64,000 nucleotides of DNA, from positions 32,001 to 96,000 of the forward strand of contig JAGXNO010000002.1 in assembly GCA_019894975.1 (NCBI GenBank), read 5' to 3'. This document shows positions 1 through 64,000 of this stretch, piece by piece. The first letter of the stretch is position 1. Every line of letters starts with the position of its first letter. A program made the position numbers and the translations under genes. This DNA comes from Promethearchaeota archaeon (GTDB lineage: Archaea; Asgardarchaeota; Lokiarchaeia; Sigyniarchaeales; SOKP01). The notes below the pieces were generated by a model. That model saw nothing but the letters and a program-made list of their open reading frames with translations. It was not told where the DNA came from and did no database searches.

Positions 1-322
1 ATCCCTTTAGGAACAATACTATCAAATTTTTTCATTACTGAACTTTTAATCATATTAGGAGCTATAATGTTGAATATTTCAATTATTCCATTGATCTTTA
101 TTAAAATTTGAACGTATTTAAATCAAAACATAAATACATAAAAAGAAAATTCTACTAATTATCTATAGAAGTGTTTCTCCTGTGTGTGCCATAAAAACAA
201 CCCAAAAATTTCAGATTAATCAAATTAAGGGGAAAATAATAATCTGATATTAGATATATAAAGTACCAAAAATCTTTTAATCAGCAAAAATTTGATTTTC
301 ATTTCGAGAAATATATGGGGTT

Positions 323-359
323 AAAAAATATAGAGTAGGAATCCATGATGGATTCTACT
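323..359 (-). terminator. Hairpin plus U-tract terminator candidate downstream of the small ORF 366-395
   Basis: Inverted repeat at 334-359 (about 11 bp with one bulge), followed on the minus strand by a T6 run (323-328). Confidence 0.5.
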
Positions 360-365
360 GACCAT

Positions 366-395
366 TTAAGGAAGAGTTTCACCTGCATGTGGCAT
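366..395 (-). CDS. Putative 9-aa small peptide MPHAGETLP
   Basis: ATG CCA CAT GCA GGT GAA ACT CTT CCT TAA; AGGAGGT Shine-Dalgarno 8 nt upstream; TTTATATA box at 454-461. Confidence 0.4.
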   Translation of the reverse strand: MPHAGETLP

Positions 396-692
396 TACGA
401 CAAACCTCCTTCCCATTAATTAATGGGATGGTAGTCTAATATCTAAAGTAAAGTATATAAACTACGAGTAAAAATTGAGAGGTTTTTTAATTTAAAGTAA
501 ATTAACATATAAATTCAAGACGAGTTCTTCTTCTAGTTAAGGAAATATTTCATTTCCCTGTTTGATGGATTCAGATTATTAAAATTAAAACTATTTCCCT
601 TAAGTTCGATATAGTAAAATTATAAATATTTGATATGACTATTCAAAAAATAGAGATTTCTTAAAACAAAAGGTCATATTGATTTAGTATTT

Positions 693-3600
693 ATGTCTAA
701 TTTTGTAGATATTAAAATTATTGAGCAGTTATTAAAAGTAAGTGATATTAACCAGATCCAATATCTTTTTGAAATTTTAATGAACAATGTTGTTGAATAT
801 TTAGGATTACAACCAATTTATAAAAATGTTAAAATTAAAATACTTTTAGTAGAAAAACTTGAATCTAGTAAGAAATCCCATGTCTTAGATTTAGGTGTTA
901 ACCGAATATATAGAAATAATTCTCAAATTCTAGAAATTTACGAAAAAGATAGAAAATTTTTACCATTCATTTTACTTCGGGAAGCTTTTTATAACTTTCT
1001 GCCAAGTGAAATAAAAGATAATAATATGATAAAGGTATATATCAACCAAATTGTTGAAAATAACCTTGAAAATGTGGTTGGGTTTAAAAACTGGCATAAT
1101 TCTCATAGAGATGCATTAGTTGATCAATACTTTTTAACTGCGCAGTTGGATAAATTGAAGAAATTTTTTAAAATAGAAACTTCTAAAGAGCATGAAACTC
1201 CGACTCAGTTCTTTTTTAATGAAGTACGGGTAAATGCATCAATAATCGGAAATAGAGAAATTAATAATTATTATGATGAATTATTTGAAAAATACATGTA
1301 TAAAACCTCAAAATCACTCTATAATGAAGATATTATTAAAACCCTCCTAATTCTTCTTAAAACCTTCACCAAAAATAAGAAATATGTGAGTATAACAGAT
1401 TATCTAGAATTATATAGAAATATGTTAGAAAATGAGGAAATTGAATCTACTTTAAGTTTAAGGAAGTTCTATGAAAATTTACAATGGATTAACAAATTTA
1501 CTTCAATTGCACCAAGTTACAATGTAGTTCATAATCTAATTGGATTATCTCCTATTTTTTGTGAATTGATTTTCAATCCTGTTTTAGAAAAACAACGAAT
1601 TATGAAACTCATAAGAAATCTACCATTCATGGCATCACCCAGAATCATAGAGAATAATTTTGGGTGTAGATTTGTGATTACATTTATCATTCCAACAACT
1701 TATCAAAATGATCTTGTAGATTATTTTAATAGATTACAAACTCTTGGTTATTTATATAGTAAACGAGTTATTTTATATAAAACAGTTTGGAACTTTCTAA
1801 ACTTAAATTATTATTTGGAAAGTCCTAACACTTCAAAAATTATTGATCCTTTATTAAAAAACTATAATAAGGATTTTGAGTGTGAACACAAAATAGAATT
1901 CACTAATGAGCGTAATTCGTATCCTCTCTCATTATTCAATTATATTATACTAGGACGAATAAGAGATTTCTCAGTTACTGGACTAACATTTGATAAACGA
2001 GTTGAAACTTTAAACGCTTTAAAAGAGGATATGGAAAATGAGTACAGAAAACAATTAAATTCTATTGAAAATTTTAGAGAAATCTTCAATAAGTTAATGC
2101 TTTCCCCAAAAACTAAGGAGGATTTCTTAAGTTTTCTTAACCAAAACCAAAAGCGGGGAATATTGGCTTTGCATGAAAACCTTCTCTCTATCCTGGAATT
2201 TTCTGCTTCAATTGAAAAATTAATTGCTAAAAATCCAACATTAATAAATTTGCATCAACTTAAATTATTTTTGGAGGAAAACAGTCTATCTCAAATTTTA
2301 GAAAAAAATTTGATTCTGAGAGACCATGATCTTAAGAAAGTTGTTTTCAATGATATTCTACCTAAGTATTTTAGATCAATCAACTTATACAGGCAAGAAC
2401 TATCAAATATTAGATTATTTTATGATTTAATTAGCTCATTTTTCAGTCTTAAAGTATTTAGTATAAAGGCAATAAATAATATTGTTCGAAATCCTCAAAT
2501 CATTGATGAAATTATTAAGAAAAAAGAAGAAAGAATTAGAAAAGCATTTAAACTTGTTAAATCAGGTAAAATTACTAATCAGAGAATCGAATCCGCCCTT
2601 GACGAACTCTTAACTCACGATCCACCCATAATTATTCCATTTTTGATAAATACAATTATGGTGAGCCAAATTGCTAAATTTTACCCTGAAATATGTCTAA
2701 AAAATTCAATTCGAATTCAAAAAACACTCAGGAAATTTAAAGCGTATTTCCCGAGGATACTAACTTCAAAAACAATAGATCTTGATACTAGAGAAAATTC
2801 AATACATTTACTCTGTTATTCTGTAAATTTTAAAGAAAAAGGGGATTTTATATCAAGTTTATATAATTTATTTGGAAAGGACATAATGACTGTACGTAGA
2901 AATTTTTGGAGAGGTTTGTATAGAATTTCAAAAATTAGAGCAAATGACTTTTATGATTTTGAAAACAAGCAATTTTTTTATACAAAAGATTTCTTTGAAC
3001 AATTTCTAGTTTATACAAGAAGTATTTTAGGTACCAATAAACTTATAAGCTTTAATAAGAAAGAAAATTCTTCCAGAGTATTTCAATTCTGGTCCCCAAG
3101 CGTTACTATGGAGAGTTTAGTTAATACTATAAAAAAAAGACTTTCTCATCAAAAGTTAAAATACAATTTTGACCTTATAAATAATCTCATAATGTTTCGA
3201 AATAATTTAGAATCTATTTTAATAAATCAAAAAACTTTTATGAACGTGAAATCCGCTGAATTTTACTCAACATATATAAAATCTATTAAATTCATACCTG
3301 CTTTTAGAGCCTTCGGTTTGGCAAAATATTATTTATATTTTTTTCCTCATGATTGGGACGAAATAGATATAAAACTTTTACTTATAAACTCCTTTCAAAG
3401 CATAAAATATCCGGCGCAAATTGATCCAAATCAACCCATATTCATTAAATCTCTCTTTCCTTATAGAACTCCAAATAAATCTTATATTAATTGGCTGATA
3501 CAATCAAAGAAAGCGATTCGAGAGTGCTGTCATTTCTTCATTAAGAAAGTTTATGATATAACTCATTTTGATCATAGTTTAAGCTCAAGAGGTTGGCATT

Positions 3601-4325
3601 ACTCATCTAATCGATTCAAAATTCACACACAAAATGTTTTATTTGACCCGAATTATACTCATCAAATGCAAAACATAAGGGAATTTGATATTGATGATTT
3701 TTCTAATTCAGAAGTGCATGGATTACAAACACCGGAGTTTGAAGCATTAACTCAGATATATAATAGACATTCAATAGATATTAAATCTTTCTTAGGAACG
3801 AATAAGTTTCCAACTATCAAAAATATTACTTCACTATTAAAAAAAAAGCTAATATTTCCCTACCTCAATTTAAAAAACTTGGATGTTCAAGATAAAATTA
3901 CTTTAATTCTTCCTAGTGTCAAAATTGATTTAAATAAAAAATTAGTTTCCATATTCAGTTTTTTTAATACGTGTCGAATATATGAAATTGAAGGAGATCT
4001 CTATATCCATGGTTTTCAAGAATTAAAATCATTTGAAACAGGATATATGATTGAGATTTGGTTTCCTAAATGTGAATTGGATGAATTTTTTGACGTCTTT
4101 GATTTATTATTTGAATTTCTAGAAATAAAGCACTACCTAATTTTAACAGATTTAGTCAACGGTGAAACTTTACTTAAAAACATATTTGGTGATTTAAAAT
4201 TCTTAAAGGATTATAATCCATTATTCAACCTTAAATGGAATAAAAAGGATAAAATTTGGATGAATCATAAGCTATTTACTAAGGATTTTGAGCCTATATA
4301 TCCAAATCTAATACCTAAAGATTGA
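693..4325 (+). CDS. Large hypothetical protein, possibly a multi-module Lrp/AsnC-like regulator with a degenerate N-terminal metallopeptidase-like segment
   Basis: 1210-aa ORF; FILLREA motif near the N-terminus; loosely repeated helix plus P-x(5-6)-GL/beta-strand modules; function not assignable by eye. Confidence 0.6.
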   Translation: MSNFVDIKIIEQLLKVSDINQIQYLFEILMNNVVEYLGLQPIYKNVKIKILLVEKLESSKKSHVLDLGVNRIYRNNSQILEIYEKDRKFLPFILLREAFYNFLPSEIKDNNMIKVYINQIVENNLENVVGFKNWHNSHRDALVDQYFLTAQLDKLKKFFKIETSKEHETPTQFFFNEVRVNASIIGNREINNYYDELFEKYMYKTSKSLYNEDIIKTLLILLKTFTKNKKYVSITDYLELYRNMLENEEIESTLSLRKFYENLQWINKFTSIAPSYNVVHNLIGLSPIFCELIFNPVLEKQRIMKLIRNLPFMASPRIIENNFGCRFVITFIIPTTYQNDLVDYFNRLQTLGYLYSKRVILYKTVWNFLNLNYYLESPNTSKIIDPLLKNYNKDFECEHKIEFTNERNSYPLSLFNYIILGRIRDFSVTGLTFDKRVETLNALKEDMENEYRKQLNSIENFREIFNKLMLSPKTKEDFLSFLNQNQKRGILALHENLLSILEFSASIEKLIAKNPTLINLHQLKLFLEENSLSQILEKNLILRDHDLKKVVFNDILPKYFRSINLYRQELSNIRLFYDLISSFFSLKVFSIKAINNIVRNPQIIDEIIKKKEERIRKAFKLVKSGKITNQRIESALDELLTHDPPIIIPFLINTIMVSQIAKFYPEICLKNSIRIQKTLRKFKAYFPRILTSKTIDLDTRENSIHLLCYSVNFKEKGDFISSLYNLFGKDIMTVRRNFWRGLYRISKIRANDFYDFENKQFFYTKDFFEQFLVYTRSILGTNKLISFNKKENSSRVFQFWSPSVTMESLVNTIKKRLSHQKLKYNFDLINNLIMFRNNLESILINQKTFMNVKSAEFYSTYIKSIKFIPAFRAFGLAKYYLYFFPHDWDEIDIKLLLINSFQSIKYPAQIDPNQPIFIKSLFPYRTPNKSYINWLIQSKKAIRECCHFFIKKVYDITHFDHSLSSRGWHYSSNRFKIHTQNVLFDPNYTHQMQNIREFDIDDFSNSEVHGLQTPEFEALTQIYNRHSIDIKSFLGTNKFPTIKNITSLLKKKLIFPYLNLKNLDVQDKITLILPSVKIDLNKKLVSIFSFFNTCRIYEIEGDLYIHGFQELKSFETGYMIEIWFPKCELDEFFDVFDLLFEFLEIKHYLILTDLVNGETLLKNIFGDLKFLKDYNPLFNLKWNKKDKIWMNHKLFTKDFEPIYPNLIPKD

Positions 4326-4338
4326 AAATATAACCAAT

Positions 4339-5499
4339 TTAAGAATTTGAGTATTTAATGTATAAGTCTAACACAATCAAATCCGCTTTAGGAGAGTAAG
4401 ATTTTACAATTTTCGAGTCAATTACTTCACCAATAATCCAATTTAACTCAATTAGCTTCCTATTCAAATCTTCTATTATTTTGTCTATTGGATCAGGCTT
4501 TTCTAAAAAATTATAGAAATGCAGCATTCCCCCTGATTTTTTCATTAAGAAACACGCTATATCAAGAAAATCAAAAGAATTTTCAGGCAAATTCATTATT
4601 ATACGGTCTACATTGTTAGCTAATTTTCTTCCTACTTGATTTGATGGAGAAATAAGCTCTTTAATATTAAAATTATATGGAAAAATCGTTCCTTTGAGTT
4701 TATTCAAAGAAATATTTCTTTTAAGAAAACCATAAGCAGCGGGATTTAAATCGAATGCATGAATTTCTACAGGATTTAATTTAGCTATTTGTATAGAAAA
4801 AGGACCTACTCCTGCAAACATATCTACAATTATTTCATTTTTACTTATATCACTTTCTGAAATTCTACGCCGTTCATAAACCAATCTTGGTGAAAAAAAG
4901 GTTTTTCTTATATCAAGTTGGAATATACAATTATTTTCTTTATGTTGTGTTTCAAGATTATTTTCACCACTCAAATAGACTAAATCTCTCAACCGGTAAG
5001 ATCCTTTGATTTCACTTTTTTTCTCAAACACAGATTGAACATTTTTATTTACTTCGATCACAGCTTCAGCCACAAGATTTTTAACTTCATTAAATTTATT
5101 ATTAGTGATTTGATCTGGTTTCTCAAACTCGAGAATTGCAATATTTCCAATAATATCATAAGATTTTGGAATTAGGCTTAAAAAATTAGGAGGAACCTTC
5201 CCTTTTAGTGCGTCTTCAAGAGTTTTATATTTGAAGTTTGGATTATAGATCCCTTCCTTGGAAACCAATTTAAATTGAATATGATTTTCTATCGCATTAA
5301 CTAATTTATCAATTACTTCTTTATTATCTACTAGAGGGAACAATATATCGTTATTCTTATGCTCAATTTTATACTTTTGGTCAATGATTGAGTCATCCTT
5401 AAATTGATCTTTTATAATTTGGATAAAATACTGAGCGTTTGTTTTTTTCAGCTTTAAAAAACTGATTTCTTCTTTTTTATTTAGGTTCTTGCTATTCAT
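4339..5499 (-). CDS. trm5: tRNA (guanine37-N1)-methyltransferase, Trm5/Met-10 family
   Basis: YDIIGNIA, FFSPRL..ER, DMFAGVGPF SAM motif, DLNP, DRIIMNLP. Confidence 0.9.
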   Translation of the reverse strand: MNSKNLNKKEEISFLKLKKTNAQYFIQIIKDQFKDDSIIDQKYKIEHKNNDILFPLVDNKEVIDKLVNAIENHIQFKLVSKEGIYNPNFKYKTLEDALKGKVPPNFLSLIPKSYDIIGNIAILEFEKPDQITNNKFNEVKNLVAEAVIEVNKNVQSVFEKKSEIKGSYRLRDLVYLSGENNLETQHKENNCIFQLDIRKTFFSPRLVYERRRISESDISKNEIIVDMFAGVGPFSIQIAKLNPVEIHAFDLNPAAYGFLKRNISLNKLKGTIFPYNFNIKELISPSNQVGRKLANNVDRIIMNLPENSFDFLDIACFLMKKSGGMLHFYNFLEKPDPIDKIIEDLNRKLIELNWIIGEVIDSKIVKSYSPKADLIVLDLYIKYSNS

Positions 5500-5920
5500 C
5501 TATTTCAATGATTATTGATAATTTTGTATTAGGGTTTCTTAAAGCTTTAGTTAAATCCCTGTTTATTTCAACTGATGATTTTGAACAGTTTATTAAAATT
5601 GTTCTTTCACAAACAAAATTACTTTTCCGAAAAACAATATCTTTTTTATCTGATAATGCTAAATTCCTATTTCCATAACCAAAAAAATAATCCTGTATCT
5701 CGTCCGCTTCTAAAATAACTTTAAATTTAGCTCCGTTTTTTATTTCAATCTTTAAATCTTCTATTAAATCACTACAAGCTTTTGAAGCCTTTACTCCTAT
5801 AATACAGTCTCCCTTTTTGGTCAGGTTTATATCTTTAGTAATCTCAATCGTGGTCTTATGTTTAGATAATATATTCTCATGACCCCATGCGTGAATTCTT
5901 TCTATAATTGTCAAAATCAC
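5492..5920 (-). CDS. DUF371 family protein
   Basis: GHENI..KH.TT.EITKD..LT.KGDCIIGV and DIVFRKS.F motifs. Confidence 0.85.
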   Translation of the reverse strand: MILTIIERIHAWGHENILSKHKTTIEITKDINLTKKGDCIIGVKASKACSDLIEDLKIEIKNGAKFKVILEADEIQDYFFGYGNRNLALSDKKDIVFRKSNFVCERTILINCSKSSVEINRDLTKALRNPNTKLSIIIEIDE

Positions 5921-7578
5921 TCCACCTTGAAAGAGTCTAAAAGTTCGGATAAATTATGAAAAACTGGAATGGTTATGGATAATTCTGAGCTTAAATCATC
6001 AAATAATTTATTTAAAATATCCTTTTTCAAGTAAATAGTTTCTTCATTGAATTGATTAATGTATCTTTCTGGTACTAAAACACCATATTTAATATAATTT
6101 TGATTATACAAATCAAAAAAAATCTTAACCTTTTGTTCAAGATTTCTATAAAGCTTACTATTAGCTTCCAAAATCTCTATAGATTCATATTGGCCCATTG
6201 GAAAAGAAGAAGCTAATTCAAATGGAATAATCCCATAGAAACCAGAGATCAACGCGATATGAAGTAATTCCCGGGGAATAATGGTATTACTATTAAGTTC
6301 ATCTAACCAATTCTTCGTACTTGGTGATTTATATCCTTTAACATCCAATTCAGGTATCAAAATTAAGAATTTGGCTTCTTGTGGAACTCTATAGTTATTT
6401 TTTAATTTAGTAGCAAATCGGTGAAGCATTGGTCTATCTACACTTTCTAGAGAAGCATATAGTCTACCATGTGGTTTATAAATTTTTTCATATTTCTCAA
6501 GAAAAGGTAAATCCGACTTAACTGCGTTTAAAGCATCTACCAAAGTAGGGTGGTTTCTTACTCTTTGTTCTACTAGCTCCCATAAATTCCCCTCTTTGAT
6601 TGCTTGGCGCACAGTTCTTAATTCTGAAAATGAAATATGCAAGTTATGTTTTGCCAATAATTCAGTTCGGAGTTCTTCCTCAAAACTTATTACTTCCTTT
6701 GGCTTATATTCACAACAAATCGGGCAATGACAAGGAAATTCTTCTAGTTCCTCTAATTTACTTGTTCCAGTTGACAATGTGAAGTATCTATTTTCTTTAG
6801 CAAATAGAACATAGGCTGCAGAATCCATTAAATCACATCCACAAGCTACAGCTAAGGAAAAAAATTGAGGTAATCCTAATCCAAACATGTGAACTGGCTT
6901 ATTCCAAACAAGATTTTTTTTAACATTTAATAGAATTTTAATTACTAAATCAAATCTATAACTTAATAAAGATTTGACCAAGCCACCTACTGCGTAAATA
7001 TCAAAATCTAATTTACTCATTTCATTTGTGCTAATTTTCAATAAATCCAAATACTTAGCACCATGAATAGGACCAAACCAATGACAAACTTGATTAATTC
7101 TGCGAATTATGTTTTCCTTAGCTCGTTGTATTGATAAGTAGACTTTCTCTTTAGCTGTTTCATAATCATCATCAGGTTGAATAGGTACATCCAATATCAC
7201 AGGAAAATCTGAACCAATATCTTCCTGGAAACTTTCAATAATTTCTGCATTAATTTCAATATCAGTTTTATTGTACATATATTTTTGAAAGGCTCCGCTA
7301 TCTGTGGCAATTATTCCATCAAAATTTAAATAGTTATGAATTCCTGATTTTAAAACCGATTCTCGCTCTTGAAGATTCTGATAGAGAATATAAGCATTCG
7401 TAAAAACACATTGGGCACCAATTTTCTTCAGATCTGAAGTATTAATAATATTTTTGTATGGATGAACAACTGGAAACAAATTAGGAGTAACCATCTCTTT
7501 TTTATTTACAGTTAATTTACCTATACGTCCTAAGGCATCTATATCAGTTATCTCCCAATTCATATTTTCTGCACTCAT
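5917..7578 (-). CDS. tgtA: Archaeosine tRNA-guanine(15) transglycosylase
   Basis: GRIGKL..TP.LFPV, TDSGAFQ, HMFG, GCDLMDSAAY, zinc site CHCPIC...HN, LWELVE.R. Confidence 0.92.
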   Translation of the reverse strand: MSAENMNWEITDIDALGRIGKLTVNKKEMVTPNLFPVVHPYKNIINTSDLKKIGAQCVFTNAYILYQNLQERESVLKSGIHNYLNFDGIIATDSGAFQKYMYNKTDIEINAEIIESFQEDIGSDFPVILDVPIQPDDDYETAKEKVYLSIQRAKENIIRRINQVCHWFGPIHGAKYLDLLKISTNEMSKLDFDIYAVGGLVKSLLSYRFDLVIKILLNVKKNLVWNKPVHMFGLGLPQFFSLAVACGCDLMDSAAYVLFAKENRYFTLSTGTSKLEELEEFPCHCPICCEYKPKEVISFEEELRTELLAKHNLHISFSELRTVRQAIKEGNLWELVEQRVRNHPTLVDALNAVKSDLPFLEKYEKIYKPHGRLYASLESVDRPMLHRFATKLKNNYRVPQEAKFLILIPELDVKGYKSPSTKNWLDELNSNTIIPRELLHIALISGFYGIIPFELASSFPMGQYESIEILEANSKLYRNLEQKVKIFFDLYNQNYIKYGVLVPERYINQFNEETIYLKKDILNKLFDDLSSELSITIPVFHNLSELLDSFKVE

Positions 7579-7591
7579 TACGTTTTTTTGA

Positions 7592-8185
7592 CTAATCGAA
7601 AAATTCCTTTAACCTATCTTCCTGATCTAATTTTTCTAACCAATCTATTTTACCTATATGATAATTATTTACTTCTTCTTTCTCAGTTATTATATCCTTA
7701 ATTATTTTAACTACGGAAATTATTGATAAATTCGTAGTATCAATCTCGAAAAGAGGTTTCTTTATTTTTTTTTTAAGAAAATAATTAACGCAGTTTCCCA
7801 GTATTTCTGCTTGAATATTTTCAGTTATTTTTTTTGAGTTATAATCTTTTTCTTTTAATCGATTACTTAATTCATCTGGATGGCATCTTAAAACAAATAC
7901 ATAATTAATAAATTTATTCGGAATAATATCGGAAAAATGACTTTCTATTATCAAGAATGAAGGATTAATTTTTTTTATCTTTTTGATTTTTCCCAGGACA
8001 TATGGTAGAAATACTTTAAAATCAACAATAGTAGTTTTTCTTTCTTCATCATAATCAAAAGAAAAATCATCAGAAGTTGCCAACTCATTTAAGGAAATTA
8101 TCATACCACCAATTAAATTGGACAACTCTTTAGCTACAGAGGTTTTACCACAACCCGGAGTACCGGAGATTATAATATTTAACAT
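7592..8185 (-). CDS. Atypical adenylate kinase, AK6/Fap7 family
   Basis: ISGTPGCGKT P-loop, IIESH, LRC.P..L..RL, KI.EN..AE. Confidence 0.88.
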   Translation of the reverse strand: MLNIIISGTPGCGKTSVAKELSNLIGGMIISLNELATSDDFSFDYDEERKTTIVDFKVFLPYVLGKIKKIKKINPSFLIIESHFSDIIPNKFINYVFVLRCHPDELSNRLKEKDYNSKKITENIQAEILGNCVNYFLKKKIKKPLFEIDTTNLSIISVVKIIKDIITEKEEVNNYHIGKIDWLEKLDQEDRLKEFFD

Positions 8186-8261
8186 TTCTAAATTTATAAA
8201 ATAGATTTATAATTAAAAAAGTCAACGGAGTCTATTGAAATTAACTCATATGAAAAAAAGA

Positions 8262-8335
8262 TGGGAAAGGGGGGCTTCGAACCCCCGACCTCACGGTTAT
8301 CAGCCGTGCGCTATACCAGGCTAAGCCACTCTCCC
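8262..8335 (-). tRNA. tRNA-Ile(GAU), intronless, CCA not encoded
   Basis: Cloverleaf GGGAGAG...CTTTCCC-A; anticodon arm CACGG CTGATAA CCGTG; T-loop TTCGAAG. Confidence 0.95.
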
Positions 8336-8474
8336 TTTTTGGGGAATTTAATGGTATATTGATATTATAATTATAAAACAATAGCTAACTAATAAATTTA
8401 ATAATATGTATTTAAAAAATTTTTTGACCTAAATTATTATAGTCTAATGGTTTTATTTTTAGTTATAAAAAATA

Positions 8475-8915
8475 GTGGTATTAATGCCTAAAATTTTAAA
8501 TTATTCAATAGTAGGGTTAGAGGATTATACAATAGGGTTTAATGACTATTGTTCCCTATGTGAGATTCAGCAGTTTTGTAAGTGGGGGAAAGATGAACCT
8601 TTTTCTATCAACATCAGCTGCGGGGATTTAAATCGCGCTAAAGAAAAAGTTAAATTCGAACAGCTTCAAAAATTACAGAAAACTGAAGATGTTTCCGTTT
8701 CGTATGAAGAGTTAGTGAAGAAAGTTAAAATAAATCTGCAGGGGATAATTTCAGAAATTTGGAAAGGTAAAATAAAAGCGTTGAAAGAAGAAATCAGATG
8801 TTTGAACTCTCGAAAAATTGATCCTATGTTAGTTTCTCAACAAGGTCAAGATTGGTGGCAAGATTTCAACGTCACCATGAAAGTTATAAATACAGAATGT
8901 GAAAAAATCTCTTAA
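8475..8915 (+). CDS. Hypothetical protein with Cys cluster (CxxC-x5-C...C)
   Basis: 146-aa ORF; likely start is the ATG of MPKIL. Confidence 0.65.
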   Translation: MVLMPKILNYSIVGLEDYTIGFNDYCSLCEIQQFCKWGKDEPFSINISCGDLNRAKEKVKFEQLQKLQKTEDVSVSYEELVKKVKINLQGIISEIWKGKIKALKEEIRCLNSRKIDPMLVSQQGQDWWQDFNVTMKVINTECEKIS

Positions 8916-8935
8916 AAAAAGTAAAAGGTATGGAA

Positions 8936-9742
8936 TTACAATTTATTGATGCTGAGAGTCATCCCACCATCTATGATAATATTTTGTCCTGTTATATAAT
9001 CTGAAGCGGGTGAGGCTAAGAATAATGCTACATCTGCTACTTGTTTAGCTTCTCCTATTTGGTCTAATGGTATTTTTATATTTCTCAGCTTAATCCATTC
9101 TCTGATGAAATCGGGATCATTATTGTATATTGGAGTAAGGAATATTCCTGGACAAATTGCATTAACGGTTATGTTACTCTGCCCTAGCTCAAGAGCCCAA
9201 AGCTTTGTGAAGGCTATTAGTGCCGCCTTACTAACACTATACATTCCTATAAATGGATTTAAGCCGCTATCGGTCCCTGCGCATGAAGTAATGTTGATAA
9301 CTTTACCTGCAATTGGTTTGAATTTCTGTTTACTCATTTTTCTATAAAAAGCTTTGGTCACGTTCCATGCTCCTTTCACATTTACATCCATTACTTTATT
9401 ATAATCATTAATCTTAGTTTTTAGAGATGATGATCCCCCTCTTATTCCCGCATTATTTACTAAAAGAAATAAATTATCAAATTTCTGATAAACATCTTTT
9501 CTCATTATTTCAACTTGCTTTTCATCCGAGATATCTGCTTCTGCAAGAAGGATATCAACTTTATGTGATTTAAGAATTATTTCACGAGTTTCATTAATAC
9601 TTTCTATATTTATATCATTTAAAACTAAATTTGCACCTTTACTTGCAAAAGCTATGGCCATCTCTCTTCCAAATCCACTTCCTGCACCCGTGACCAGGGC
9701 CACTTTGCCATCCAAAAATTGTTCACCCATAATTTCTTTCAC
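8936..9742 (-). CDS. Short-chain dehydrogenase/reductase (FabG-like)
   Basis: TGAGSGFG, NNAG, YSVSK, VNAICPG, YITGQNIIIDGG. Confidence 0.92.
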   Translation of the reverse strand: MKEIMGEQFLDGKVALVTGAGSGFGREMAIAFASKGANLVLNDINIESINETREIILKSHKVDILLAEADISDEKQVEIMRKDVYQKFDNLFLLVNNAGIRGGSSSLKTKINDYNKVMDVNVKGAWNVTKAFYRKMSKQKFKPIAGKVINITSCAGTDSGLNPFIGMYSVSKAALIAFTKLWALELGQSNITVNAICPGIFLTPIYNNDPDFIREWIKLRNIKIPLDQIGEAKQVADVALFLASPASDYITGQNIIIDGGMTLSINKL

Positions 9743-9769
9743 ACTAAACTTTAATTATTGTAGAATTTA

Positions 9770-11503
9770 TTATCCAAAAAGACCTTTATTTTTTTTATAT
9801 TGAGCCAAAAATCTCATTGGAGTAGGAGTTTCAAATGCAATTTCAACATCGATGACTGCTGGTTTTCTGGAGTCAATTGCTCTCTGTAGTGCAGGCTTTA
9901 TATCTTCAGGATTATCAATTTTTTCACTATAACATCCAAAACCCTTAGCGATTTCAGCATAATTAATCGAGGGAAAATCTACATCACAATATCTCTTTTT
10001 AAAACCTTTTTTTTGAGCACTTTTAATCATTCCCCAGGCACAATTATTAGCAATAACAATAATTATTGGTAAATTTAATCTTACTGCTGTTTCTAATTCC
10101 TGAACATTAAATAGAAAGCTTCCATCTCCAGATAAGCAAACAACAAGTTTATCTGGTTTTGCAATTTTGATAGCAACGGAATAAGGAATACCAGTACCTA
10201 AATGACCCATTGAATTTGGGAAAAATGTTGATCTAGGTGAGCGCGCTTTATGATTGATAAATTGATATGAAAAAACTACAATATCTCCTCCATCTAGAAC
10301 TATTTGGGCATCTTCAGGAATAAAGTCAAATAATTCATAGACAAGTCTTTCTGGTTTCATAGGTAATTTTTTTGATTCTAATATTTTTAGATTTGAGCTT
10401 AATTGATTTTTCCTTATTTCCTGTAAATAGGTATTCCATTCATTCCATTCTGTAATTTTACTTTTTGGAATATTTTGTTCCATTTCAACCAAGAGTTGGT
10501 GAATAACTGCTTTACAATCACCGATGATACCCACTTCAATTGGTCTATTTTTCCCAATCTCCTTTGGATCTATATCAATCTGAATTATTTTCTGCCCTTG
10601 ATTCCAGAGAGGTGGTGCGCCATAAAATATTGAATAATCCCATTTACATCCAAATGATACAACTACATCTGCTTCAGAAGCTGCTGTGCGATATGATGCA
10701 TTAATCAAATAAGAATCTAAAAATGTGTTTTTATCACTCCCGATTGATCCAATACCATTAATTGTGGTGCCTGAAGGGATTACATAAGTCTCAGAGAGTG
10801 CTATTAGTTCTTCTGAAGCCTCTGAGGCGGTTACTCCCCCTCCGGCAATTAATAACGGCTTTTTAGCAGTTTTTAAGATTTCAACTGCTCGTTTAATATC
10901 ATCTGATTCTCCGTTTGGTCTATTAAAAGGTCTGTATTTTTCAGGAGGTAAGATCTTTTTTTTATCCTCATCAGTGGCGTTTCTGACCAATGCTGTTTCC
11001 CTGAATTCAAGGTAAACAGGACCTCTTCTCCCAGATAAAGCAATTCTTATTGCTTTTTGAAGAGCTTTTGGGATTTCTTTAGGTTCTTCTACCTGTATTT
11101 GAGCTTTTGTTATTGGTTTCATTAAAGCAATTTGATCTATTCCTCCTTGTAAAATACCTGTATCTTCAAACATTCTACCTATCTGGGCACCGATAACTAA
11201 CAAGGGAATAGAATCAGCATTAGCAGTAGCTACGGCAGGTACAAGATGAGTTACTCCTGGACCAACAGTCCCTAAACAAACACCAATCTCTCCAGTTGCT
11301 CTAGCCCAAGCATCTGCCATATGACCTCCTGCTTGTTCATGTCTCACCATAACCGTATCAATACCTTGTTCTCGACCCCAACGTTCTATAGCATCATAAA
11401 TTTGCAGTAATTCACCACCAACTAAACCAAATATTTTAGTTACTCCTTCTTTTAAAAGGCATTTGACAGTTAAATCTCCACCACTTAATATTTGATCACT
11501 CAT
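9770..11503 (-). CDS. Thiamine-pyrophosphate enzyme (acetolactate synthase / 2-hydroxyacyl-CoA lyase-like)
   Basis: RHEQAGGHMADAWAR, GPG.TH, GPVY, TPP motif GDGS...NN..WG. Confidence 0.9.
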   Translation of the reverse strand: MSDQILSGGDLTVKCLLKEGVTKIFGLVGGELLQIYDAIERWGREQGIDTVMVRHEQAGGHMADAWARATGEIGVCLGTVGPGVTHLVPAVATANADSIPLLVIGAQIGRMFEDTGILQGGIDQIALMKPITKAQIQVEEPKEIPKALQKAIRIALSGRRGPVYLEFRETALVRNATDEDKKKILPPEKYRPFNRPNGESDDIKRAVEILKTAKKPLLIAGGGVTASEASEELIALSETYVIPSGTTINGIGSIGSDKNTFLDSYLINASYRTAASEADVVVSFGCKWDYSIFYGAPPLWNQGQKIIQIDIDPKEIGKNRPIEVGIIGDCKAVIHQLLVEMEQNIPKSKITEWNEWNTYLQEIRKNQLSSNLKILESKKLPMKPERLVYELFDFIPEDAQIVLDGGDIVVFSYQFINHKARSPRSTFFPNSMGHLGTGIPYSVAIKIAKPDKLVVCLSGDGSFLFNVQELETAVRLNLPIIIVIANNCAWGMIKSAQKKGFKKRYCDVDFPSINYAEIAKGFGCYSEKIDNPEDIKPALQRAIDSRKPAVIDVEIAFETPTPMRFLAQYKKNKGLFG

Positions 11504-11621
11504 AATTCCCTAAATTACATCTTAAAAATAAACTTTATTACAGGTCTAGTAGCTGAAAAATCATACTTATGAGATAAATGGGATTTACATGCTTAAATGA
11601 TTCTATATTCAAGATAATATA

Positions 11622-12920
11622 TTATTTTACAGATTCAGCAAATTTTAATTTACTAATATGTTTTTTTATAGGAAATTCCCCACTAAGAATCATGGATTTC
11701 AGTTGTTCGGCAAGTTGAATTGCTCCATGTCGATCAGATTGTCTCAATACTACGGGAATTTCACTCTCCTCGAATTTAATCTGTTTCATGTCTAGCTCAA
11801 AGGCTTCCGGACACAAACGAGCACAATTTCCACAATTAAAGCAGCGTGATCGGTTTATCATAGAGATAATTCCGTCTTTTATGATAAATGCGTTTGTTGG
11901 GCATTTATCAATAACATCACATTTTTCACATCTTTTACATACCTCAGCATTAAACTTCATTCGGAAATTATTATCCCAAACATCCCCATATGTAATTTCT
12001 CCAACCTTTTCTCTCCCTACAAGACTTAAAATATTCAATTTAACATCCTTATCAGATTTTACAAGGTTATTAAAGATCTTTTCATTCAATATAAGGATTG
12101 GAATGGCCAAACTGCAAATTGGTTCTAAACTATATGAGGTTTTAAAAGCCCCCATAAATTCAGGTTTCATACCTGAAAGTGGTGAAATTGTCATCATATT
12201 AGGTTTAGCAATATAATTTCGAGTTCCAGGGCCCATTAAATACCCAATATTTCCATTAACCAAAACTGGTGAACCAACTCCAAAAGATTCAAACTCAGGA
12301 TCGTTTTGGAAAGGATTCAATGCCCCACAGCCAGCAAATGTAATTTCTGACTTATTAGGTTCAAAAGGGAGACAAGAAAAGATAGTATCTACACTATATG
12401 ATTCACAATTAATCATAGCATTGTAATTTTTGATTGCTTGTCTAGTCCCCATTAACTTGGCAAATTGCATATCTTCTAAAACTAAATTCTTTTTTACAAT
12501 TTCACCTTCAGAACTCTTCGCTATTATTTCTACTGATTTTCCTTCGACAATGTCTCTGAACAGGGATCCTCCACAATAATTTTCTATTGTTTTACTTTGT
12601 GCAGTACCATAAACGATTAGATCAGCTATGCCTAAATATTCATTTGGACAAGGTCCCGGAAATGATGGTATACCATTTATAGTAATTTCTATAAATTTGC
12701 GTAAAGTTTTAGGTGGTGATAGCCGGAATGAAAATATTCCCATAATCCCACTCATTAACCCTTTAGTAGCAGTGGTAACAATATCAATATCCTCAAATTT
12801 GATTACTTCATCATCAAGGATTTGATTTATTAATTCCTGAACCGTTAATACAACGGCAGTACCCTCTTCAATTTTCTTTCTTATATCTGAGAGTTTTCTT
12901 GTTTTAATAGTAAATATCAC
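11622..12920 (-). CDS. DUF39 plus ferredoxin protein (methanogenesis marker 16 / homocysteine-biosynthesis sulfurtransferase family)
   Basis: DIVTTAT, GPCPNE.LG, GCG.LNPFQNDP, two CxxCxxCxxxCP 4Fe-4S motifs, RQSDR. Confidence 0.8.
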   Translation of the reverse strand: MIFTIKTRKLSDIRKKIEEGTAVVLTVQELINQILDDEVIKFEDIDIVTTATKGLMSGIMGIFSFRLSPPKTLRKFIEITINGIPSFPGPCPNEYLGIADLIVYGTAQSKTIENYCGGSLFRDIVEGKSVEIIAKSSEGEIVKKNLVLEDMQFAKLMGTRQAIKNYNAMINCESYSVDTIFSCLPFEPNKSEITFAGCGALNPFQNDPEFESFGVGSPVLVNGNIGYLMGPGTRNYIAKPNMMTISPLSGMKPEFMGAFKTSYSLEPICSLAIPILILNEKIFNNLVKSDKDVKLNILSLVGREKVGEITYGDVWDNNFRMKFNAEVCKRCEKCDVIDKCPTNAFIIKDGIISMINRSRCFNCGNCARLCPEAFELDMKQIKFEESEIPVVLRQSDRHGAIQLAEQLKSMILSGEFPIKKHISKLKFAESVK

Positions 12921-13010
12921 CCTTTTTTTTCAAAAAATCAACATTTTAAATCTTTATTTTATAATAAAATTTTTTTAATTTTAAAAATCCTTAATTAATT
13001 ATATAATTTA

Positions 13011-13712
13011 ATGCAATTTTTAGAGGTCAAAAACTTATTGTCATATTTTGAATCAAGATTACCTGTGGATTTCAAAGATTTAAAAGAAATTAAAACGAAA
13101 ATTAAAATATGTGAAGGGCTAGGTATAAAAAACATCATTTTAGAACCAATAAATGGATTAGAAAAAATTTCTTTTGATATAAAAGAAAAGATTCAAAGTG
13201 AATCACAAATTAATATTTTCTTTCGAATAAATTTAAGATTAGGAACTATTGAGGAATTTAGACAAATTATTAGAAAATATAATAATTTTCAGGATATTCT
13301 TTCCATAGAATCCTTAAATAAGGAAGTCCAATTGCATTCTGCTAAAGATTCAAGAGTAGACTTAGTTTCATTTTCTGATCCAGAGATACTACAAACCCTT
13401 ACAACCGGCGTAATTTCATTAACTAAACAAAATAATTCTTTTATAGAATTTTCACTCGCACCACTTATGGTAAGCAATAAAACTAATCAATCTAAAAATT
13501 TTAGGAAATTATATAAAAACATACAATTGGCTCTAAAATTAAAAGCAAATTATATAATAAGTGGGAATTTTAAGAATATTTTTGATTATCGACATCCAAG
13601 AGCTTTAATAAGTGTATGTCATTCGCTTTTAGGTATCCCAATGAGTATCGCAAAAGAAGTATATACAAAAAATCCCCAATTACTAGTGGGAAAATCTAAA
13701 AAATTTAGTTAA
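13011..13712 (+). CDS. Ribonuclease P protein subunit Rpp30
   Basis: D.RVDL, IEF..APL, IISG.....FD.RHPR; directly upstream of a Pop5-like gene. Confidence 0.85.
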   Translation: MQFLEVKNLLSYFESRLPVDFKDLKEIKTKIKICEGLGIKNIILEPINGLEKISFDIKEKIQSESQINIFFRINLRLGTIEEFRQIIRKYNNFQDILSIESLNKEVQLHSAKDSRVDLVSFSDPEILQTLTTGVISLTKQNNSFIEFSLAPLMVSNKTNQSKNFRKLYKNIQLALKLKANYIISGNFKNIFDYRHPRALISVCHSLLGIPMSIAKEVYTKNPQLLVGKSKKFS

Positions 13713-13726
13713 AGAGGAGAATTACT

Positions 13727-14056
13727 ATCGTTAAAATAGGAAGACAAAGATATATTGTTTTTAAAATAATAAAGGAATCAGAACTTTTTCTCGATCAAAA
13801 TATTATTCTAAAGTCAGTCTGGCAATCAATATGGAGATATTTTGGCATGAAAGAAGCGAATAAAATAGGTTTATGGTTGATAGAACTGAATTTAACAGAA
13901 GAATATGGAATTATTAGATTTTCTCATGATACTAAAGAAGTTATTATTACGGCTTTAACGCTTGTACAAGAAATTAATGGAAAAAGAGTGATATTATCAC
14001 CAATAAAGACTTCCGGTACAATAAATACTTTAAAAAAAAAGATGGCTATAAAATAA
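13727..14056 (+). CDS. Ribonuclease P protein subunit Pop5/Rpp14; start extended to ATC at 13727
   Basis: RQRYIVF N-terminal motif lies in frame upstream of the ORF-track ATG (13847); C-terminal KTSGTI; GAGGAG Shine-Dalgarno at 13714-13719. Confidence 0.8.
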   Translation: MVKIGRQRYIVFKIIKESELFLDQNIILKSVWQSIWRYFGMKEANKIGLWLIELNLTEEYGIIRFSHDTKEVIITALTLVQEINGKRVILSPIKTSGTINTLKKKMAIK

Positions 14057-14102
14057 AAAACAATAAAGTAATAATTAACTAAAAATATCAATTTTATATA
14101 AA

Positions 14103-14549
14103 ATGGATAGTATAAACATAACTGACGCCTATATTCAACAATTAGAAGATTTTATGAATACAAATTTAGAGATTTCTCTCTCGAAATTTGAGAACCTAAA
14201 ATCATATGAAAATTTATTAGTTATTCAATCTGCTATTGAAAATTCAATTAAATTGTCAATTTATCCAATAAAGAAAGGAAAAGTAATTAAGATAAGCCTT
14301 TTTGGTTTAAAACTATCAAAAAAGATTTTAAAGGAAATATCCAAAATTCTTCAAAAATTTCAAGTTATTCATACTTCCGGATTTCTTAAAATAAAAAATC
14401 GCATTTATTTTGAGTGTTATTTGAACTTGAGTATATCTGAAAGTGAAAACAAGAGTTTAAAAGCTTCTTTGGACAAGATTAAAAATATATTTAAGGAAAT
14501 AAAAATAGAAGAAGTAAGAATTAAGAACAGTAAACTCGCTCAATTATGA
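14103..14549 (+). CDS. Hypothetical protein
   Basis: 148-aa ORF overlapping the next gene (ATGA); IHTSG motif. Confidence 0.6.
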   Translation: MDSINITDAYIQQLEDFMNTNLEISLSKFENLKSYENLLVIQSAIENSIKLSIYPIKKGKVIKISLFGLKLSKKILKEISKILQKFQVIHTSGFLKIKNRIYFECYLNLSISESENKSLKASLDKIKNIFKEIKIEEVRIKNSKLAQL

Positions 14550-15004
14550 ACCCATGGATTGTATATTTAAAATTTTCAGATGGAACTGATAAGAAATTAG
14601 AATTATTTGATACCAAAGTATATTTTGAAGGATATTTAAAAATAAAAAGGAGTTTTTTTAATGCTCTTGGCAAGTCAATAAAGATATCTAAGAAATATTT
14701 TACACAAAACGCGATAGAAAAAGTCTTAAGCCCAGAGGAGAGTGATTGGACTTTAAATCCCTGGATGTTGATAACTGTTAAAGACAATGAAAAAAAAAAG
14801 CCCTTTTGGTTTTTTATAAAAAGAGAAAAAGATTTGTCTGGAGTACTTGTAGCAATTGGCCCAAAACCATTTGCGGAGTATAATAATAATAATCAATCTG
14901 AAGCTAAACGAGAAATCAAGAATATATTAAACTATATAAACTCCTATATGAATAAATTCAATTGTATAGTCTTTCTACCTAAATTTTTAACTAAGTTAAC
15001 CTGA
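14546..15004 (+). CDS. Hypothetical protein
   Basis: 152-aa ORF with internal NPW repeat. Confidence 0.6.
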   Translation: MNPWIVYLKFSDGTDKKLELFDTKVYFEGYLKIKRSFFNALGKSIKISKKYFTQNAIEKVLSPEESDWTLNPWMLITVKDNEKKKPFWFFIKREKDLSGVLVAIGPKPFAEYNNNNQSEAKREIKNILNYINSYMNKFNCIVFLPKFLTKLT

Positions 15005-15171
15005 ATAGAGAGAAGGTAAGATAAATTATTTTTATTTGAATTTTTATTCTTATCAATATTGATTAAATATTGAATGATGTTAGGAAAAATATTAAATTTA
15101 ATTTTAATTATCAATTTTAATATTCAATTAACTAATAAAATAAAAATTTATAGAAAAACGGCTTTTTTAAT

Positions 15172-15972
15172 TTGAGGAAACTTGTATTTTATACGATATT
15201 TTGGATTTTACTGGTAAATATTTCCATAGTCTCATCTTTTTATATCATTAGTGGGCATGGTGCTGCAGAGGAGATTAATCCGGATTTTGGAAATGCCCCT
15301 ATAATAGATGGAAATATAGATGATTCAACAAATGAATGGAAGGAAGCTGTAAAAATTGAGATTCAATTAATAGATTTGTCAATAGATTTGTGGGTGATGC
15401 AAACCAATCGTGAACTTTTTATATCAATACAACTAGACCTACAGTCTGGTTATCACAATACAACTGAGTTTTTTGGGTTATTACTATCTACAAATTCTTC
15501 GGAGAATATAGAGGATTTTATCGATGCGAAATTTATACAGTTTACGAATATAAGTGCTAACAGTTTTGTCTATCTTGATTATTACATTAATAATAGCTTG
15601 TTTTTAAATGATACAAGATATGATGGAGATGGTGCGGCGAAATTAGAAGGGGATATATCCACTTATGAATTTTCTATTCCAATTGGACAAACAGACATAA
15701 ATGGTGAAAATGAGGATTCAATATTCGATTATGAAGAGAGCTATGCCCTTAACGTAACCTATGGAGATAATCCTGCTTATCCTCAAGGTATTAAAAAAAG
15801 CGAAATCGTGCTTATTAATATTAATGCACCAGGTGAAAAAAAAATTATAATAACTTCACTAGTGCTTATAGTCTTGTCAATAATTGTATACAGTAGCATT
15901 GCGGTTTTATTTGGATTCTATATTTATAAAATGGTCAAATTGAAAGAAAAAATTAAAAGATTAAGAAGTTAA
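15172..15972 (+). CDS. Secreted, C-terminally anchored protein (CBM9/DOMON-like)
   Basis: Signal peptide, APIIDG.ID...EW, YEFSIP, C-terminal TM helix plus basic tail. Confidence 0.65.
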   Translation: MRKLVFYTIFWILLVNISIVSSFYIISGHGAAEEINPDFGNAPIIDGNIDDSTNEWKEAVKIEIQLIDLSIDLWVMQTNRELFISIQLDLQSGYHNTTEFFGLLLSTNSSENIEDFIDAKFIQFTNISANSFVYLDYYINNSLFLNDTRYDGDGAAKLEGDISTYEFSIPIGQTDINGENEDSIFDYEESYALNVTYGDNPAYPQGIKKSEIVLININAPGEKKIIITSLVLIVLSIIVYSSIAVLFGFYIYKMVKLKEKIKRLRS

Positions 15973-15973
15973 A

Positions 15974-16390
15974 ATGTCAAAAGTACCCAAAGATCAAATA
16001 AAAGAGCAAAAGTCAAAGATCAGAAGAAGGTCTGATGATAAATTTGCCTACCGAACAACTATAATTTCCTGTATCCTCGGTATAATTTTCTATGTAATTT
16101 CATTCATTTTTAATGCAGATTTAATACCCTTATTTACAGAAAATAATATTTTATTTAACCTCCTAGATATTGTGATAAAAATTATTGCGATTCTCCTATT
16201 TTTTCTATTCATGATGATAAGCATAGGAAATTATAAGGAATTAACGGGTAACCCACTAGGTTGGAAGGAACTATTACTATTATTCGTTCTATCTTTAGGT
16301 CAAACGCTATTAAATCTTTTAGTGTTTTCACTTACTTTAATTGGCCTGTTAATTATTGTGATTTATTTTTATTTAGTCCAGGAACCATAA
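15974..16390 (+). CDS. Membrane protein
   Basis: Three to four hydrophobic helices. Confidence 0.7.
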   Translation: MSKVPKDQIKEQKSKIRRRSDDKFAYRTTIISCILGIIFYVISFIFNADLIPLFTENNILFNLLDIVIKIIAILLFFLFMMISIGNYKELTGNPLGWKELLLLFVLSLGQTLLNLLVFSLTLIGLLIIVIYFYLVQEP

Positions 16391-16403
16391 AAAATAAGAA
16401 ATA

Positions 16404-17147
16404 ATGATTTCTAACTTTCTATTTATAGGACACAGAGGTACTAGAATCAATGTTGATGAAAATACAATTTTAGCTTTCAGTAAAGCATTAGAATATGGTG
16501 CAAATTGCGTTGAACTTGATGTTCGCAAAACAAAAGATGGAAAACTAGTTGTATTACACGACTCAGCCATAGACAGAACCACAAATGGATCTGGATTATT
16601 AAATGATTATACTCTTACAGAAATTCGTAAATTCAAAACAAAAATCCAACACTCTGAAATCCCCTTGCTAACAGAAGTCTTAGATGCTTTAAAAGGAAAG
16701 ATTAAATTTATGATTGATTTAAAAGAAACAAACTTACTTGAAGATCTCTCCAAATTTATAAGAAAAAATGATATTTTAGAAGAATGCATTATTAGTGGAA
16801 GAATCTTAACAGACCTGTTAGAATTTAAAAGGATTTATCCCCAAAGTAAAATCTGTTACAACATTACTAAAGGTCAAGGATTATCTTTTAATAATTTCAT
16901 GAATTTAGGTACGAATGAAATAATTAGATTAAATTTTGACTTAATAAGCCTGCATTCAAGCTCAGTATCACAAGAATTTATTGAGTTATGTCATAAAAAT
17001 GATATTAAGTCCTTATCATGGGATTTTCTCAATTACGATAACCCATTGCAAAAAATACAATCTATGATTAATCTAGGTATCGATGGTATTCTATTTGATA
17101 ATCACAATTATATCCCCCAAATAAAAAGGTGGCGAAATCGACTTTAA
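16404..17147 (+). CDS. Glycerophosphodiester phosphodiesterase
   Basis: GHRG, ENT, ELDV..TKDG..VVLHD, DRTTNG, GIDGI. Confidence 0.92.
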   Translation: MISNFLFIGHRGTRINVDENTILAFSKALEYGANCVELDVRKTKDGKLVVLHDSAIDRTTNGSGLLNDYTLTEIRKFKTKIQHSEIPLLTEVLDALKGKIKFMIDLKETNLLEDLSKFIRKNDILEECIISGRILTDLLEFKRIYPQSKICYNITKGQGLSFNNFMNLGTNEIIRLNFDLISLHSSSVSQEFIELCHKNDIKSLSWDFLNYDNPLQKIQSMINLGIDGILFDNHNYIPQIKRWRNRL

Positions 17148-17149
17148 CC

Positions 17150-19201
17150 TTAAGATTTTACCATAGAGGAACCAGTAGGAAGAAATAAAATTATATCATC
17201 TATAGATAAGATTTCTACCCATTTCTTTAGATCTTTTTCTACATTTTTAAGATAGAATGATTTAATTTCTTTAGCTATTCTTCCTGCTGTTAAATTACTC
17301 GATTTAGATGGTATGAGTGTAACTGTAACATTTGTCTGCTTTTTGATAGCTACTTCAGGACCTCCAATAATTTTAGGGTATAAAATATCCCTTTCAGTGC
17401 TTGATCCTCCATTTAATTCGGCAAATATTAAACCAATGGTTATTTCGGTTTTTACATTTTTTATAAGATTCTTCTTTCCTGAGATTATAAACGATCCTTT
17501 TTGTAAGTATTCTCCTGAGGGGGGTGTTTTACTTAGTTGAGTTGGTTCTACATAGAATATATCCACAACACCCCAGTTCTCTTTCCAAGCTCGTGAATAA
17601 CTAGCAACAAACTCTGCAGCTTCATTAATTGTTTCAGGTGTAATTTCCTTATTATTTGGATTTTTAATCACTACAAAAGGTGAACCTGGAAAGCTTGTAT
17701 GAAACACTAAATCATTTCCGTCCAAATGCTTTTTGAAGATTATTTCATTTGAAGTGGCATCTCTTCCACCAATAATTAAAAAACCATCAGATGAATTAAA
17801 CCATCTGAATTTTTCATACCACTTTTTCTTGGGTTTTTTGATTAGGAAATCAATTCCAAGGTCAATAGAATCTTTTTTAAGTATTAATTTTTCAATCTTT
17901 TGTTTTGTTTCATTCATCGCAATAACCGTACCCTTAATCTTCTTTTCAGCTTTTTTTCCTTTCGAATAAATCGAATTTGCGTTTTCTCCAAGACTTTTCC
18001 TTAAATCTAAATAAACTTCATTTTCATTGACTCTTATTAAAAGCTGGTTCATTGCGGGTAAAACTTTTTCAAAAAATTCTGCTCCATCCAACCCTTGAAT
18101 TTTTGCTTGTTGTAATTTTTCATTGATTTCTTCCCAATTAAATCCCTTTTTTCTTGCGTTAAATACAACTGATAAAAGTTTTTCAAGACTATTGAAATTA
18201 GCATAGAGAAAATCTCCTATAGTATAATACTTTTTCTTTTTCATTTTCAGCTCCTTAAGGTACTCCTGTTGATTTTCCAAAATTTTCTCTTGATTTTCAA
18301 TTTGTTTAATTACTGCTTGATCTTTTGGAGTTTTAATAGCGTTATAGTCAATCTTTGAATAAAAATCATCAACGGCAGCATTGAAAGTAGGGAATCTTAT
18401 CTTCTCAAAGTCTTTATAAATTTCAGTTTCGAAGGGTAAAACAGTAACTTCATTCCCTTGTTCGTCACTAATAATATGTGCATCAATTGATCCAAATAAA
18501 AGCTGATTCCTTAATCCCTTAAATGAATCAAATAAGGCGTTAAAATCTTCTTCACTCAAGTTTTCTCCTAGAATTTTTTTATCAATCCTTGCTCTGTAAC
18601 ATATTTCTTCACTATATAAACCAGAAACTCTCAATTTTCTGGAAATATCTCTCACAATTTCATTATCAGAAGCTTCAAAAAGAGCCACAAAATCCTTCTT
18701 ATTTATTGAGAAAAAATCCTTTTGTTGAGAAATAGGAAAAGAGTATTCTTTTTTTGCTAGAATTGTTCTATCCTTAAATTTCCGGTATTTTTTTGCAATT
18801 ATTATAATATCATTTTGGTCTAAAAGTAGAAAATTCCCCTTATTAAACAACTCAATCACAAATGTCCAAGAACCCTCTTCTCTATCTGTTAATTCAATTA
18901 AAATTATTCTATCGAATTTGTATTGGGTGACACTTAATACTTTTCTATTTTTTAGAAACTTTCTTAATGTTCTAATATATTGACGGGGATATGCGGGAAT
19001 AGGATAATCATATTCTGTTATGTTAATTCGAGAATCTTTTTTAATGATTAAATTTTGTTTCCCTGAAGGCGTATTTATTTTTAAAATTAACAAATCATGG
19101 ACTTCGTAAATGTTAGATATTGTACCTTTTCTTAGGATCGTATCCAATTCTTTGACAATAGCGAATACATCAAAATTAGAGAATTCCTTAGTAATCTTCA
19201 T
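17150..19201 (-). CDS. rqcH: Ribosome quality-control factor RqcH/NEMF (NFACT family)
   Basis: LRK.L, FDRI, IELF..GN..L, WYEKFRWF.SSDG...GGRDA..NE, KTPPSGEYL.KGSF. Confidence 0.92.
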   Translation of the reverse strand: MKITKEFSNFDVFAIVKELDTILRKGTISNIYEVHDLLILKINTPSGKQNLIIKKDSRINITEYDYPIPAYPRQYIRTLRKFLKNRKVLSVTQYKFDRIILIELTDREEGSWTFVIELFNKGNFLLLDQNDIIIIAKKYRKFKDRTILAKKEYSFPISQQKDFFSINKKDFVALFEASDNEIVRDISRKLRVSGLYSEEICYRARIDKKILGENLSEEDFNALFDSFKGLRNQLLFGSIDAHIISDEQGNEVTVLPFETEIYKDFEKIRFPTFNAAVDDFYSKIDYNAIKTPKDQAVIKQIENQEKILENQQEYLKELKMKKKKYYTIGDFLYANFNSLEKLLSVVFNARKKGFNWEEINEKLQQAKIQGLDGAEFFEKVLPAMNQLLIRVNENEVYLDLRKSLGENANSIYSKGKKAEKKIKGTVIAMNETKQKIEKLILKKDSIDLGIDFLIKKPKKKWYEKFRWFNSSDGFLIIGGRDATSNEIIFKKHLDGNDLVFHTSFPGSPFVVIKNPNNKEITPETINEAAEFVASYSRAWKENWGVVDIFYVEPTQLSKTPPSGEYLQKGSFIISGKKNLIKNVKTEITIGLIFAELNGGSSTERDILYPKIIGGPEVAIKKQTNVTVTLIPSKSSNLTAGRIAKEIKSFYLKNVEKDLKKWVEILSIDDIILFLPTGSSMVKS

Positions 19202-19275
19202 AATAGTTTGTCTATTTTTTAGTCTATCAAGTTATATAATTATTTTTATAGTAAATAATATTTATATTAATAATT

Positions 19276-19716
19276 ATGGGAAAACGCAAGAAGGTAGACA
19301 TTAAAAAAAGAAGGCAAAAGTTAATTAAGGAGAAAAAGAAAGAACAGCAAAAAAAATCAGTTAAAGTAGAAAAGAAGTCAACTAAAGAATTAGATATTCG
19401 ATTAGAAAAAGAAACTAAACTATATTGGATACGTGCTATAACTGGTTTCTCAAGTGCGATTATCGGAAGATTATTATTTGGATTAATTGGATGGTTCTTA
19501 TTTTTATGGATGTTAACTTGGTGGTTCGTCTTCCCTTTTGTCGTGAACTTTTTTATTTTTAAGTATGATTTTGTTAAAGAAGAATGGACATGGAAAAATG
19601 TTATTTTACCAGGAATCGGTATATTTTTCTTCTTGTTTATGATCGGAGGTGTTTTTCTTCACACACTTCTCTTTTTTATTCCTGATTTTTCCTCAATTCT
19701 TGAAGTTTTTCTTTAA
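19276..19716 (+). CDS. EMC6/RAB5IF-like three-TM membrane protein
   Basis: LYWIR...G....G..GW...G...F.LFM...HT pattern typical of the Rab5ip/EMC6 family. Confidence 0.6.
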   Translation: MGKRKKVDIKKRRQKLIKEKKKEQQKKSVKVEKKSTKELDIRLEKETKLYWIRAITGFSSAIIGRLLFGLIGWFLFLWMLTWWFVFPFVVNFFIFKYDFVKEEWTWKNVILPGIGIFFFLFMIGGVFLHTLLFFIPDFSSILEVFL

Positions 19717-19733
19717 ACATATTTCATTTTAAC

Positions 19734-20258
19734 TTACAATCGAATTCTTTGCTTCAGTATTTTTTCCTTTTTCTCCTTAGAAGTAAATACAATCTCTTCT
19801 AATTTATAAATCCGTTCACAATAGATACACTGTATCTTTAAAGGTTTTTCTTCAAGGACTGTGAATTCACTTGCTATTGGTTCTTTTTCTGAATTTGAAA
19901 TGCATGTTTGATTAACACAGAGGATCAGTTTTTTTATAATTTTTGGAAGTTTCACTTTCTTCTTTTCAATTACTTTAAAATTCTCAATTAGAGAGATATT
20001 TGCGTTTGGGGAAAGTATCGAAATTTGTTGCATTTGTGTCTCATTTAAAAAGACATTTTCAATTTTGATTATATCTTTTGTCTTATATTTTTTGGAAGAG
20101 ACATTAACACCAATTGTAATTAAATTTTTAGACTCATCAAGACCAGTAAGGTTAAGAATAGTTAGAGCATACCCAGCATCGATATGATCAATGACAGTTC
20201 CCTTTGAAATTTTATCGATTTTTAATTTTTCTTCCATCATTTTCATTAATAAAATCAC
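19734..20258 (-). CDS. pyrI: Aspartate carbamoyltransferase regulatory chain (likely start ATG at 20246)
   Basis: GTVIDHI, KDIIKIE, C.N..CISN..EP, C.YCE. Confidence 0.93.
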   Translation of the reverse strand: MILLMKMMEEKLKIDKISKGTVIDHIDAGYALTILNLTGLDESKNLITIGVNVSSKKYKTKDIIKIENVFLNETQMQQISILSPNANISLIENFKVIEKKKVKLPKIIKKLILCVNQTCISNSEKEPIASEFTVLEEKPLKIQCIYCERIYKLEEIVFTSKEKKEKILKQRIRL

Positions 20259-20293
20259 CTTAATTGAAAAAAGTTTTGATATATTTCATCTAT

Positions 20294-21361
20294 TTAAAAG
20301 AGAAGGATCGAGCTAAAAAATAACACAGTTGAAACAATGAAGTTAAAAGATAAATTATCGTCAATTTCTAGATCTAAATAATCAATAATGCCAATAACTA
20401 ACGCTCCTAGAACTGGCATTAAAATCAATCCAAAATGTTTTGGTATGTAAAATCCTCTCAGTGTCAATAACACAACTACTCCTGAGATGAAGGCAACAAT
20501 AACTCCCGCAAATAATCCTTCATAAGTTTTATTTGTATCACGGATTTTTCTTTTCCCGAATGTTCGACCAAATAGATTCGAAGCTGTGTCTCCAATTACG
20601 CCCATAGCCATTGAAGTACAGATTATTAAAGGACCAATTGGTTGAATAAGGCCATACAAAAGAATTATGGAAAAACAACCAATACTCATAGAAATATGGG
20701 GGCCTAACCTCATATGCAATTCCTTTTCTTTTAGTATTTGATTTACAGCTTTTAAAGGATAATATTTTGGTATTAAAATTTTTGTAAAATCAGCAGTTAA
20801 TAATCCTATTAAAGAAACCCCAACTAAGAAAACTACCAAGTTTTGAGTAAAAATCATAATATCATCACCCAATTCAAACATTTCAACAAAGAAGTTTGGC
20901 AAAAATTCTGAGAGATATCTAAAAACATTTTGAACCAGAAAACCTAGCGTGAAATAGAAAAATATAATACCTAATACCACTAAGTGAGTTAATTTTCGAT
21001 ATATATCGTATTTCAATGGTAAAATTTTCAACCTCGATTTGATTTCTTCAAGATTTTTTTTACCCCTTTCAATTTTTCTCTTTTCTCTGATTACTAAAAT
21101 AAAAAAAAGGGGGATAAAAAAAATAATAAAAAGGAGAAATAAAACATCAAAAGGAAATGCAATAAAACGAGTATTTTTTGGATTTATAATATGGATAATA
21201 GACAAATTAATCGTAATCGAAGATATAAATATAATTGAGTTTGCAAGATTGTTTATGAAAGCTCTTTTCTCGCTTTTCTGTTTTGCTAAGTAAGTAATAT
21301 AAAAAAGAATAAAGCTAAAAAAATATAAGAAGCAAACAATAAAAAATGAAAGGGGGTTCAA
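20294..21361 (-). CDS. CTP-dependent polyprenol/diacylglycerol kinase (dolichol kinase/Dgk1-like)
   Basis: RKLTH, GD..S.LFGR.FG, KTYEG..AG, DDNL; multiple TM helices. Confidence 0.85.
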   Translation of the reverse strand: MNPLSFFIVCFLYFFSFILFYITYLAKQKSEKRAFINNLANSIIFISSITINLSIIHIINPKNTRFIAFPFDVLFLLFIIFFIPLFFILVIREKRKIERGKKNLEEIKSRLKILPLKYDIYRKLTHLVVLGIIFFYFTLGFLVQNVFRYLSEFLPNFFVEMFELGDDIMIFTQNLVVFLVGVSLIGLLTADFTKILIPKYYPLKAVNQILKEKELHMRLGPHISMSIGCFSIILLYGLIQPIGPLIICTSMAMGVIGDTASNLFGRTFGKRKIRDTNKTYEGLFAGVIVAFISGVVVLLTLRGFYIPKHFGLILMPVLGALVIGIIDYLDLEIDDNLSFNFIVSTVLFFSSILLF

Positions 21362-21466
21362 TAATTACCAATCTCTTGAAAGTTTAATATTTAAAGTATC
21401 CCTAAATTTTAAGATTTTCTCTAAATCAATTAAAAGAAAAAAAAAAAAAAAAGAATTTATTATAAT

Positions 21467-22882
21467 TTAAAATTGAGATTCATCAATTTTTGGCATTTCC
21501 TCTGAAGCTAAAGCCCTTTGGATTTCTTCTGTCGGTAATTCGTAGTTTTCTAAATCGCCGGTCATGTAATTTTTATAAGCTAATAAATCAAAGAATCCAT
21601 GACCGCTAAAATTGAACAGAATTACTTTCTTTTCTTTCTCTTCCTTAGCTTTTAAAGCTTGATCGATAGCTTCCTTAATTGCATGGGTTGTTTCGGGAGC
21701 AGGAAGGATTCCTTCTGCTTTTGCAAATTGTAATCCTGCACCTATAGCCTCATTTTGATGATGCATTTCTGCTGAAATTACTTTATTGTTGTACAATATT
21801 GAAACAATAGGAGCAATCCCATGGTATCTCAATCCACCTGCATGAATCGGACTCGGAATAAAAGTGTGACCTAACGTATGCATTTTTACGATCGGACCTT
21901 TCATTGAAGTATCCCCAAAATCCCATCGATATTCACCTTTACAAACGCTAGGGCAAGCCCGCGGCTCTACTCCTATTATTTCCACTTCTGAATTAATTCC
22001 ATTTAATTTATCTTTAGCGAATGGAATCATCAAACCAGCGAAGTTAGATCCACCTCCCATGCATCCAATAACAACATCAGGATTCTTGATCCCAACCTTT
22101 TCTAATTGGAGCTTTGCTTCTTGTCCAATAATTGTTTGATGTAGAAGTACAAAATTCACAACGCTTCCTAAAGAATATCTAATTTTATCGCTCCTTAAAC
22201 TGTGTTCTAGTGCTTCAGAAATTGCAATTCCAAGACTACCAGGATGATCAGGATCTTTGGCTATAAAAGCTTTTCCTGATTCCGTAAGATTCGAAGGGCT
22301 AGCATGAACTTCGGCATCATAAGACCTCATTAAAATTTTCCTACCAGGCTTTTGAATAAAACTAGCTCTTACCATATAAACTGTGCATTTTATGTCAAAT
22401 AAGTTACATCCATACGCCAAACCTGAACCCCATTGACCCGCTCCAGTTTCTGTAACTAACTCTTCTAAACCGTCCTTCTTAGCATAATAGGCTTGAGCGA
22501 TGGCAGTATTAGGTTTATGTGATCCCGTAGGAGATACTGACTCATTTTTATAGAAAATTTTTATATCATCTCCTTCTATTCCTAACTCTTTTTCCAGACC
22601 TAAAGCGCGATGGAGCGGAGTTGGTCTATAGGTGCTAACCAAAATCTCTCTTACCTTATTTGGAATGGGTATTGTTTCTTCTTGAGATACTTCTTGTAAA
22701 ACACATTCTTTGGGAAAAATCGCGAAAGCCATCTCTGGAGGAGCCGGCTTTCCATCCATAGGATTGACCAAAGGAGTCATAGGAGTAGGTAAATCCGGTA
22801 CTATATTTACCCATTCCTTAGGTACTTCATTTGGCTCTAAAAATATCCGTGCTTTGAAATAATCTACCATTTTCTTTACCAC
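21467..22882 (-). CDS. trpB2: TrpB-like PLP enzyme (tryptophan synthase beta, type 2)
   Basis: RPTPL.RA, SPTGSHKPNTA, TETGAGQWG, GGGSNF, IHAGGLRYHG, PAPE..HA, SGHG. Confidence 0.95.
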   Translation of the reverse strand: MVKKMVDYFKARIFLEPNEVPKEWVNIVPDLPTPMTPLVNPMDGKPAPPEMAFAIFPKECVLQEVSQEETIPIPNKVREILVSTYRPTPLHRALGLEKELGIEGDDIKIFYKNESVSPTGSHKPNTAIAQAYYAKKDGLEELVTETGAGQWGSGLAYGCNLFDIKCTVYMVRASFIQKPGRKILMRSYDAEVHASPSNLTESGKAFIAKDPDHPGSLGIAISEALEHSLRSDKIRYSLGSVVNFVLLHQTIIGQEAKLQLEKVGIKNPDVVIGCMGGGSNFAGLMIPFAKDKLNGINSEVEIIGVEPRACPSVCKGEYRWDFGDTSMKGPIVKMHTLGHTFIPSPIHAGGLRYHGIAPIVSILYNNKVISAEMHHQNEAIGAGLQFAKAEGILPAPETTHAIKEAIDQALKAKEEKEKKVILFNFSGHGFFDLLAYKNYMTGDLENYELPTEEIQRALASEEMPKIDESQF

Positions 22883-22961
22883 ATAAATTTATTTTCATAC
22901 ATTAAATGTGTATCGTTAAAATATTGGAATTCAACAGTTTAATGCACACCAAAAGCATCGA

Positions 22962-23045
22962 TTTAGTCTTGAAAAAAACTAAAGTATGAGAAATAGTATG
23001 TTTTAATTAAATTTCATCCAATGTGAGGGCGTTATCGTGAACGCC
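22962..23045 (-). promoter_or_regulatory. Candidate attenuator RNA elements in the trpB2 leader
   Basis: GGCGTT/AACGCC hairpin (23028-23045) over the leader stop codon; second hairpin (22962-22983) containing a U7 tract (22972-22978). Confidence 0.55.
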
Positions 23046-23088
23046 AAGGCCACTGCCAGCACCAATTTAGGTTTGAAGCTAGTGTCAT
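23032..23088 (-). CDS. Trp-rich leader peptide MTLASNLNWCWQWPWRSR
   Basis: ATG at 23088, four TGG codons within seven codons, TAA at 23032; about 150 nt upstream of trpB2 on the same strand. Confidence 0.75.
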   Translation of the reverse strand: MTLASNLNWCWQWPWRSR

Positions 23089-23263
23089 GATTAATAATTG
23101 AATGAATAATTTAATATATTGATAATTTTATAGTTCGTTTAAAAAGTTAACTTTTTCTTGCTGACAATTACGTGATATTAGGTTTTAAGTACAAAAAGAT
23201 TTACAGAATTGTCAAAAGAACTACAAAATGTAATTAAATTTGAATAGGTTGTGATTTACATCT

Positions 23264-23668
23264 TTATCTATCTTCGAAGACTTTATAAAGGTTTTTGGCA
23301 GCAATACGCATAACCTTCACGGTCTTCATTAATGTGTCTATAACCGTTCCGGCGCAAACGATCACTAATCGGCCAGCATTTGTAATGATTATGTAGCCAT
23401 TTTCTGCTCTTACAATTACTTCACTTAAATCTTCTTGGAATAATGTTTGGATTGTTGATCTTCCCGTCATCAATAATGCACTAGCAAGTCCACAGAATTG
23501 ATCTCCATCAACATTATATTGGGGAAGAGCTGAAAATGCTATTTGATAACCTTCAGAACTTACAAGCGCAATAGCTTCTATATCTGCATTAGAAGTAATA
23601 AAAGTAATTTGAGGACTAATTTTCTCTATATCTTCTTGATTTATGCCTAAATCGGAACCAAACTGTAT
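23264..23668 (-). CDS. Roadblock/LC7 domain protein; probable start ATA at 23668 (ORF track extends to 23797)
   Basis: IEAIALVSSEG, GLASALL..G, EVIVRAENGYIII; AAGGTG Shine-Dalgarno at 23676-23681. Confidence 0.8.
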   Translation of the reverse strand: MQFGSDLGINQEDIEKISPQITFITSNADIEAIALVSSEGYQIAFSALPQYNVDGDQFCGLASALLMTGRSTIQTLFQEDLSEVIVRAENGYIIITNAGRLVIVCAGTVIDTLMKTVKVMRIAAKNLYKVFEDR

Positions 23669-23935
23669 GGGTAAACACCTTAAATGCTTAAAGGAATATG
23701 TATCGAATGTTATAATTATAATAATAATATTTCTTATTATATTTTTATATTTTAATTTGGAGAGAGATTTTAGATTGTAACTTTTCCAGTTAGTCAATCT
23801 ATAAACTAATTAAAAATAAATTATAACAATTTTTTGACTTAAGACAATTTATAAATTTTTTAGGAAGAATTGTGCAAAAAGAATTAATACTAAAATTTTA
23901 TTAATTAAACAATTAAGATTTGTATTTATTATACC

Positions 23936-26236
23936 ATGATAACTACACGGGAATCAATTAATTATCAATTTTCTTTAATTTTTGGATATTCATCTCCAAA
24001 CGATATCATTACTGGGGATGTCATTGGTCCTGGAAGATTGACAAGAAAAAAGGTAAACGAGCTCTCAAGAGAGATAATACAATTTTTAACAATGTATAAT
24101 GCAATATTGAGAGATTATACTGGATCAGAAGTGTTCAGCATTGAATTTAATTTACATAATCTAGATGAACAAAGTGCTAAAACAAATATTTACCCTAAAT
24201 CTATGATATTTTTACCTGGAAGGTTTAAAGATTGTGAAAATTTGCTTCTTGCTTTAAAACCAGAAACAGGATATTTGGATGTTCATAAAACAAGGAATTC
24301 AGTAAACGATATATGTAAGTTATTTTATGAGGTTGAGGAATTTGCTGACAGATCAGAGCTTAAAATAGAAAATAAACAACTCCTTTATGATAAATTTGCT
24401 TCAAGGTTTAGTAAAAAATTATTTGGGGATCTTATTGAAAATAAATGGAATAAGAAGTTAATCGGTCTAAGCGCATCTCTCCCAACAGAAAAAGAAATGT
24501 TAAATGTATATGCAAAAATTATATCTAATGTTGAGATTTTATGGAATAAAACACCAATCGAAATTAATTTATTAGATTCCAAATTCGAAAAGATTAAAAC
24601 TCCATTCGAGGGACAACAAGCACTAGAACATCTCAAATACTCAATATCTGAACCAAGTGCCAATTTTGTTATCGATAAAACCTTAAATCTAGGAACAAGC
24701 CTTATTAATTTAGCAAATTTAGGAACTTTAGATGAATTCCAAGATGATATAGTAAACTTCTTGATCTTTCGTATCAAGGAAGAAATTGAGGATATATCAG
24801 AAATACACACAGGAGAATGGTTGGTTGCTAAATTTAATAAGATTTTACTTAGTTTAGAGGTTTATATAAATAAATTCCTTGAGTATTCAAATACTTTTCT
24901 CACCTCGGGGGAAATTGGTGAACTATCTGAGTTATTAGAAAGATACAAGCAATTCATCGTAAACAAAGGCAGACTAGAAAATGTGGATTTTGCTGAGATT
25001 TGTAATTATGTTATTAAATTTATCAACCGATCAATTATCCAGAAGGAGACATTGAGATCAATAGAATTGAGTTCTGTATTTAATTATTTCTCAGAAATTA
25101 ATAGAAAAAGTATAGCTCTGATCAGAACTTCTCTTCCAAACTATCTTTCTCGTCGTCGCTTGAAAACACTGACAAACGAATTAATTGAAAATCTTAAACA
25201 AAAATTTAACAAAGAACAAAAACCCGCTAAAATTTTAGGTATTAATCTACTAAATAAATTTCAAGATTATTTAATTAATCAAATTGAAATTGAATCAATC
25301 ACTTTAACAAAAAATCTTCTATTTGATGAGAAGAAACTCATTAATAATTTTATCAAATTAGTTTCCAATAATCTTGAAACATTTTTTGATAAAATTAATT
25401 TGAAAATAGAAGATTTAGTTTCATTTGCTGAAACCCAAATGGAAAGTAATACAAATGTGATTAACTCCCATTTAGAGAAATTTAAAAGATTTTCAAATGA
25501 ATTAAATTATTTATTAAGCTATATATTAAGACATTCCACAATCAATCGTTATATCAAAGAAGAATTTAGCAATGAGACAATAGATCCTGTTAGTTTTGCA
25601 AATAAATTTCATCGTTTCTTGGAAAAAAGGATTGGTGGGATTAATTTAGCCTGGAGTTCTTATGTTCTTGATTGGATAATAGATTATTCTAAAAAATTTC
25701 TAAAAATTGAAAATAAGAAAGATTGGACTTTAAATGAAATTTATTTCGACTTTTTAGAATATCTGGAAAATCGGGAACAAAAAGAACAGAAATTAGAGAA
25801 TTTCTTACAGTTCTTAGATTCTTATATCTCAAAAATAGCCAATGTTGAGGAAAAAAATAATCTTTTTGAGTTTTATAAGCAATATGAATTTAGCATTGGG
25901 ATTAATGAAGAATTTCCAAAATATGTTAAAAATAAAGTAATGAATGAACTTACACTAAAAATCCTTCAACAAGAAGAACTACCTCCTATTGAATTTTTTA
26001 AAATTGGGGGTGAAGAAGCATTTTATAAGCATATTAAGAACATGGATCTGAAATACTTCTCAAAACTTATTCCACAACCACTTACATTGATCTTAAAGCA
26101 TAATTTAACAGAGCAAGAAAAGGATTTATTCAAGGGAGAGCTTTTTCATGTTATAAATTTTAAATTTTGGCATAATAACGTAAGATTTGAACTATCAGAC
26201 AATTTTAAAGAAGTATATAGAGAATGGATGAAATAA
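23936..26236 (+). CDS. Large helical hypothetical protein
   Basis: 766-aa ORF overlapping the next gene. Confidence 0.7.
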   Translation: MITTRESINYQFSLIFGYSSPNDIITGDVIGPGRLTRKKVNELSREIIQFLTMYNAILRDYTGSEVFSIEFNLHNLDEQSAKTNIYPKSMIFLPGRFKDCENLLLALKPETGYLDVHKTRNSVNDICKLFYEVEEFADRSELKIENKQLLYDKFASRFSKKLFGDLIENKWNKKLIGLSASLPTEKEMLNVYAKIISNVEILWNKTPIEINLLDSKFEKIKTPFEGQQALEHLKYSISEPSANFVIDKTLNLGTSLINLANLGTLDEFQDDIVNFLIFRIKEEIEDISEIHTGEWLVAKFNKILLSLEVYINKFLEYSNTFLTSGEIGELSELLERYKQFIVNKGRLENVDFAEICNYVIKFINRSIIQKETLRSIELSSVFNYFSEINRKSIALIRTSLPNYLSRRRLKTLTNELIENLKQKFNKEQKPAKILGINLLNKFQDYLINQIEIESITLTKNLLFDEKKLINNFIKLVSNNLETFFDKINLKIEDLVSFAETQMESNTNVINSHLEKFKRFSNELNYLLSYILRHSTINRYIKEEFSNETIDPVSFANKFHRFLEKRIGGINLAWSSYVLDWIIDYSKKFLKIENKKDWTLNEIYFDFLEYLENREQKEQKLENFLQFLDSYISKIANVEEKNNLFEFYKQYEFSIGINEEFPKYVKNKVMNELTLKILQQEELPPIEFFKIGGEEAFYKHIKNMDLKYFSKLIPQPLTLILKHNLTEQEKDLFKGELFHVINFKFWHNNVRFELSDNFKEVYREWMK

Positions 26237-28443
26237 CTATGATAAGTGGAATAAAGAGAAAGACAACCGCGATTGAAAGTACTTTTAGATTTTTCCAAAC
26301 CGTTGATTTAATAATTTCACACTTCAAAAGAGAAGCAGATAAGATCAAAATCTTTGAATTAACCAGTAAGGACACAACATTTAAAGATCTATTAATTGCA
26401 ACTGCAACTATTCATATTTATCATAATTTAGGAGTAAAAGTACAAAATACTATAGATTCTAACAAATTTACTTTTGATTCTACTAAAAACCTAGAAGTTT
26501 CTGAAAAAGCGATTCTAACAGAAGAATTAGGCTCCTTATTAAAAAATTCATTTTTATTAGAAGCAAGTTTACTTAAAAAGGAAATTGATTTAGAAAACAA
26601 GTTCATATCATTTCTAATTGAAGTTAGAAAGGAAGATCTTCAAGAAATTCAAAGGGATAAAATGATTAAGGAGATTGAAACTCAAATTGAACAAGAACTA
26701 CAGGAAATAATCCGAAATTATCCTTCCTTTTATTTTTATGATTTAATAGGGGATTTAATTGGCCTCAATAATGAAATCAAGTTAGATATCTTAGAAGAAA
26801 GCTCTGCTTTTAAAGAGGTCTCTGTTGATATAGAAAAGAAGTTAAAACTAGAAGAAAAGGAAGATAAATTTATCGAATTAGCAACGTTAGATCGAATGAT
26901 TAATAAAATTCGTAATGATTTTGAATTTAAATCTTATAAAGAATTACAAGTTGAAGCTATGCCTGTAAGAATGATAAAAAGGAGAGTTGTGGATTTTAAT
27001 TTCGAATGTTTCCCCATTTCTATCCCAGGATTAAGCACTTTTGAAAAGGCTAATAACATTAAAAAGGAAATAATTGATAAAATTGAAGAAGCGCTTTATC
27101 AAAAAATCAATTATGAACAGTTTGAAAATGAACTCCTACTTTACTTAAAATCAGAATTGATTAAGAAATTGAAAGAGAATCCAAATGATTTTATTTACTA
27201 CTTGCAGTGCTTAAACGAATCTAGTTTTGATGAGATTATATACAATTTGAATAAATATGGTGTGAATAATATTCTTCATCTCTCAAATTTAGATTATGAA
27301 GTATCCGAGGAAGTAAAAAGAAATATGATAAGATATAATATAAAAAAGGTTGACATTACAGCACTTAATGATCTAAAAAGCAATCAAGGATACTCTAAAA
27401 AGAAGCAAATCATTGATAAAGTGTTTTTAAACGAATTGAAGTTAAAAAATTATTCTCACATTTTGTTTATATTAGATTTTGAAGATATTCTCAACAAAAT
27501 AGTAAAAGATATTTTCTTCTATATTTTATCAAAGTTTTTAAGACAGCTTAGTAGAATAATTGAATTGTATTCTAAAGTATCAAATGATAGATCATTACTA
27601 CTATTAGCATTGAAAAAAATAGATGGTACAATGGATTCAGAAGAATGGGTAAGAATTAAGTTAGAAGAATTAATAATCAAACGATTGAACAAAAGACAAG
27701 AAGAACTCGTAATTGTTTTGAATGCATCCAACCAACCTTTTCTAGTCAACGGTTTTATCTTAGCTCGATTAACTGAAAATTCTCTAAAAGATGGTATTTT
27801 TCAGTTAAAAAATAATGATAGTATGGTCTATGAAAATATTGCATCGTTAACACTAAAATCTGATTTGATATCCCCAATTTCTTATTGCATCGGTTATGAT
27901 ATAGTCAAAAGACTCGAAAAAATTGAACATGATCGTAAAGAGGATGTAACGCAAAAGATCGAAGCAAAAGAAAAGGAGAAACAAGTACAAGCTAAAAAAA
28001 TAAGAGAAAAACAAGAATTGAGTACTTTAAATTGGATTGAAAGGAGAATAACAAGTTCTCTTATGAGGATCAACAGTCCTGGAATCAACCCAAATCAATT
28101 ATACTGGCAGGAAAAAGACTCTAAAACAGCTACCGAGAATATTAAGCTTCATAGTGAATTAAAGGGGGATTCTATAGATTTGATCTGTCAATTTTTTAAT
28201 TTTGCAGTTGAGAAAATTAAATCGTTTGATCCCAAAATAAACCTACCAACTGTAGAAAACATTAGAAGAGAGGTTAGTGAAATAAGTGCAAATGTGCTGA
28301 GTAAGAGAGTCAATGATCCCAAGTCTCTCAAAGATAAACCAGATCTACTTGATGGTGAAAGATATGAGATTTCTTCTAATATTGCTAAAAAGATTGGGAA
28401 ATTATTAGATAAAGCACTTTACTCTAAATTTAAAAAAAAATAA
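26224..28443 (+). CDS. Large helical hypothetical protein
   Basis: 739-aa ORF with coiled-coil segments. Confidence 0.7.
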   Translation: MDEITMISGIKRKTTAIESTFRFFQTVDLIISHFKREADKIKIFELTSKDTTFKDLLIATATIHIYHNLGVKVQNTIDSNKFTFDSTKNLEVSEKAILTEELGSLLKNSFLLEASLLKKEIDLENKFISFLIEVRKEDLQEIQRDKMIKEIETQIEQELQEIIRNYPSFYFYDLIGDLIGLNNEIKLDILEESSAFKEVSVDIEKKLKLEEKEDKFIELATLDRMINKIRNDFEFKSYKELQVEAMPVRMIKRRVVDFNFECFPISIPGLSTFEKANNIKKEIIDKIEEALYQKINYEQFENELLLYLKSELIKKLKENPNDFIYYLQCLNESSFDEIIYNLNKYGVNNILHLSNLDYEVSEEVKRNMIRYNIKKVDITALNDLKSNQGYSKKKQIIDKVFLNELKLKNYSHILFILDFEDILNKIVKDIFFYILSKFLRQLSRIIELYSKVSNDRSLLLLALKKIDGTMDSEEWVRIKLEELIIKRLNKRQEELVIVLNASNQPFLVNGFILARLTENSLKDGIFQLKNNDSMVYENIASLTLKSDLISPISYCIGYDIVKRLEKIEHDRKEDVTQKIEAKEKEKQVQAKKIREKQELSTLNWIERRITSSLMRINSPGINPNQLYWQEKDSKTATENIKLHSELKGDSIDLICQFFNFAVEKIKSFDPKINLPTVENIRREVSEISANVLSKRVNDPKSLKDKPDLLDGERYEISSNIAKKIGKLLDKALYSKFKKK

Positions 28444-28551
28444 TCATTTTAAAAATAACTCACAGAGCATTATCTTTAAAATGAAAAAGATATTAAAATA
28501 TTCTTTAATTAATTTATTTAAAAGATTTTTAGAAAACAACGTTTACTTCTT

Positions 28552-28824
28552 ATGCCTTCAATATTCTCTTGGATAAAGAAAGAATTTTCCTATATTAAAA
28601 AATCATTTATGGATATTATTAGAGGTTTAATCCTTTTCATTTTAGCATCATCTGGCCTTAGTATTGCGATTTTATTAAGATATTTTGATTATAACGGAAC
28701 TGTGATTACTTTCTTTGGGCTGATTGTAGAATTCATTGCTCTTCTTTTATGCTACCTATTATTAAGAGGATATCTAAAGTCTAAAGAAGAACAGGATACT
28801 TCTAAACCAAAAGAAAAGAAATAG
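28552..28824 (+). CDS. Small two-TM membrane protein
   Basis: Two hydrophobic helices and a charged tail. Confidence 0.65.
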   Translation: MPSIFSWIKKEFSYIKKSFMDIIRGLILFILASSGLSIAILLRYFDYNGTVITFFGLIVEFIALLLCYLLLRGYLKSKEEQDTSKPKEKK

Positions 28825-28835
28825 TGGAAATTTTC

Positions 28836-29558
28836 TTAGAAGTATTTTTCCCATGGTCTATAATCTATTTGATGAGAAATCAAATATTCCTTGATGTCTG
28901 AAATAAGAATACTCGGATCATATTCCCAAGCTTCCTCTTTATTGAAAGAAATGCATGTAATTCTTTTTAAATCCAATTTAGATCTTAATAGGTATCCATA
29001 CATTGCTACTTGTGGTAATGAGATTAAAAAATTACCCTCAGGTTTATAATCTATGACTTTAACTAAATCATCCTGAACTTGAAGTAGATCGATATGTCCT
29101 GTTATGACTTTACCATCAGCTTCATTCCAAATTGGGACTTCAATTGCTATTGAATCTTTGTCTTTAATAAGAATATTCTTTAGAATTGGATCATGTCCTG
29201 GTGTTTTTTCTTTTTGTTCCGTTTTATAAGTATCAATAACTTTCTGAGCATATCGAGGCAATTTTGAATCAGAATCATGATATCGAATTATCCCTGATCT
29301 AATCAATTTCTTGCTGAAACTTCTAATGAAAGCAGTTTTGATACCTTTAATTTTAAATTGTGATACTCTAGGAAGATTTCGAGAATTGAATAAATTGTTC
29401 GGAATTACTCCTTCGTAAACAACTTTGAAATGATGTTTAAGGTTATTTAATTCTATTTGATTTGCGGCGATTTGAGAATATTTTTCTCTATGATGTTCTT
29501 TATTCCAATTAAATGCATATGGAATATTTTGGTGTATGTAAATCTTTTTTTTGAGCAA
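28836..29558 (-). CDS. PD-(D/E)XK nuclease family protein
   Basis: EVPIW...GHIDLL...VIDYK...QVAMY (RecB-type motifs). Confidence 0.8.
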   Translation of the reverse strand: MLKKKIYIHQNIPYAFNWNKEHHREKYSQIAANQIELNNLKHHFKVVYEGVIPNNLFNSRNLPRVSQFKIKGIKTAFIRSFSKKLIRSGIIRYHDSDSKLPRYAQKVIDTYKTEQKEKTPGHDPILKNILIKDKDSIAIEVPIWNEADGKVITGHIDLLQVQDDLVKVIDYKPEGNFLISLPQVAMYGYLLRSKLDLKRITCISFNKEEAWEYDPSILISDIKEYLISHQIDYRPWEKYF

Positions 29559-29894
29559 TTTATGAACTCTCCTTCTAACAACTATTTCAAGAAATTAAAT
29601 TCCATATTCGTCTTAAATTTAATTTAAGAATTGAGTTTATTAAAAGAAATATATTAATAATTTATTAATTTATAGAGAAGGATTTCACCAGATTTAGGTA
29701 GAAAAATATTCTTTAAACATAAGAGAGAAGATTAATTTGATAGGTGTATATTCATCTTATGTATAAATATTCATCTATTTATCTCAAGATTAAGCTCAAT
29801 CTGATTTAATCCATCTAATTTCAAGTGAGTGAATTTTCATCGTACAAAAATTTAAAGATAAAACAATATTTTATTTATTAATCAGATTCAAAAA

Positions 29895-29998
29895 GGACTC
29901 GTAGCCTAGCCTGGTGGTTTTTTTCTTTATAATAACCATGTAAATAGGGCGTCAGACTTCTAATCTGAATGTCGCAGGTTCGAATCCTGCCGAGTCCG
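29895..29998 (+). tRNA. tRNA-Arg(UCU) with a 29-nt D-loop intron (29915-29943)
   Basis: GGACTCG/CGAGTCC acceptor stem; TCAGA CTTCTAA TCTGA anticodon arm; relaxed bulge-helix-bulge around the insertion. Confidence 0.9.
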
Positions 29999-30203
29999 CT
30001 TCTTTTTATTCCTTGATTAAATCTATCTTTTTTAACAATCATATATCATCTGGAGTTTGATTGTACAATGAATTCAATTCTTTAAATTGAAGGATAATAA
30101 TTAATAAATTCTATAGAAGAATCTTGTATCCCCCTATATGTTATATACAGAGATTAAAACCGAAACCTTCAAAAAAAAATCATAAATTAAGGATATCTTA
30201 AGT

Positions 30204-30788
30204 TTATTTACCCCGTCCCTTGTTGGATCTAATACTTGGTCTAGTTTTCTCAGATCCCCAACCTTTTTTATGCAAACCCCTTGCTCTCTTTCCTGCAGAG
30301 GTCAAGCCTCGGGTAACTCTTTTCTTATGCTGGCTTTCACAAATCCAGTTAATTTTTGGATCTGATTTAATAACAGGATGATGTGGATCCACCAAAATCA
30401 CTTCATAATACCAATTTCTACCGTCAGCATAAATTTTGTATGAATTTAATACTTGCATGTTTGGATGCTTACGTTGAACTCTTTCCTCTGCAATCCATTG
30501 AAGGTTTTTTCCTGTAGTGTACTTAGAAACACCCATAGCTCTAGGTTTTCTTCCTCGTTTTGGACGGATTTTATGCATTCCACCTTTTCTAATACGCGCT
30601 CTTACTATGGAATATCCTTGCTTAGCTTTATATCCCAATTCCCTTGCTCGGTAAATCTTAGTGGGCTTTTCAATCCTTTGAATAGATTTACCCTTCCGAT
30701 ATTCAATTCCACGTTGCCAGTACGGTGATTGATATCCTTTCTCGTGTTTTTCAAAAGTATCTTTTATATGTTTGTATCCAGACTTCAA
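30204..30788 (-). CDS. rpl15e: 50S ribosomal protein L15e
   Basis: AR.LGYKAKQG, AEERV.RK.PN..VLNSY, YEVILVDP.HP.I..DP..NWI, RGLTSAG. Confidence 0.97.
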   Translation of the reverse strand: MKSGYKHIKDTFEKHEKGYQSPYWQRGIEYRKGKSIQRIEKPTKIYRARELGYKAKQGYSIVRARIRKGGMHKIRPKRGRKPRAMGVSKYTTGKNLQWIAEERVQRKHPNMQVLNSYKIYADGRNWYYEVILVDPHHPVIKSDPKINWICESQHKKRVTRGLTSAGKRARGLHKKGWGSEKTRPSIRSNKGRGK

Positions 30789-30995
30789 TTATGCTTTACA
30801 CATCCATACTTTGTTATTAATAAAAAATAAACATATTTTATTACTTTTATGATAAATTTATAGTTAACTATCAATGGTAAGTAAATTTAAAATTATAATT
30901 TATGGAGATTTTATTCTTTTTAATTTTTAATCAATAATTTTATTATTAAGATAATCATTTCATAATCAAGAATCTAAGCTTAAAGGAATTTTCTG

Positions 30996-31472
30996 ATGGA
31001 AAATAATAAAAAAAGTAAATCAAAGAAATCTATTAAGCCAAAAATTAAAAAAGAAAATGGATTAGCAATAACTTACGATAAAAAAGCATTATATGAAAGA
31101 TTTCCTCATCTAATAGATGAAATAAATGGAAAAAAGAAAGTAGTTAAAATTGAATCCGTCGAAGGATCTCCACACTCATTAAATCTTAACTCCGGCAAAA
31201 ATCATTCAAGAGAATTAGTGAATCCTGGTGCAATAGATTTTATTAGGAGATGTAAAACCAAAGAGGAAGCTTTCAATATCTTAGATTATTTACTAAAACG
31301 AAAAGAGATCTCCAAATCAAGTTATGAATCTTTCAAAAGGCAAATTCATCAAGAAGCGAGTCTAAAAAGTTTTATTGATAAACACGGAGGATTTAAAAGT
31401 CCAGGTTACTATGAAAAGAAATATAGAGACCTAATACGGGAAAAACCAAATCAAAATAGAAAAGAAGATTAG
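30996..31472 (+). CDS. DUF2095 family protein
   Basis: FPHL..E, P..IDFIRRC.T.EEA..I..YL..R.EIS, G.K.PGYY. Confidence 0.75.
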   Translation: MENNKKSKSKKSIKPKIKKENGLAITYDKKALYERFPHLIDEINGKKKVVKIESVEGSPHSLNLNSGKNHSRELVNPGAIDFIRRCKTKEEAFNILDYLLKRKEISKSSYESFKRQIHQEASLKSFIDKHGGFKSPGYYEKKYRDLIREKPNQNRKED

Positions 31473-31524
31473 AATGATCTCTTCAAAAGCAAAAAAAATT
31501 AAGGAATGAAATTTAATATATTAC

Positions 31525-31606
31525 GAGAAGAAATATGATGAGCTTATGACAATAATAACTATTGCTCTTAGTGATGATTCTTGTCGCCCCAATCTGATTT
31601 TTTCTC
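31525..31606 (+). ncRNA. Candidate C/D-box guide sRNA
   Basis: Box C ATGATGA 31535-41, box C' GTGATGA 31571-77, box D CTGA 31594-97, terminal stem GAGAAGAAA/TTTTTTCTC. Confidence 0.6.
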
Positions 31607-31864
31607 TTAATCAGTATTCTTTTCTAATTGATTTTTGAAATTAAGTCCTTTCTCAGTTAGAATATACTCCTTTTTAATCACTTTAATTAGGTTTAATTCA
31701 AGCAAAACAGGTGTTCTTCCTTTAATACATGAAGTTGGTAAGCCTGAAAACAATTTAATTGTTTCAAAATCCTTAGCACCTTTATCTATTGCAAATAAAA
31801 TTTCGATCCCCATATAACCCAAAAGATTTTTTAAATCTTCTTTAGACTCTTCCCCATTGAACAT
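31607..31864 (-). CDS. Small winged-helix protein
   Basis: 85 aa; L.ELNLI....KEY.LTEKG wing motif. Confidence 0.65.
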   Translation of the reverse strand: MFNGEESKEDLKNLLGYMGIEILFAIDKGAKDFETIKLFSGLPTSCIKGRTPVLLELNLIKVIKKEYILTEKGLNFKNQLEKNTD

Positions 31865-31896
31865 AGCATTTTAACCATTTCTATTTTCTTCCTTGT

Positions 31897-33084
31897 TTAA
31901 TCATTTAATTCCCCTAATTTCTTTTCTTCTCTTTCCTGTTCTCTTAATTTTAGATTATACTTATTCGCAACAATAGGTTCAGATTCCTTTGGCACCAATT
32001 TTCTCATCCATTCCGGAAAGGCTGTAGTTATTTGAAGATTTGTTTTCAATACAATATAAGTTTCATCATTATAATCAAGCTCTTCGATTACATCATACTT
32101 TTTTAGAAATTCAATGTTTTCCATTAAAGAATCAAGTGATTTTTTCGAAACTAATTTATGTAATTTATCTTTTGAAATTAAACCGTTTCTTAATTCAGAA
32201 AGAACATTATATTTCTTCGCATCTGCCATAATTTTAAAGAGAGTGAAGCTGTCTTCTTTAATTTCTTCAGCAGATTTCATCATATATTCACTGAAATATT
32301 CTTGGACTTTGGGCAAGAGTAAGTCTATTAATTCGGGTTTATCATCAATATATTCAATCACACTATCAGGAGGAATCCTCTCAGCATTTACTTCTTTTAA
32401 TAGAAGCACATATTTTTCAACCAAGCCGATTTGATTTATAAAAATGAATTGCTTATCAACGAGTGTATCTATTATGTCTTCAAAGTTCTTTTCAGGAAAT
32501 TCTTCATTAAACCATTCTCTCAACCATTCTAAAAGAATTGGACCTTTTGATAATTTTCCCAATATCTCAAAGATAGGTTTATCATTCAGTAGAATTGCGA
32601 TTTTTTCCTCTTCAGTTTTTTCCGATGTAAATTCAACAATGGCCCAGTATAAATTATTCACCCAGGCTTCTATTAGAGCTTCATTCTTAACAATGAGTTC
32701 TTTATCATTTTCATCAAAACTATTTAAATCTTTTATATAAAACGCGGTGTATATCTCCTCATTTGATTGTAATCGCTCAGAAAATTCTGCACATAGATTT
32801 GATAAAGTTACTTCTATTTCTGTGGGTATTTGTTGATCTAAAATAATTGAAACCATTAACATTTCCTTGTTCCCACGTGCCCAATCAGAATGGATTTCAA
32901 AATAATAATTCATAGACTTCAAGTTTTCAAAAGAGTGGGTGAAAAAACCTTCGCTATACTGTTGATCCATAATATTCGCTATTTTAACTGATAAACCCTT
33001 ATCTAAGGAGTTTTTCGGGTAAGAAAAAAAGACTAACGGTCCAATTTTTCTATGAAAATAAGATAATGCGACGATTGGTTTCAA
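31897..33084 (-). CDS. Longin/uDENN-like domain protein with C-terminal winged-helix-like regions
   Basis: N-terminal LSYFH.KIGP....SYP, NYYFEI.S.WARG..E.LM.S. Confidence 0.6.
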   Translation of the reverse strand: MKPIVALSYFHRKIGPLVFFSYPKNSLDKGLSVKIANIMDQQYSEGFFTHSFENLKSMNYYFEIHSDWARGNKEMLMVSIILDQQIPTEIEVTLSNLCAEFSERLQSNEEIYTAFYIKDLNSFDENDKELIVKNEALIEAWVNNLYWAIVEFTSEKTEEEKIAILLNDKPIFEILGKLSKGPILLEWLREWFNEEFPEKNFEDIIDTLVDKQFIFINQIGLVEKYVLLLKEVNAERIPPDSVIEYIDDKPELIDLLLPKVQEYFSEYMMKSAEEIKEDSFTLFKIMADAKKYNVLSELRNGLISKDKLHKLVSKKSLDSLMENIEFLKKYDVIEELDYNDETYIVLKTNLQITTAFPEWMRKLVPKESEPIVANKYNLKLREQEREEKKLGELND

Positions 33085-33290
33085 TTAATGAATCTCCGTT
33101 ATGAATATTTTATTTTATAAACAGAACAGCTAATTTAATGATGATAAAATTAAACAAATTAATATTAAAGATTATATATTATTAAAGATAAATAAATTTA
33201 ACTTAACTTAACCTCTAATATCTTTAAACGTTAGAAATAAGCAAATTACTTGCATTAATTTTATAACTTTAAGATAATATTTGAAAAACA

Positions 33291-34046
33291 ATGAAATCTG
33301 TAAAATTAATTGGATTTGATCTTGATGATTGTTTATTCGACTCAACAGGTTTATCAGAACGGGCTAGAATTAAAGGTATAGATGCAATGATTAACTTGGG
33401 TTTAAAAGTCGAGAAAGCTAAAGCAATTCAGTTAATTTATGAAATCGTAAATGAGTATGGATCAAATTCTTCAAAACATTTTAATTATTTTATTAGAAGA
33501 TTGAATCATATGAAAGGTAAGGTAGAAAATATATCCTACAATGCTCGACATAAGTATATAGCTGCAGCAGTTATGGCTTATCATGAAGAAAAAGTAAAAT
33601 CAATTAAGCTTTATGATGATGTTGAGGAATGCTTAATGAGATTAAATAAGTTATCAATAAAAACATCAATTATTACAGACGGTATCCCCATTAAACAGTA
33701 TGAAAAGATTTTAAGGCTTAATATTGATAAAAAAATTGATCTGATAGTAATTTCAGATGAGATTGGTTTTAAAAAACCGAATCCAGAGCTTTTTAGTTAT
33801 TGGTTAAGGAAAACAGGGATTAAAGGGGATGAAGCAATATATATTGGAGATAGGATTGATAAAGATATAACTCCCGCAAATTTAAATAATATTAATACCG
33901 TTTATATTCATAGGGGTGGGAAATATGACATACCTCATATTGATTTAAATACGAAACCATCTCTAAAACCTAATTATGAAATATCAAGCTTAAATGAATT
34001 ATATAATATTATTGATGATATAAATAACAAAAATCGAAGACGTTAA
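33291..34046 (+). CDS. HAD-superfamily hydrolase
   Basis: FDLDD, IITDG, KKP, IGDR..KD. Confidence 0.92.
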   Translation: MKSVKLIGFDLDDCLFDSTGLSERARIKGIDAMINLGLKVEKAKAIQLIYEIVNEYGSNSSKHFNYFIRRLNHMKGKVENISYNARHKYIAAAVMAYHEEKVKSIKLYDDVEECLMRLNKLSIKTSIITDGIPIKQYEKILRLNIDKKIDLIVISDEIGFKKPNPELFSYWLRKTGIKGDEAIYIGDRIDKDITPANLNNINTVYIHRGGKYDIPHIDLNTKPSLKPNYEISSLNELYNIIDDINNKNRRR

Positions 34047-34054
34047 TCCCTGAA

Positions 34055-34873
34055 ATGAGAGTAGCCTGCATTCAACCACAAATTTTTCAAGACAGAAAGA
34101 AATGTTATTCTCAAATTAAGATCCTGCTAAACCAGTTATTAGAAAAATATCAAAATTGTGAGATTGTATGTTTACCTGAACGATGGGTTCCATATTTTAG
34201 AGATTCGGCAAAAAACTTACAAGAAGAAAGAGGAAATGATTATTCTTTTATTAAAAACCTTGCTAAAGAATTTACCATAAAAATTCTATCAGGAGCAATT
34301 TGGGAAAAAAGAAAAGAGTCAAATAAACCAGTAATCACATGTTATATTTTTGACGAAAATGGTGAGGAAATAGGACGACAAGAGAAAATTCATCTTTACT
34401 CATATGAACGAGAGCAGTTTAATCCTGGAAAAGAACTAAAAATATTTAAGCTAAACAAATTGGGTAATATTGCTGTTTTAATATGTTTTGATATGGCTTT
34501 TTTTGAAACTCCTAGATTAGCTGTCGAAAATGGAGCAGATTTTTTATTTTCACCTACCCAAATTAGAGATGATGGTATGGTTAATTGGGAAATATATCTC
34601 AAAGCACGTGCACTTGAAAACCGAGTTCCAATCGCAGCTTGTAATAGTTTTGGTAGATATTTAAACAGAAAATTTTTAGGAAATAGTAAATTAATTTCAT
34701 TCCATCGAGGAAGCGTTTCTCCATCTAAATTAAAAATTATAGAAGCCCCAATAGATTCTAGTGGATTTATTTATGATGATATTGATTTATCCTTTCCAAA
34801 AAAAATGCGAAAAATTCGATTAGGAGAGCGGATAGATAAAAATAAAATTGGAATTAAAATAATTAATAAATAA
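34055..34873 (+). CDS. Carbon-nitrogen hydrolase (nitrilase superfamily)
   Basis: Catalytic triad LPE / KIHL / ICFD; RALEN. Confidence 0.9.
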   Translation: MRVACIQPQIFQDRKKCYSQIKILLNQLLEKYQNCEIVCLPERWVPYFRDSAKNLQEERGNDYSFIKNLAKEFTIKILSGAIWEKRKESNKPVITCYIFDENGEEIGRQEKIHLYSYEREQFNPGKELKIFKLNKLGNIAVLICFDMAFFETPRLAVENGADFLFSPTQIRDDGMVNWEIYLKARALENRVPIAACNSFGRYLNRKFLGNSKLISFHRGSVSPSKLKIIEAPIDSSGFIYDDIDLSFPKKMRKIRLGERIDKNKIGIKIINK

Positions 34874-34903
34874 ATGTAATTACATTTCATCCAATACAAA
34901 TAA

Positions 34904-35860
34904 ATGAGTGAATCTAAAGAACTCAAGAAAATACTTTTCTGTGGATTGGAAAATGGGGGAAAAACCTCAATCCTTTTAACATTAGATAAAAAGTTTAGCT
35001 TATTACCAACGGTTAAACCCACCATAAAAGCTAAAAGAACGGTTCATACTAACTCTTTATTGGGAATATCAATCATCAGATGGGATTTAGGAGGTCAAAG
35101 AAGTTATAGAAAAATTTACTTAGGTGAAAAAAGTAGATATTTTACTGAAATGCAGTCTATATTTTATGTTATAGATATTCAAGCACCTGAAAAATTTGAA
35201 GAATCAATAGTATTTTTAAAAGATATTGTTACAATAATTTCAGACAATCATCCAAAAAACTTCCAATTTTTAATACTATTGCATAAATATGATCCTGATA
35301 TCAAAAATCGTGCAGACATTATAGAAAGTATTTCGTATTTTGAAACAGAAATTCCATCAATTATCAAATCAATAAAATTCTCTATAATTAAAACATCAAT
35401 ATATGATGATTCAAACTTGTTGAAAGCATTTTCTGATGGTGCGTTCTATGCTACACATAAATCTAAAATGTTTCAAACTTTGTTAAAGGATTACATGAGC
35501 AAAACGTATAATAGTTCTACGCTTCTCTTGGACCAAAATTGTTTTATTGTTGCGAGTAGATCCACGAATGAGGAGTATCAGAACATTTGTGAGTCCATTG
35601 CTCCTAGATTAACTCAAGCATTGGAAAAACTAGAAGAATGGGATATAGATACAGTAGATATTGTTACAAATATAGAATTTTCACAAAAAAACTCTGAATC
35701 TGCTAAAGAAGGAATAATTTTCTTGAGAAAATTAGACATTGATATAACTCGATTCTATCTAGTAGCACTCTGCTTGAATAAAAACGTGAAAAATAGATCC
35801 TATGAATACTTCCCTCTTTTAGCTGATAATTTGAAAAACCTATTGGAAAGTTTTGAATGA
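34904..35860 (+). CDS. Small GTPase (Arf/Rag-like) with C-terminal roadblock/longin-like domain
   Basis: G1 GLENGGKTS, G2 PT, G3 WDLGGQ, G4 HKYD, G5 TSI; about 130-aa C-terminal extension. Confidence 0.88.
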   Translation: MSESKELKKILFCGLENGGKTSILLTLDKKFSLLPTVKPTIKAKRTVHTNSLLGISIIRWDLGGQRSYRKIYLGEKSRYFTEMQSIFYVIDIQAPEKFEESIVFLKDIVTIISDNHPKNFQFLILLHKYDPDIKNRADIIESISYFETEIPSIIKSIKFSIIKTSIYDDSNLLKAFSDGAFYATHKSKMFQTLLKDYMSKTYNSSTLLLDQNCFIVASRSTNEEYQNICESIAPRLTQALEKLEEWDIDTVDIVTNIEFSQKNSESAKEGIIFLRKLDIDITRFYLVALCLNKNVKNRSYEYFPLLADNLKNLLESFE

Positions 35861-36027
35861 ATTTTTGATTTTTTATATTAATAGGTTTTTATAGTTTAAC
35901 CTAACCGATGTAATTTTTTGTGTTTTCATTATAGGATACACTTTATTTTTACTTTCAGTGACCCCTCTCTCTGTGTGGGGTTTAAATAGATTCGTGTAAA
36001 AAAAAATTAAAAAAAAATCTTATAATC

Positions 36028-37221
36028 ATGACATTTAAACTAGATATAGATAAAAATTTTGTTGGACCTAAGGCTTTATTCGACCCAAATTATATTCCCC
36101 CCAATTTGTTACACAGAAAAAAGGAACTTAATTCATTAGTATCTATTTTAAATGATTCAATTTCTGATAAATTCTCTCTCAACATACTCTATCAAGGAAT
36201 TAATGGAATTGGAAAAAAAGCAATTGCCAATAAAGTGATTAATGATCTCTCAGATCAAAATAAAGGGATTAATAACATCCATAAAATTTGTATTGATTGC
36301 AAAGAAAAAGATCTTGAAGAATTAATTTTTACAATCCTCCCCGATTTATTAAATATATGTAAATTTAAAATCGACTACGATTCACTATTAAATTCAAATT
36401 TATCGCATTTATGGAACGTATTTAAGCTATTATGTAAAAGAATTAACCATAATCTCTTTTTTATTTTTACTAATGTCGAGTATCTAAAACCTGAGATATT
36501 TAAGAAATTTTTACAAGTTGGAAAAGATACAAATATTACCTCGATCTATACCATAAATAAAATGCTGCAACCGACAACAGTTGATTTATTGCCTGAATTC
36601 GATTTAAAAAAGAAATTGAATTATTTCAATTATAAAGAACTATATTCTATTCTAAAACAACGAATTTTGCTAACACTCTCACATGAAGTGGACGGTGAAA
36701 TAATTAAATATATAACAGATTTAGTTTGTGAGCAATATGTCCCTGTACCAGGTAAAGGGATTGAGATCCTTAGAAATCTTTATCCACATTTGAAAAATAA
36801 AGAGCATATTATGAATTGTGACTTAATAGAGCTTTGTCAGAATCATTTTGATCAAATGCAAATTCATGATGAATTCAGTATGTTAAATTATATTTCTGAT
36901 GAAGATTTTCTCCATATAGTATTCTTAGATAATCTTTCCAATTATTTCATCAGTAAAATGAATTACTATGTTTCTCTAAAAGAATTAGAAGAACTATACC
37001 ATGTTTCTTGTGAATCTTTAGAATATGAAAAAAGTATTAACGAATTTCAGAGTTTAGTTAAAGATTTGTTGAATATCGGTATAATTAGACCCTCAAAGAA
37101 GACTCTAAAAGGAAAAAATACTCTAAAACTAGATAATTTAGAAATTTGTAACGATTATTTTATGGTAATAAGCCCTAACCAATTAAAAGCAATTCTTGAT
37201 ACCTTTTTTGAAAATTACTAA
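36028..37221 (+). CDS. Cdc6/Orc1-like AAA+ protein with degenerate ATPase motifs
   Basis: FDPNYIP..L.HR..E; G..GIGKK; FNY.EL..IL..R; C-terminal wHTH L...GII. Confidence 0.8.
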   Translation: MTFKLDIDKNFVGPKALFDPNYIPPNLLHRKKELNSLVSILNDSISDKFSLNILYQGINGIGKKAIANKVINDLSDQNKGINNIHKICIDCKEKDLEELIFTILPDLLNICKFKIDYDSLLNSNLSHLWNVFKLLCKRINHNLFFIFTNVEYLKPEIFKKFLQVGKDTNITSIYTINKMLQPTTVDLLPEFDLKKKLNYFNYKELYSILKQRILLTLSHEVDGEIIKYITDLVCEQYVPVPGKGIEILRNLYPHLKNKEHIMNCDLIELCQNHFDQMQIHDEFSMLNYISDEDFLHIVFLDNLSNYFISKMNYYVSLKELEELYHVSCESLEYEKSINEFQSLVKDLLNIGIIRPSKKTLKGKNTLKLDNLEICNDYFMVISPNQLKAILDTFFENY

Positions 37222-37347
37222 TCTTTTCATATGTTTTCAAAAATGGAAAAGTGGAGTCAGTTTTTTTTATATATTTGACATGCCTATCATATATATATTG
37301 GTAATTACTCTATTCTTTATATTAAAGATAGAAGCGGAGAGAAAGAA

Positions 37348-40300
37348 TTGACTTATATCAAAAAAATTTCTATGACGGGTTTTAAGTCATTTGGAGATCG
37401 TACTGTAACGATTAAACTTTCAAGTGGTTTTACATGTATAGTAGGGCCTAATGGTGCGGGTAAATCAAATATTATAGATGCTCTATGTTTCGCATTGGGA
37501 AGATTAAGTAAAAAAACAATGAGAGCAAAAAGTCTAGAGGACCTAATTTTTGCAGGCTCTAGAGGGAAAAATCCGTCTCAAAGAGCATCGGTTACAATGT
37601 ATTTCGACAATTCTGAGAACGTTTTTCCAGGTGGAACAGAGAGTTTTGAAATTACACGTACAATAAAAAGAGGTGGGGGTGGTGGTTATAAAATGAATGG
37701 CGTAAAATCCACTCGTCAACAAATTCTTAATGCCTTAGCAGCTGCAAATGTTGATCCTGATGGTAGTAATCAATTTGTTCTACAAGGAAAGATTGTTGAA
37801 CTCACACATATGAATACAGAAAATCGTAGACTTTTCATTGAAGATCTGATAGGCCTTCAAAAATATGATGAAATGAAAGATGCAACATTAAAAGAATTAG
37901 AAAAAGCAGAGAGAGATTTAGGTCAATTCGAAGCAATTTTCAAAGAAGTGTCTTCTCAGCTTAAAAAAGTTGAAAAGGAAAAGAGTGATGCTTTAGCTTG
38001 GAAGGAATTAGATGAAAAAATTAATTTTTTGAATTCACAGTTAATAGCTCTTAAAATTTCGAAGTTAAGAAAGGAAGAGGATGATTTAGAAAAAAAAATA
38101 GAAAATTCACTAAAGTTTATTGAAGAATTTGATGAAAAAATAAGCAGACAAGAAGCTTTGCTTAAACAAGAATCACTTGTTATGGATAATATTCAAAAAA
38201 CTATAAATGAGAAAGAAAAAGAAAGAGAAGAAATTAACGAGAATATTACTCAAATAAAAACAAAAATTTCTTCTAGTCAAACTACCTCAAACCTAGCTCA
38301 AAAATCTATTGAAAAACTTTCCCTTGAAATAAAAACATTAGAAAATTTACAAATGGTGCTTGAAGAAGGGCAAAGTATCGATTTATTAATAGAAGGTGTA
38401 TCAAAAGATATTTCTGAATGTGAGAATAACATAGAAGAATCTAAAAAAGAAATTGAATTAAAACAGCAAACTCAGTCTGAATTAGATACAAAAATAAAAG
38501 ATAATGAGGAAGAAAAATCACTGTTTAATGCTGAAATTTCCAAAATACAGCAAAATATATCTTCAGATAATGCCCAAATCAAAGTCCTTAAGGAAAATAT
38601 ACAAAAGAATGAAAATAAAAGAAATAAGTTAGAAAATGAACTTAATAAATTAATAAAAGAAGCAGAATCCATAGATGAGGCTATAGAGAAAACTAAAAAG
38701 GAAGAAAGCGAAGTTAGAAAACAAATTGATAACTTGAAGGTTAAAATTTCAGAAGAGAATCAAAATCAAAAGGACCTCGAGAATAAAATAACTTCTGTTC
38801 AAGAGGAAAAAAATCAATTAAATCTTCAGCTTTCAAGTCTTCAATCTAATTTATCTTCATTAAATACAGAAATTACTATGAACAACAATAACATCAATGA
38901 TTTGAAAAATAAAAAAAGCGCAATTGAAAAAAAAATCCAAGAATTAAGTAAGGGCAAAGATACAGAGGATGTGGTTAAGGAACTATTACGAGAAAATGAA
39001 AATAAGAATAAAGTTATAATCGATTTAAGAACAAAATTAAAGGAAGAGAATTCCAATTACAAGAAGAATGAGCAGAACTTGGAATTATTAAGAATGAAAA
39101 AATTTTCTTTAGATTCCGAAATTAATGATAATAAAGGCAAAATCGATAATATTAACACAGAGTTAAAGATATTCACAAAAGAAACAACTAATTTGGAAAG
39201 AGAGAAAAATAAACTAGATATCCAGGTTACTACTTTAAATAAGAATCTCTTAGACATTGAAAAAGGTCTCGAAAAATTCACCAGTAAGAATGTAAACATC
39301 CAAAGACGTTTAGAAGAACTTACGAAAGAAAAAGATGGTATTGTGAAGAAAATTGAATCTTCTGACGTGGAATATGAGAAGAATACACAAGATATTACAG
39401 GAATTCTACAGATTTTAAATATGCTCACTCAAAACATTAATATTTCAGTTGAATCTATAAAAAGTAACATACAACAATCAAACGCAGAGGCAATTGAGAA
39501 CTCAGCCGAAGATTTTAAGAAATTCATTTTAGACCTCGTAGATATAATGAAATCTGTTGAGGAAATTGGTGAAGATTCAGCCCAAACAACAGAAACGACA
39601 GAAATGATTGGTTCAATTATGGGGACTTTAAAACTATTTACAGATAATGCGGATAGCACAATAGGGCAGTTAATAGAGAGAGTAAAAGAATCTGCTGATA
39701 TTGAAATTCAAACTTCAACAACCAACTTCGATACTTTCGTTCAAGATCTTATGGAAATTCTCGAAGATGTGTATCTATCCTTAAGAAAATTAACTATGTC
39801 TAAAAGTCAAGAACTCTACAAACAACTTGATGAAATTTCAGAAAACATAAATTCTCAAACAGATGATTTAAATCTTACCGATAAAAGATTAACAGAAGCA
39901 AATATTCAACAAAAACATGATTCTGAAAACCTATCTGCTTTCAATCAAAGGCTTGAAGAAATTAGTAAAAGAAATCAAGAAATTAAAGATAGATCTACAA
40001 AAGTTGAAGAAGAAATCAATGAAAGAAAAGCTACCATTAATGAAAGAGAAAATCAAATTAAAGACGTTGACGCTGAAATAACAAAATTAGAGGAGCTTAA
40101 GGATGCACACTGGCAAAATATATCTAAGATCCAAGAAGATATTGAGAATGCACAAGCAGAATTAGAGAAATTAAGAGCTGATCTACAGGAATTACATGGA
40201 ATTCAAAATTTATTTGAAAATCTAACCGAAATTGATGAAACTATTCAAAATTTGAATCGATCAATCGAAGAAAAAAAGAATGTAATTGCTACTACTCAAG

Positions 40301-41802
40301 AAAGTATTGAAAAAACTCATGAAAATCAGAAATCCTTTCAAAGTGAAATTGATAATCTAATTCAGCAAAAAGAAAAATTTTGGGAAATTAGTGAAAACAT
40401 ACAGAAACAAATTGAAGATAAGAATTCGGAATTAGAGGAAATCCTGGACCGATTACGTGCTCTTGAAAATGTAATGAGAATTATTAATTCAATTGAAGAC
40501 TTAAAAAAAGAAAATACTGACGCTAAAAATAGCATTGATAGTTGTATTAAAAATGTAGAACAATTTAATACTGAAAGCGATAAAATTCAATTAAATGTTG
40601 ATCAAAAGCAGCAGATAATAGATGATTTTCGGAGTGAAAAAGATAAAGAAGTAGAATTACAAAAAGCCGCCCAAAAGAAATTAAATAAATTCAATAACGA
40701 TTTGCAAAAGCATCAAAAAAAATTAAATGAGTTAAATAAAAATAGAGAAAGAGAACAGAAAATCTATGAATTAACCCAGGATATAAGCAATACTGAGAAA
40801 CAAATTGAAGCGCTAATCAAAGAACTAGAAAGCTATCAAACAGAACTAGCCACTGGGAACGAAAAGAAAGACGGAAAACAGGGAGAAATTGATAAATTTA
40901 CTCAAGAAAAAGATGATTCTTGGAAGAAACAGAAACAATATCAAAAAATAATATCAGATTTGAAAGCCGACCATTCTATGGAAAATTCAAAAAAGAACAA
41001 TTTTGAATCCAAAAAACTTATTTGTGCTGATCAAATTGAAACTCTTTTCCATCGCTCAAAAGAATACGGGTCATTACCACCTGTCACAGATGATCTCTCA
41101 GAACCTGAATTGCAATCCGAGATTGTAGAAGTCACTAAGAATAAAAAATCTCTTGAACCCGTCAATTTAAAAGCTATTGAACAATTTGACACCGTAAAGG
41201 AAAGATTTGATGAGATTGATATGCGCCGGCAAACTATTCAGAGAGAGAGAAAATCGATTCTTGACGCTATCGATAAAATTGAGCTGGAAAAAACTCGTAC
41301 CTTCATGAAAGCGTATCATGAAATTAATCGTGAATTCTCCCGTATATTCCAAAAACTCTCTCCCGGGGGTTCCGCTAAGATGATATTAGATCGCCCTGAT
41401 AAGCCCTTCGAGGGAGGGATCAGCATCGAAGCTCGACCCCGAGGTAAAAAAATTTCAAGCCTGGAAATTTTAAGCGGCGGTGAAAAAACACTCGTGGCGC
41501 TCTCGTTTATCTTTGCCGTGCAGGAGTTTTATCCCGCGCCTTTTTATATTCTCGATGAGATTGATGCAGCCTTAGATGGTTCAAATACGCACAGAGTCTC
41601 GATGGTCATACAGGAGTTTTCAAAGCAAGCGCAGTTCTTAGTCATTAGTCACAGAGAGGAGAATATTGTAAATGCAGATCGAATTTACGGGGTTACAATG
41701 CAACAATCGGGTATTACAGATATCTTTAGTGTTGATTTGGAGGAGGAAGCGAAACGTCTACTGGAACTTGAAGATATCGAACCCACCATTACGGAAAATT
41801 AA
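37348..41802 (+). CDS. smc: Chromosome segregation protein SMC
   Basis: GFKSF, Walker A GPNGAGKS, Q-loop VLQG, PVNLKAI, LSGGE, YILDE.DAALD, SHR; long coiled coils. Confidence 0.95.
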   Translation: MTYIKKISMTGFKSFGDRTVTIKLSSGFTCIVGPNGAGKSNIIDALCFALGRLSKKTMRAKSLEDLIFAGSRGKNPSQRASVTMYFDNSENVFPGGTESFEITRTIKRGGGGGYKMNGVKSTRQQILNALAAANVDPDGSNQFVLQGKIVELTHMNTENRRLFIEDLIGLQKYDEMKDATLKELEKAERDLGQFEAIFKEVSSQLKKVEKEKSDALAWKELDEKINFLNSQLIALKISKLRKEEDDLEKKIENSLKFIEEFDEKISRQEALLKQESLVMDNIQKTINEKEKEREEINENITQIKTKISSSQTTSNLAQKSIEKLSLEIKTLENLQMVLEEGQSIDLLIEGVSKDISECENNIEESKKEIELKQQTQSELDTKIKDNEEEKSLFNAEISKIQQNISSDNAQIKVLKENIQKNENKRNKLENELNKLIKEAESIDEAIEKTKKEESEVRKQIDNLKVKISEENQNQKDLENKITSVQEEKNQLNLQLSSLQSNLSSLNTEITMNNNNINDLKNKKSAIEKKIQELSKGKDTEDVVKELLRENENKNKVIIDLRTKLKEENSNYKKNEQNLELLRMKKFSLDSEINDNKGKIDNINTELKIFTKETTNLEREKNKLDIQVTTLNKNLLDIEKGLEKFTSKNVNIQRRLEELTKEKDGIVKKIESSDVEYEKNTQDITGILQILNMLTQNINISVESIKSNIQQSNAEAIENSAEDFKKFILDLVDIMKSVEEIGEDSAQTTETTEMIGSIMGTLKLFTDNADSTIGQLIERVKESADIEIQTSTTNFDTFVQDLMEILEDVYLSLRKLTMSKSQELYKQLDEISENINSQTDDLNLTDKRLTEANIQQKHDSENLSAFNQRLEEISKRNQEIKDRSTKVEEEINERKATINERENQIKDVDAEITKLEELKDAHWQNISKIQEDIENAQAELEKLRADLQELHGIQNLFENLTEIDETIQNLNRSIEEKKNVIATTQESIEKTHENQKSFQSEIDNLIQQKEKFWEISENIQKQIEDKNSELEEILDRLRALENVMRIINSIEDLKKENTDAKNSIDSCIKNVEQFNTESDKIQLNVDQKQQIIDDFRSEKDKEVELQKAAQKKLNKFNNDLQKHQKKLNELNKNREREQKIYELTQDISNTEKQIEALIKELESYQTELATGNEKKDGKQGEIDKFTQEKDDSWKKQKQYQKIISDLKADHSMENSKKNNFESKKLICADQIETLFHRSKEYGSLPPVTDDLSEPELQSEIVEVTKNKKSLEPVNLKAIEQFDTVKERFDEIDMRRQTIQRERKSILDAIDKIELEKTRTFMKAYHEINREFSRIFQKLSPGGSAKMILDRPDKPFEGGISIEARPRGKKISSLEILSGGEKTLVALSFIFAVQEFYPAPFYILDEIDAALDGSNTHRVSMVIQEFSKQAQFLVISHREENIVNADRIYGVTMQQSGITDIFSVDLEEEAKRLLELEDIEPTITEN
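41590..41802 (+). repeat. smc 3' end, copy A of the direct repeat with 59101-59313
   Basis: 213 nt; hand alignment gives 37 differences and 67/70 identical amino acids versus copy C. Confidence 0.95.
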
Positions 41803-41830
41803 TAAAAAAAGATAAATCTATTTTTTAACA

Positions 41831-42388
41831 ATGAGAAGAAAAAATCGTAACAAGAAATTATCAATTGTCGATCAGGAAAAAATAGAAATTGCTTATAATT
41901 GTTGGCTATTAAGATCCGAAGATAATTTGACTGTTAAGATAGATCTCTCATGGGTTTCTCGAATCTATAGGCTCTTTTCAATCATCCTAATTTTGGGAGC
42001 AATACTTTCTTTATTTTTATGCATAATTTTAAAAGAGATCAATTCAGGATTGGTTGCGTTTGTTATTTTATTTGTTTGCGCATTACCTTTTATTTATAGA
42101 TATGTTTATTTCAAAATTCAGACCCACATTTTAATATTTGATAAATCATCGCAAATGGTTACATTTCTTAAGGTGTTTTCTAATATAAAAAAAAAAATTA
42201 GTAACCTAAATTTTTCTGAAATCGAATCACTAATTTGTGGAGAGGATCCCAGAGATTTAAGCATTTATAAATTAGAATTTGTGATAAGAGATAATAAAGT
42301 TAAGGTGTACTATGGGGAAAAGGATCTCTGTAAAAAACTCGGAAATTATATATCTAATTTCATGCAAAAACCTCTAAAATACAAATAA
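41831..42388 (+). CDS. Two-TM membrane protein with soluble C-terminal domain
   Basis: 185 aa; two hydrophobic helices. Confidence 0.65.
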   Translation: MRRKNRNKKLSIVDQEKIEIAYNCWLLRSEDNLTVKIDLSWVSRIYRLFSIILILGAILSLFLCIILKEINSGLVAFVILFVCALPFIYRYVYFKIQTHILIFDKSSQMVTFLKVFSNIKKKISNLNFSEIESLICGEDPRDLSIYKLEFVIRDNKVKVYYGEKDLCKKLGNYISNFMQKPLKYK

Positions 42389-42408
42389 TACTTAATCTAT
42401 TTTTAACA

Positions 42409-42465
42409 CGGGTTACTGACGTTTTTAGTGTGGATCTTGAGGATGTGGCTAAACAAAAACTTGAG
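42409..42465 (+). pseudogene. Decayed third copy (B) of the smc C-terminus
   Basis: Translates as RVTDVFSVDLEDVAKQKLE versus SMC GITDIFSVDLEEEAKRLLE. Confidence 0.75.
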
Positions 42466-42487
42466 TTTAAAATAAAAATAAGAAATT

Positions 42488-44956
42488 TTAGGTTCCTTTT
42501 CTGCATTTACTACAGGGTTCAATGTTTTGGTTAACTAGCCGTTTAAAGTATTTGGGAGTCATCGTAAACTGATGTCGCCTCTGACATGTAATGTGTACTT
42601 TTTTAGTATTGTTTTCGTATTCTGAGCTGAGAGTATATTTCAAGGATTCAATCATCTGGACGAATTCTTTTTTCGCGGTTAGTAGGCGTTCTCTATTCGG
42701 ATGGTTTTCCTCTGCGCAGAATTTGCACCAGCTTCCTTGGTAAACAGCACCTGGGGTGGTGTTCCACGTGTGGTTTTTGTTACATTTTATAGTGATGGGT
42801 CTGAACCGTCCTTTATATGGGGTTACGAGCTGCCCTCCTTTATTCTTAACAAAGTGCTGAAATTTTTCAGCAAATACATCCATATTGCATTTGGGGCAAA
42901 GAAACTCAATATCTTTATAGGTCCTTTTTAACCAATATGGTGACTTTATGGTAAATTTATGTGCTTTTGGACATTTATACATTAATGGCGTTTTAGCATT
43001 AACATATTCACTAATCAATTCACAATTAAACATTTGCCCTATTTCTCGAAATTCTTCTGTTGTACCTTTTTTATTTCCAGCACATTCTGAGCACCAATTG
43101 TCTTTATAAACGGAATCTGGTGTGGTGGTCCACTGGTGCCCCTTTTCACACATAAGAGTTACTTCCTTTTTTTGTGAAAAATATGGTGTTATTAAAGTAC
43201 CTCCTAGGTTTTCGACATATTCTCTAAATTTTTTCGCGTGTTTATTTTCATGAATATTAAATTCTTTATAATCATATCTCGGGATGTCTTTTAGAGTCTT
43301 ACCTGTTTTTCTTTCATATTCTTGTTCGATATAGTCTTGCATGTTATCGTAGGGAACGATTTCGTCATCTGGGATTTGAAGGAGGGTAACTCCATTTTCC
43401 TCGCACAGTTTTAATTTGAGAGCGTCTTCTTTCTGTATATTTTTTAGCTCCTCATCAGTTTTTCGAAAAGCTTTTTTCCGGTGTTGGATTCCTTGATATT
43501 CGAAGGCTAATTGTAGATCTTTGTTGTATCCGTCAAGTTCCATTTGATTCCCGTTTTCATTAATCAACCATTCGGGATAACTTTTTGGGAACGGTCTTTT
43601 AAAAATCTTTTCGAAGAATTTTCTACAAATTGCCTCACTCACGTATATGTGACAATGTGGACACCAAGTGTCTTGATACGCTACGCTTTCATATGTGGGA
43701 AAAAAGTGATGGCCTTCAGCACATTCAAGGTGTAGTCTCGATTTAGCATTTTTCAAGGATTTTGTATGACATTTTCCCTTCTTTTTAGCGACGATTTCCC
43801 TTATGGTATCTATTGAGACATGTGTCTGGGTTCGTACATATTGTTGATATTGCTCTTTAGTGAAAATCCTATTTAATTGGTTTCGAGTGGAAGTATCGCT
43901 GAGTAAGAGCCATTCTTGAAGGTCGTATGCGTTGTATTTACCCGGATTTTCCATCATTTTTGCTTTAATAACCTTGTTTAAAGTGTCATTTTCTCTTATT
44001 TTTGTTGCGAGAGAGGAAAAGTTTGAAATTATTCCCATCTGGTGTTTGATTGTGCTGGTCCTGTCATCCTTGGGCAATTTGGCCAATTTTCTTCCCTTCT
44101 CATCTATGAAGTTGATAAAGGTCTTGGTTGGTTGGAAATTTTTCATCCAATTACCGGATTTATTGAATTCAATGATATATTGTTTTATTGGTTCAATGTT
44201 ATGGAGATACTCTAAAAATCCATCAAATAAGGCTCCTTGAGTCTTAATCGGATTATCATTGCTAATGTTATTCTGTTGATTTCCTAAGGCAGAACTGCTA
44301 AAATCCGATTCAAATGCTTTTAGATCATCTCGTATAACGTGTTCAAATCGAGGGGGTTCAGGATCATCCCACAGCTCAGTGATTATGATAAACACTTCCC
44401 TTATCAACCACCGCAAATAAATGACAAAATCTTGGCAAAACCTCTTATTTACTTTGATTTTTTTTTGTAATAATTTTAGCCACTTATCGAACTCTTTCTC
44501 ACGCATGTTGTATAGGTGTATTAGAAATTTATTTTTAACTCGAACTTGATGGTCCATAATTGGGCTAATCTTTTCGTAGAGATCATTAATGGTCTCTTGG
44601 TTTAATTCCAATTCTCTTCTAATTTGAGTCGTTTCATATTCTAATGATCGTATGTGAGGGAAAACGAGTCGAGCCACCACAATTTTAAAATCATCTCTAA
44701 ACCTTACGGGGAAGTCAGAGTCTTTAAATACCCGTTCTATTGGGCTTTTTCGGTTTCGAAGTCTATTATAAACACTTGAGAAAAAACCATTTGTTTGATT
44801 ATTATTATCGATTTTAATATCAATTTCAGTATCATCCTCTCTTTCTTTTTTGATTTCTGTACCACAATTTTGACAAACAATCGATTCACTGATATTAGTA
44901 GTGTTCAGAAGCTCTGCGGGAAACTTTGTCCCACAGTAATCGCAATTTTCATCCAT
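42488..44956 (-). CDS. Zinc-finger-repeat protein with a restriction-endonuclease-like (PD-(D/E)XK/Vsr-type) domain
   Basis: N-terminal CxxC..CxxC; five C-x3-H-x-[FW]...CxxC repeats; MELDGYN..L.LAFEYQG.QH. Confidence 0.75.
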   Translation of the reverse strand: MDENCDYCGTKFPAELLNTTNISESIVCQNCGTEIKKEREDDTEIDIKIDNNNQTNGFFSSVYNRLRNRKSPIERVFKDSDFPVRFRDDFKIVVARLVFPHIRSLEYETTQIRRELELNQETINDLYEKISPIMDHQVRVKNKFLIHLYNMREKEFDKWLKLLQKKIKVNKRFCQDFVIYLRWLIREVFIIITELWDDPEPPRFEHVIRDDLKAFESDFSSSALGNQQNNISNDNPIKTQGALFDGFLEYLHNIEPIKQYIIEFNKSGNWMKNFQPTKTFINFIDEKGRKLAKLPKDDRTSTIKHQMGIISNFSSLATKIRENDTLNKVIKAKMMENPGKYNAYDLQEWLLLSDTSTRNQLNRIFTKEQYQQYVRTQTHVSIDTIREIVAKKKGKCHTKSLKNAKSRLHLECAEGHHFFPTYESVAYQDTWCPHCHIYVSEAICRKFFEKIFKRPFPKSYPEWLINENGNQMELDGYNKDLQLAFEYQGIQHRKKAFRKTDEELKNIQKEDALKLKLCEENGVTLLQIPDDEIVPYDNMQDYIEQEYERKTGKTLKDIPRYDYKEFNIHENKHAKKFREYVENLGGTLITPYFSQKKEVTLMCEKGHQWTTTPDSVYKDNWCSECAGNKKGTTEEFREIGQMFNCELISEYVNAKTPLMYKCPKAHKFTIKSPYWLKRTYKDIEFLCPKCNMDVFAEKFQHFVKNKGGQLVTPYKGRFRPITIKCNKNHTWNTTPGAVYQGSWCKFCAEENHPNRERLLTAKKEFVQMIESLKYTLSSEYENNTKKVHITCQRRHQFTMTPKYFKRLVNQNIEPCSKCRKGT

Positions 44957-45086
44957 TTAACTGCAATAGAGTTAGGAGTATATAAAGAAAAAGATATAAC
45001 AATATATTTAATTCAAATATCTTCTCTAATTTTTTTCATTTTTTCTCTAATTATAACTACCTTACACAAAATTCTGCCCGACAAAC

Positions 45087-46296
45087 TATATATAAAGGAT
45101 TTACAATTATCCAAGATTAGTACAAAAATTTAGGTAAAAAAAATATGAAAACAACACGAAAATTACTATTAATCAGCTTCTTGTGTATACCGCTAACTAC
45201 TCTCCTCCTGATTCCTATGGCACCTGCTCAAGATATTATCTACGATGGAGCGGATACAGAGAATTGTCCATCTTTTTCTGTCTACCCTTCTGAAGTGTAT
45301 GAGTTTAATGTAACTGATGAGAATCCATCATTCCAGAGATTTCCTGAGAGTTATGATAAAATTATAATTCAAAAAGCAAATGTATCGGATCTCAACGTGA
45401 ATACTATTCCACCTCTTATCTATGGGAACGGTGTCAATGTATGGAGTACGATATATGAGATAAATGCGACTTCTGGAACAATCGACTGGTCTCACACAAA
45501 TTGGCTTTCTGCGTATTGGAACGAAAGTCTTGGGTTTTGTGGAACATTGAATTTAGCTTCTTCTGTAGCCCCATTCATCCCGTTGGATAGTGGCACAGGA
45601 ACAGTCTCAGTATCCATTCTAAATGCAGTTATTGATTGGATCAACTATTCTCAAGTTAAGTTTGAGCATAGGAAAATATACCCCGCCATCCATTCTTTCC
45701 ATATTTGGAATGAGTCAGTGACTCATTTTATAAAAGCTAATTACACTGAAGATGGAATCTTACTCAAGAGTGAAAATAATTTTGAATTTGACTGGGCATT
45801 TAATTACTCCTTGATGTCGCAACCAGCCCAATTACCACCTGTGTTTTCCTTTGCAACTACTAGCGGTCTCTCGACGGTACCTTCAAGACATATTTCGCTC
45901 GATCTTACAATTCCTGCTGCGGACAATAATAACGACGGATTGCCAGATACAGACTATCAATACAGTGTCTTTGAAAGTGGAGTGTGGTCAGATTGGGGTA
46001 TAGTGACTCCTTTTATCGACTATGATCTCGGATCAGTTCCGGCAGGGAATTACACTCTCACAGTCGAAGTGAAGAACATGTACGGTATTACCCAAGAGCA
46101 AATCGAAGTTGAATATATTCCTTCCAGCAGTGATGCGATTCCGGGATATTCCGCATTAATCATTTTAGTAATCTTAGGATTTAGTGTTTCTATTCTACTC
46201 GGTAAATATAGAAAAAAGTTGTAATACTAAATTTATAATTATTTTTTATTCTTTTTTTATGTTCTTTAATAATATTTTCTACTCTAGTAATCTTTG
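45087..46296 (+). repeat. Duplicated module 1 (promoter, surface gene, downstream region); partner at 50671-51846
   Basis: Shared TATATATA..ACAAAAATTTAGGTAAAA upstream and TTCTTT.ATAATATTTTCTACTC.AGTAAT downstream. Confidence 0.85.
45145..46224 (+). CDS. Secreted surface protein with IPGY-TM-basic (Loki-CTERM-like) sorting signal
   Basis: Signal peptide, DNNNDGLPD Ca-binding-like loop, Ig-like GNYTLTVEV, DAIPGY-TM-KYRKK. Confidence 0.8.
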   Translation: MKTTRKLLLISFLCIPLTTLLLIPMAPAQDIIYDGADTENCPSFSVYPSEVYEFNVTDENPSFQRFPESYDKIIIQKANVSDLNVNTIPPLIYGNGVNVWSTIYEINATSGTIDWSHTNWLSAYWNESLGFCGTLNLASSVAPFIPLDSGTGTVSVSILNAVIDWINYSQVKFEHRKIYPAIHSFHIWNESVTHFIKANYTEDGILLKSENNFEFDWAFNYSLMSQPAQLPPVFSFATTSGLSTVPSRHISLDLTIPAADNNNDGLPDTDYQYSVFESGVWSDWGIVTPFIDYDLGSVPAGNYTLTVEVKNMYGITQEQIEVEYIPSSSDAIPGYSALIILVILGFSVSILLGKYRKKL

Positions 46297-46580
46297 TTTA
46301 GAAGCTCTTCTGGGATTTTATAGGTAAGACCCTCAACTCCATGAAATTTAATCATCGTAGTAGCAATTCTTTTCCTTAATTCTAGATAATTTCCTTCAGT
46401 TGGTTGCCAAGCAGATACCGCACTAATTCCCTTTTCATCGGTACCAAAACATAACGGTAAAGGATTCGTCCCGATTTCAGCAGCATCAGGATCAGGATTC
46501 TCAAATAGTTTTTGCAGAATACTTCCTACTTCCACGGACTTACTTGGGGGATACCACATAGTAACAATTATGACTGGCAT
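46284..46580 (-). CDS. Small hypothetical protein
   Basis: 98 aa; GGGTGA Shine-Dalgarno before the ATG. Confidence 0.6.
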   Translation of the reverse strand: MPVIIVTMWYPPSKSVEVGSILQKLFENPDPDAAEIGTNPLPLCFGTDEKGISAVSAWQPTEGNYLELRKRIATTMIKFHGVEGLTYKIPEELLNKDY

Positions 46581-46712
46581 TTTTCACCCTCTTTAAATTT
46601 CTAACCATTCTATGAATTTCTCTTAAAAATGATGGTTAAGGAGTTTTGAAGAGTGTATCTTACTTAAACTTTTTTCAATTATGTCTAGAAACAGATTAAT
46701 TTGATTTGGATT

Positions 46713-48710
46713 TCATCTTTTCAAACGCTTTCTACCAAGGTATATGACTTCACAGCAGAATATTCCTGCTAATATGATTATACCATAGAACAGAATATCA
46801 TTTATAGTAATTTGGCTATTAATGGTGATTTCGGTATCACTTTCAGGAGCTTCCTCATATTGAAAGATGTAAAGAGTTTTCCAAGGAACCTTATTTCCGA
46901 CTGTATCTTTTGTGCTGACTCTTAAGTAATAAGTACCGTTAGACACTGAGGGTGGATCGAAAACGGTGTAAGCGGTAAAAGAATTAGAGATTCCGTTGGG
47001 ATCGGTGCCCCAATAATAATAATAACCGGCAACGTCCGTGTGATAATCAGATCCATCTCCCCACACAAAGATGGGATTAGAAACATTATTCTGAGTTACA
47101 CCACTTTGAGTTGAACCCGCTAGTTGATTACAAGTTGTCGGGTTCTCTGGGGCCGTACCGTCATATTTAAAAGTATAATACGTCATCCAGGAAGCATTAT
47201 TTCCAAAGTTATCCTTGGTTTTTATCCGTAAATAATAAATTCCAGTGTTTACTTGCGATGGATCAAGTTCAGGATCTGTTGTGAAAGAAATAGATGTCCC
47301 ATCGGGATCTGTGCCCCAATAATAGTAATATCCTTCCACACCGGCTCCTGAATCTGAGCCACTGGTCCAATTAAAGGAAGGATCATTAACTAGACCTTGC
47401 CATTTATCGCTTTCTGTATTCCCGATTAATTGTTCACAACCGAGTGGGTTAGTTGGAGCAGTTGCATCTATTTCTAATTTATAGTCCGAAATAAAATTCC
47501 CGTTGTTGTTTTCATTGAATTCATCAAGATAATCATCTACATCGATAATCCATCCAACATAGTAATCCCCACCAGGAATATTATCTGGTAAAATACCTGA
47601 CCATTGAGAATCAGTAGATTCAGTAGGAGGGAGAGTGGTTATTACGTCTGTTCCAATCAAATAGTCATCGTCTGAGAAGGTGGTATCAGGTGAAGCATAA
47701 AACGAAACGGTGAAAGGACTTGGTGTAGTTGTTCCAACATTTATGATTTTACAAGAAACTTCAAAATTAGTCACTCCAGCACCACCTAGGGTTGGAGTAA
47801 AACTTGCAAACTCATTACTTTCAGAAGCTAAATCAGGTTTATCAAGTAAAGTCTCATCAGCAGTAATCCAATTATTAATGCAATCGCGTTTATTCCAGTT
47901 AATTCTTGGCCCAAAATTAATTCCCATGCCAATCCAACTGTATGCAACGATAGAAAAGATACGACAGTTTGTTCCATCATATCTATATACGGGGCTTCCA
48001 CTTTGACCCCCTTCAATATCTAAACAATAAGAATGAGTATACTCATGGGCATCAATTCCATGGTCATGAGTCGAATACAAATTTTTTCCATTATCTAAAT
48101 CATACGGATAACCTGCTGTATTAAATATTCCGGTATAAATTGGATTCCAAGGAGAGGTCGTATACAGTTCCATCCATCCAGTCTGTAGTCCAATATCTCT
48201 ATCAAGTGTTAGTACAGCGAAATCATGATTACGATCCTCGTCACTTATCCACCGAGTATAAGTCCGCATGTTGATTGCCCATGCATGCCCAAATGGTTCA
48301 TTTCCATTATCAGCTCCCGGAACAACTTTTACACTATTTGCCCATCCTCCCCGTTCTTGAGAATAGACGCAATGCCCTGCGGTTAGTACGTGATTTTTAT
48401 CTATCATTGTACCTGAGCCATAAGTATTATAATCGTCCCATGACACAAATATTTTAACAATTGAACTCCAAGGATAACTGGTAGTGGGTGTAATTCGTAC
48501 TCTGTCATCAGTTCCACTTACATCACTTGGTACTATAAAAGAATTATCATCTTTTGAAGATTCAGGAACATTATAATTTGTTTTGGAATCAATCAAATAA
48601 TATGAAATTGTGAAAGATGTAATCAAGATGAGGAAAAGAGCCAATTTTTTATAGATAGGTTTTTTATCTGCCTTCTTATTATGATAATGAAATTTTACTT
48701 TTGGAATCAA
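46713..48710 (-). CDS. Membrane-anchored trypsin-like (V8/glutamyl endopeptidase type) serine protease with CARDB-like and two Ig/FN3-like repeats
   Basis: LTAGHC, DFAVL, GQSGSP triad; PDL...E.NENNN; repeated APxNP...YYYYWGTDP.G...YYLR. Confidence 0.88.
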   Translation of the reverse strand: MIPKVKFHYHNKKADKKPIYKKLALFLILITSFTISYYLIDSKTNYNVPESSKDDNSFIVPSDVSGTDDRVRITPTTSYPWSSIVKIFVSWDDYNTYGSGTMIDKNHVLTAGHCVYSQERGGWANSVKVVPGADNGNEPFGHAWAINMRTYTRWISDEDRNHDFAVLTLDRDIGLQTGWMELYTTSPWNPIYTGIFNTAGYPYDLDNGKNLYSTHDHGIDAHEYTHSYCLDIEGGQSGSPVYRYDGTNCRIFSIVAYSWIGMGINFGPRINWNKRDCINNWITADETLLDKPDLASESNEFASFTPTLGGAGVTNFEVSCKIINVGTTTPSPFTVSFYASPDTTFSDDDYLIGTDVITTLPPTESTDSQWSGILPDNIPGGDYYVGWIIDVDDYLDEFNENNNGNFISDYKLEIDATAPTNPLGCEQLIGNTESDKWQGLVNDPSFNWTSGSDSGAGVEGYYYYWGTDPDGTSISFTTDPELDPSQVNTGIYYLRIKTKDNFGNNASWMTYYTFKYDGTAPENPTTCNQLAGSTQSGVTQNNVSNPIFVWGDGSDYHTDVAGYYYYWGTDPNGISNSFTAYTVFDPPSVSNGTYYLRVSTKDTVGNKVPWKTLYIFQYEEAPESDTEITINSQITINDILFYGIIILAGIFCCEVIYLGRKRLKR

Positions 48711-48813
48711 GATATAACACGAAATTTCATCTAATTAATAGTACTTTTTAGAAAAAAGAATAAAAAGGAGACTATATTTCTTTCAAATATCATTTCTAAA
48801 AAATGATTACCAA

Positions 48814-50595
48814 ATGACAAATAACAAAACTATTACTAAAAAAGGATTAGTTTTCATTTTTCTATTGTTTCTAAATATAATCTCGTCAGTGTCTGTTTCT
48901 TATTCAACAGTAAAAACATCGGATCCCCTCCCCGAACTTTCTTATTCATGGCAGGATACGGTGTTTAGTTTTTCTCAAGAGTTAGATTGGGAAAATGAAA
49001 CGGTTACTATTGAAGATAGTAGTAATTATTCAGAGGTATATAATTCGATTCATTATACCTATAATTATGTTATCAATCGGTATATTGTAGAGAATCGAAC
49101 CGTATATCATACGGCAAATTATTCTTCTGCAATTGAACGAGTAACTACCGGAAATATGACACTTAATATGAATACGGACGTTTACCGAGTTAATATTGAT
49201 TACGGCTCAGGAGTAAAGCTTATATGGTTTGCTATGACACGAGGAACAATTAATTATGAATACTATCTGAAAAAAGATGTAAAAAGTTATACCTATTATG
49301 AACAGAACGACCGCCATATCGTAAGCCATTTTGAGGAACGGGATTTATCTACTGATGTACTAACAGATGAGTGGGATGAGATCTCCGATATCCCTGGGGA
49401 AGTAAATACTACTGTATCAGATAAAAAGGAATGGTATCCCTTTTTTAAGCGTTTATATTGGTCGGCAGACATGGTGAAACCAATGATATTAACCGTCCAA
49501 ATCTTCAATACTGAAAAGAACGATAAAATCGCGTGGGCTCATTTATTTCACGAGCTCTTTATATTTAAAGATAAGAATTCGGATTCCATCCTCACGATTC
49601 ATGATGAGGAAGAGTCGACTTCCCTTCCTACTATTGCTACTGGTACTGAGTTTGCGGGGATTGTGAACCCAATGGCGATAAATCAATACACCGAAAGGGA
49701 CACAAACGAATCGACACCTACACAGTCATGGAGTAGTTTTCCTTCCGATAAGCCGTTAGAAGAGATTGCTTCACAAATTGAGTTTATTCCGCCCACAGAA
49801 ACGTCAACTGCCAATGTGTCATGGGGAATTAAATATCCGAATACTCCGCTTTATTTAGGTCTCTTTGATAGCGAGCAACCTGGGAACAATTATGGTATCC
49901 CTTACAATGCCACCTATGAAGATATGTCTCCAACAAACCTTTCTTATGGGTTTGATTTTAAAGTAGATGAGAGTGAGGCAAATTTAGATATAACTTGGGA
50001 GATGGGAAAGCTCACCAATACTTCGGCATATAACGCAGTTCAGGGCTATGGATTAGTTATGCCCCAATATAACTTCTTCCTTTCGAGTTTTGATATTGAT
50101 GAAGTTGATCAACCGTTTTTATCGGTACCTCGAGATACGTTTTCCTTCATGTCAAATGATACGGTTGTTGCCGAAATTAATATGGGAGCAAGTAAGAAAA
50201 ATTATACACTTTATAATTCTACCGCAAGCATGGAATCTGTATTTCCCTCAGCGGGAGGGAGTATTCATAAAAATGTACTTCAGTTTGTAAGTGAAAATTC
50301 ATTCTACGATAATCCTTTAATAAACGGGATATTCACTTTACGAGACGCGGTCGCTGCAGACACTTCATTTATCGTTCAAGACGACTTATTCAGTATGGAA
50401 ACTCAGAACTATCCTATATGGAGTGGAGAAAAAATCGTCCATGATCCTTCTCTGATAATATATCATGGAGAACCACCAGAAAGTCCTGCTGATGACGAGG
50501 CGATTCCGGGTTATAATCTTCCTCTATTAATAGGGGTTGTAGGTATAATGACTAGCATTATTGTACGAAAGTACCGAAATAAACATAACTCATAA
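48814..50595 (+). CDS. Secreted surface protein with IPGY sorting signal
   Basis: Signal peptide; HDP motif; EAIPGY-TM-RKYR. Confidence 0.78.
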   Translation: MTNNKTITKKGLVFIFLLFLNIISSVSVSYSTVKTSDPLPELSYSWQDTVFSFSQELDWENETVTIEDSSNYSEVYNSIHYTYNYVINRYIVENRTVYHTANYSSAIERVTTGNMTLNMNTDVYRVNIDYGSGVKLIWFAMTRGTINYEYYLKKDVKSYTYYEQNDRHIVSHFEERDLSTDVLTDEWDEISDIPGEVNTTVSDKKEWYPFFKRLYWSADMVKPMILTVQIFNTEKNDKIAWAHLFHELFIFKDKNSDSILTIHDEEESTSLPTIATGTEFAGIVNPMAINQYTERDTNESTPTQSWSSFPSDKPLEEIASQIEFIPPTETSTANVSWGIKYPNTPLYLGLFDSEQPGNNYGIPYNATYEDMSPTNLSYGFDFKVDESEANLDITWEMGKLTNTSAYNAVQGYGLVMPQYNFFLSSFDIDEVDQPFLSVPRDTFSFMSNDTVVAEINMGASKKNYTLYNSTASMESVFPSAGGSIHKNVLQFVSENSFYDNPLINGIFTLRDAVAADTSFIVQDDLFSMETQNYPIWSGEKIVHDPSLIIYHGEPPESPADDEAIPGYNLPLLIGVVGIMTSIIVRKYRNKHNS

Positions 50596-50670
50596 TAACT
50601 CATAATTTTTTCTTTCTTTTTTATTTTTTCTTTAAATTTATAGCTCATAAATAAGGAGTAATATAAAATT

Positions 50671-51846
50671 TATATATAGGGTTTTTAATTATCTATGATA
50701 AGAACAAAAATTTAGGTAAAAACATTATGAAAGCAACACGAAAATTATTTGCAATTAGTCTCTTTGTCATGACTTTGAGTTCTCTGTTCCTAATTACCTT
50801 AGTCCCTGCCCAAGAGATAATTTATGAGGGTGTTGATACCCAGAAAATTCCAGACTTCTCGATTTATCCCTCAGAACGATATATTTGGAATATTTCGGGG
50901 GGAGCGGGTTTCCAAGATGAGGAGTATCGTATAGATCATATTATCAAATCCAATAGAACAGACGAGTTTGAACCAGATTTCGCTACTTACCCCGTAGACG
51001 GGACGAGTGTGTGGGCTGACAGATATGTGATGAATAGTACTTCCAGTGAGATTATTAACCTTGAACCGGAATTACAGGTTATATATTGGAATGAAACAGA
51101 AGATCCTACTAACTTTTATTATCTTCCATTTGAAAGCAGCGCTGTAACGTCAGATAATTTGATCGATTATTGGCGTGATGATCTATATAATCTAGAGGGC
51201 CCTTTTGAAAATGTTCAGAGCTATTATAATATCTACTCTTTCAAGCTTTGGAATGAGTCTTCTAATAACGCCTATATGTTTGTGAATTATTCAAGTCAAG
51301 GAATACTTCAATATATGGAGGCATTTGATGTTAGTATCTTCATGCCAAACATTACTTTGATGTCGCAACCAGCGCAATTACAACCAGCATTTTCTTTTGT
51401 CACTGCTAGCGGCCTCTCGACTGTGACTTCAACGCAGATTTCTCTTGATCTTACAATACCTACTGCTGATAATAATAATGACGGGCTCCCTGATACTGAC
51501 TACCAGTACCGCGTTTTCGAAGATGGAGTTTGGTCAAATTGGAATGTAGTGACTTCTTTTATCAACTATGACCTCGGATCAGTTCCGGCGGGGAATTACA
51601 CTCTTACTGTCGAAGTTAAGAACATGTACGGGATAACTCAAGAGCAAATCGAAGTCGAATATATCCCTTCAAGCAGTGATGCGATTCCCGGTTTTTCTGC
51701 TGTGTTGATATTAGTGATATTAGGATTTAGCGTAACCATTTTACTAAACAAGTATCGAAAAAAGATGTAGCTTAAACTCTTAATTTCTTTTCTTTTATTC
51801 TTTTTTTATAGTTCTTTGATAATATTTTCTACTCCAGTAATATTTG
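50671..51846 (+). repeat. Duplicated module 2; partner at 45087-46296
   Basis: Same upstream, C-terminal coding and downstream sequences as module 1. Confidence 0.85.
50727..51770 (+). CDS. Secreted surface protein, paralog of 45145-46224, with IPGF sorting signal
   Basis: Near-identical C-terminal domain from LMSQPAQL onward. Confidence 0.8.
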   Translation: MKATRKLFAISLFVMTLSSLFLITLVPAQEIIYEGVDTQKIPDFSIYPSERYIWNISGGAGFQDEEYRIDHIIKSNRTDEFEPDFATYPVDGTSVWADRYVMNSTSSEIINLEPELQVIYWNETEDPTNFYYLPFESSAVTSDNLIDYWRDDLYNLEGPFENVQSYYNIYSFKLWNESSNNAYMFVNYSSQGILQYMEAFDVSIFMPNITLMSQPAQLQPAFSFVTASGLSTVTSTQISLDLTIPTADNNNDGLPDTDYQYRVFEDGVWSNWNVVTSFINYDLGSVPAGNYTLTVEVKNMYGITQEQIEVEYIPSSSDAIPGFSAVLILVILGFSVTILLNKYRKKM

Positions 51847-51886
51847 ATAAGCTAAAAAGTATATTTAATAAAACTGAGATAAAACA

Positions 51887-53155
51887 TCAAAATACAGTTT
51901 TCTTATGCTTTTTTTTAATTTTCCACCAGATCCAGATTATCAATCCTATTCCAAACAAAATTGCTACTGTAATACCTATTACAAGCGCCCCGATTTCTTG
52001 TGGTTGAAGATTTGAGTCAATCACAGTAATTTTTATCACATAATCAAACTCATATTCAGCGCCAGTATTATAGCTAAAAGTTGGATTTGAAAATTCACTA
52101 ATTATGCTAGAAGGGGGAAAAAAGAAATTAGCTCCCACATTGGTAGCGAATCTTAGAAAATCAATTCTATTAAAATAATTTGTATTTGAGTTCCAGGTAG
52201 GATCACATGCAATCCAGCCGATATTTGGCACGTAATATTCAACCCAGGCGTGTGCTAATATGTTGGAAGTGTGTTCATTTGCGTAAAAAGTCCATTTTTG
52301 ACTAGATTTGGGGCGTATATCGGGATCAGTTGAGACTAAGAAGCCTGTTACTTTACGGGCAGGAATCCCTTGTATTCTTAAAAGGGTCACCATTAAACTT
52401 GAGAACTCGCTGCAATCACCTTCTAAATTAGTATATGCCCATAGGGCACCTTTTTCTTGTGCAGGAAGATGTCCATTATAATCAATGTTATCAGAAACCC
52501 AGGTAAAAATCTTTTTCGCTTTCTCAATGGGATTATCCCCTGCATCTACAAGCCTTTGAGATAATTCAATAAGAAGAGGATTATCTTGTTCATAATAAGG
52601 TTCTGAATAATTACAATAGAGTTTGAAGATCTCATCAGACATATCATATAATCCGATCTCTGAGTCATCAATGTCTGGAAATCTAATTTCATTTAATTCT
52701 ATAGAATACTTTTGGCTTAGAGATGCTTTAGGATTTAAAAATACAGAATTTACAGGCAATATGGTTGTGTTGAATGAATCATAAGTGTTATTGAATTTAT
52801 CGTGATGCCCCATAATAATATCCGCGGATTTGCAGCCCGTTATTTTATTATAGAGTAGTATTGTCTCTTGATAAGGTGGAGTATTTTTAGTTAATGTAGA
52901 ATTTGGGCCTCTATTATTTAACCGAGAAAATTTGAACATATAATTTCCGAAACCTAATTTATGAGTAAGAGAGAAATTGATTTCCATTTCATATTTCACA
53001 CTCTGAGTTATGAGATAATTAGAAATCTCATTTTCAGGAGAAGAAGAAAGAGATATTTGATTAGAAGAGGAAGTAGATAACTTTATTAAAGAAATTGGGG
53101 AAAATATTAAAAAAATCATACATGAAGCTTTAATATAAATTAATTTACTTTTCAT
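51887..53155 (-). CDS. Membrane-anchored transglutaminase-like protein
   Basis: GDCSEFS, GIPAR.V.G, HAWVE, GW...DPT triad; signal peptide and C-terminal TM. Confidence 0.88.
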   Translation of the reverse strand: MKSKLIYIKASCMIFLIFSPISLIKLSTSSSNQISLSSSPENEISNYLITQSVKYEMEINFSLTHKLGFGNYMFKFSRLNNRGPNSTLTKNTPPYQETILLYNKITGCKSADIIMGHHDKFNNTYDSFNTTILPVNSVFLNPKASLSQKYSIELNEIRFPDIDDSEIGLYDMSDEIFKLYCNYSEPYYEQDNPLLIELSQRLVDAGDNPIEKAKKIFTWVSDNIDYNGHLPAQEKGALWAYTNLEGDCSEFSSLMVTLLRIQGIPARKVTGFLVSTDPDIRPKSSQKWTFYANEHTSNILAHAWVEYYVPNIGWIACDPTWNSNTNYFNRIDFLRFATNVGANFFFPPSSIISEFSNPTFSYNTGAEYEFDYVIKITVIDSNLQPQEIGALVIGITVAILFGIGLIIWIWWKIKKKHKKTVF

Positions 53156-56100
53156 TTCTTTTTATTCCGTCTCTCGAATGATTCCTGCTTCAATTCATCC
53201 AAATTTACCTTGTTATCGATTTGTTGCTTTTTAGATTCTGTTTTTTTGATTGTTATTCTTTCACCTCTATTCCTTGGTTTCATTTGTAGCCATCGTATGC
53301 CCTTGATCGCCCCAATCATAAATAGTAAATTAATTCCTACACCTACCAAGGCTAGAATCCACCCGTTCCCCATTCCTGATTCCTCTGGTAACGGGGAGTC
53401 CGGTGCTCCTATATCAGTATTATACTGAAGCAAGAATAATCCCTGAGGGTAAAACTCATCATATAGTGTAATTTCTAGCTTGTAACTTCCATCAGTTTCA
53501 AATTCATAAAAGAAACTGAATTTAGAGAATTCTTCATAATCCTCCCGAGAAAAATTCTTACTTGTAAGGAAATAATTATCCCAGAACATATCTACAACAA
53601 TATTCGAATTATAAACAGCTTCAAAACCAGAAGAAAATATTCTAGACACATTTATATTAATTTCAAGGCTATCTTCGTCTTGTATCGGCTTGCATTCAAT
53701 ATTTTGTTCGAATTTTGTTTGAAACGAAATTGGAAATTGGCCAATTAGCTTATTATGATCATAAATAATCAAATTTCCTTCTACAGATGGATAAAATTTA
53801 GATTCTTCAGGTATCCTAAAATTAACTTGATATGAATTATCAAACTGTTTTTCCAAATCTAAAATTCCGAATTGAGCGCTTTCAAACCTCACAGAAGTCA
53901 GTTGTCCGTATTCTTCAAAAATTAAGTTGCTGAAAAAAGCAGTTATAGTATTGACGCTTCCTAATTTTACTGATTTCTTATAGTTGCATTGAATATAGAT
54001 ATGATCATTCCTTGCCATCTCACATATCCAAAGGAAAATATCTTGATTAATTGTTAGCTTATCTAAATTTTCATAAAATCCATTTATTTTCTCTGAGTAT
54101 AACTGACTTACTGAAGTACTGGTTAAACTAAGGTTGAACTCGATATTTAAATCCAAAATATCATCTATCTTATAAGAATAGTATATATTTTTGATATTAC
54201 CATAATCTATATTCTGTAGGATGAATGATGAAATATTATTCAAGTCTAAATCGAACAAATCAAGACTCTTGAGGATATATATCATGTAATAGTTATGTTC
54301 TAAAAGAGTTGCAGGATCGGATACATCATGCGGATTGAAATATATCATATCATTAATTTCGTACAGATTTCGTGTGAGATAACCATAAAGAGCGCCTTTA
54401 TTAAAGGATAAATCGACAATACTCCCAAGATCTAAAAAGGAGACAAGTAATTCTAGGGTTTTTATTGCATAATAGCTATATTCTAAGTGAATGCGACTAT
54501 CCTGATACTCAGAACCAAGGCTAGTGTAGGATGATTTTGGCAAGAATGCACCAAAATTATCGAATTCTGGATCAAGAAATTGGGAACCAAGAATGTTATT
54601 AACAAAAGGTAATAAATTATGCATCAACTCGAAGTCATCTAATTTAAACAACTTTTGGAGTGAATCCAGAGCTAAATATGTGGATTTATGACTAGAATAT
54701 AGTTTGGGGTATCCATGATATTCAATGGGATAAGATCTGAAATAATAGATAAGTTCTCCGTCTTTTATTACGCTTTGTAAAAAGCAATCCTCCATTGGTG
54801 AATCATAAAATCCACCTTCGATGATGCTATAGAGATATTGAATATCCAAATCCGTAATTTTACTGAATAAGTTAAAAGAATTAATGACAGAGGATATTAA
54901 ATCCATCGACATATAATCTTCAGAAAGAAGAGAATATCCTTTATAATTCTGATACATGTCAAGAGAATTTGCGATTTGATCTTTTTCCCCTAATGTTAAC
55001 AGACTTATGTCTCCCGATTCTTTTAGACAGCGAATAATCTGATATGTATCAATTAATTCATGTTGTTCCCGATAGATATGCTCTCCACTTAACATAACCG
55101 CTTGATCCCAATTTCCAATGGAATTGCGATTGTTTAATACGAAATTTGAGACCGCAGTTCTATCAATGGTAAATAATCCTGTTAAATCAGAAAGTTCTAA
55201 TCCAATAGCTGAAGTAACTAAATTAAGGGCACTACTGTATTCTCCTAATCTAAATTGATTATCATCAGAGTGATATAAACTTTCCAAATATAGATTAAAA
55301 ATATTCAGATTGATGCTATTTTCCATTCCAAAAATCTTTAGGCTCTTCAGAGCATAGTATGAAGAAAAGATATGCTCGAATGACATGAAAAGCGATCTAA
55401 AACTACTACTATGATCATTAAGAAAAGCCCCGAAACCCCAATCCGTATCGTCAGTAATTTGCAGCGAGTTGATAAACCCAATTATAGCGGTTCTCTCCCC
55501 ACTAAATCCGATCCAATCATTCATTAATAAATCTAAGGTTGTAATAGCGAAGAAAGTATTATCCAGAGTAGAGATATTAAGAGGTTCTTGTAATGTAGAG
55601 TCATAAGGCAGTCCTATAAATCCTGAGGTGATAGGATTGTAACAACTCCAAATGTAATCAATTGAAATCTGTAGATCTATTAAATCCAGACTATCTAACA
55701 TTTCTAAAGAGAGAAGGGCATAGCAATTCACTTCTAATAATGTAGTTAGCGGATAGTAATAATGAAAATTATTGAGATATCTATTTGAATATTGATCCGT
55801 GAAAATGTGAGTGGTATCATCATAGTGGGCCATTATATATTCTGCAACTTCTGTTTGATTGATCTGATCTAACTTTCCAATAGCATCAAGGACATACAAT
55901 GCGTAGTAGGTTGCTTGTAATGATGGTTCATAGACTTGAGATAAATAACCCTGAGTTGAATATTGATCTAATAGCTGTGTAAAGACTTCTTCGATGATTT
56001 CGTAGTTACTTTTTTGACTAGACAAGTAAGGTAAATCAGAAATCTCGTTGTTTTCCTGAGTATTCTGGTGAAAATCTAATGGATTATCAATACTTCCGTT

Positions 56101-56181
56101 AAAAAATACATAAAATGCTAATGGGAACGAAACTAACATTAAAATATTACAGCATACCAAAACTCTATTTAATTTTTTCAT
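53152..56181 (-). CDS. Large secreted protein with prenyltransferase/squalene-cyclase-like helical repeats
   Basis: Repeated TYYAL..L..L and G.F motifs; N- and C-terminal TM helices. Confidence 0.7.
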   Translation of the reverse strand: MKKLNRVLVCCNILMLVSFPLAFYVFFNGSIDNPLDFHQNTQENNEISDLPYLSSQKSNYEIIEEVFTQLLDQYSTQGYLSQVYEPSLQATYYALYVLDAIGKLDQINQTEVAEYIMAHYDDTTHIFTDQYSNRYLNNFHYYYPLTTLLEVNCYALLSLEMLDSLDLIDLQISIDYIWSCYNPITSGFIGLPYDSTLQEPLNISTLDNTFFAITTLDLLMNDWIGFSGERTAIIGFINSLQITDDTDWGFGAFLNDHSSSFRSLFMSFEHIFSSYYALKSLKIFGMENSINLNIFNLYLESLYHSDDNQFRLGEYSSALNLVTSAIGLELSDLTGLFTIDRTAVSNFVLNNRNSIGNWDQAVMLSGEHIYREQHELIDTYQIIRCLKESGDISLLTLGEKDQIANSLDMYQNYKGYSLLSEDYMSMDLISSVINSFNLFSKITDLDIQYLYSIIEGGFYDSPMEDCFLQSVIKDGELIYYFRSYPIEYHGYPKLYSSHKSTYLALDSLQKLFKLDDFELMHNLLPFVNNILGSQFLDPEFDNFGAFLPKSSYTSLGSEYQDSRIHLEYSYYAIKTLELLVSFLDLGSIVDLSFNKGALYGYLTRNLYEINDMIYFNPHDVSDPATLLEHNYYMIYILKSLDLFDLDLNNISSFILQNIDYGNIKNIYYSYKIDDILDLNIEFNLSLTSTSVSQLYSEKINGFYENLDKLTINQDIFLWICEMARNDHIYIQCNYKKSVKLGSVNTITAFFSNLIFEEYGQLTSVRFESAQFGILDLEKQFDNSYQVNFRIPEESKFYPSVEGNLIIYDHNKLIGQFPISFQTKFEQNIECKPIQDEDSLEININVSRIFSSGFEAVYNSNIVVDMFWDNYFLTSKNFSREDYEEFSKFSFFYEFETDGSYKLEITLYDEFYPQGLFLLQYNTDIGAPDSPLPEESGMGNGWILALVGVGINLLFMIGAIKGIRWLQMKPRNRGERITIKKTESKKQQIDNKVNLDELKQESFERRNKKK

Positions 56182-56246
56182 TGTTGCTTAACCATTTTTT
56201 ATTGTGTTTTTATACTAATTCTGTTTATTTATAAAAAAAAAATTAA

Positions 56247-56594
56247 TTAGAGATAGTCGAGTAAACCAATACCCCCTGCAATTAATCCCCAAAGGCCAAT
56301 CCAAACATTACAAATGAAAATTAAAAATATAGAAAAGGTGAGGAGGAGAGCCCAATTCCAGGGGAGAGGATCATTAGGTTTCAATGTGACAAGTAATATC
56401 AATGATGCAATGAACATGCCCAAAACATAACGAAAAAAACTATTCCACCTAAAGATTTGCTCAAAGAGAGTAAATACGTTATCGTAGGTAAAACGAATAT
56501 TATATATTTCCATGAAGCAAAAGTACAATCCAAGAACTCCACTTAAACCTGTAAGTATTTTCATCCATCTATCCATTTTATAATGATTAAACAT
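56247..56594 (-). CDS. Membrane protein
   Basis: Four hydrophobic segments; GAGGTGA Shine-Dalgarno. Confidence 0.7.
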   Translation of the reverse strand: MFNHYKMDRWMKILTGLSGVLGLYFCFMEIYNIRFTYDNVFTLFEQIFRWNSFFRYVLGMFIASLILLVTLKPNDPLPWNWALLLTFSIFLIFICNVWIGLWGLIAGGIGLLDYL

Positions 56595-56615
56595 TATTTT
56601 ATCACCTCAACCATT

Positions 56616-57245
56616 TCAATCAAATTCATAATCTAATATTTTAACCTGTAAAAAAGCCAATTTATCTTCTAATTTTTGTTTCAGATTCTCAATTTCTTGA
56701 TTATTTTTCTTGAATTCTTCTTTAGTGATGTTTCTTCTCATTTTTTCGGTAGTTAACCTGATCCTTTGGTCTTCCAGCATTATTAACTCCTCCCTTAATT
56801 CCAGAGAATAAGTAGAAGCACTGACTTTTAATTGTCTAATGCTATCTTGAATGCTTAGAATTTTTTTTAGGTAATGTCCTTTAGTTAGTTCAAATGTTTC
56901 TTGATCGATATGCTCTTTTTTTCGTTGTTTTATGAGATTTTGGATGTACAATTCGCATTCATTCAAATTTTTAGTAAGATCAAACAGATTGCTATTATCA
57001 TCGACTTTAGCTAAAAGATTTTTAAGTTGAGTGCTATTTTCCGTAATAAATACTTTTAATGCTTCGAATTTATAACCGATATTTAATGTTCTTCCTGATT
57101 TAAGCAGCTTTTCAACATATGTAAGTTTAGAATTTAATTGTTTTCTGACTTTTCTTAACCTGTAAATTTCAAATAGTAAATCTACTTGATTCGAATGTGT
57201 TAAATCTTGTATAGGCTTATTAGTTGATATTTCAGTCATAATCAT
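56616..57245 (-). CDS. Coiled-coil protein
   Basis: Heptad pattern; IDQETF and ITKEEF short motifs. Confidence 0.65.
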   Translation of the reverse strand: MIMTEISTNKPIQDLTHSNQVDLLFEIYRLRKVRKQLNSKLTYVEKLLKSGRTLNIGYKFEALKVFITENSTQLKNLLAKVDDNSNLFDLTKNLNECELYIQNLIKQRKKEHIDQETFELTKGHYLKKILSIQDSIRQLKVSASTYSLELREELIMLEDQRIRLTTEKMRRNITKEEFKKNNQEIENLKQKLEDKLAFLQVKILDYEFD

Positions 57246-57548
57246 GATCTATAAGGTTTATCAGGTTACTAGTGTCAAAGTATTTAAAAAAAAAAAGAAA
57301 AAAAGTTTAGGGGAACTTACTTTATGAAATTTTAGGGATTTAAATTTATTGAATTTTTAAAACTTATGCAGAATTTTTTAATTTTTTATAAATTTCCGGT
57401 AATAAATAACCCTTCAGGGCATTTCTAAATTTATAATAAATTTCCGGGTTCGATACTGATAATTCCATAGGTGTTTCTTAAGATACCCTCAAGAAAAAAG
57501 TTGACTATTATATCAACAATACTCAATTTCGAATAGAAAAGAATTAAA

Positions 57549-58520
57549 CTACTCAGGCTTTTCTTGAATAATTAATCTTTTTACTTGATTAATAAATGCC
57601 ACTCCTTCATGATTTTCAATTATTTTAACTGCTCCCGTGCCCCCAAATGTATGAGTAGTAGCATGATAAACAGATAAAACTAAATCTTGAAGTATTTGAT
57701 CATCTTCTAAATTGGAAATCTTTAAGCCTAGTCCTTTCGCTTCTTCAATTCCAATATGACGATCATGACTTAAAAAATTTTTATGATCTGATAGATATTG
57801 GGATATTTGTTTTGCTTTTTCATCACCGTCATTATCATCCTTAAACATATACTTTTTTAACCAATTTTCAACCAATTCTTTCGAAAGCCGAATAGAATTT
57901 TCGCATTCTACAAGAAGAGATGGTCCATAACCTCTAATAATGGGCATCCAGACACCAATATTTCTAGGATTTTCTATGCAATCCTCTTTTGCTTTTTCAA
58001 ATTGATCTAAAATAGAATGTGCTGGGGAGGCTCCTATTCTATCTAAAGTCTGATAAATAATTTGCGGATCTGTTGGACCAATGAATGAATTTTTTCCCAT
58101 AATTATTTCATCTGCACTACAAGCTAACATTGTACCTGCTGACATCGCTGCATGAGGAATAATAACGCGAATATACTTAAATTTAGATCTTAAATATGTA
58201 ACCAGAGCTTCTGTTGCTGTTGGTGAACCTCCAGAAGTATGTAATATTATATCAAGATTTTCTCCTTTTAATCCATGAATTACAGTCATAAAACCTTGCA
58301 TATCTTTATCATTTACCATTAATAAGTTCAGAGGAATTTCACCTGGTTGAGTCCAATTAGAGGCATATAAGATTGTATTCCTCGTAGTCTTTTTGTTTAA
58401 TAGTTTGAGATACTTTCTTCTTATTATATCAAAAGGACTTTTTTTTGAGGGTGGTTCTTTATTTTTTAAGTTTTCAGCTAGTTTCTGAATTTCAGTTAAA
58501 ATGACACTCCAATTAGGCAT
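57549..58520 (-). CDS. ClpP-class serine protease (S49/SDH_sah family)
   Basis: LDIILHTSGGS, AMSAGTMLAC.ADEIIM....IGP.DPQ, SH.R.I...EA..LGL. Confidence 0.88.
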   Translation of the reverse strand: MPNWSVILTEIQKLAENLKNKEPPSKKSPFDIIRRKYLKLLNKKTTRNTILYASNWTQPGEIPLNLLMVNDKDMQGFMTVIHGLKGENLDIILHTSGGSPTATEALVTYLRSKFKYIRVIIPHAAMSAGTMLACSADEIIMGKNSFIGPTDPQIIYQTLDRIGASPAHSILDQFEKAKEDCIENPRNIGVWMPIIRGYGPSLLVECENSIRLSKELVENWLKKYMFKDDNDGDEKAKQISQYLSDHKNFLSHDRHIGIEEAKGLGLKISNLEDDQILQDLVLSVYHATTHTFGGTGAVKIIENHEGVAFINQVKRLIIQEKPE

Positions 58521-58535
58521 CTTTCATCAAAATGA

Positions 58536-58712
58536 TTATTTAGTTGAATTTGTTGTTGTTAAAAAAAACTTTGTGTTATATTCTTTTAAATATTCTTCAG
58601 TTATCTTCGAAATTTCTTCAGATTGACCATAAATCTCCATTAATTCAGATATTCCTGCTTTCTCTCCTAACTTTATTAATTCTGAATAATCATCTTCAAT
58701 ATTTTTGCTCAT
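58536..58712 (-). CDS. 58-aa protein upstream of the S49 protease (not in ORF track)
   Basis: MSKNIEDDYSELIKLGEKAGISELMEIYGQSEEISKITEEYLKEYNTKFFLTTTNSTK; stop 15 nt before the protease ATG. Confidence 0.65.
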   Translation of the reverse strand: MSKNIEDDYSELIKLGEKAGISELMEIYGQSEEISKITEEYLKEYNTKFFLTTTNSTK

Positions 58713-59082
58713 ATGAAATCACAAATTCTATCTTTCTTATATGAAATAAATATTAAGACATTTAAATCATTTGGATCTTTAAAGTATAATTTCTAGTTAT
58801 GCTTAAAATATAAAAATATCGGATGATCGGAAGATCGAAAAGAATGAATAAAACGAATAATACATACATTCCGGTTTTGTCCAAAGAACTTGACAATGTT
58901 CATTACAATGATTCTAGGGACTGAACATTCAAACTGTGGAAATCTTTTAAATGATTAATATTAATAGTACAAATTATTAATATTTTTTAAGGTAAAATAC
59001 TATCATCATACTATAACTAAATATAATAATGGTTTAGACAATAATTTTGCTTAGAAAGTTATTATACTTCAAAGGTTAAAAA

Positions 59083-59313
59083 ATGAGTAATTTAAATGTC
59101 CACAGAACGTCGGTGGTCATACAGGAGTTTTCCAAGCAGGCGCAATTTTTGGTGATTAGTCATCGCGAGGAGAATATCGTGAATGCGGACAGAATTTATG
59201 GTGTGTCTATGCAACAGTCGGGAATAACAGATATCTTTAGCGTTGATTTGGAGGAGGAAGCAAAGAGACTGCTTGAACTTGAGGATATCGAACCTACCAT
59301 AACGGAAAATTGA
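59083..59313 (+). pseudogene. Orphan smc C-terminal fragment (copy C), open for 76 codons
   Basis: Last 70 aa of SMC including the SHR H-loop; sits directly before scpA. Confidence 0.85.
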
Positions 59314-59336
59314 AAGATTTAAAATGGTGAAAAAAA

Positions 59337-60353
59337 ATATCTGAAGAAACGAATATAGATAAAGATTATGATTTTGATAATTGGGCTGTAAAGCAATTGA
59401 GGGATTTTGCAAATAAAAACAATATTAAAGTCCCGGTTAAATCAAAAAAAAATGATATAGTTAATCTACTTAAAAAAATTGTTTCTCATCCTGAATTTAT
59501 TGATAGATCTCAGGAAATTGAAGAATTGGAAGAAGAATTAGTAGCAGGTTTTGATGAGGAGGAGGAGGAGGATGAGGCCCTTGCCTTATTAAGAAAGGAA
59601 AAAATGGAATTGAAATTTTGGCAAAAACCACCTTTTTCAAGTTTGTTAGATACAGAATTAGCTAAAGAATCAGAAATCGCTTTTTATGATTTATCTAGTT
59701 TAGTTGATGAATTTTTCGATAATATGCTTCACGAAGACTTAATAAATTATAAGATTTCTGGTATAGCACTTAGGACATCGGCAAATTTACATCATTATAA
59801 AATTTCGAGTATTATCAGAGAAGAGGAACAAATTCAGAAAAAGGAAGAACTAGAAAAGTTTAGACAAAAGCATTCTAGATCAATTCCTAAAGCATTACCA
59901 CAACCAATTCAACCGAAAATGCAAATTGCGACCAAAGATGAATTATTTGATGCAATGCGATCAGCCATTATAGAAGTCATGCAGAATAATGAAAAATTAA
60001 AAAGAAGGAGAATACGCCGGGAAGAATTAAAAGATCAAAAAATTCAAATGAAGTCTAAAGCTCGATTACCAAAAGAGCTTTTAAAACATATCAGTGGGAG
60101 AGAACAGACAGTTGAAGAATTACATGAATCATGGTATAACCGCATAAAGGGAATTATTAATTTAGACAACAAAGAGACCAGTTTTTATGATTTAACAAAT
60201 ATTATAAAAGGTGAAGAAGAAACTAGTATTGGTAGAAAATTTGCCTTAGTTAAAATGTTTTTAGCATTGATGTTTCTCTCTACAGGAAATAAGTTATCTT
60301 TAACTCAAAACGATGACTTTAAAGACATTTCAGTAAATATTGGAAAAAAATAA
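59337..60353 (+). CDS. scpA: Kleisin ScpA with N-terminal HeH/SAP-like domain; start probably upstream of the ORF-track TTG (59397)
   Basis: DLSSLVD.F....INYKISG.AL..SA.L...K, PIQP, FLALMFL....L.L.Q..DF.DI; located between the smc tail and scpB. Confidence 0.82.
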   Translation: MSEETNIDKDYDFDNWAVKQLRDFANKNNIKVPVKSKKNDIVNLLKKIVSHPEFIDRSQEIEELEEELVAGFDEEEEEDEALALLRKEKMELKFWQKPPFSSLLDTELAKESEIAFYDLSSLVDEFFDNMLHEDLINYKISGIALRTSANLHHYKISSIIREEEQIQKKEELEKFRQKHSRSIPKALPQPIQPKMQIATKDELFDAMRSAIIEVMQNNEKLKRRRIRREELKDQKIQMKSKARLPKELLKHISGREQTVEELHESWYNRIKGIINLDNKETSFYDLTNIIKGEEETSIGRKFALVKMFLALMFLSTGNKLSLTQNDDFKDISVNIGKK

Positions 60354-61203
60354 TAAAAAAGACATACAAGAAAACATGAATAATTTAGATAAAGATCCAG
60401 AGGAAGATTTAAAGGAGGATGACATAGAATTCCCAGAAGATCTTCCAAATGAAGAAATCGAAGAATTTTCTAATGCGGAAAACGAGGTTGAATCTATAGG
60501 ACTTAAATCAAGCGAAATTGCTGATGATAATGACAATAAAGATAGTATAGACGAAGTAGTTGAAACATCAGAAGAAAGCTTTAACGAAGAAACTACAGAA
60601 AGTGGAATAGCTAAAGAAGAATCACTAAAAGAACAACTGAGAGAATTTCATAAAAACCTAATTGAAGCTTCATTATACGCTGCTGGGAGACCGTTGAATA
60701 TTGAGGAATTATCAAATAAATTAGAATTTCCTAAAAAGGAGGTCGAAGTATTAGTCAATGAAGTAGCTTTCGATTATCTTGACCGTTCAACAGCTTTAGT
60801 AATCGCTCAAATAGGAGACAGATATCAAATGCAAATTAAACCAGAATACACAGAAAAAGTGGCTAAGTTTGCAAAGGGTGGAGCAATCGCAGAACGTTAC
60901 CTGAGAACTCTAACCATAATAGCATTAAAGCAGCCTATCTTAAAATCAACTGTTATAAGACATAGAGGAACAGGAGCCTATGAACATATAAAATATCTTA
61001 TAGACAATGGTTTTATTAATGCCGATAAAAAAGGCAGAAGCCATGAGTTAACGACAACAGATAAATATGCAGATATGTTTGGCTTACCAAAAGATAAGCG
61101 TCTATTAAAACAGGCTATGATAACACAATTAGGAATTGAAGAAAGTCCGAGTGTTGATCATTCTGAACAAAAACCGGAACAAGATAAAATTGAAGAAGAA
61201 TAA
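60340..61203 (+). CDS. scpB: SMC-Scp complex subunit ScpB with acidic N-terminal extension
   Basis: IEA.LY..G.PL, L.TL.IIA.KQPI....I..RG, L.TT.K....FG. Confidence 0.92.
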   Translation: MEKNNKKDIQENMNNLDKDPEEDLKEDDIEFPEDLPNEEIEEFSNAENEVESIGLKSSEIADDNDNKDSIDEVVETSEESFNEETTESGIAKEESLKEQLREFHKNLIEASLYAAGRPLNIEELSNKLEFPKKEVEVLVNEVAFDYLDRSTALVIAQIGDRYQMQIKPEYTEKVAKFAKGGAIAERYLRTLTIIALKQPILKSTVIRHRGTGAYEHIKYLIDNGFINADKKGRSHELTTTDKYADMFGLPKDKRLLKQAMITQLGIEESPSVDHSEQKPEQDKIEEE

Positions 61204-61220
61204 TTTAATGGATATTATTT

Positions 61221-63821
61221 TTATTTAAAGATATGAATTGATATATTTAGGTCTTCAATTTTTTCTATTAAATCTGGTTTCTGCTTAATAGCAGAGTCCT
61301 CTAAATCTTCAAGAAATTCTAAATTCGCTATTCTAATAGTAGATCTAATATCTTCTTCAAGAACCTTTATCATATCTAACTTTTCTTTATTAGTGAGAAT
61401 TATTACTTGCTTTATTTCTTGATTTAACGGCATTTGCAGTTTTGATTTATTCATCCTTAATAGTTTAATGATTTCAACACCCAACTTTCCACTTTCATAC
61501 ATTTCCATAGAAATATTTTGGTATATCAAAGGCCAGTTTTCCTTATGTATTGATTTTATATTTCTAAATCTACTATAGAGTATTGAATAAATTTCCTCAG
61601 ATATAAAAGGCATTGTAATAGCAATTACTGTTAGCAACTTATAAAACAAATTCAGAGCATTTCTCAAAGAAATTTTCCTTAATTGAAGATCATCAACATA
61701 AAATTTGTATTTAATTGCTTCAATATAATTATCACATATATCATTCCAGAAGAAAGATCGTAAGATCATCATAGCTTCGTGCCAATTATAATCATCTAAA
61801 TTTTTAGTGATCAATTCTAACTTATTATTAAATTCAGAAAAGAAATAGCTATCAACTGCCGACAATTCCGAAGAATTAATATCAAGGGTTTCTAGAGCTA
61901 TTTTGTTTAAATTAAGATTTAAAAATCTGTAAGCGTTCCATATTTTGGTCACAAACCTAGAAGCACCTATTAATTGGTCATATCTTATCCCATACTTCTT
62001 ATTGAATTTATCTTCTGGTAGTTTTTGTTTTTCTTTTAAAATAGTTTGAAGAGAGATTGGTTGTTTTGTATGAAGATTTATCCAATTGAAGTCAAATGGG
62101 TAATCGTCACCTAATGAACCCATAGCTGCCCAGTATCTAATAGCATCTGCCCCAAATTTTGGCATTACATCATCCGGAGAAACAGAATTTCCAAGACTTT
62201 TTGACATGTGACGACCATCTGGGCCTGCTACCATCCCATTTATCATTACTTCATGGAAAGGAGCTTTTCCCGTCAATTTTTTACAGCGGAATAAAGTGTA
62301 AAATAACCAAGTCCGAATAATCTCATATCCCTGCGGTCTATGAACCTTAGCTTTAAGATAAGTTTTCTTAAAAAATTCATCATCTTCTTTCCATTTTGCG
62401 ATTTCTAAAGGAGTTATACTCGAGTCAATCCAACAATCACATACATCTTTTTCTCCAATTATATTTTTGCTGCTACACTTAGGACATTTTTCTATGGTAG
62501 GTTGTGTTTTTACGGGATCTAAAGGTAAGTCTTCACGATTCGGAGAAATAATTTCTCCACATTCTTTACAATACCAAAACGGGATTGGTGTGCCAAAAAC
62601 TCGTTGACGTGAAATAACCCAATTCCAAGTTAAGCCTTCTGCCCAATCTAATAATCTCTGCTTTTGTTTTTCAGGATGCCAATTCATTTTTTCAGCAGAT
62701 TGAATAATTTCTTGTGTAAAATCCTTTACATTAATAAACCACTGATAAACAGGTAAATATTCTATTGGTTTTCGACATGATCCACGTTCAGTATGAACTA
62801 TAATACTATGTTCATACTCCTCTATTTTTTCAATTAATTCCATTTCTTTAAGGTCTTTTACAATTTCCTCTCGAGCCTCAAGAATTGTAAGCCCTTGGTA
62901 TTTAGAATTCTCATTCAGATGACCGTCTTCTGTGAAAATCTGAATCTCATCAAGATTATATTGAATTTTCCAATTAATATCCATTTCATCTCCATAAGTA
63001 CAAACATAAACAATCCCTGTTCCGAAACTCATATCTACTGTATTATCCATATAGACTCGAACAGATCGATCTGTGAAAGGAATCTTTATCTCGGCAGCAG
63101 AAAGATGATAATATCTCTCATCATTTGGGTGAACCATTATAGCAACACATGCTTCCATATATTCAGGTCGTGTCGTTGCTATAGTAACGAATTCATTATC
63201 TCTCTCAGCAATTGGTAGTTTTATATACCATAATTTACCTTGTTCTTCCTGATAACCTACTTCCGCTTTTGCAACAGATGTTTCACAGTTAACGCAGAAA
63301 TGAGTAGGGAATTTATCACGATATAACCAACCCTTCTCGTAAAAATCTAAGAGTGATATTTGAACTTTATACTTATAATCATCGTTCATAGTTCGATACG
63401 TATAATTCCAATCGGTAGAATATCCCAAGTCATCAAATTGTCTTCTCATGTTTCTAATATTGTTGTTAACCCATTCTACACATTTTTCAAGGAATTCTTC
63501 TCTCTGATGTTGAGAGATTCCATACTCTTTTTGAACAGCAAGTTCTACCGGAAGACCGTGGCAATCAAAACCTTGTGGGAAATATACATTTTCTCCTCTC
63601 ATCTTATGATATCTTGCTACAAAATCAATCCATGAATGATTTAAAATGTGCCCCATATGGAGATCTCCACTCACAAAAGGAGGAGGAGTGTCCATTGAAA
63701 ATATTTCGCCCTTTTGATTGATATCAAAAGCATATATATTCTCAATCTTCCAAAAATTTTTCCATTTCTCTTGAACTGCTTTAAAATTGAACCTTTTAGG
63801 AAATACAGTTTCTTCTGTCAT
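61221..63821 (-). CDS. valS: Valine--tRNA ligase
   Basis: DTPPP.VSG.LHMGH, ATTRPE, W.ISRQR.FG.PIP, QG.EIIRTW.FY, HMSKS.GN. Confidence 0.95.
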   Translation of the reverse strand: MTEETVFPKRFNFKAVQEKWKNFWKIENIYAFDINQKGEIFSMDTPPPFVSGDLHMGHILNHSWIDFVARYHKMRGENVYFPQGFDCHGLPVELAVQKEYGISQHQREEFLEKCVEWVNNNIRNMRRQFDDLGYSTDWNYTYRTMNDDYKYKVQISLLDFYEKGWLYRDKFPTHFCVNCETSVAKAEVGYQEEQGKLWYIKLPIAERDNEFVTIATTRPEYMEACVAIMVHPNDERYYHLSAAEIKIPFTDRSVRVYMDNTVDMSFGTGIVYVCTYGDEMDINWKIQYNLDEIQIFTEDGHLNENSKYQGLTILEAREEIVKDLKEMELIEKIEEYEHSIIVHTERGSCRKPIEYLPVYQWFINVKDFTQEIIQSAEKMNWHPEKQKQRLLDWAEGLTWNWVISRQRVFGTPIPFWYCKECGEIISPNREDLPLDPVKTQPTIEKCPKCSSKNIIGEKDVCDCWIDSSITPLEIAKWKEDDEFFKKTYLKAKVHRPQGYEIIRTWLFYTLFRCKKLTGKAPFHEVMINGMVAGPDGRHMSKSLGNSVSPDDVMPKFGADAIRYWAAMGSLGDDYPFDFNWINLHTKQPISLQTILKEKQKLPEDKFNKKYGIRYDQLIGASRFVTKIWNAYRFLNLNLNKIALETLDINSSELSAVDSYFFSEFNNKLELITKNLDDYNWHEAMMILRSFFWNDICDNYIEAIKYKFYVDDLQLRKISLRNALNLFYKLLTVIAITMPFISEEIYSILYSRFRNIKSIHKENWPLIYQNISMEMYESGKLGVEIIKLLRMNKSKLQMPLNQEIKQVIILTNKEKLDMIKVLEEDIRSTIRIANLEFLEDLEDSAIKQKPDLIEKIEDLNISIHIFK

Positions 63822-63902
63822 AATAAATACTATTAGAAGGTTTATTAATTTTAAAATCTATAATACGTGATCTGTTATATATTGTGAATTATTAATGATT
63901 AA

Positions 63903-64000
63903 TGGACCTGACGGGAATTGAACCCGTGACCTCTTGAATGCGAATCATGTAATTAAGCGTCTTGCTTAATTAAATCAAGCAATCTTCCACTGATCTACAG
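63903..64000 (-). tRNA. tRNA-Ala(CGC) with a 30-nt intron at about 32/33 (63944-63973); first 4 nt lie beyond the window
   Basis: Spliced anticodon arm CTTGA TTCGCAT TCAAG; U70 in CAGGTCC-A consistent with G3:U70; intron stem TAATTAAGC/GCTTAATTA. Confidence 0.88.

Follow-up and report, generated by a model that had tools for sequence, protein, structure and literature searches.

Leader-peptide attenuation is a textbook form of regulation by coupled transcription and translation, and to our knowledge it has been described only in bacteria. In the trpL leader of Escherichia coli, tryptophan biosynthesis genes are preceded by a short ORF whose Trp codons cluster near its end. The 5′ arm of a hairpin (regions 1:2) contains these codons and its loop contains the stop codon, a U-rich tract follows downstream, and the signal is the speed of the ribosome at the cognate codons. 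Other leaders that respond to tryptophan or tRNATrp are built differently: TnaC senses free tryptophan and controls a catabolic operon, TRAP binds 11 GAG/UAG repeats, and T-boxes bind tRNA via a specifier loop and a UGGN bulge. The characterized control of archaeal trp genes is by a DNA-binding repressor; TrpY of Methanothermobacter thermautotrophicus represses trpEGCFBAD and trpB2 at promoter TRP boxes. Archaeal transcription termination depends on oligo-U and FttA/aCPSF1, not on hairpins or Rho. In eukaryotes, whose closest prokaryotic relatives are the Asgard archaea, upstream ORFs such as those of GCN4 and the arginine attenuator peptide couple amino-acid status to a downstream ORF, using scanning and reinitiation or peptide arrest on capped mRNAs. 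Mycobacterial polycysteine leaderless small ORFs (sORFs) are reported to attenuate downstream cysteine genes (bioRxiv 10.1101/834739).

We analyzed a leader upstream of trpB2 in the genome of a Promethearchaeota archaeon (GCA_019894975.1, contig JAGXNO010000002.1, positions 32,001-96,000); coordinates refer to this 64,000-nt stretch, here called the window. The host genome is 3.93 Mb long with 31.6% G+C and is 95% complete. At this locus, a leader ORF that is conserved and specific to Trp lies within a structured 5′ leader. From its sequence, this leader is a candidate for a functional attenuator outside all curated RNA families and is probably a cis-acting, ribosome-based tryptophan sensor of the leader-peptide attenuation kind. 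A full-text search of the searchable literature yielded no report of an archaeal leader-peptide attenuator, in agreement with the preliminary description of this DNA, which knew of none in Asgard archaea.

The Asgard leader resembles trpL in several ways. A short ORF precedes tryptophan biosynthesis genes, Trp codons cluster near the end of that ORF, the 5′ side of a hairpin contains these codons and its loop contains the stop codon, a U-rich tract follows downstream, and sensing is presumed to rely on ribosome speed at cognate codons. It differs from trpL and the corresponding family RF00513 in being archaeal and in showing no sequence or covariance-model similarity to them. Its Trp codons alternate with others (W-x-W-x-W), whereas those of trpL are adjacent, and its sORF is predicted to sit in a three-way junction whose closing helix includes the leader's own 5′ UTR. 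Unlike trpL, it has neither a G+C-rich terminator hairpin at the U-tract nor a demonstrated antiterminator, and it has an extra conserved hairpin pair (P4/P5) beside the gene start. With TrpY it would share the control of an archaeal trpB2 in response to tryptophan; however, the TrpY system has no leader ORF or RNA structure, and no TRP-box operator was identified at the Asgard locus. The tnaC, Bacillus TRAP/anti-TRAP and T-box systems are likewise 5′ leaders that respond to tryptophan or tRNATrp and act on nascent transcripts, but none of their architectures fits, and T-box-like, TRAP-like and RiPP readings of the locus were considered and rejected. The likeness to eukaryotic upstream ORFs lies in the coupling of amino-acid status to a downstream ORF, although the Asgard leader involves no scanning and an RNA fold surrounds its sORF. 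With the mycobacterial polycysteine sORFs it shares a cognate-codon-rich 5′ sORF as a putative amino-acid sensor without a classical terminator; those sORFs are bacterial, specific to cysteine and leaderless, whereas the Asgard leader would sense tryptophan and has an inferred 5′ UTR of ~30 nt that joins a helix, P0 (bioRxiv 10.1101/834739).

The leader ORF and the trpB2 locus

The preliminary description had reported a Trp-rich sORF with four TGG codons at 23088-23032, and direct reading of the minus strand located all of them there (Table 1). The ATG lies at 23088 and the TAA at 23034-23032, and the 18-residue peptide ends in WCWQWPWRSR. Tryptophan occupies residues 9, 11, 13 and 15 (codons 23064-23062, 23058-23056, 23052-23050 and 23046-23044), which amounts to four Trp in seven codons; relatives carry up to six Trp. 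Two further elements of that description were recovered by direct reading, namely the GGCGTT-AACGCC hairpin across the stop codon (arms at 23045-23040 and 23033-23028) and the U7 tract together with a second hairpin at 22962-22983. The distance from the sORF stop to the trpB2 start is 161 nt.

The G/A-TTTTTA block of the TATA-like box upstream of the sORF was invariant in an alignment of 17 species, and trpD-type leaders had similar A/T boxes 55-65 nt 5′ of the sORF. The leader transcript presumably starts ~30 nt before the sORF ATG. The downstream gene scored 641 bits against NCBIfam NF009057 (cut-off 366) and 589 bits against TIGR01415 (cut-off 519). Its start codon is the ATG at 22870, and an alternative GTG at 22882 was not conserved as a start.

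Table 1. Leader elements and the downstream gene, in window coordinates
Feature	Position	Strand	Description
TATA-like box TTTTTAAA	23138..23145	-	~57 nt 5′ of the sORF ATG; presumed leader-transcript promoter
P0, 5′ strand	23096..23116	-	5′ UTR just before the sORF ATG; pairs with 23005-23023
Leader sORF	23088-23032	-	18 codons plus TAA; conserved, in frame, strand-specific, unique in the genome
P2b, 5′ strand	23051..23055	-	CAGUG (Gln codon, then UG from the Trp codon that follows); partner strand is CAUUG, 23019-23023
P2 hairpin	23028..23045	-	GGCGUU/AACGCC; 5′ arm from the last Trp codon; stop codon in loop and 3′ arm
CAUUGG motif and P0, 3′ strand	23005..23023	-	Motif at 23018-23023, near-invariant
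P3 hairpin	22962..22983	-	TTTAGT 22983-22978 / ACTAAA 22967-22962; U7 22978-22972 in loop
P4/P5 nested hairpin	22903..22951	-	GCAUUA-N-yUGUUG-loop-CAAUA-N-UAACGA and conserved GAnACAC tail
P6 region and linker	22871..22902	-	Hairpin weak here; A-rich linker; Shine-Dalgarno-like GGU at 22878-22880 (alignments)
trpB2	21467..22870	-	Stand-alone TrpB-like PLP enzyme, 467 aa; Pfam PALP

The host genome contains 45,647 ATG-initiated sORFs of 8-60 aa, six of which have at least four Trp in seven codons; the other five all overlap long ORFs. At a threshold of at least three Trp per seven-codon window, the leader sORF stood alone among 2,288 intergenic sORFs located 5′ of long ORFs. A search of the host genome for cognate-codon leaders of other amino acids found none comparable and returned only two Cys-rich sORFs, which lie beside a gene of unknown function and a RagA-like GTPase gene and were judged irrelevant.

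Conservation of the leader ORF in related archaea

For comparison, we used MAGs labelled Promethearchaeota or Promethearchaeia (Loki-type Asgard) as relatives. The preliminary description had proposed that trpB2 orthologues be examined for Trp-rich sORFs and covarying hairpins. Both proved to be conserved there and also occurred 5′ of trpD-trpC operons in related Asgard genomes, so that the outcome named in that description as a refutation, a lack of Trp-rich sORFs at orthologous genes, did not arise. At 17 of 17 same-genus trpB2 orthologues, an ATG sORF was present 190-230 nt upstream, with a core of WQWPW.W followed by one or two codons and the stop. Related Promethearchaeota MAGs contained no fewer than 75 distinct leaders built in this way, and all those inspected preceded trpB2 or a trpD-trpC operon. 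The family leader set comprised 58 distinct trpB2-type leaders and ~20 more, including trpD-type ones. The N-terminal half of the sORF was variable among relatives.

Elsewhere in the order and phylum, other families also had sORFs ending in W-x-W 5′ of trpB2, with quite different sequences. Within 400 nt upstream of trpB2, WxW-ending sORFs occurred at 50 of 88 loci compared with 0/88 on the reverse complement, and at 33 of the 71 loci outside the genus compared with 0/71 in reverse and an average of 0.16 in composition-matched shuffles; these loci are kin rather than independent trials, and they span many genera and families. As a control, we turned to the phylum to which an Archaeoglobaceae MAG belongs: 30 trpB2 loci taken from it gave 1/30 in the forward and 1/30 in the reverse orientation, and the leader sORF thus does not accompany archaeal trpB2 in general. 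A chance origin of the ORF is ruled out by the host-genome count, the reverse-strand and shuffle controls and this control from another phylum.

We assessed the reading frame using 59 family leaders chosen by the nucleotide pattern TGGNNNTGG alone. An ATG-initiated frame was open into the core in the Trp frame in 52 of the 59 leaders, compared with one and six in the other two frames. The sORF stop fell 6-16 codons after the start of the core, and insertions and deletions inside the sORF were multiples of three in the alignments. The trpB2 leader of one genus (g13) had no in-frame ATG; a TTG was available, and an ATG was present in the +1 frame. The synonymous sites of the CAG and CCU codons were also conserved, suggesting a strong constraint at the RNA level that could in principle explain the UGG spacing.

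Association with tryptophan biosynthesis loci

The most conserved 3′ block of the leader was represented by a covariance model (R1) built from 58 sequences, which was used because a simple regular expression for P4/P5 missed the window's own copy. R1 matched 80 of the 101 family genomes, approximately once per genome, and recovered the copy in the window with an E-value of 1.1e-10. All 26 additional matches that were inspected (26/26) lay upstream of trpB2 or trpD, and an ATG-started Trp-rich sORF together with the P2 hairpin was present at 23 of these 26 loci, and the other three showed no such sORF. The identity of trpD was based on Pfam Glycos_transf_3 plus 3N and NCBIfam TIGR01245, with trpC immediately 3′ of it.

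In two genera (g12 and g17), the leader was located on the trpD operon and trpB2 had none, while one same-genus genome carried a leader on both trpB2 and the trpD operon. Two trpD loci from other Asgard families had sORFs with a Trp-rich C-terminus ~250 nt upstream. The occurrence of one module before two unrelated tryptophan biosynthesis loci, and nowhere else, is the strongest argument for a Trp-specific regulator. Some lineages have lost the sORF and kept P4/P5, showing that the 3′ block functions on its own.

Structure of the leader RNA

We counted helix pairing on alignments of 17, 58 and 77 leaders, with slid alignments as controls. RNAalifold on the whole leader gave only a weak consensus for 17 and for 58 sequences, and helices were defined per clade and then counted. 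P2/P2b, P4 and P5 were paired in 84-97% of alignment cells, compared with 20-57% in slid controls, and compensatory changes were present in all of P2/P2b, P4, P5 and P0.

The stop-codon hairpin P2 (GGCGU/ACGCC), whose 5′ arm consists of the GG from a Trp codon and the codon after it, showed the compensatory changes CGU/ACG, CAU/AUG and UCU/AGA, with 84% of cells paired. P2b, which extends P2, was paired in 86% of cells across 58 leaders (22-56% in slid controls), and the two helices jointly reached 85% against the same control range. The Trp and Gln codons form the 5′ strand of P2/P2b, so that the putative regulatory codons overlap the very helix that a stalled ribosome would disrupt. The stability of the stop-codon hairpin relative to shuffles was modest (median z -1.2), and for this reason distant families were judged by the position of the hairpin and not by its energy. 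Another pairing (P1), between sORF codons 1-4 and W1-Q-W2, was 81% paired and showed no covariation beyond shuffles; it is possible only and would compete with P2b.

P0 pairs the 5′ UTR with the segment after CAUUGG, so that the sORF is predicted to be enclosed in a three-way junction. In the window, RNAduplex gave P0 an energy of -11.8 kcal/mol (z -2.8 vs shuffles). Among 77 leaders, its core covaried between UGAUUUA/UAAAUCA and UGGUUUA/UAAACCA (A-U 24, G-C 20, G-U 7), and 59.9% of cells were paired vs 38-45% in slid controls. The CAUUGG motif, whose columns G70 and G71 were nearly invariant in 58 leaders, is complementary to three segments: CAGUG in P2b, UUCAAU in the 5′ UTR (P0) and UCCAAU in the 3′ arm of P5. 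No covariation distinguishing these three partners was seen. Its complementarity to the 3′ arm of P5 makes a switch that opens P4/P5 conceivable.

Downstream of the junction, P3 was variable in sequence, with six pairs that had changes on both sides. P4/P5 was the most conserved block of the leader and showed compensatory changes and many G-U changes, the latter speaking for pairing as RNA rather than for a palindrome in the DNA. P6, a variable hairpin, takes in other species forms such as CACAUC/GAUGUG, ACAUCAU/AUGAUG and ACACAUUA/UAAUGUGU. Comparison with Rfam returned no Trp_leader (RF00513), other leader or T-box match in the window region, even at E-values up to 10, and no match at the gathering score in 10 representative loci.

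Termination signals and transcript evidence

At 22-40 nt past the sORF stop, 50 of 58 leaders (86%) had a T-run of at least five, compared with 57% expected from shuffles; the enrichment is modest and comes from related sequences of very AT-rich RNA. The element in which the preliminary description had noted U7 embedded in a hairpin is thus kept in the family as a variable hairpin beside a T-run; it is not a fixed terminator. A scan for bacterial-type terminators gave 0 sites, with no G+C-rich hairpin abutting the U-tract. An all-against-all covariation scan for an antiterminator returned only P4, P5 and 4-bp candidates, and no mutually exclusive terminator/antiterminator pair was demonstrable. 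The earlier impression that a full bacterial 1-2-3-4 structure is missing agrees with this outcome, as no clear set of alternative helices was found. Ribosome-constrained folding of 17 leaders gave no consistent switch in Shine-Dalgarno accessibility, and under simple geometric models, whether of coupling between ribosome and polymerase or of access by FttA, the predicted sign was wrong for a biosynthetic gene.

Two metatranscriptome contigs were found for the locus. One, of 235 nt and 97% identity, comes from an RNA library and covers 22988-23222 including the sORF; the second spans the start of trpB2 and reaches 22889, leaving 22890-22987 uncovered. DNA carry-over is possible and contig ends are not transcript ends, so that these contigs give no support either way.

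Proposed mechanism

Based on these features, we lean toward the reading that Promethearchaeota use true leader-peptide attenuation, in which a pioneer ribosome would decide trp expression co-transcriptionally and the output would be adapted to archaeal oligo-U/FttA termination or to a new P4/P5 module. The transcript would begin ~30 nt upstream of the sORF, and its first ~115 nt would fold as a three-way junction closed by P0. Within it, P2b and P2 would form one long hairpin in which the Trp codons provide the 5′ strand and the stop codon lies in the loop. The U-rich tract, P3, P4/P5, P6, the Shine-Dalgarno-like element and the trp gene would follow in this order, in a leader of ~220 nt overall.

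The translation of the sORF, the stalling and the sign of the response are inferred. The pioneer ribosome would translate the sORF and, when charged tRNATrp is scarce, stall on the W-x-W-x-W codons. Waiting on W2-W4, it would hold the 5′ strand of P2/P2b open, releasing ~20 nt that include CAUUGG, and the freed strand could then adopt a fold that gives RNA polymerase or ribosomes access to trpB2, or to trpD-trpC in relatives. When tryptophan is plentiful, the ribosome would terminate and depart, the junction would close and expression would be attenuated; the closed junction may favor termination at the T-run. P0 would bury the initiation region of the sORF, which suggests a single sensing event per transcript. 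As to the output, premature termination at the U-tract is a tentative proposal, and almost equally tentative is a remodelling of P4/P5/P6 with consequences for translation, processing or the binding of a factor; in this rough division, the remainder falls to some other output.

Alternative explanations

That trpB2 or trpD has its own promoter in or beside P4/P5, which would then be a palindromic operator for a Trp-responsive, TrpY-type repressor, and that the sORF belongs to a separate small transcript ending at the T-run with little effect or an effect through read-through only, seems to us unlikely. P4/P5 does form an inverted repeat, its 3′ arms being separated by an A/T-rich 8-mer; in four different contexts its distance to the following start codon is a constant 23-47 nt, and it survives without the sORF. 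A T-run follows the sORF, and TrpY represses trpB2 in Methanothermobacter. Against such an operator, most one-sided changes in P4/P5 preserve pairing through G-U (U-G 12 and G-U 5 vs A-C 5), and the CUUUA/UAAGG of one clade pairs as RNA but does not form a DNA palindrome. The sORF and P4/P5 have moved as one module to two different genes with their spacing conserved, and no regulator gene lies nearby. A structured RNA read by a protein or ligand, with the sORF being incidental, is a still less probable account, whether the reader is TRAP-like and acts on UGG spaced 6 nt or is a factor binding P4/P5. It would accommodate the 6-nt UGGCNN periodicity, the strong conservation of core nucleotides including synonymous positions, the persistence of P4/P5 in lineages without the sORF and the lack of an in-frame ATG in g13. 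However, synonymous conservation in the core is explained by P1/P2b pairing, and the excess of open Trp frames (52/59 vs 1 and 6), the conserved stop position, the indels in multiples of three and the retention by distant families of the C-terminal W-x-W of an ATG ORF despite different nucleotides all argue against an incidental sORF.

A TnaC-like arrest peptide is highly improbable. In that case, nascent WQWPW inside the exit tunnel would detect free tryptophan and arrest the ribosome on or close to the stop codon, making high tryptophan the signal instead of uncharged tRNA. W-Q-W-P-W is kept beyond the Trp codons themselves, with a Pro near the C-terminus and the stop two or three codons after the last Trp, but Q and P are accounted for by RNA pairing, and what distant families retain is W-x-W alone, x and the tail being variable. 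In addition, the controlled genes are biosynthetic, and their induction by high tryptophan would be metabolically senseless. We give hardly any credence to a functional Trp-rich micropeptide or a chance ORF: a conserved family of short peptides does exist, but its N-terminal half is variable, its association with trp genes is exclusive and the controls exclude chance.

Implications and tryptophan gene content of the host

If the leader does act by attenuation, it would be the first leader-peptide attenuation system in Archaea and would mean that ribosome speed serves as a metabolic sensor in archaea. It would also offer a compact natural reporter with which archaeal transcription-translation coupling and archaeal termination, whether factor-dependent or at oligo-U, could be followed, as well as a comparison point for the origin of eukaryotic upstream-ORF control.

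In the host genome, trpB2 was the sole trp gene found: at 95% completeness, no trpA, trpC, trpD or trpE was detected. Control of trpB2 by tryptophan starvation makes sense because it is the only trp gene found here. A role in indole salvage has been proposed for TrpB2 enzymes, and a trpB2 standing alone fits this role. The leader would also mark trpB2 as a gene induced by tryptophan starvation where the rest of the pathway is lacking, consistent with indole salvage.

Persistence of the 3' block and changes in the leader ORF

The 3' block of the leader, a conserved nested hairpin pair (P4/P5), is able to outlast the sensor ORF. In two species of the genus g16 (leader loci L031 in genome G174 and L081 in G180), the Trp-rich leader ORF (sORF) has been lost upstream of trpB2, and P4/P5 is retained in both. 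L081 still carries a discernible remnant of AACGCC, the 3' arm of the P2 hairpin, followed by the near-invariant CATTGG motif. The sORF is altered in a different way in the trpB2 leaders of genus g13 (L041, L042, and L085), where no ATG occurs in the Trp frame (…SWRWQWAWRWCR); there is a TTG further upstream, and an ATG in the +1 frame opens a hydrophobic peptide. In L155, the trpD leader of this genus, the sORF begins normally with ATG and contains six Trp codons.

Leader architecture in other families and operons

In the trpB2 leaders of family f11 (L072, L086, L087, and L090), the C-terminal end of the sORF reads W-x-W-G-P-x-G-P-V. Because this conserved tail overlaps a GGGUCC/GGACCC hairpin immediately 3' of the Trp codons, its conservation probably reflects a constraint on the RNA. 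The leaders of family f7 (L065 and L066), from genomes of approximately 1.4 Mb, are short, with 64-72 nt between the sORF stop and trpB2. In them, CCUCUA forms a stem with the GGAGG Shine-Dalgarno sequence of trpB2 around a U6/A6 loop, possibly representing a translational version of the same control. In the predicted fold of a single sequence from family f3 (L017), the Trp codons (GGGCU.UGG) pair with CCAGCCC, and U6 comes immediately after that segment. This leader may thus form a junction-type terminator in which the regulatory codons would themselves provide the 5' arm.

Among leaders preceding trpD, some genomes contain an 85-aa ORF between leader and trpD (L144, L145, and L146 of genus g12; L157 and L162), starting about 32 nt past the P4/P5 element at L144 and similar loci; the first ORF controlled by the leader there is therefore not trpD itself. 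One genome carries two trpB2 copies on opposite strands, 15 kb apart (G158:C50), each preceded by its own Trp leader (L032 and L033).

Genomic context and Trp pathway content

Coordinates of genes near trpB2 and of the ORF preceding trpD
Feature	Location	Strand	Remark
Roadblock/LC7-domain gene	window 23264-23797	-	upstream neighbour; conserved beside the locus in many relatives
CTP_transf_1 family gene	window 20294-21361	-	downstream neighbour
85-aa ORF	L144:748-1005	+	between leader and trpD

No regulator gene adjoining trpB2 was found among its neighbours in the window. A sediment metatranscriptome library contains one contig of 235 nt (97% identity, window 22988-23222) that covers the sORF, reaches upstream of the putative TATA box, and stops 10 nt short of the U7 tract. 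Since contig ends are not transcript ends and DNA may have been carried over, this match is uninterpretable.

Searches of the whole genome containing the window (G000, 95% complete) found no trpA, trpC, trpD, or trpE, and the sole Glycos_transf_3 match was weak, 515 aa long, and closer to nucleoside or AMP phosphorylase. As trpB2 is the lone Trp-pathway gene, the genome content suggests a Trp auxotroph using indole salvage.
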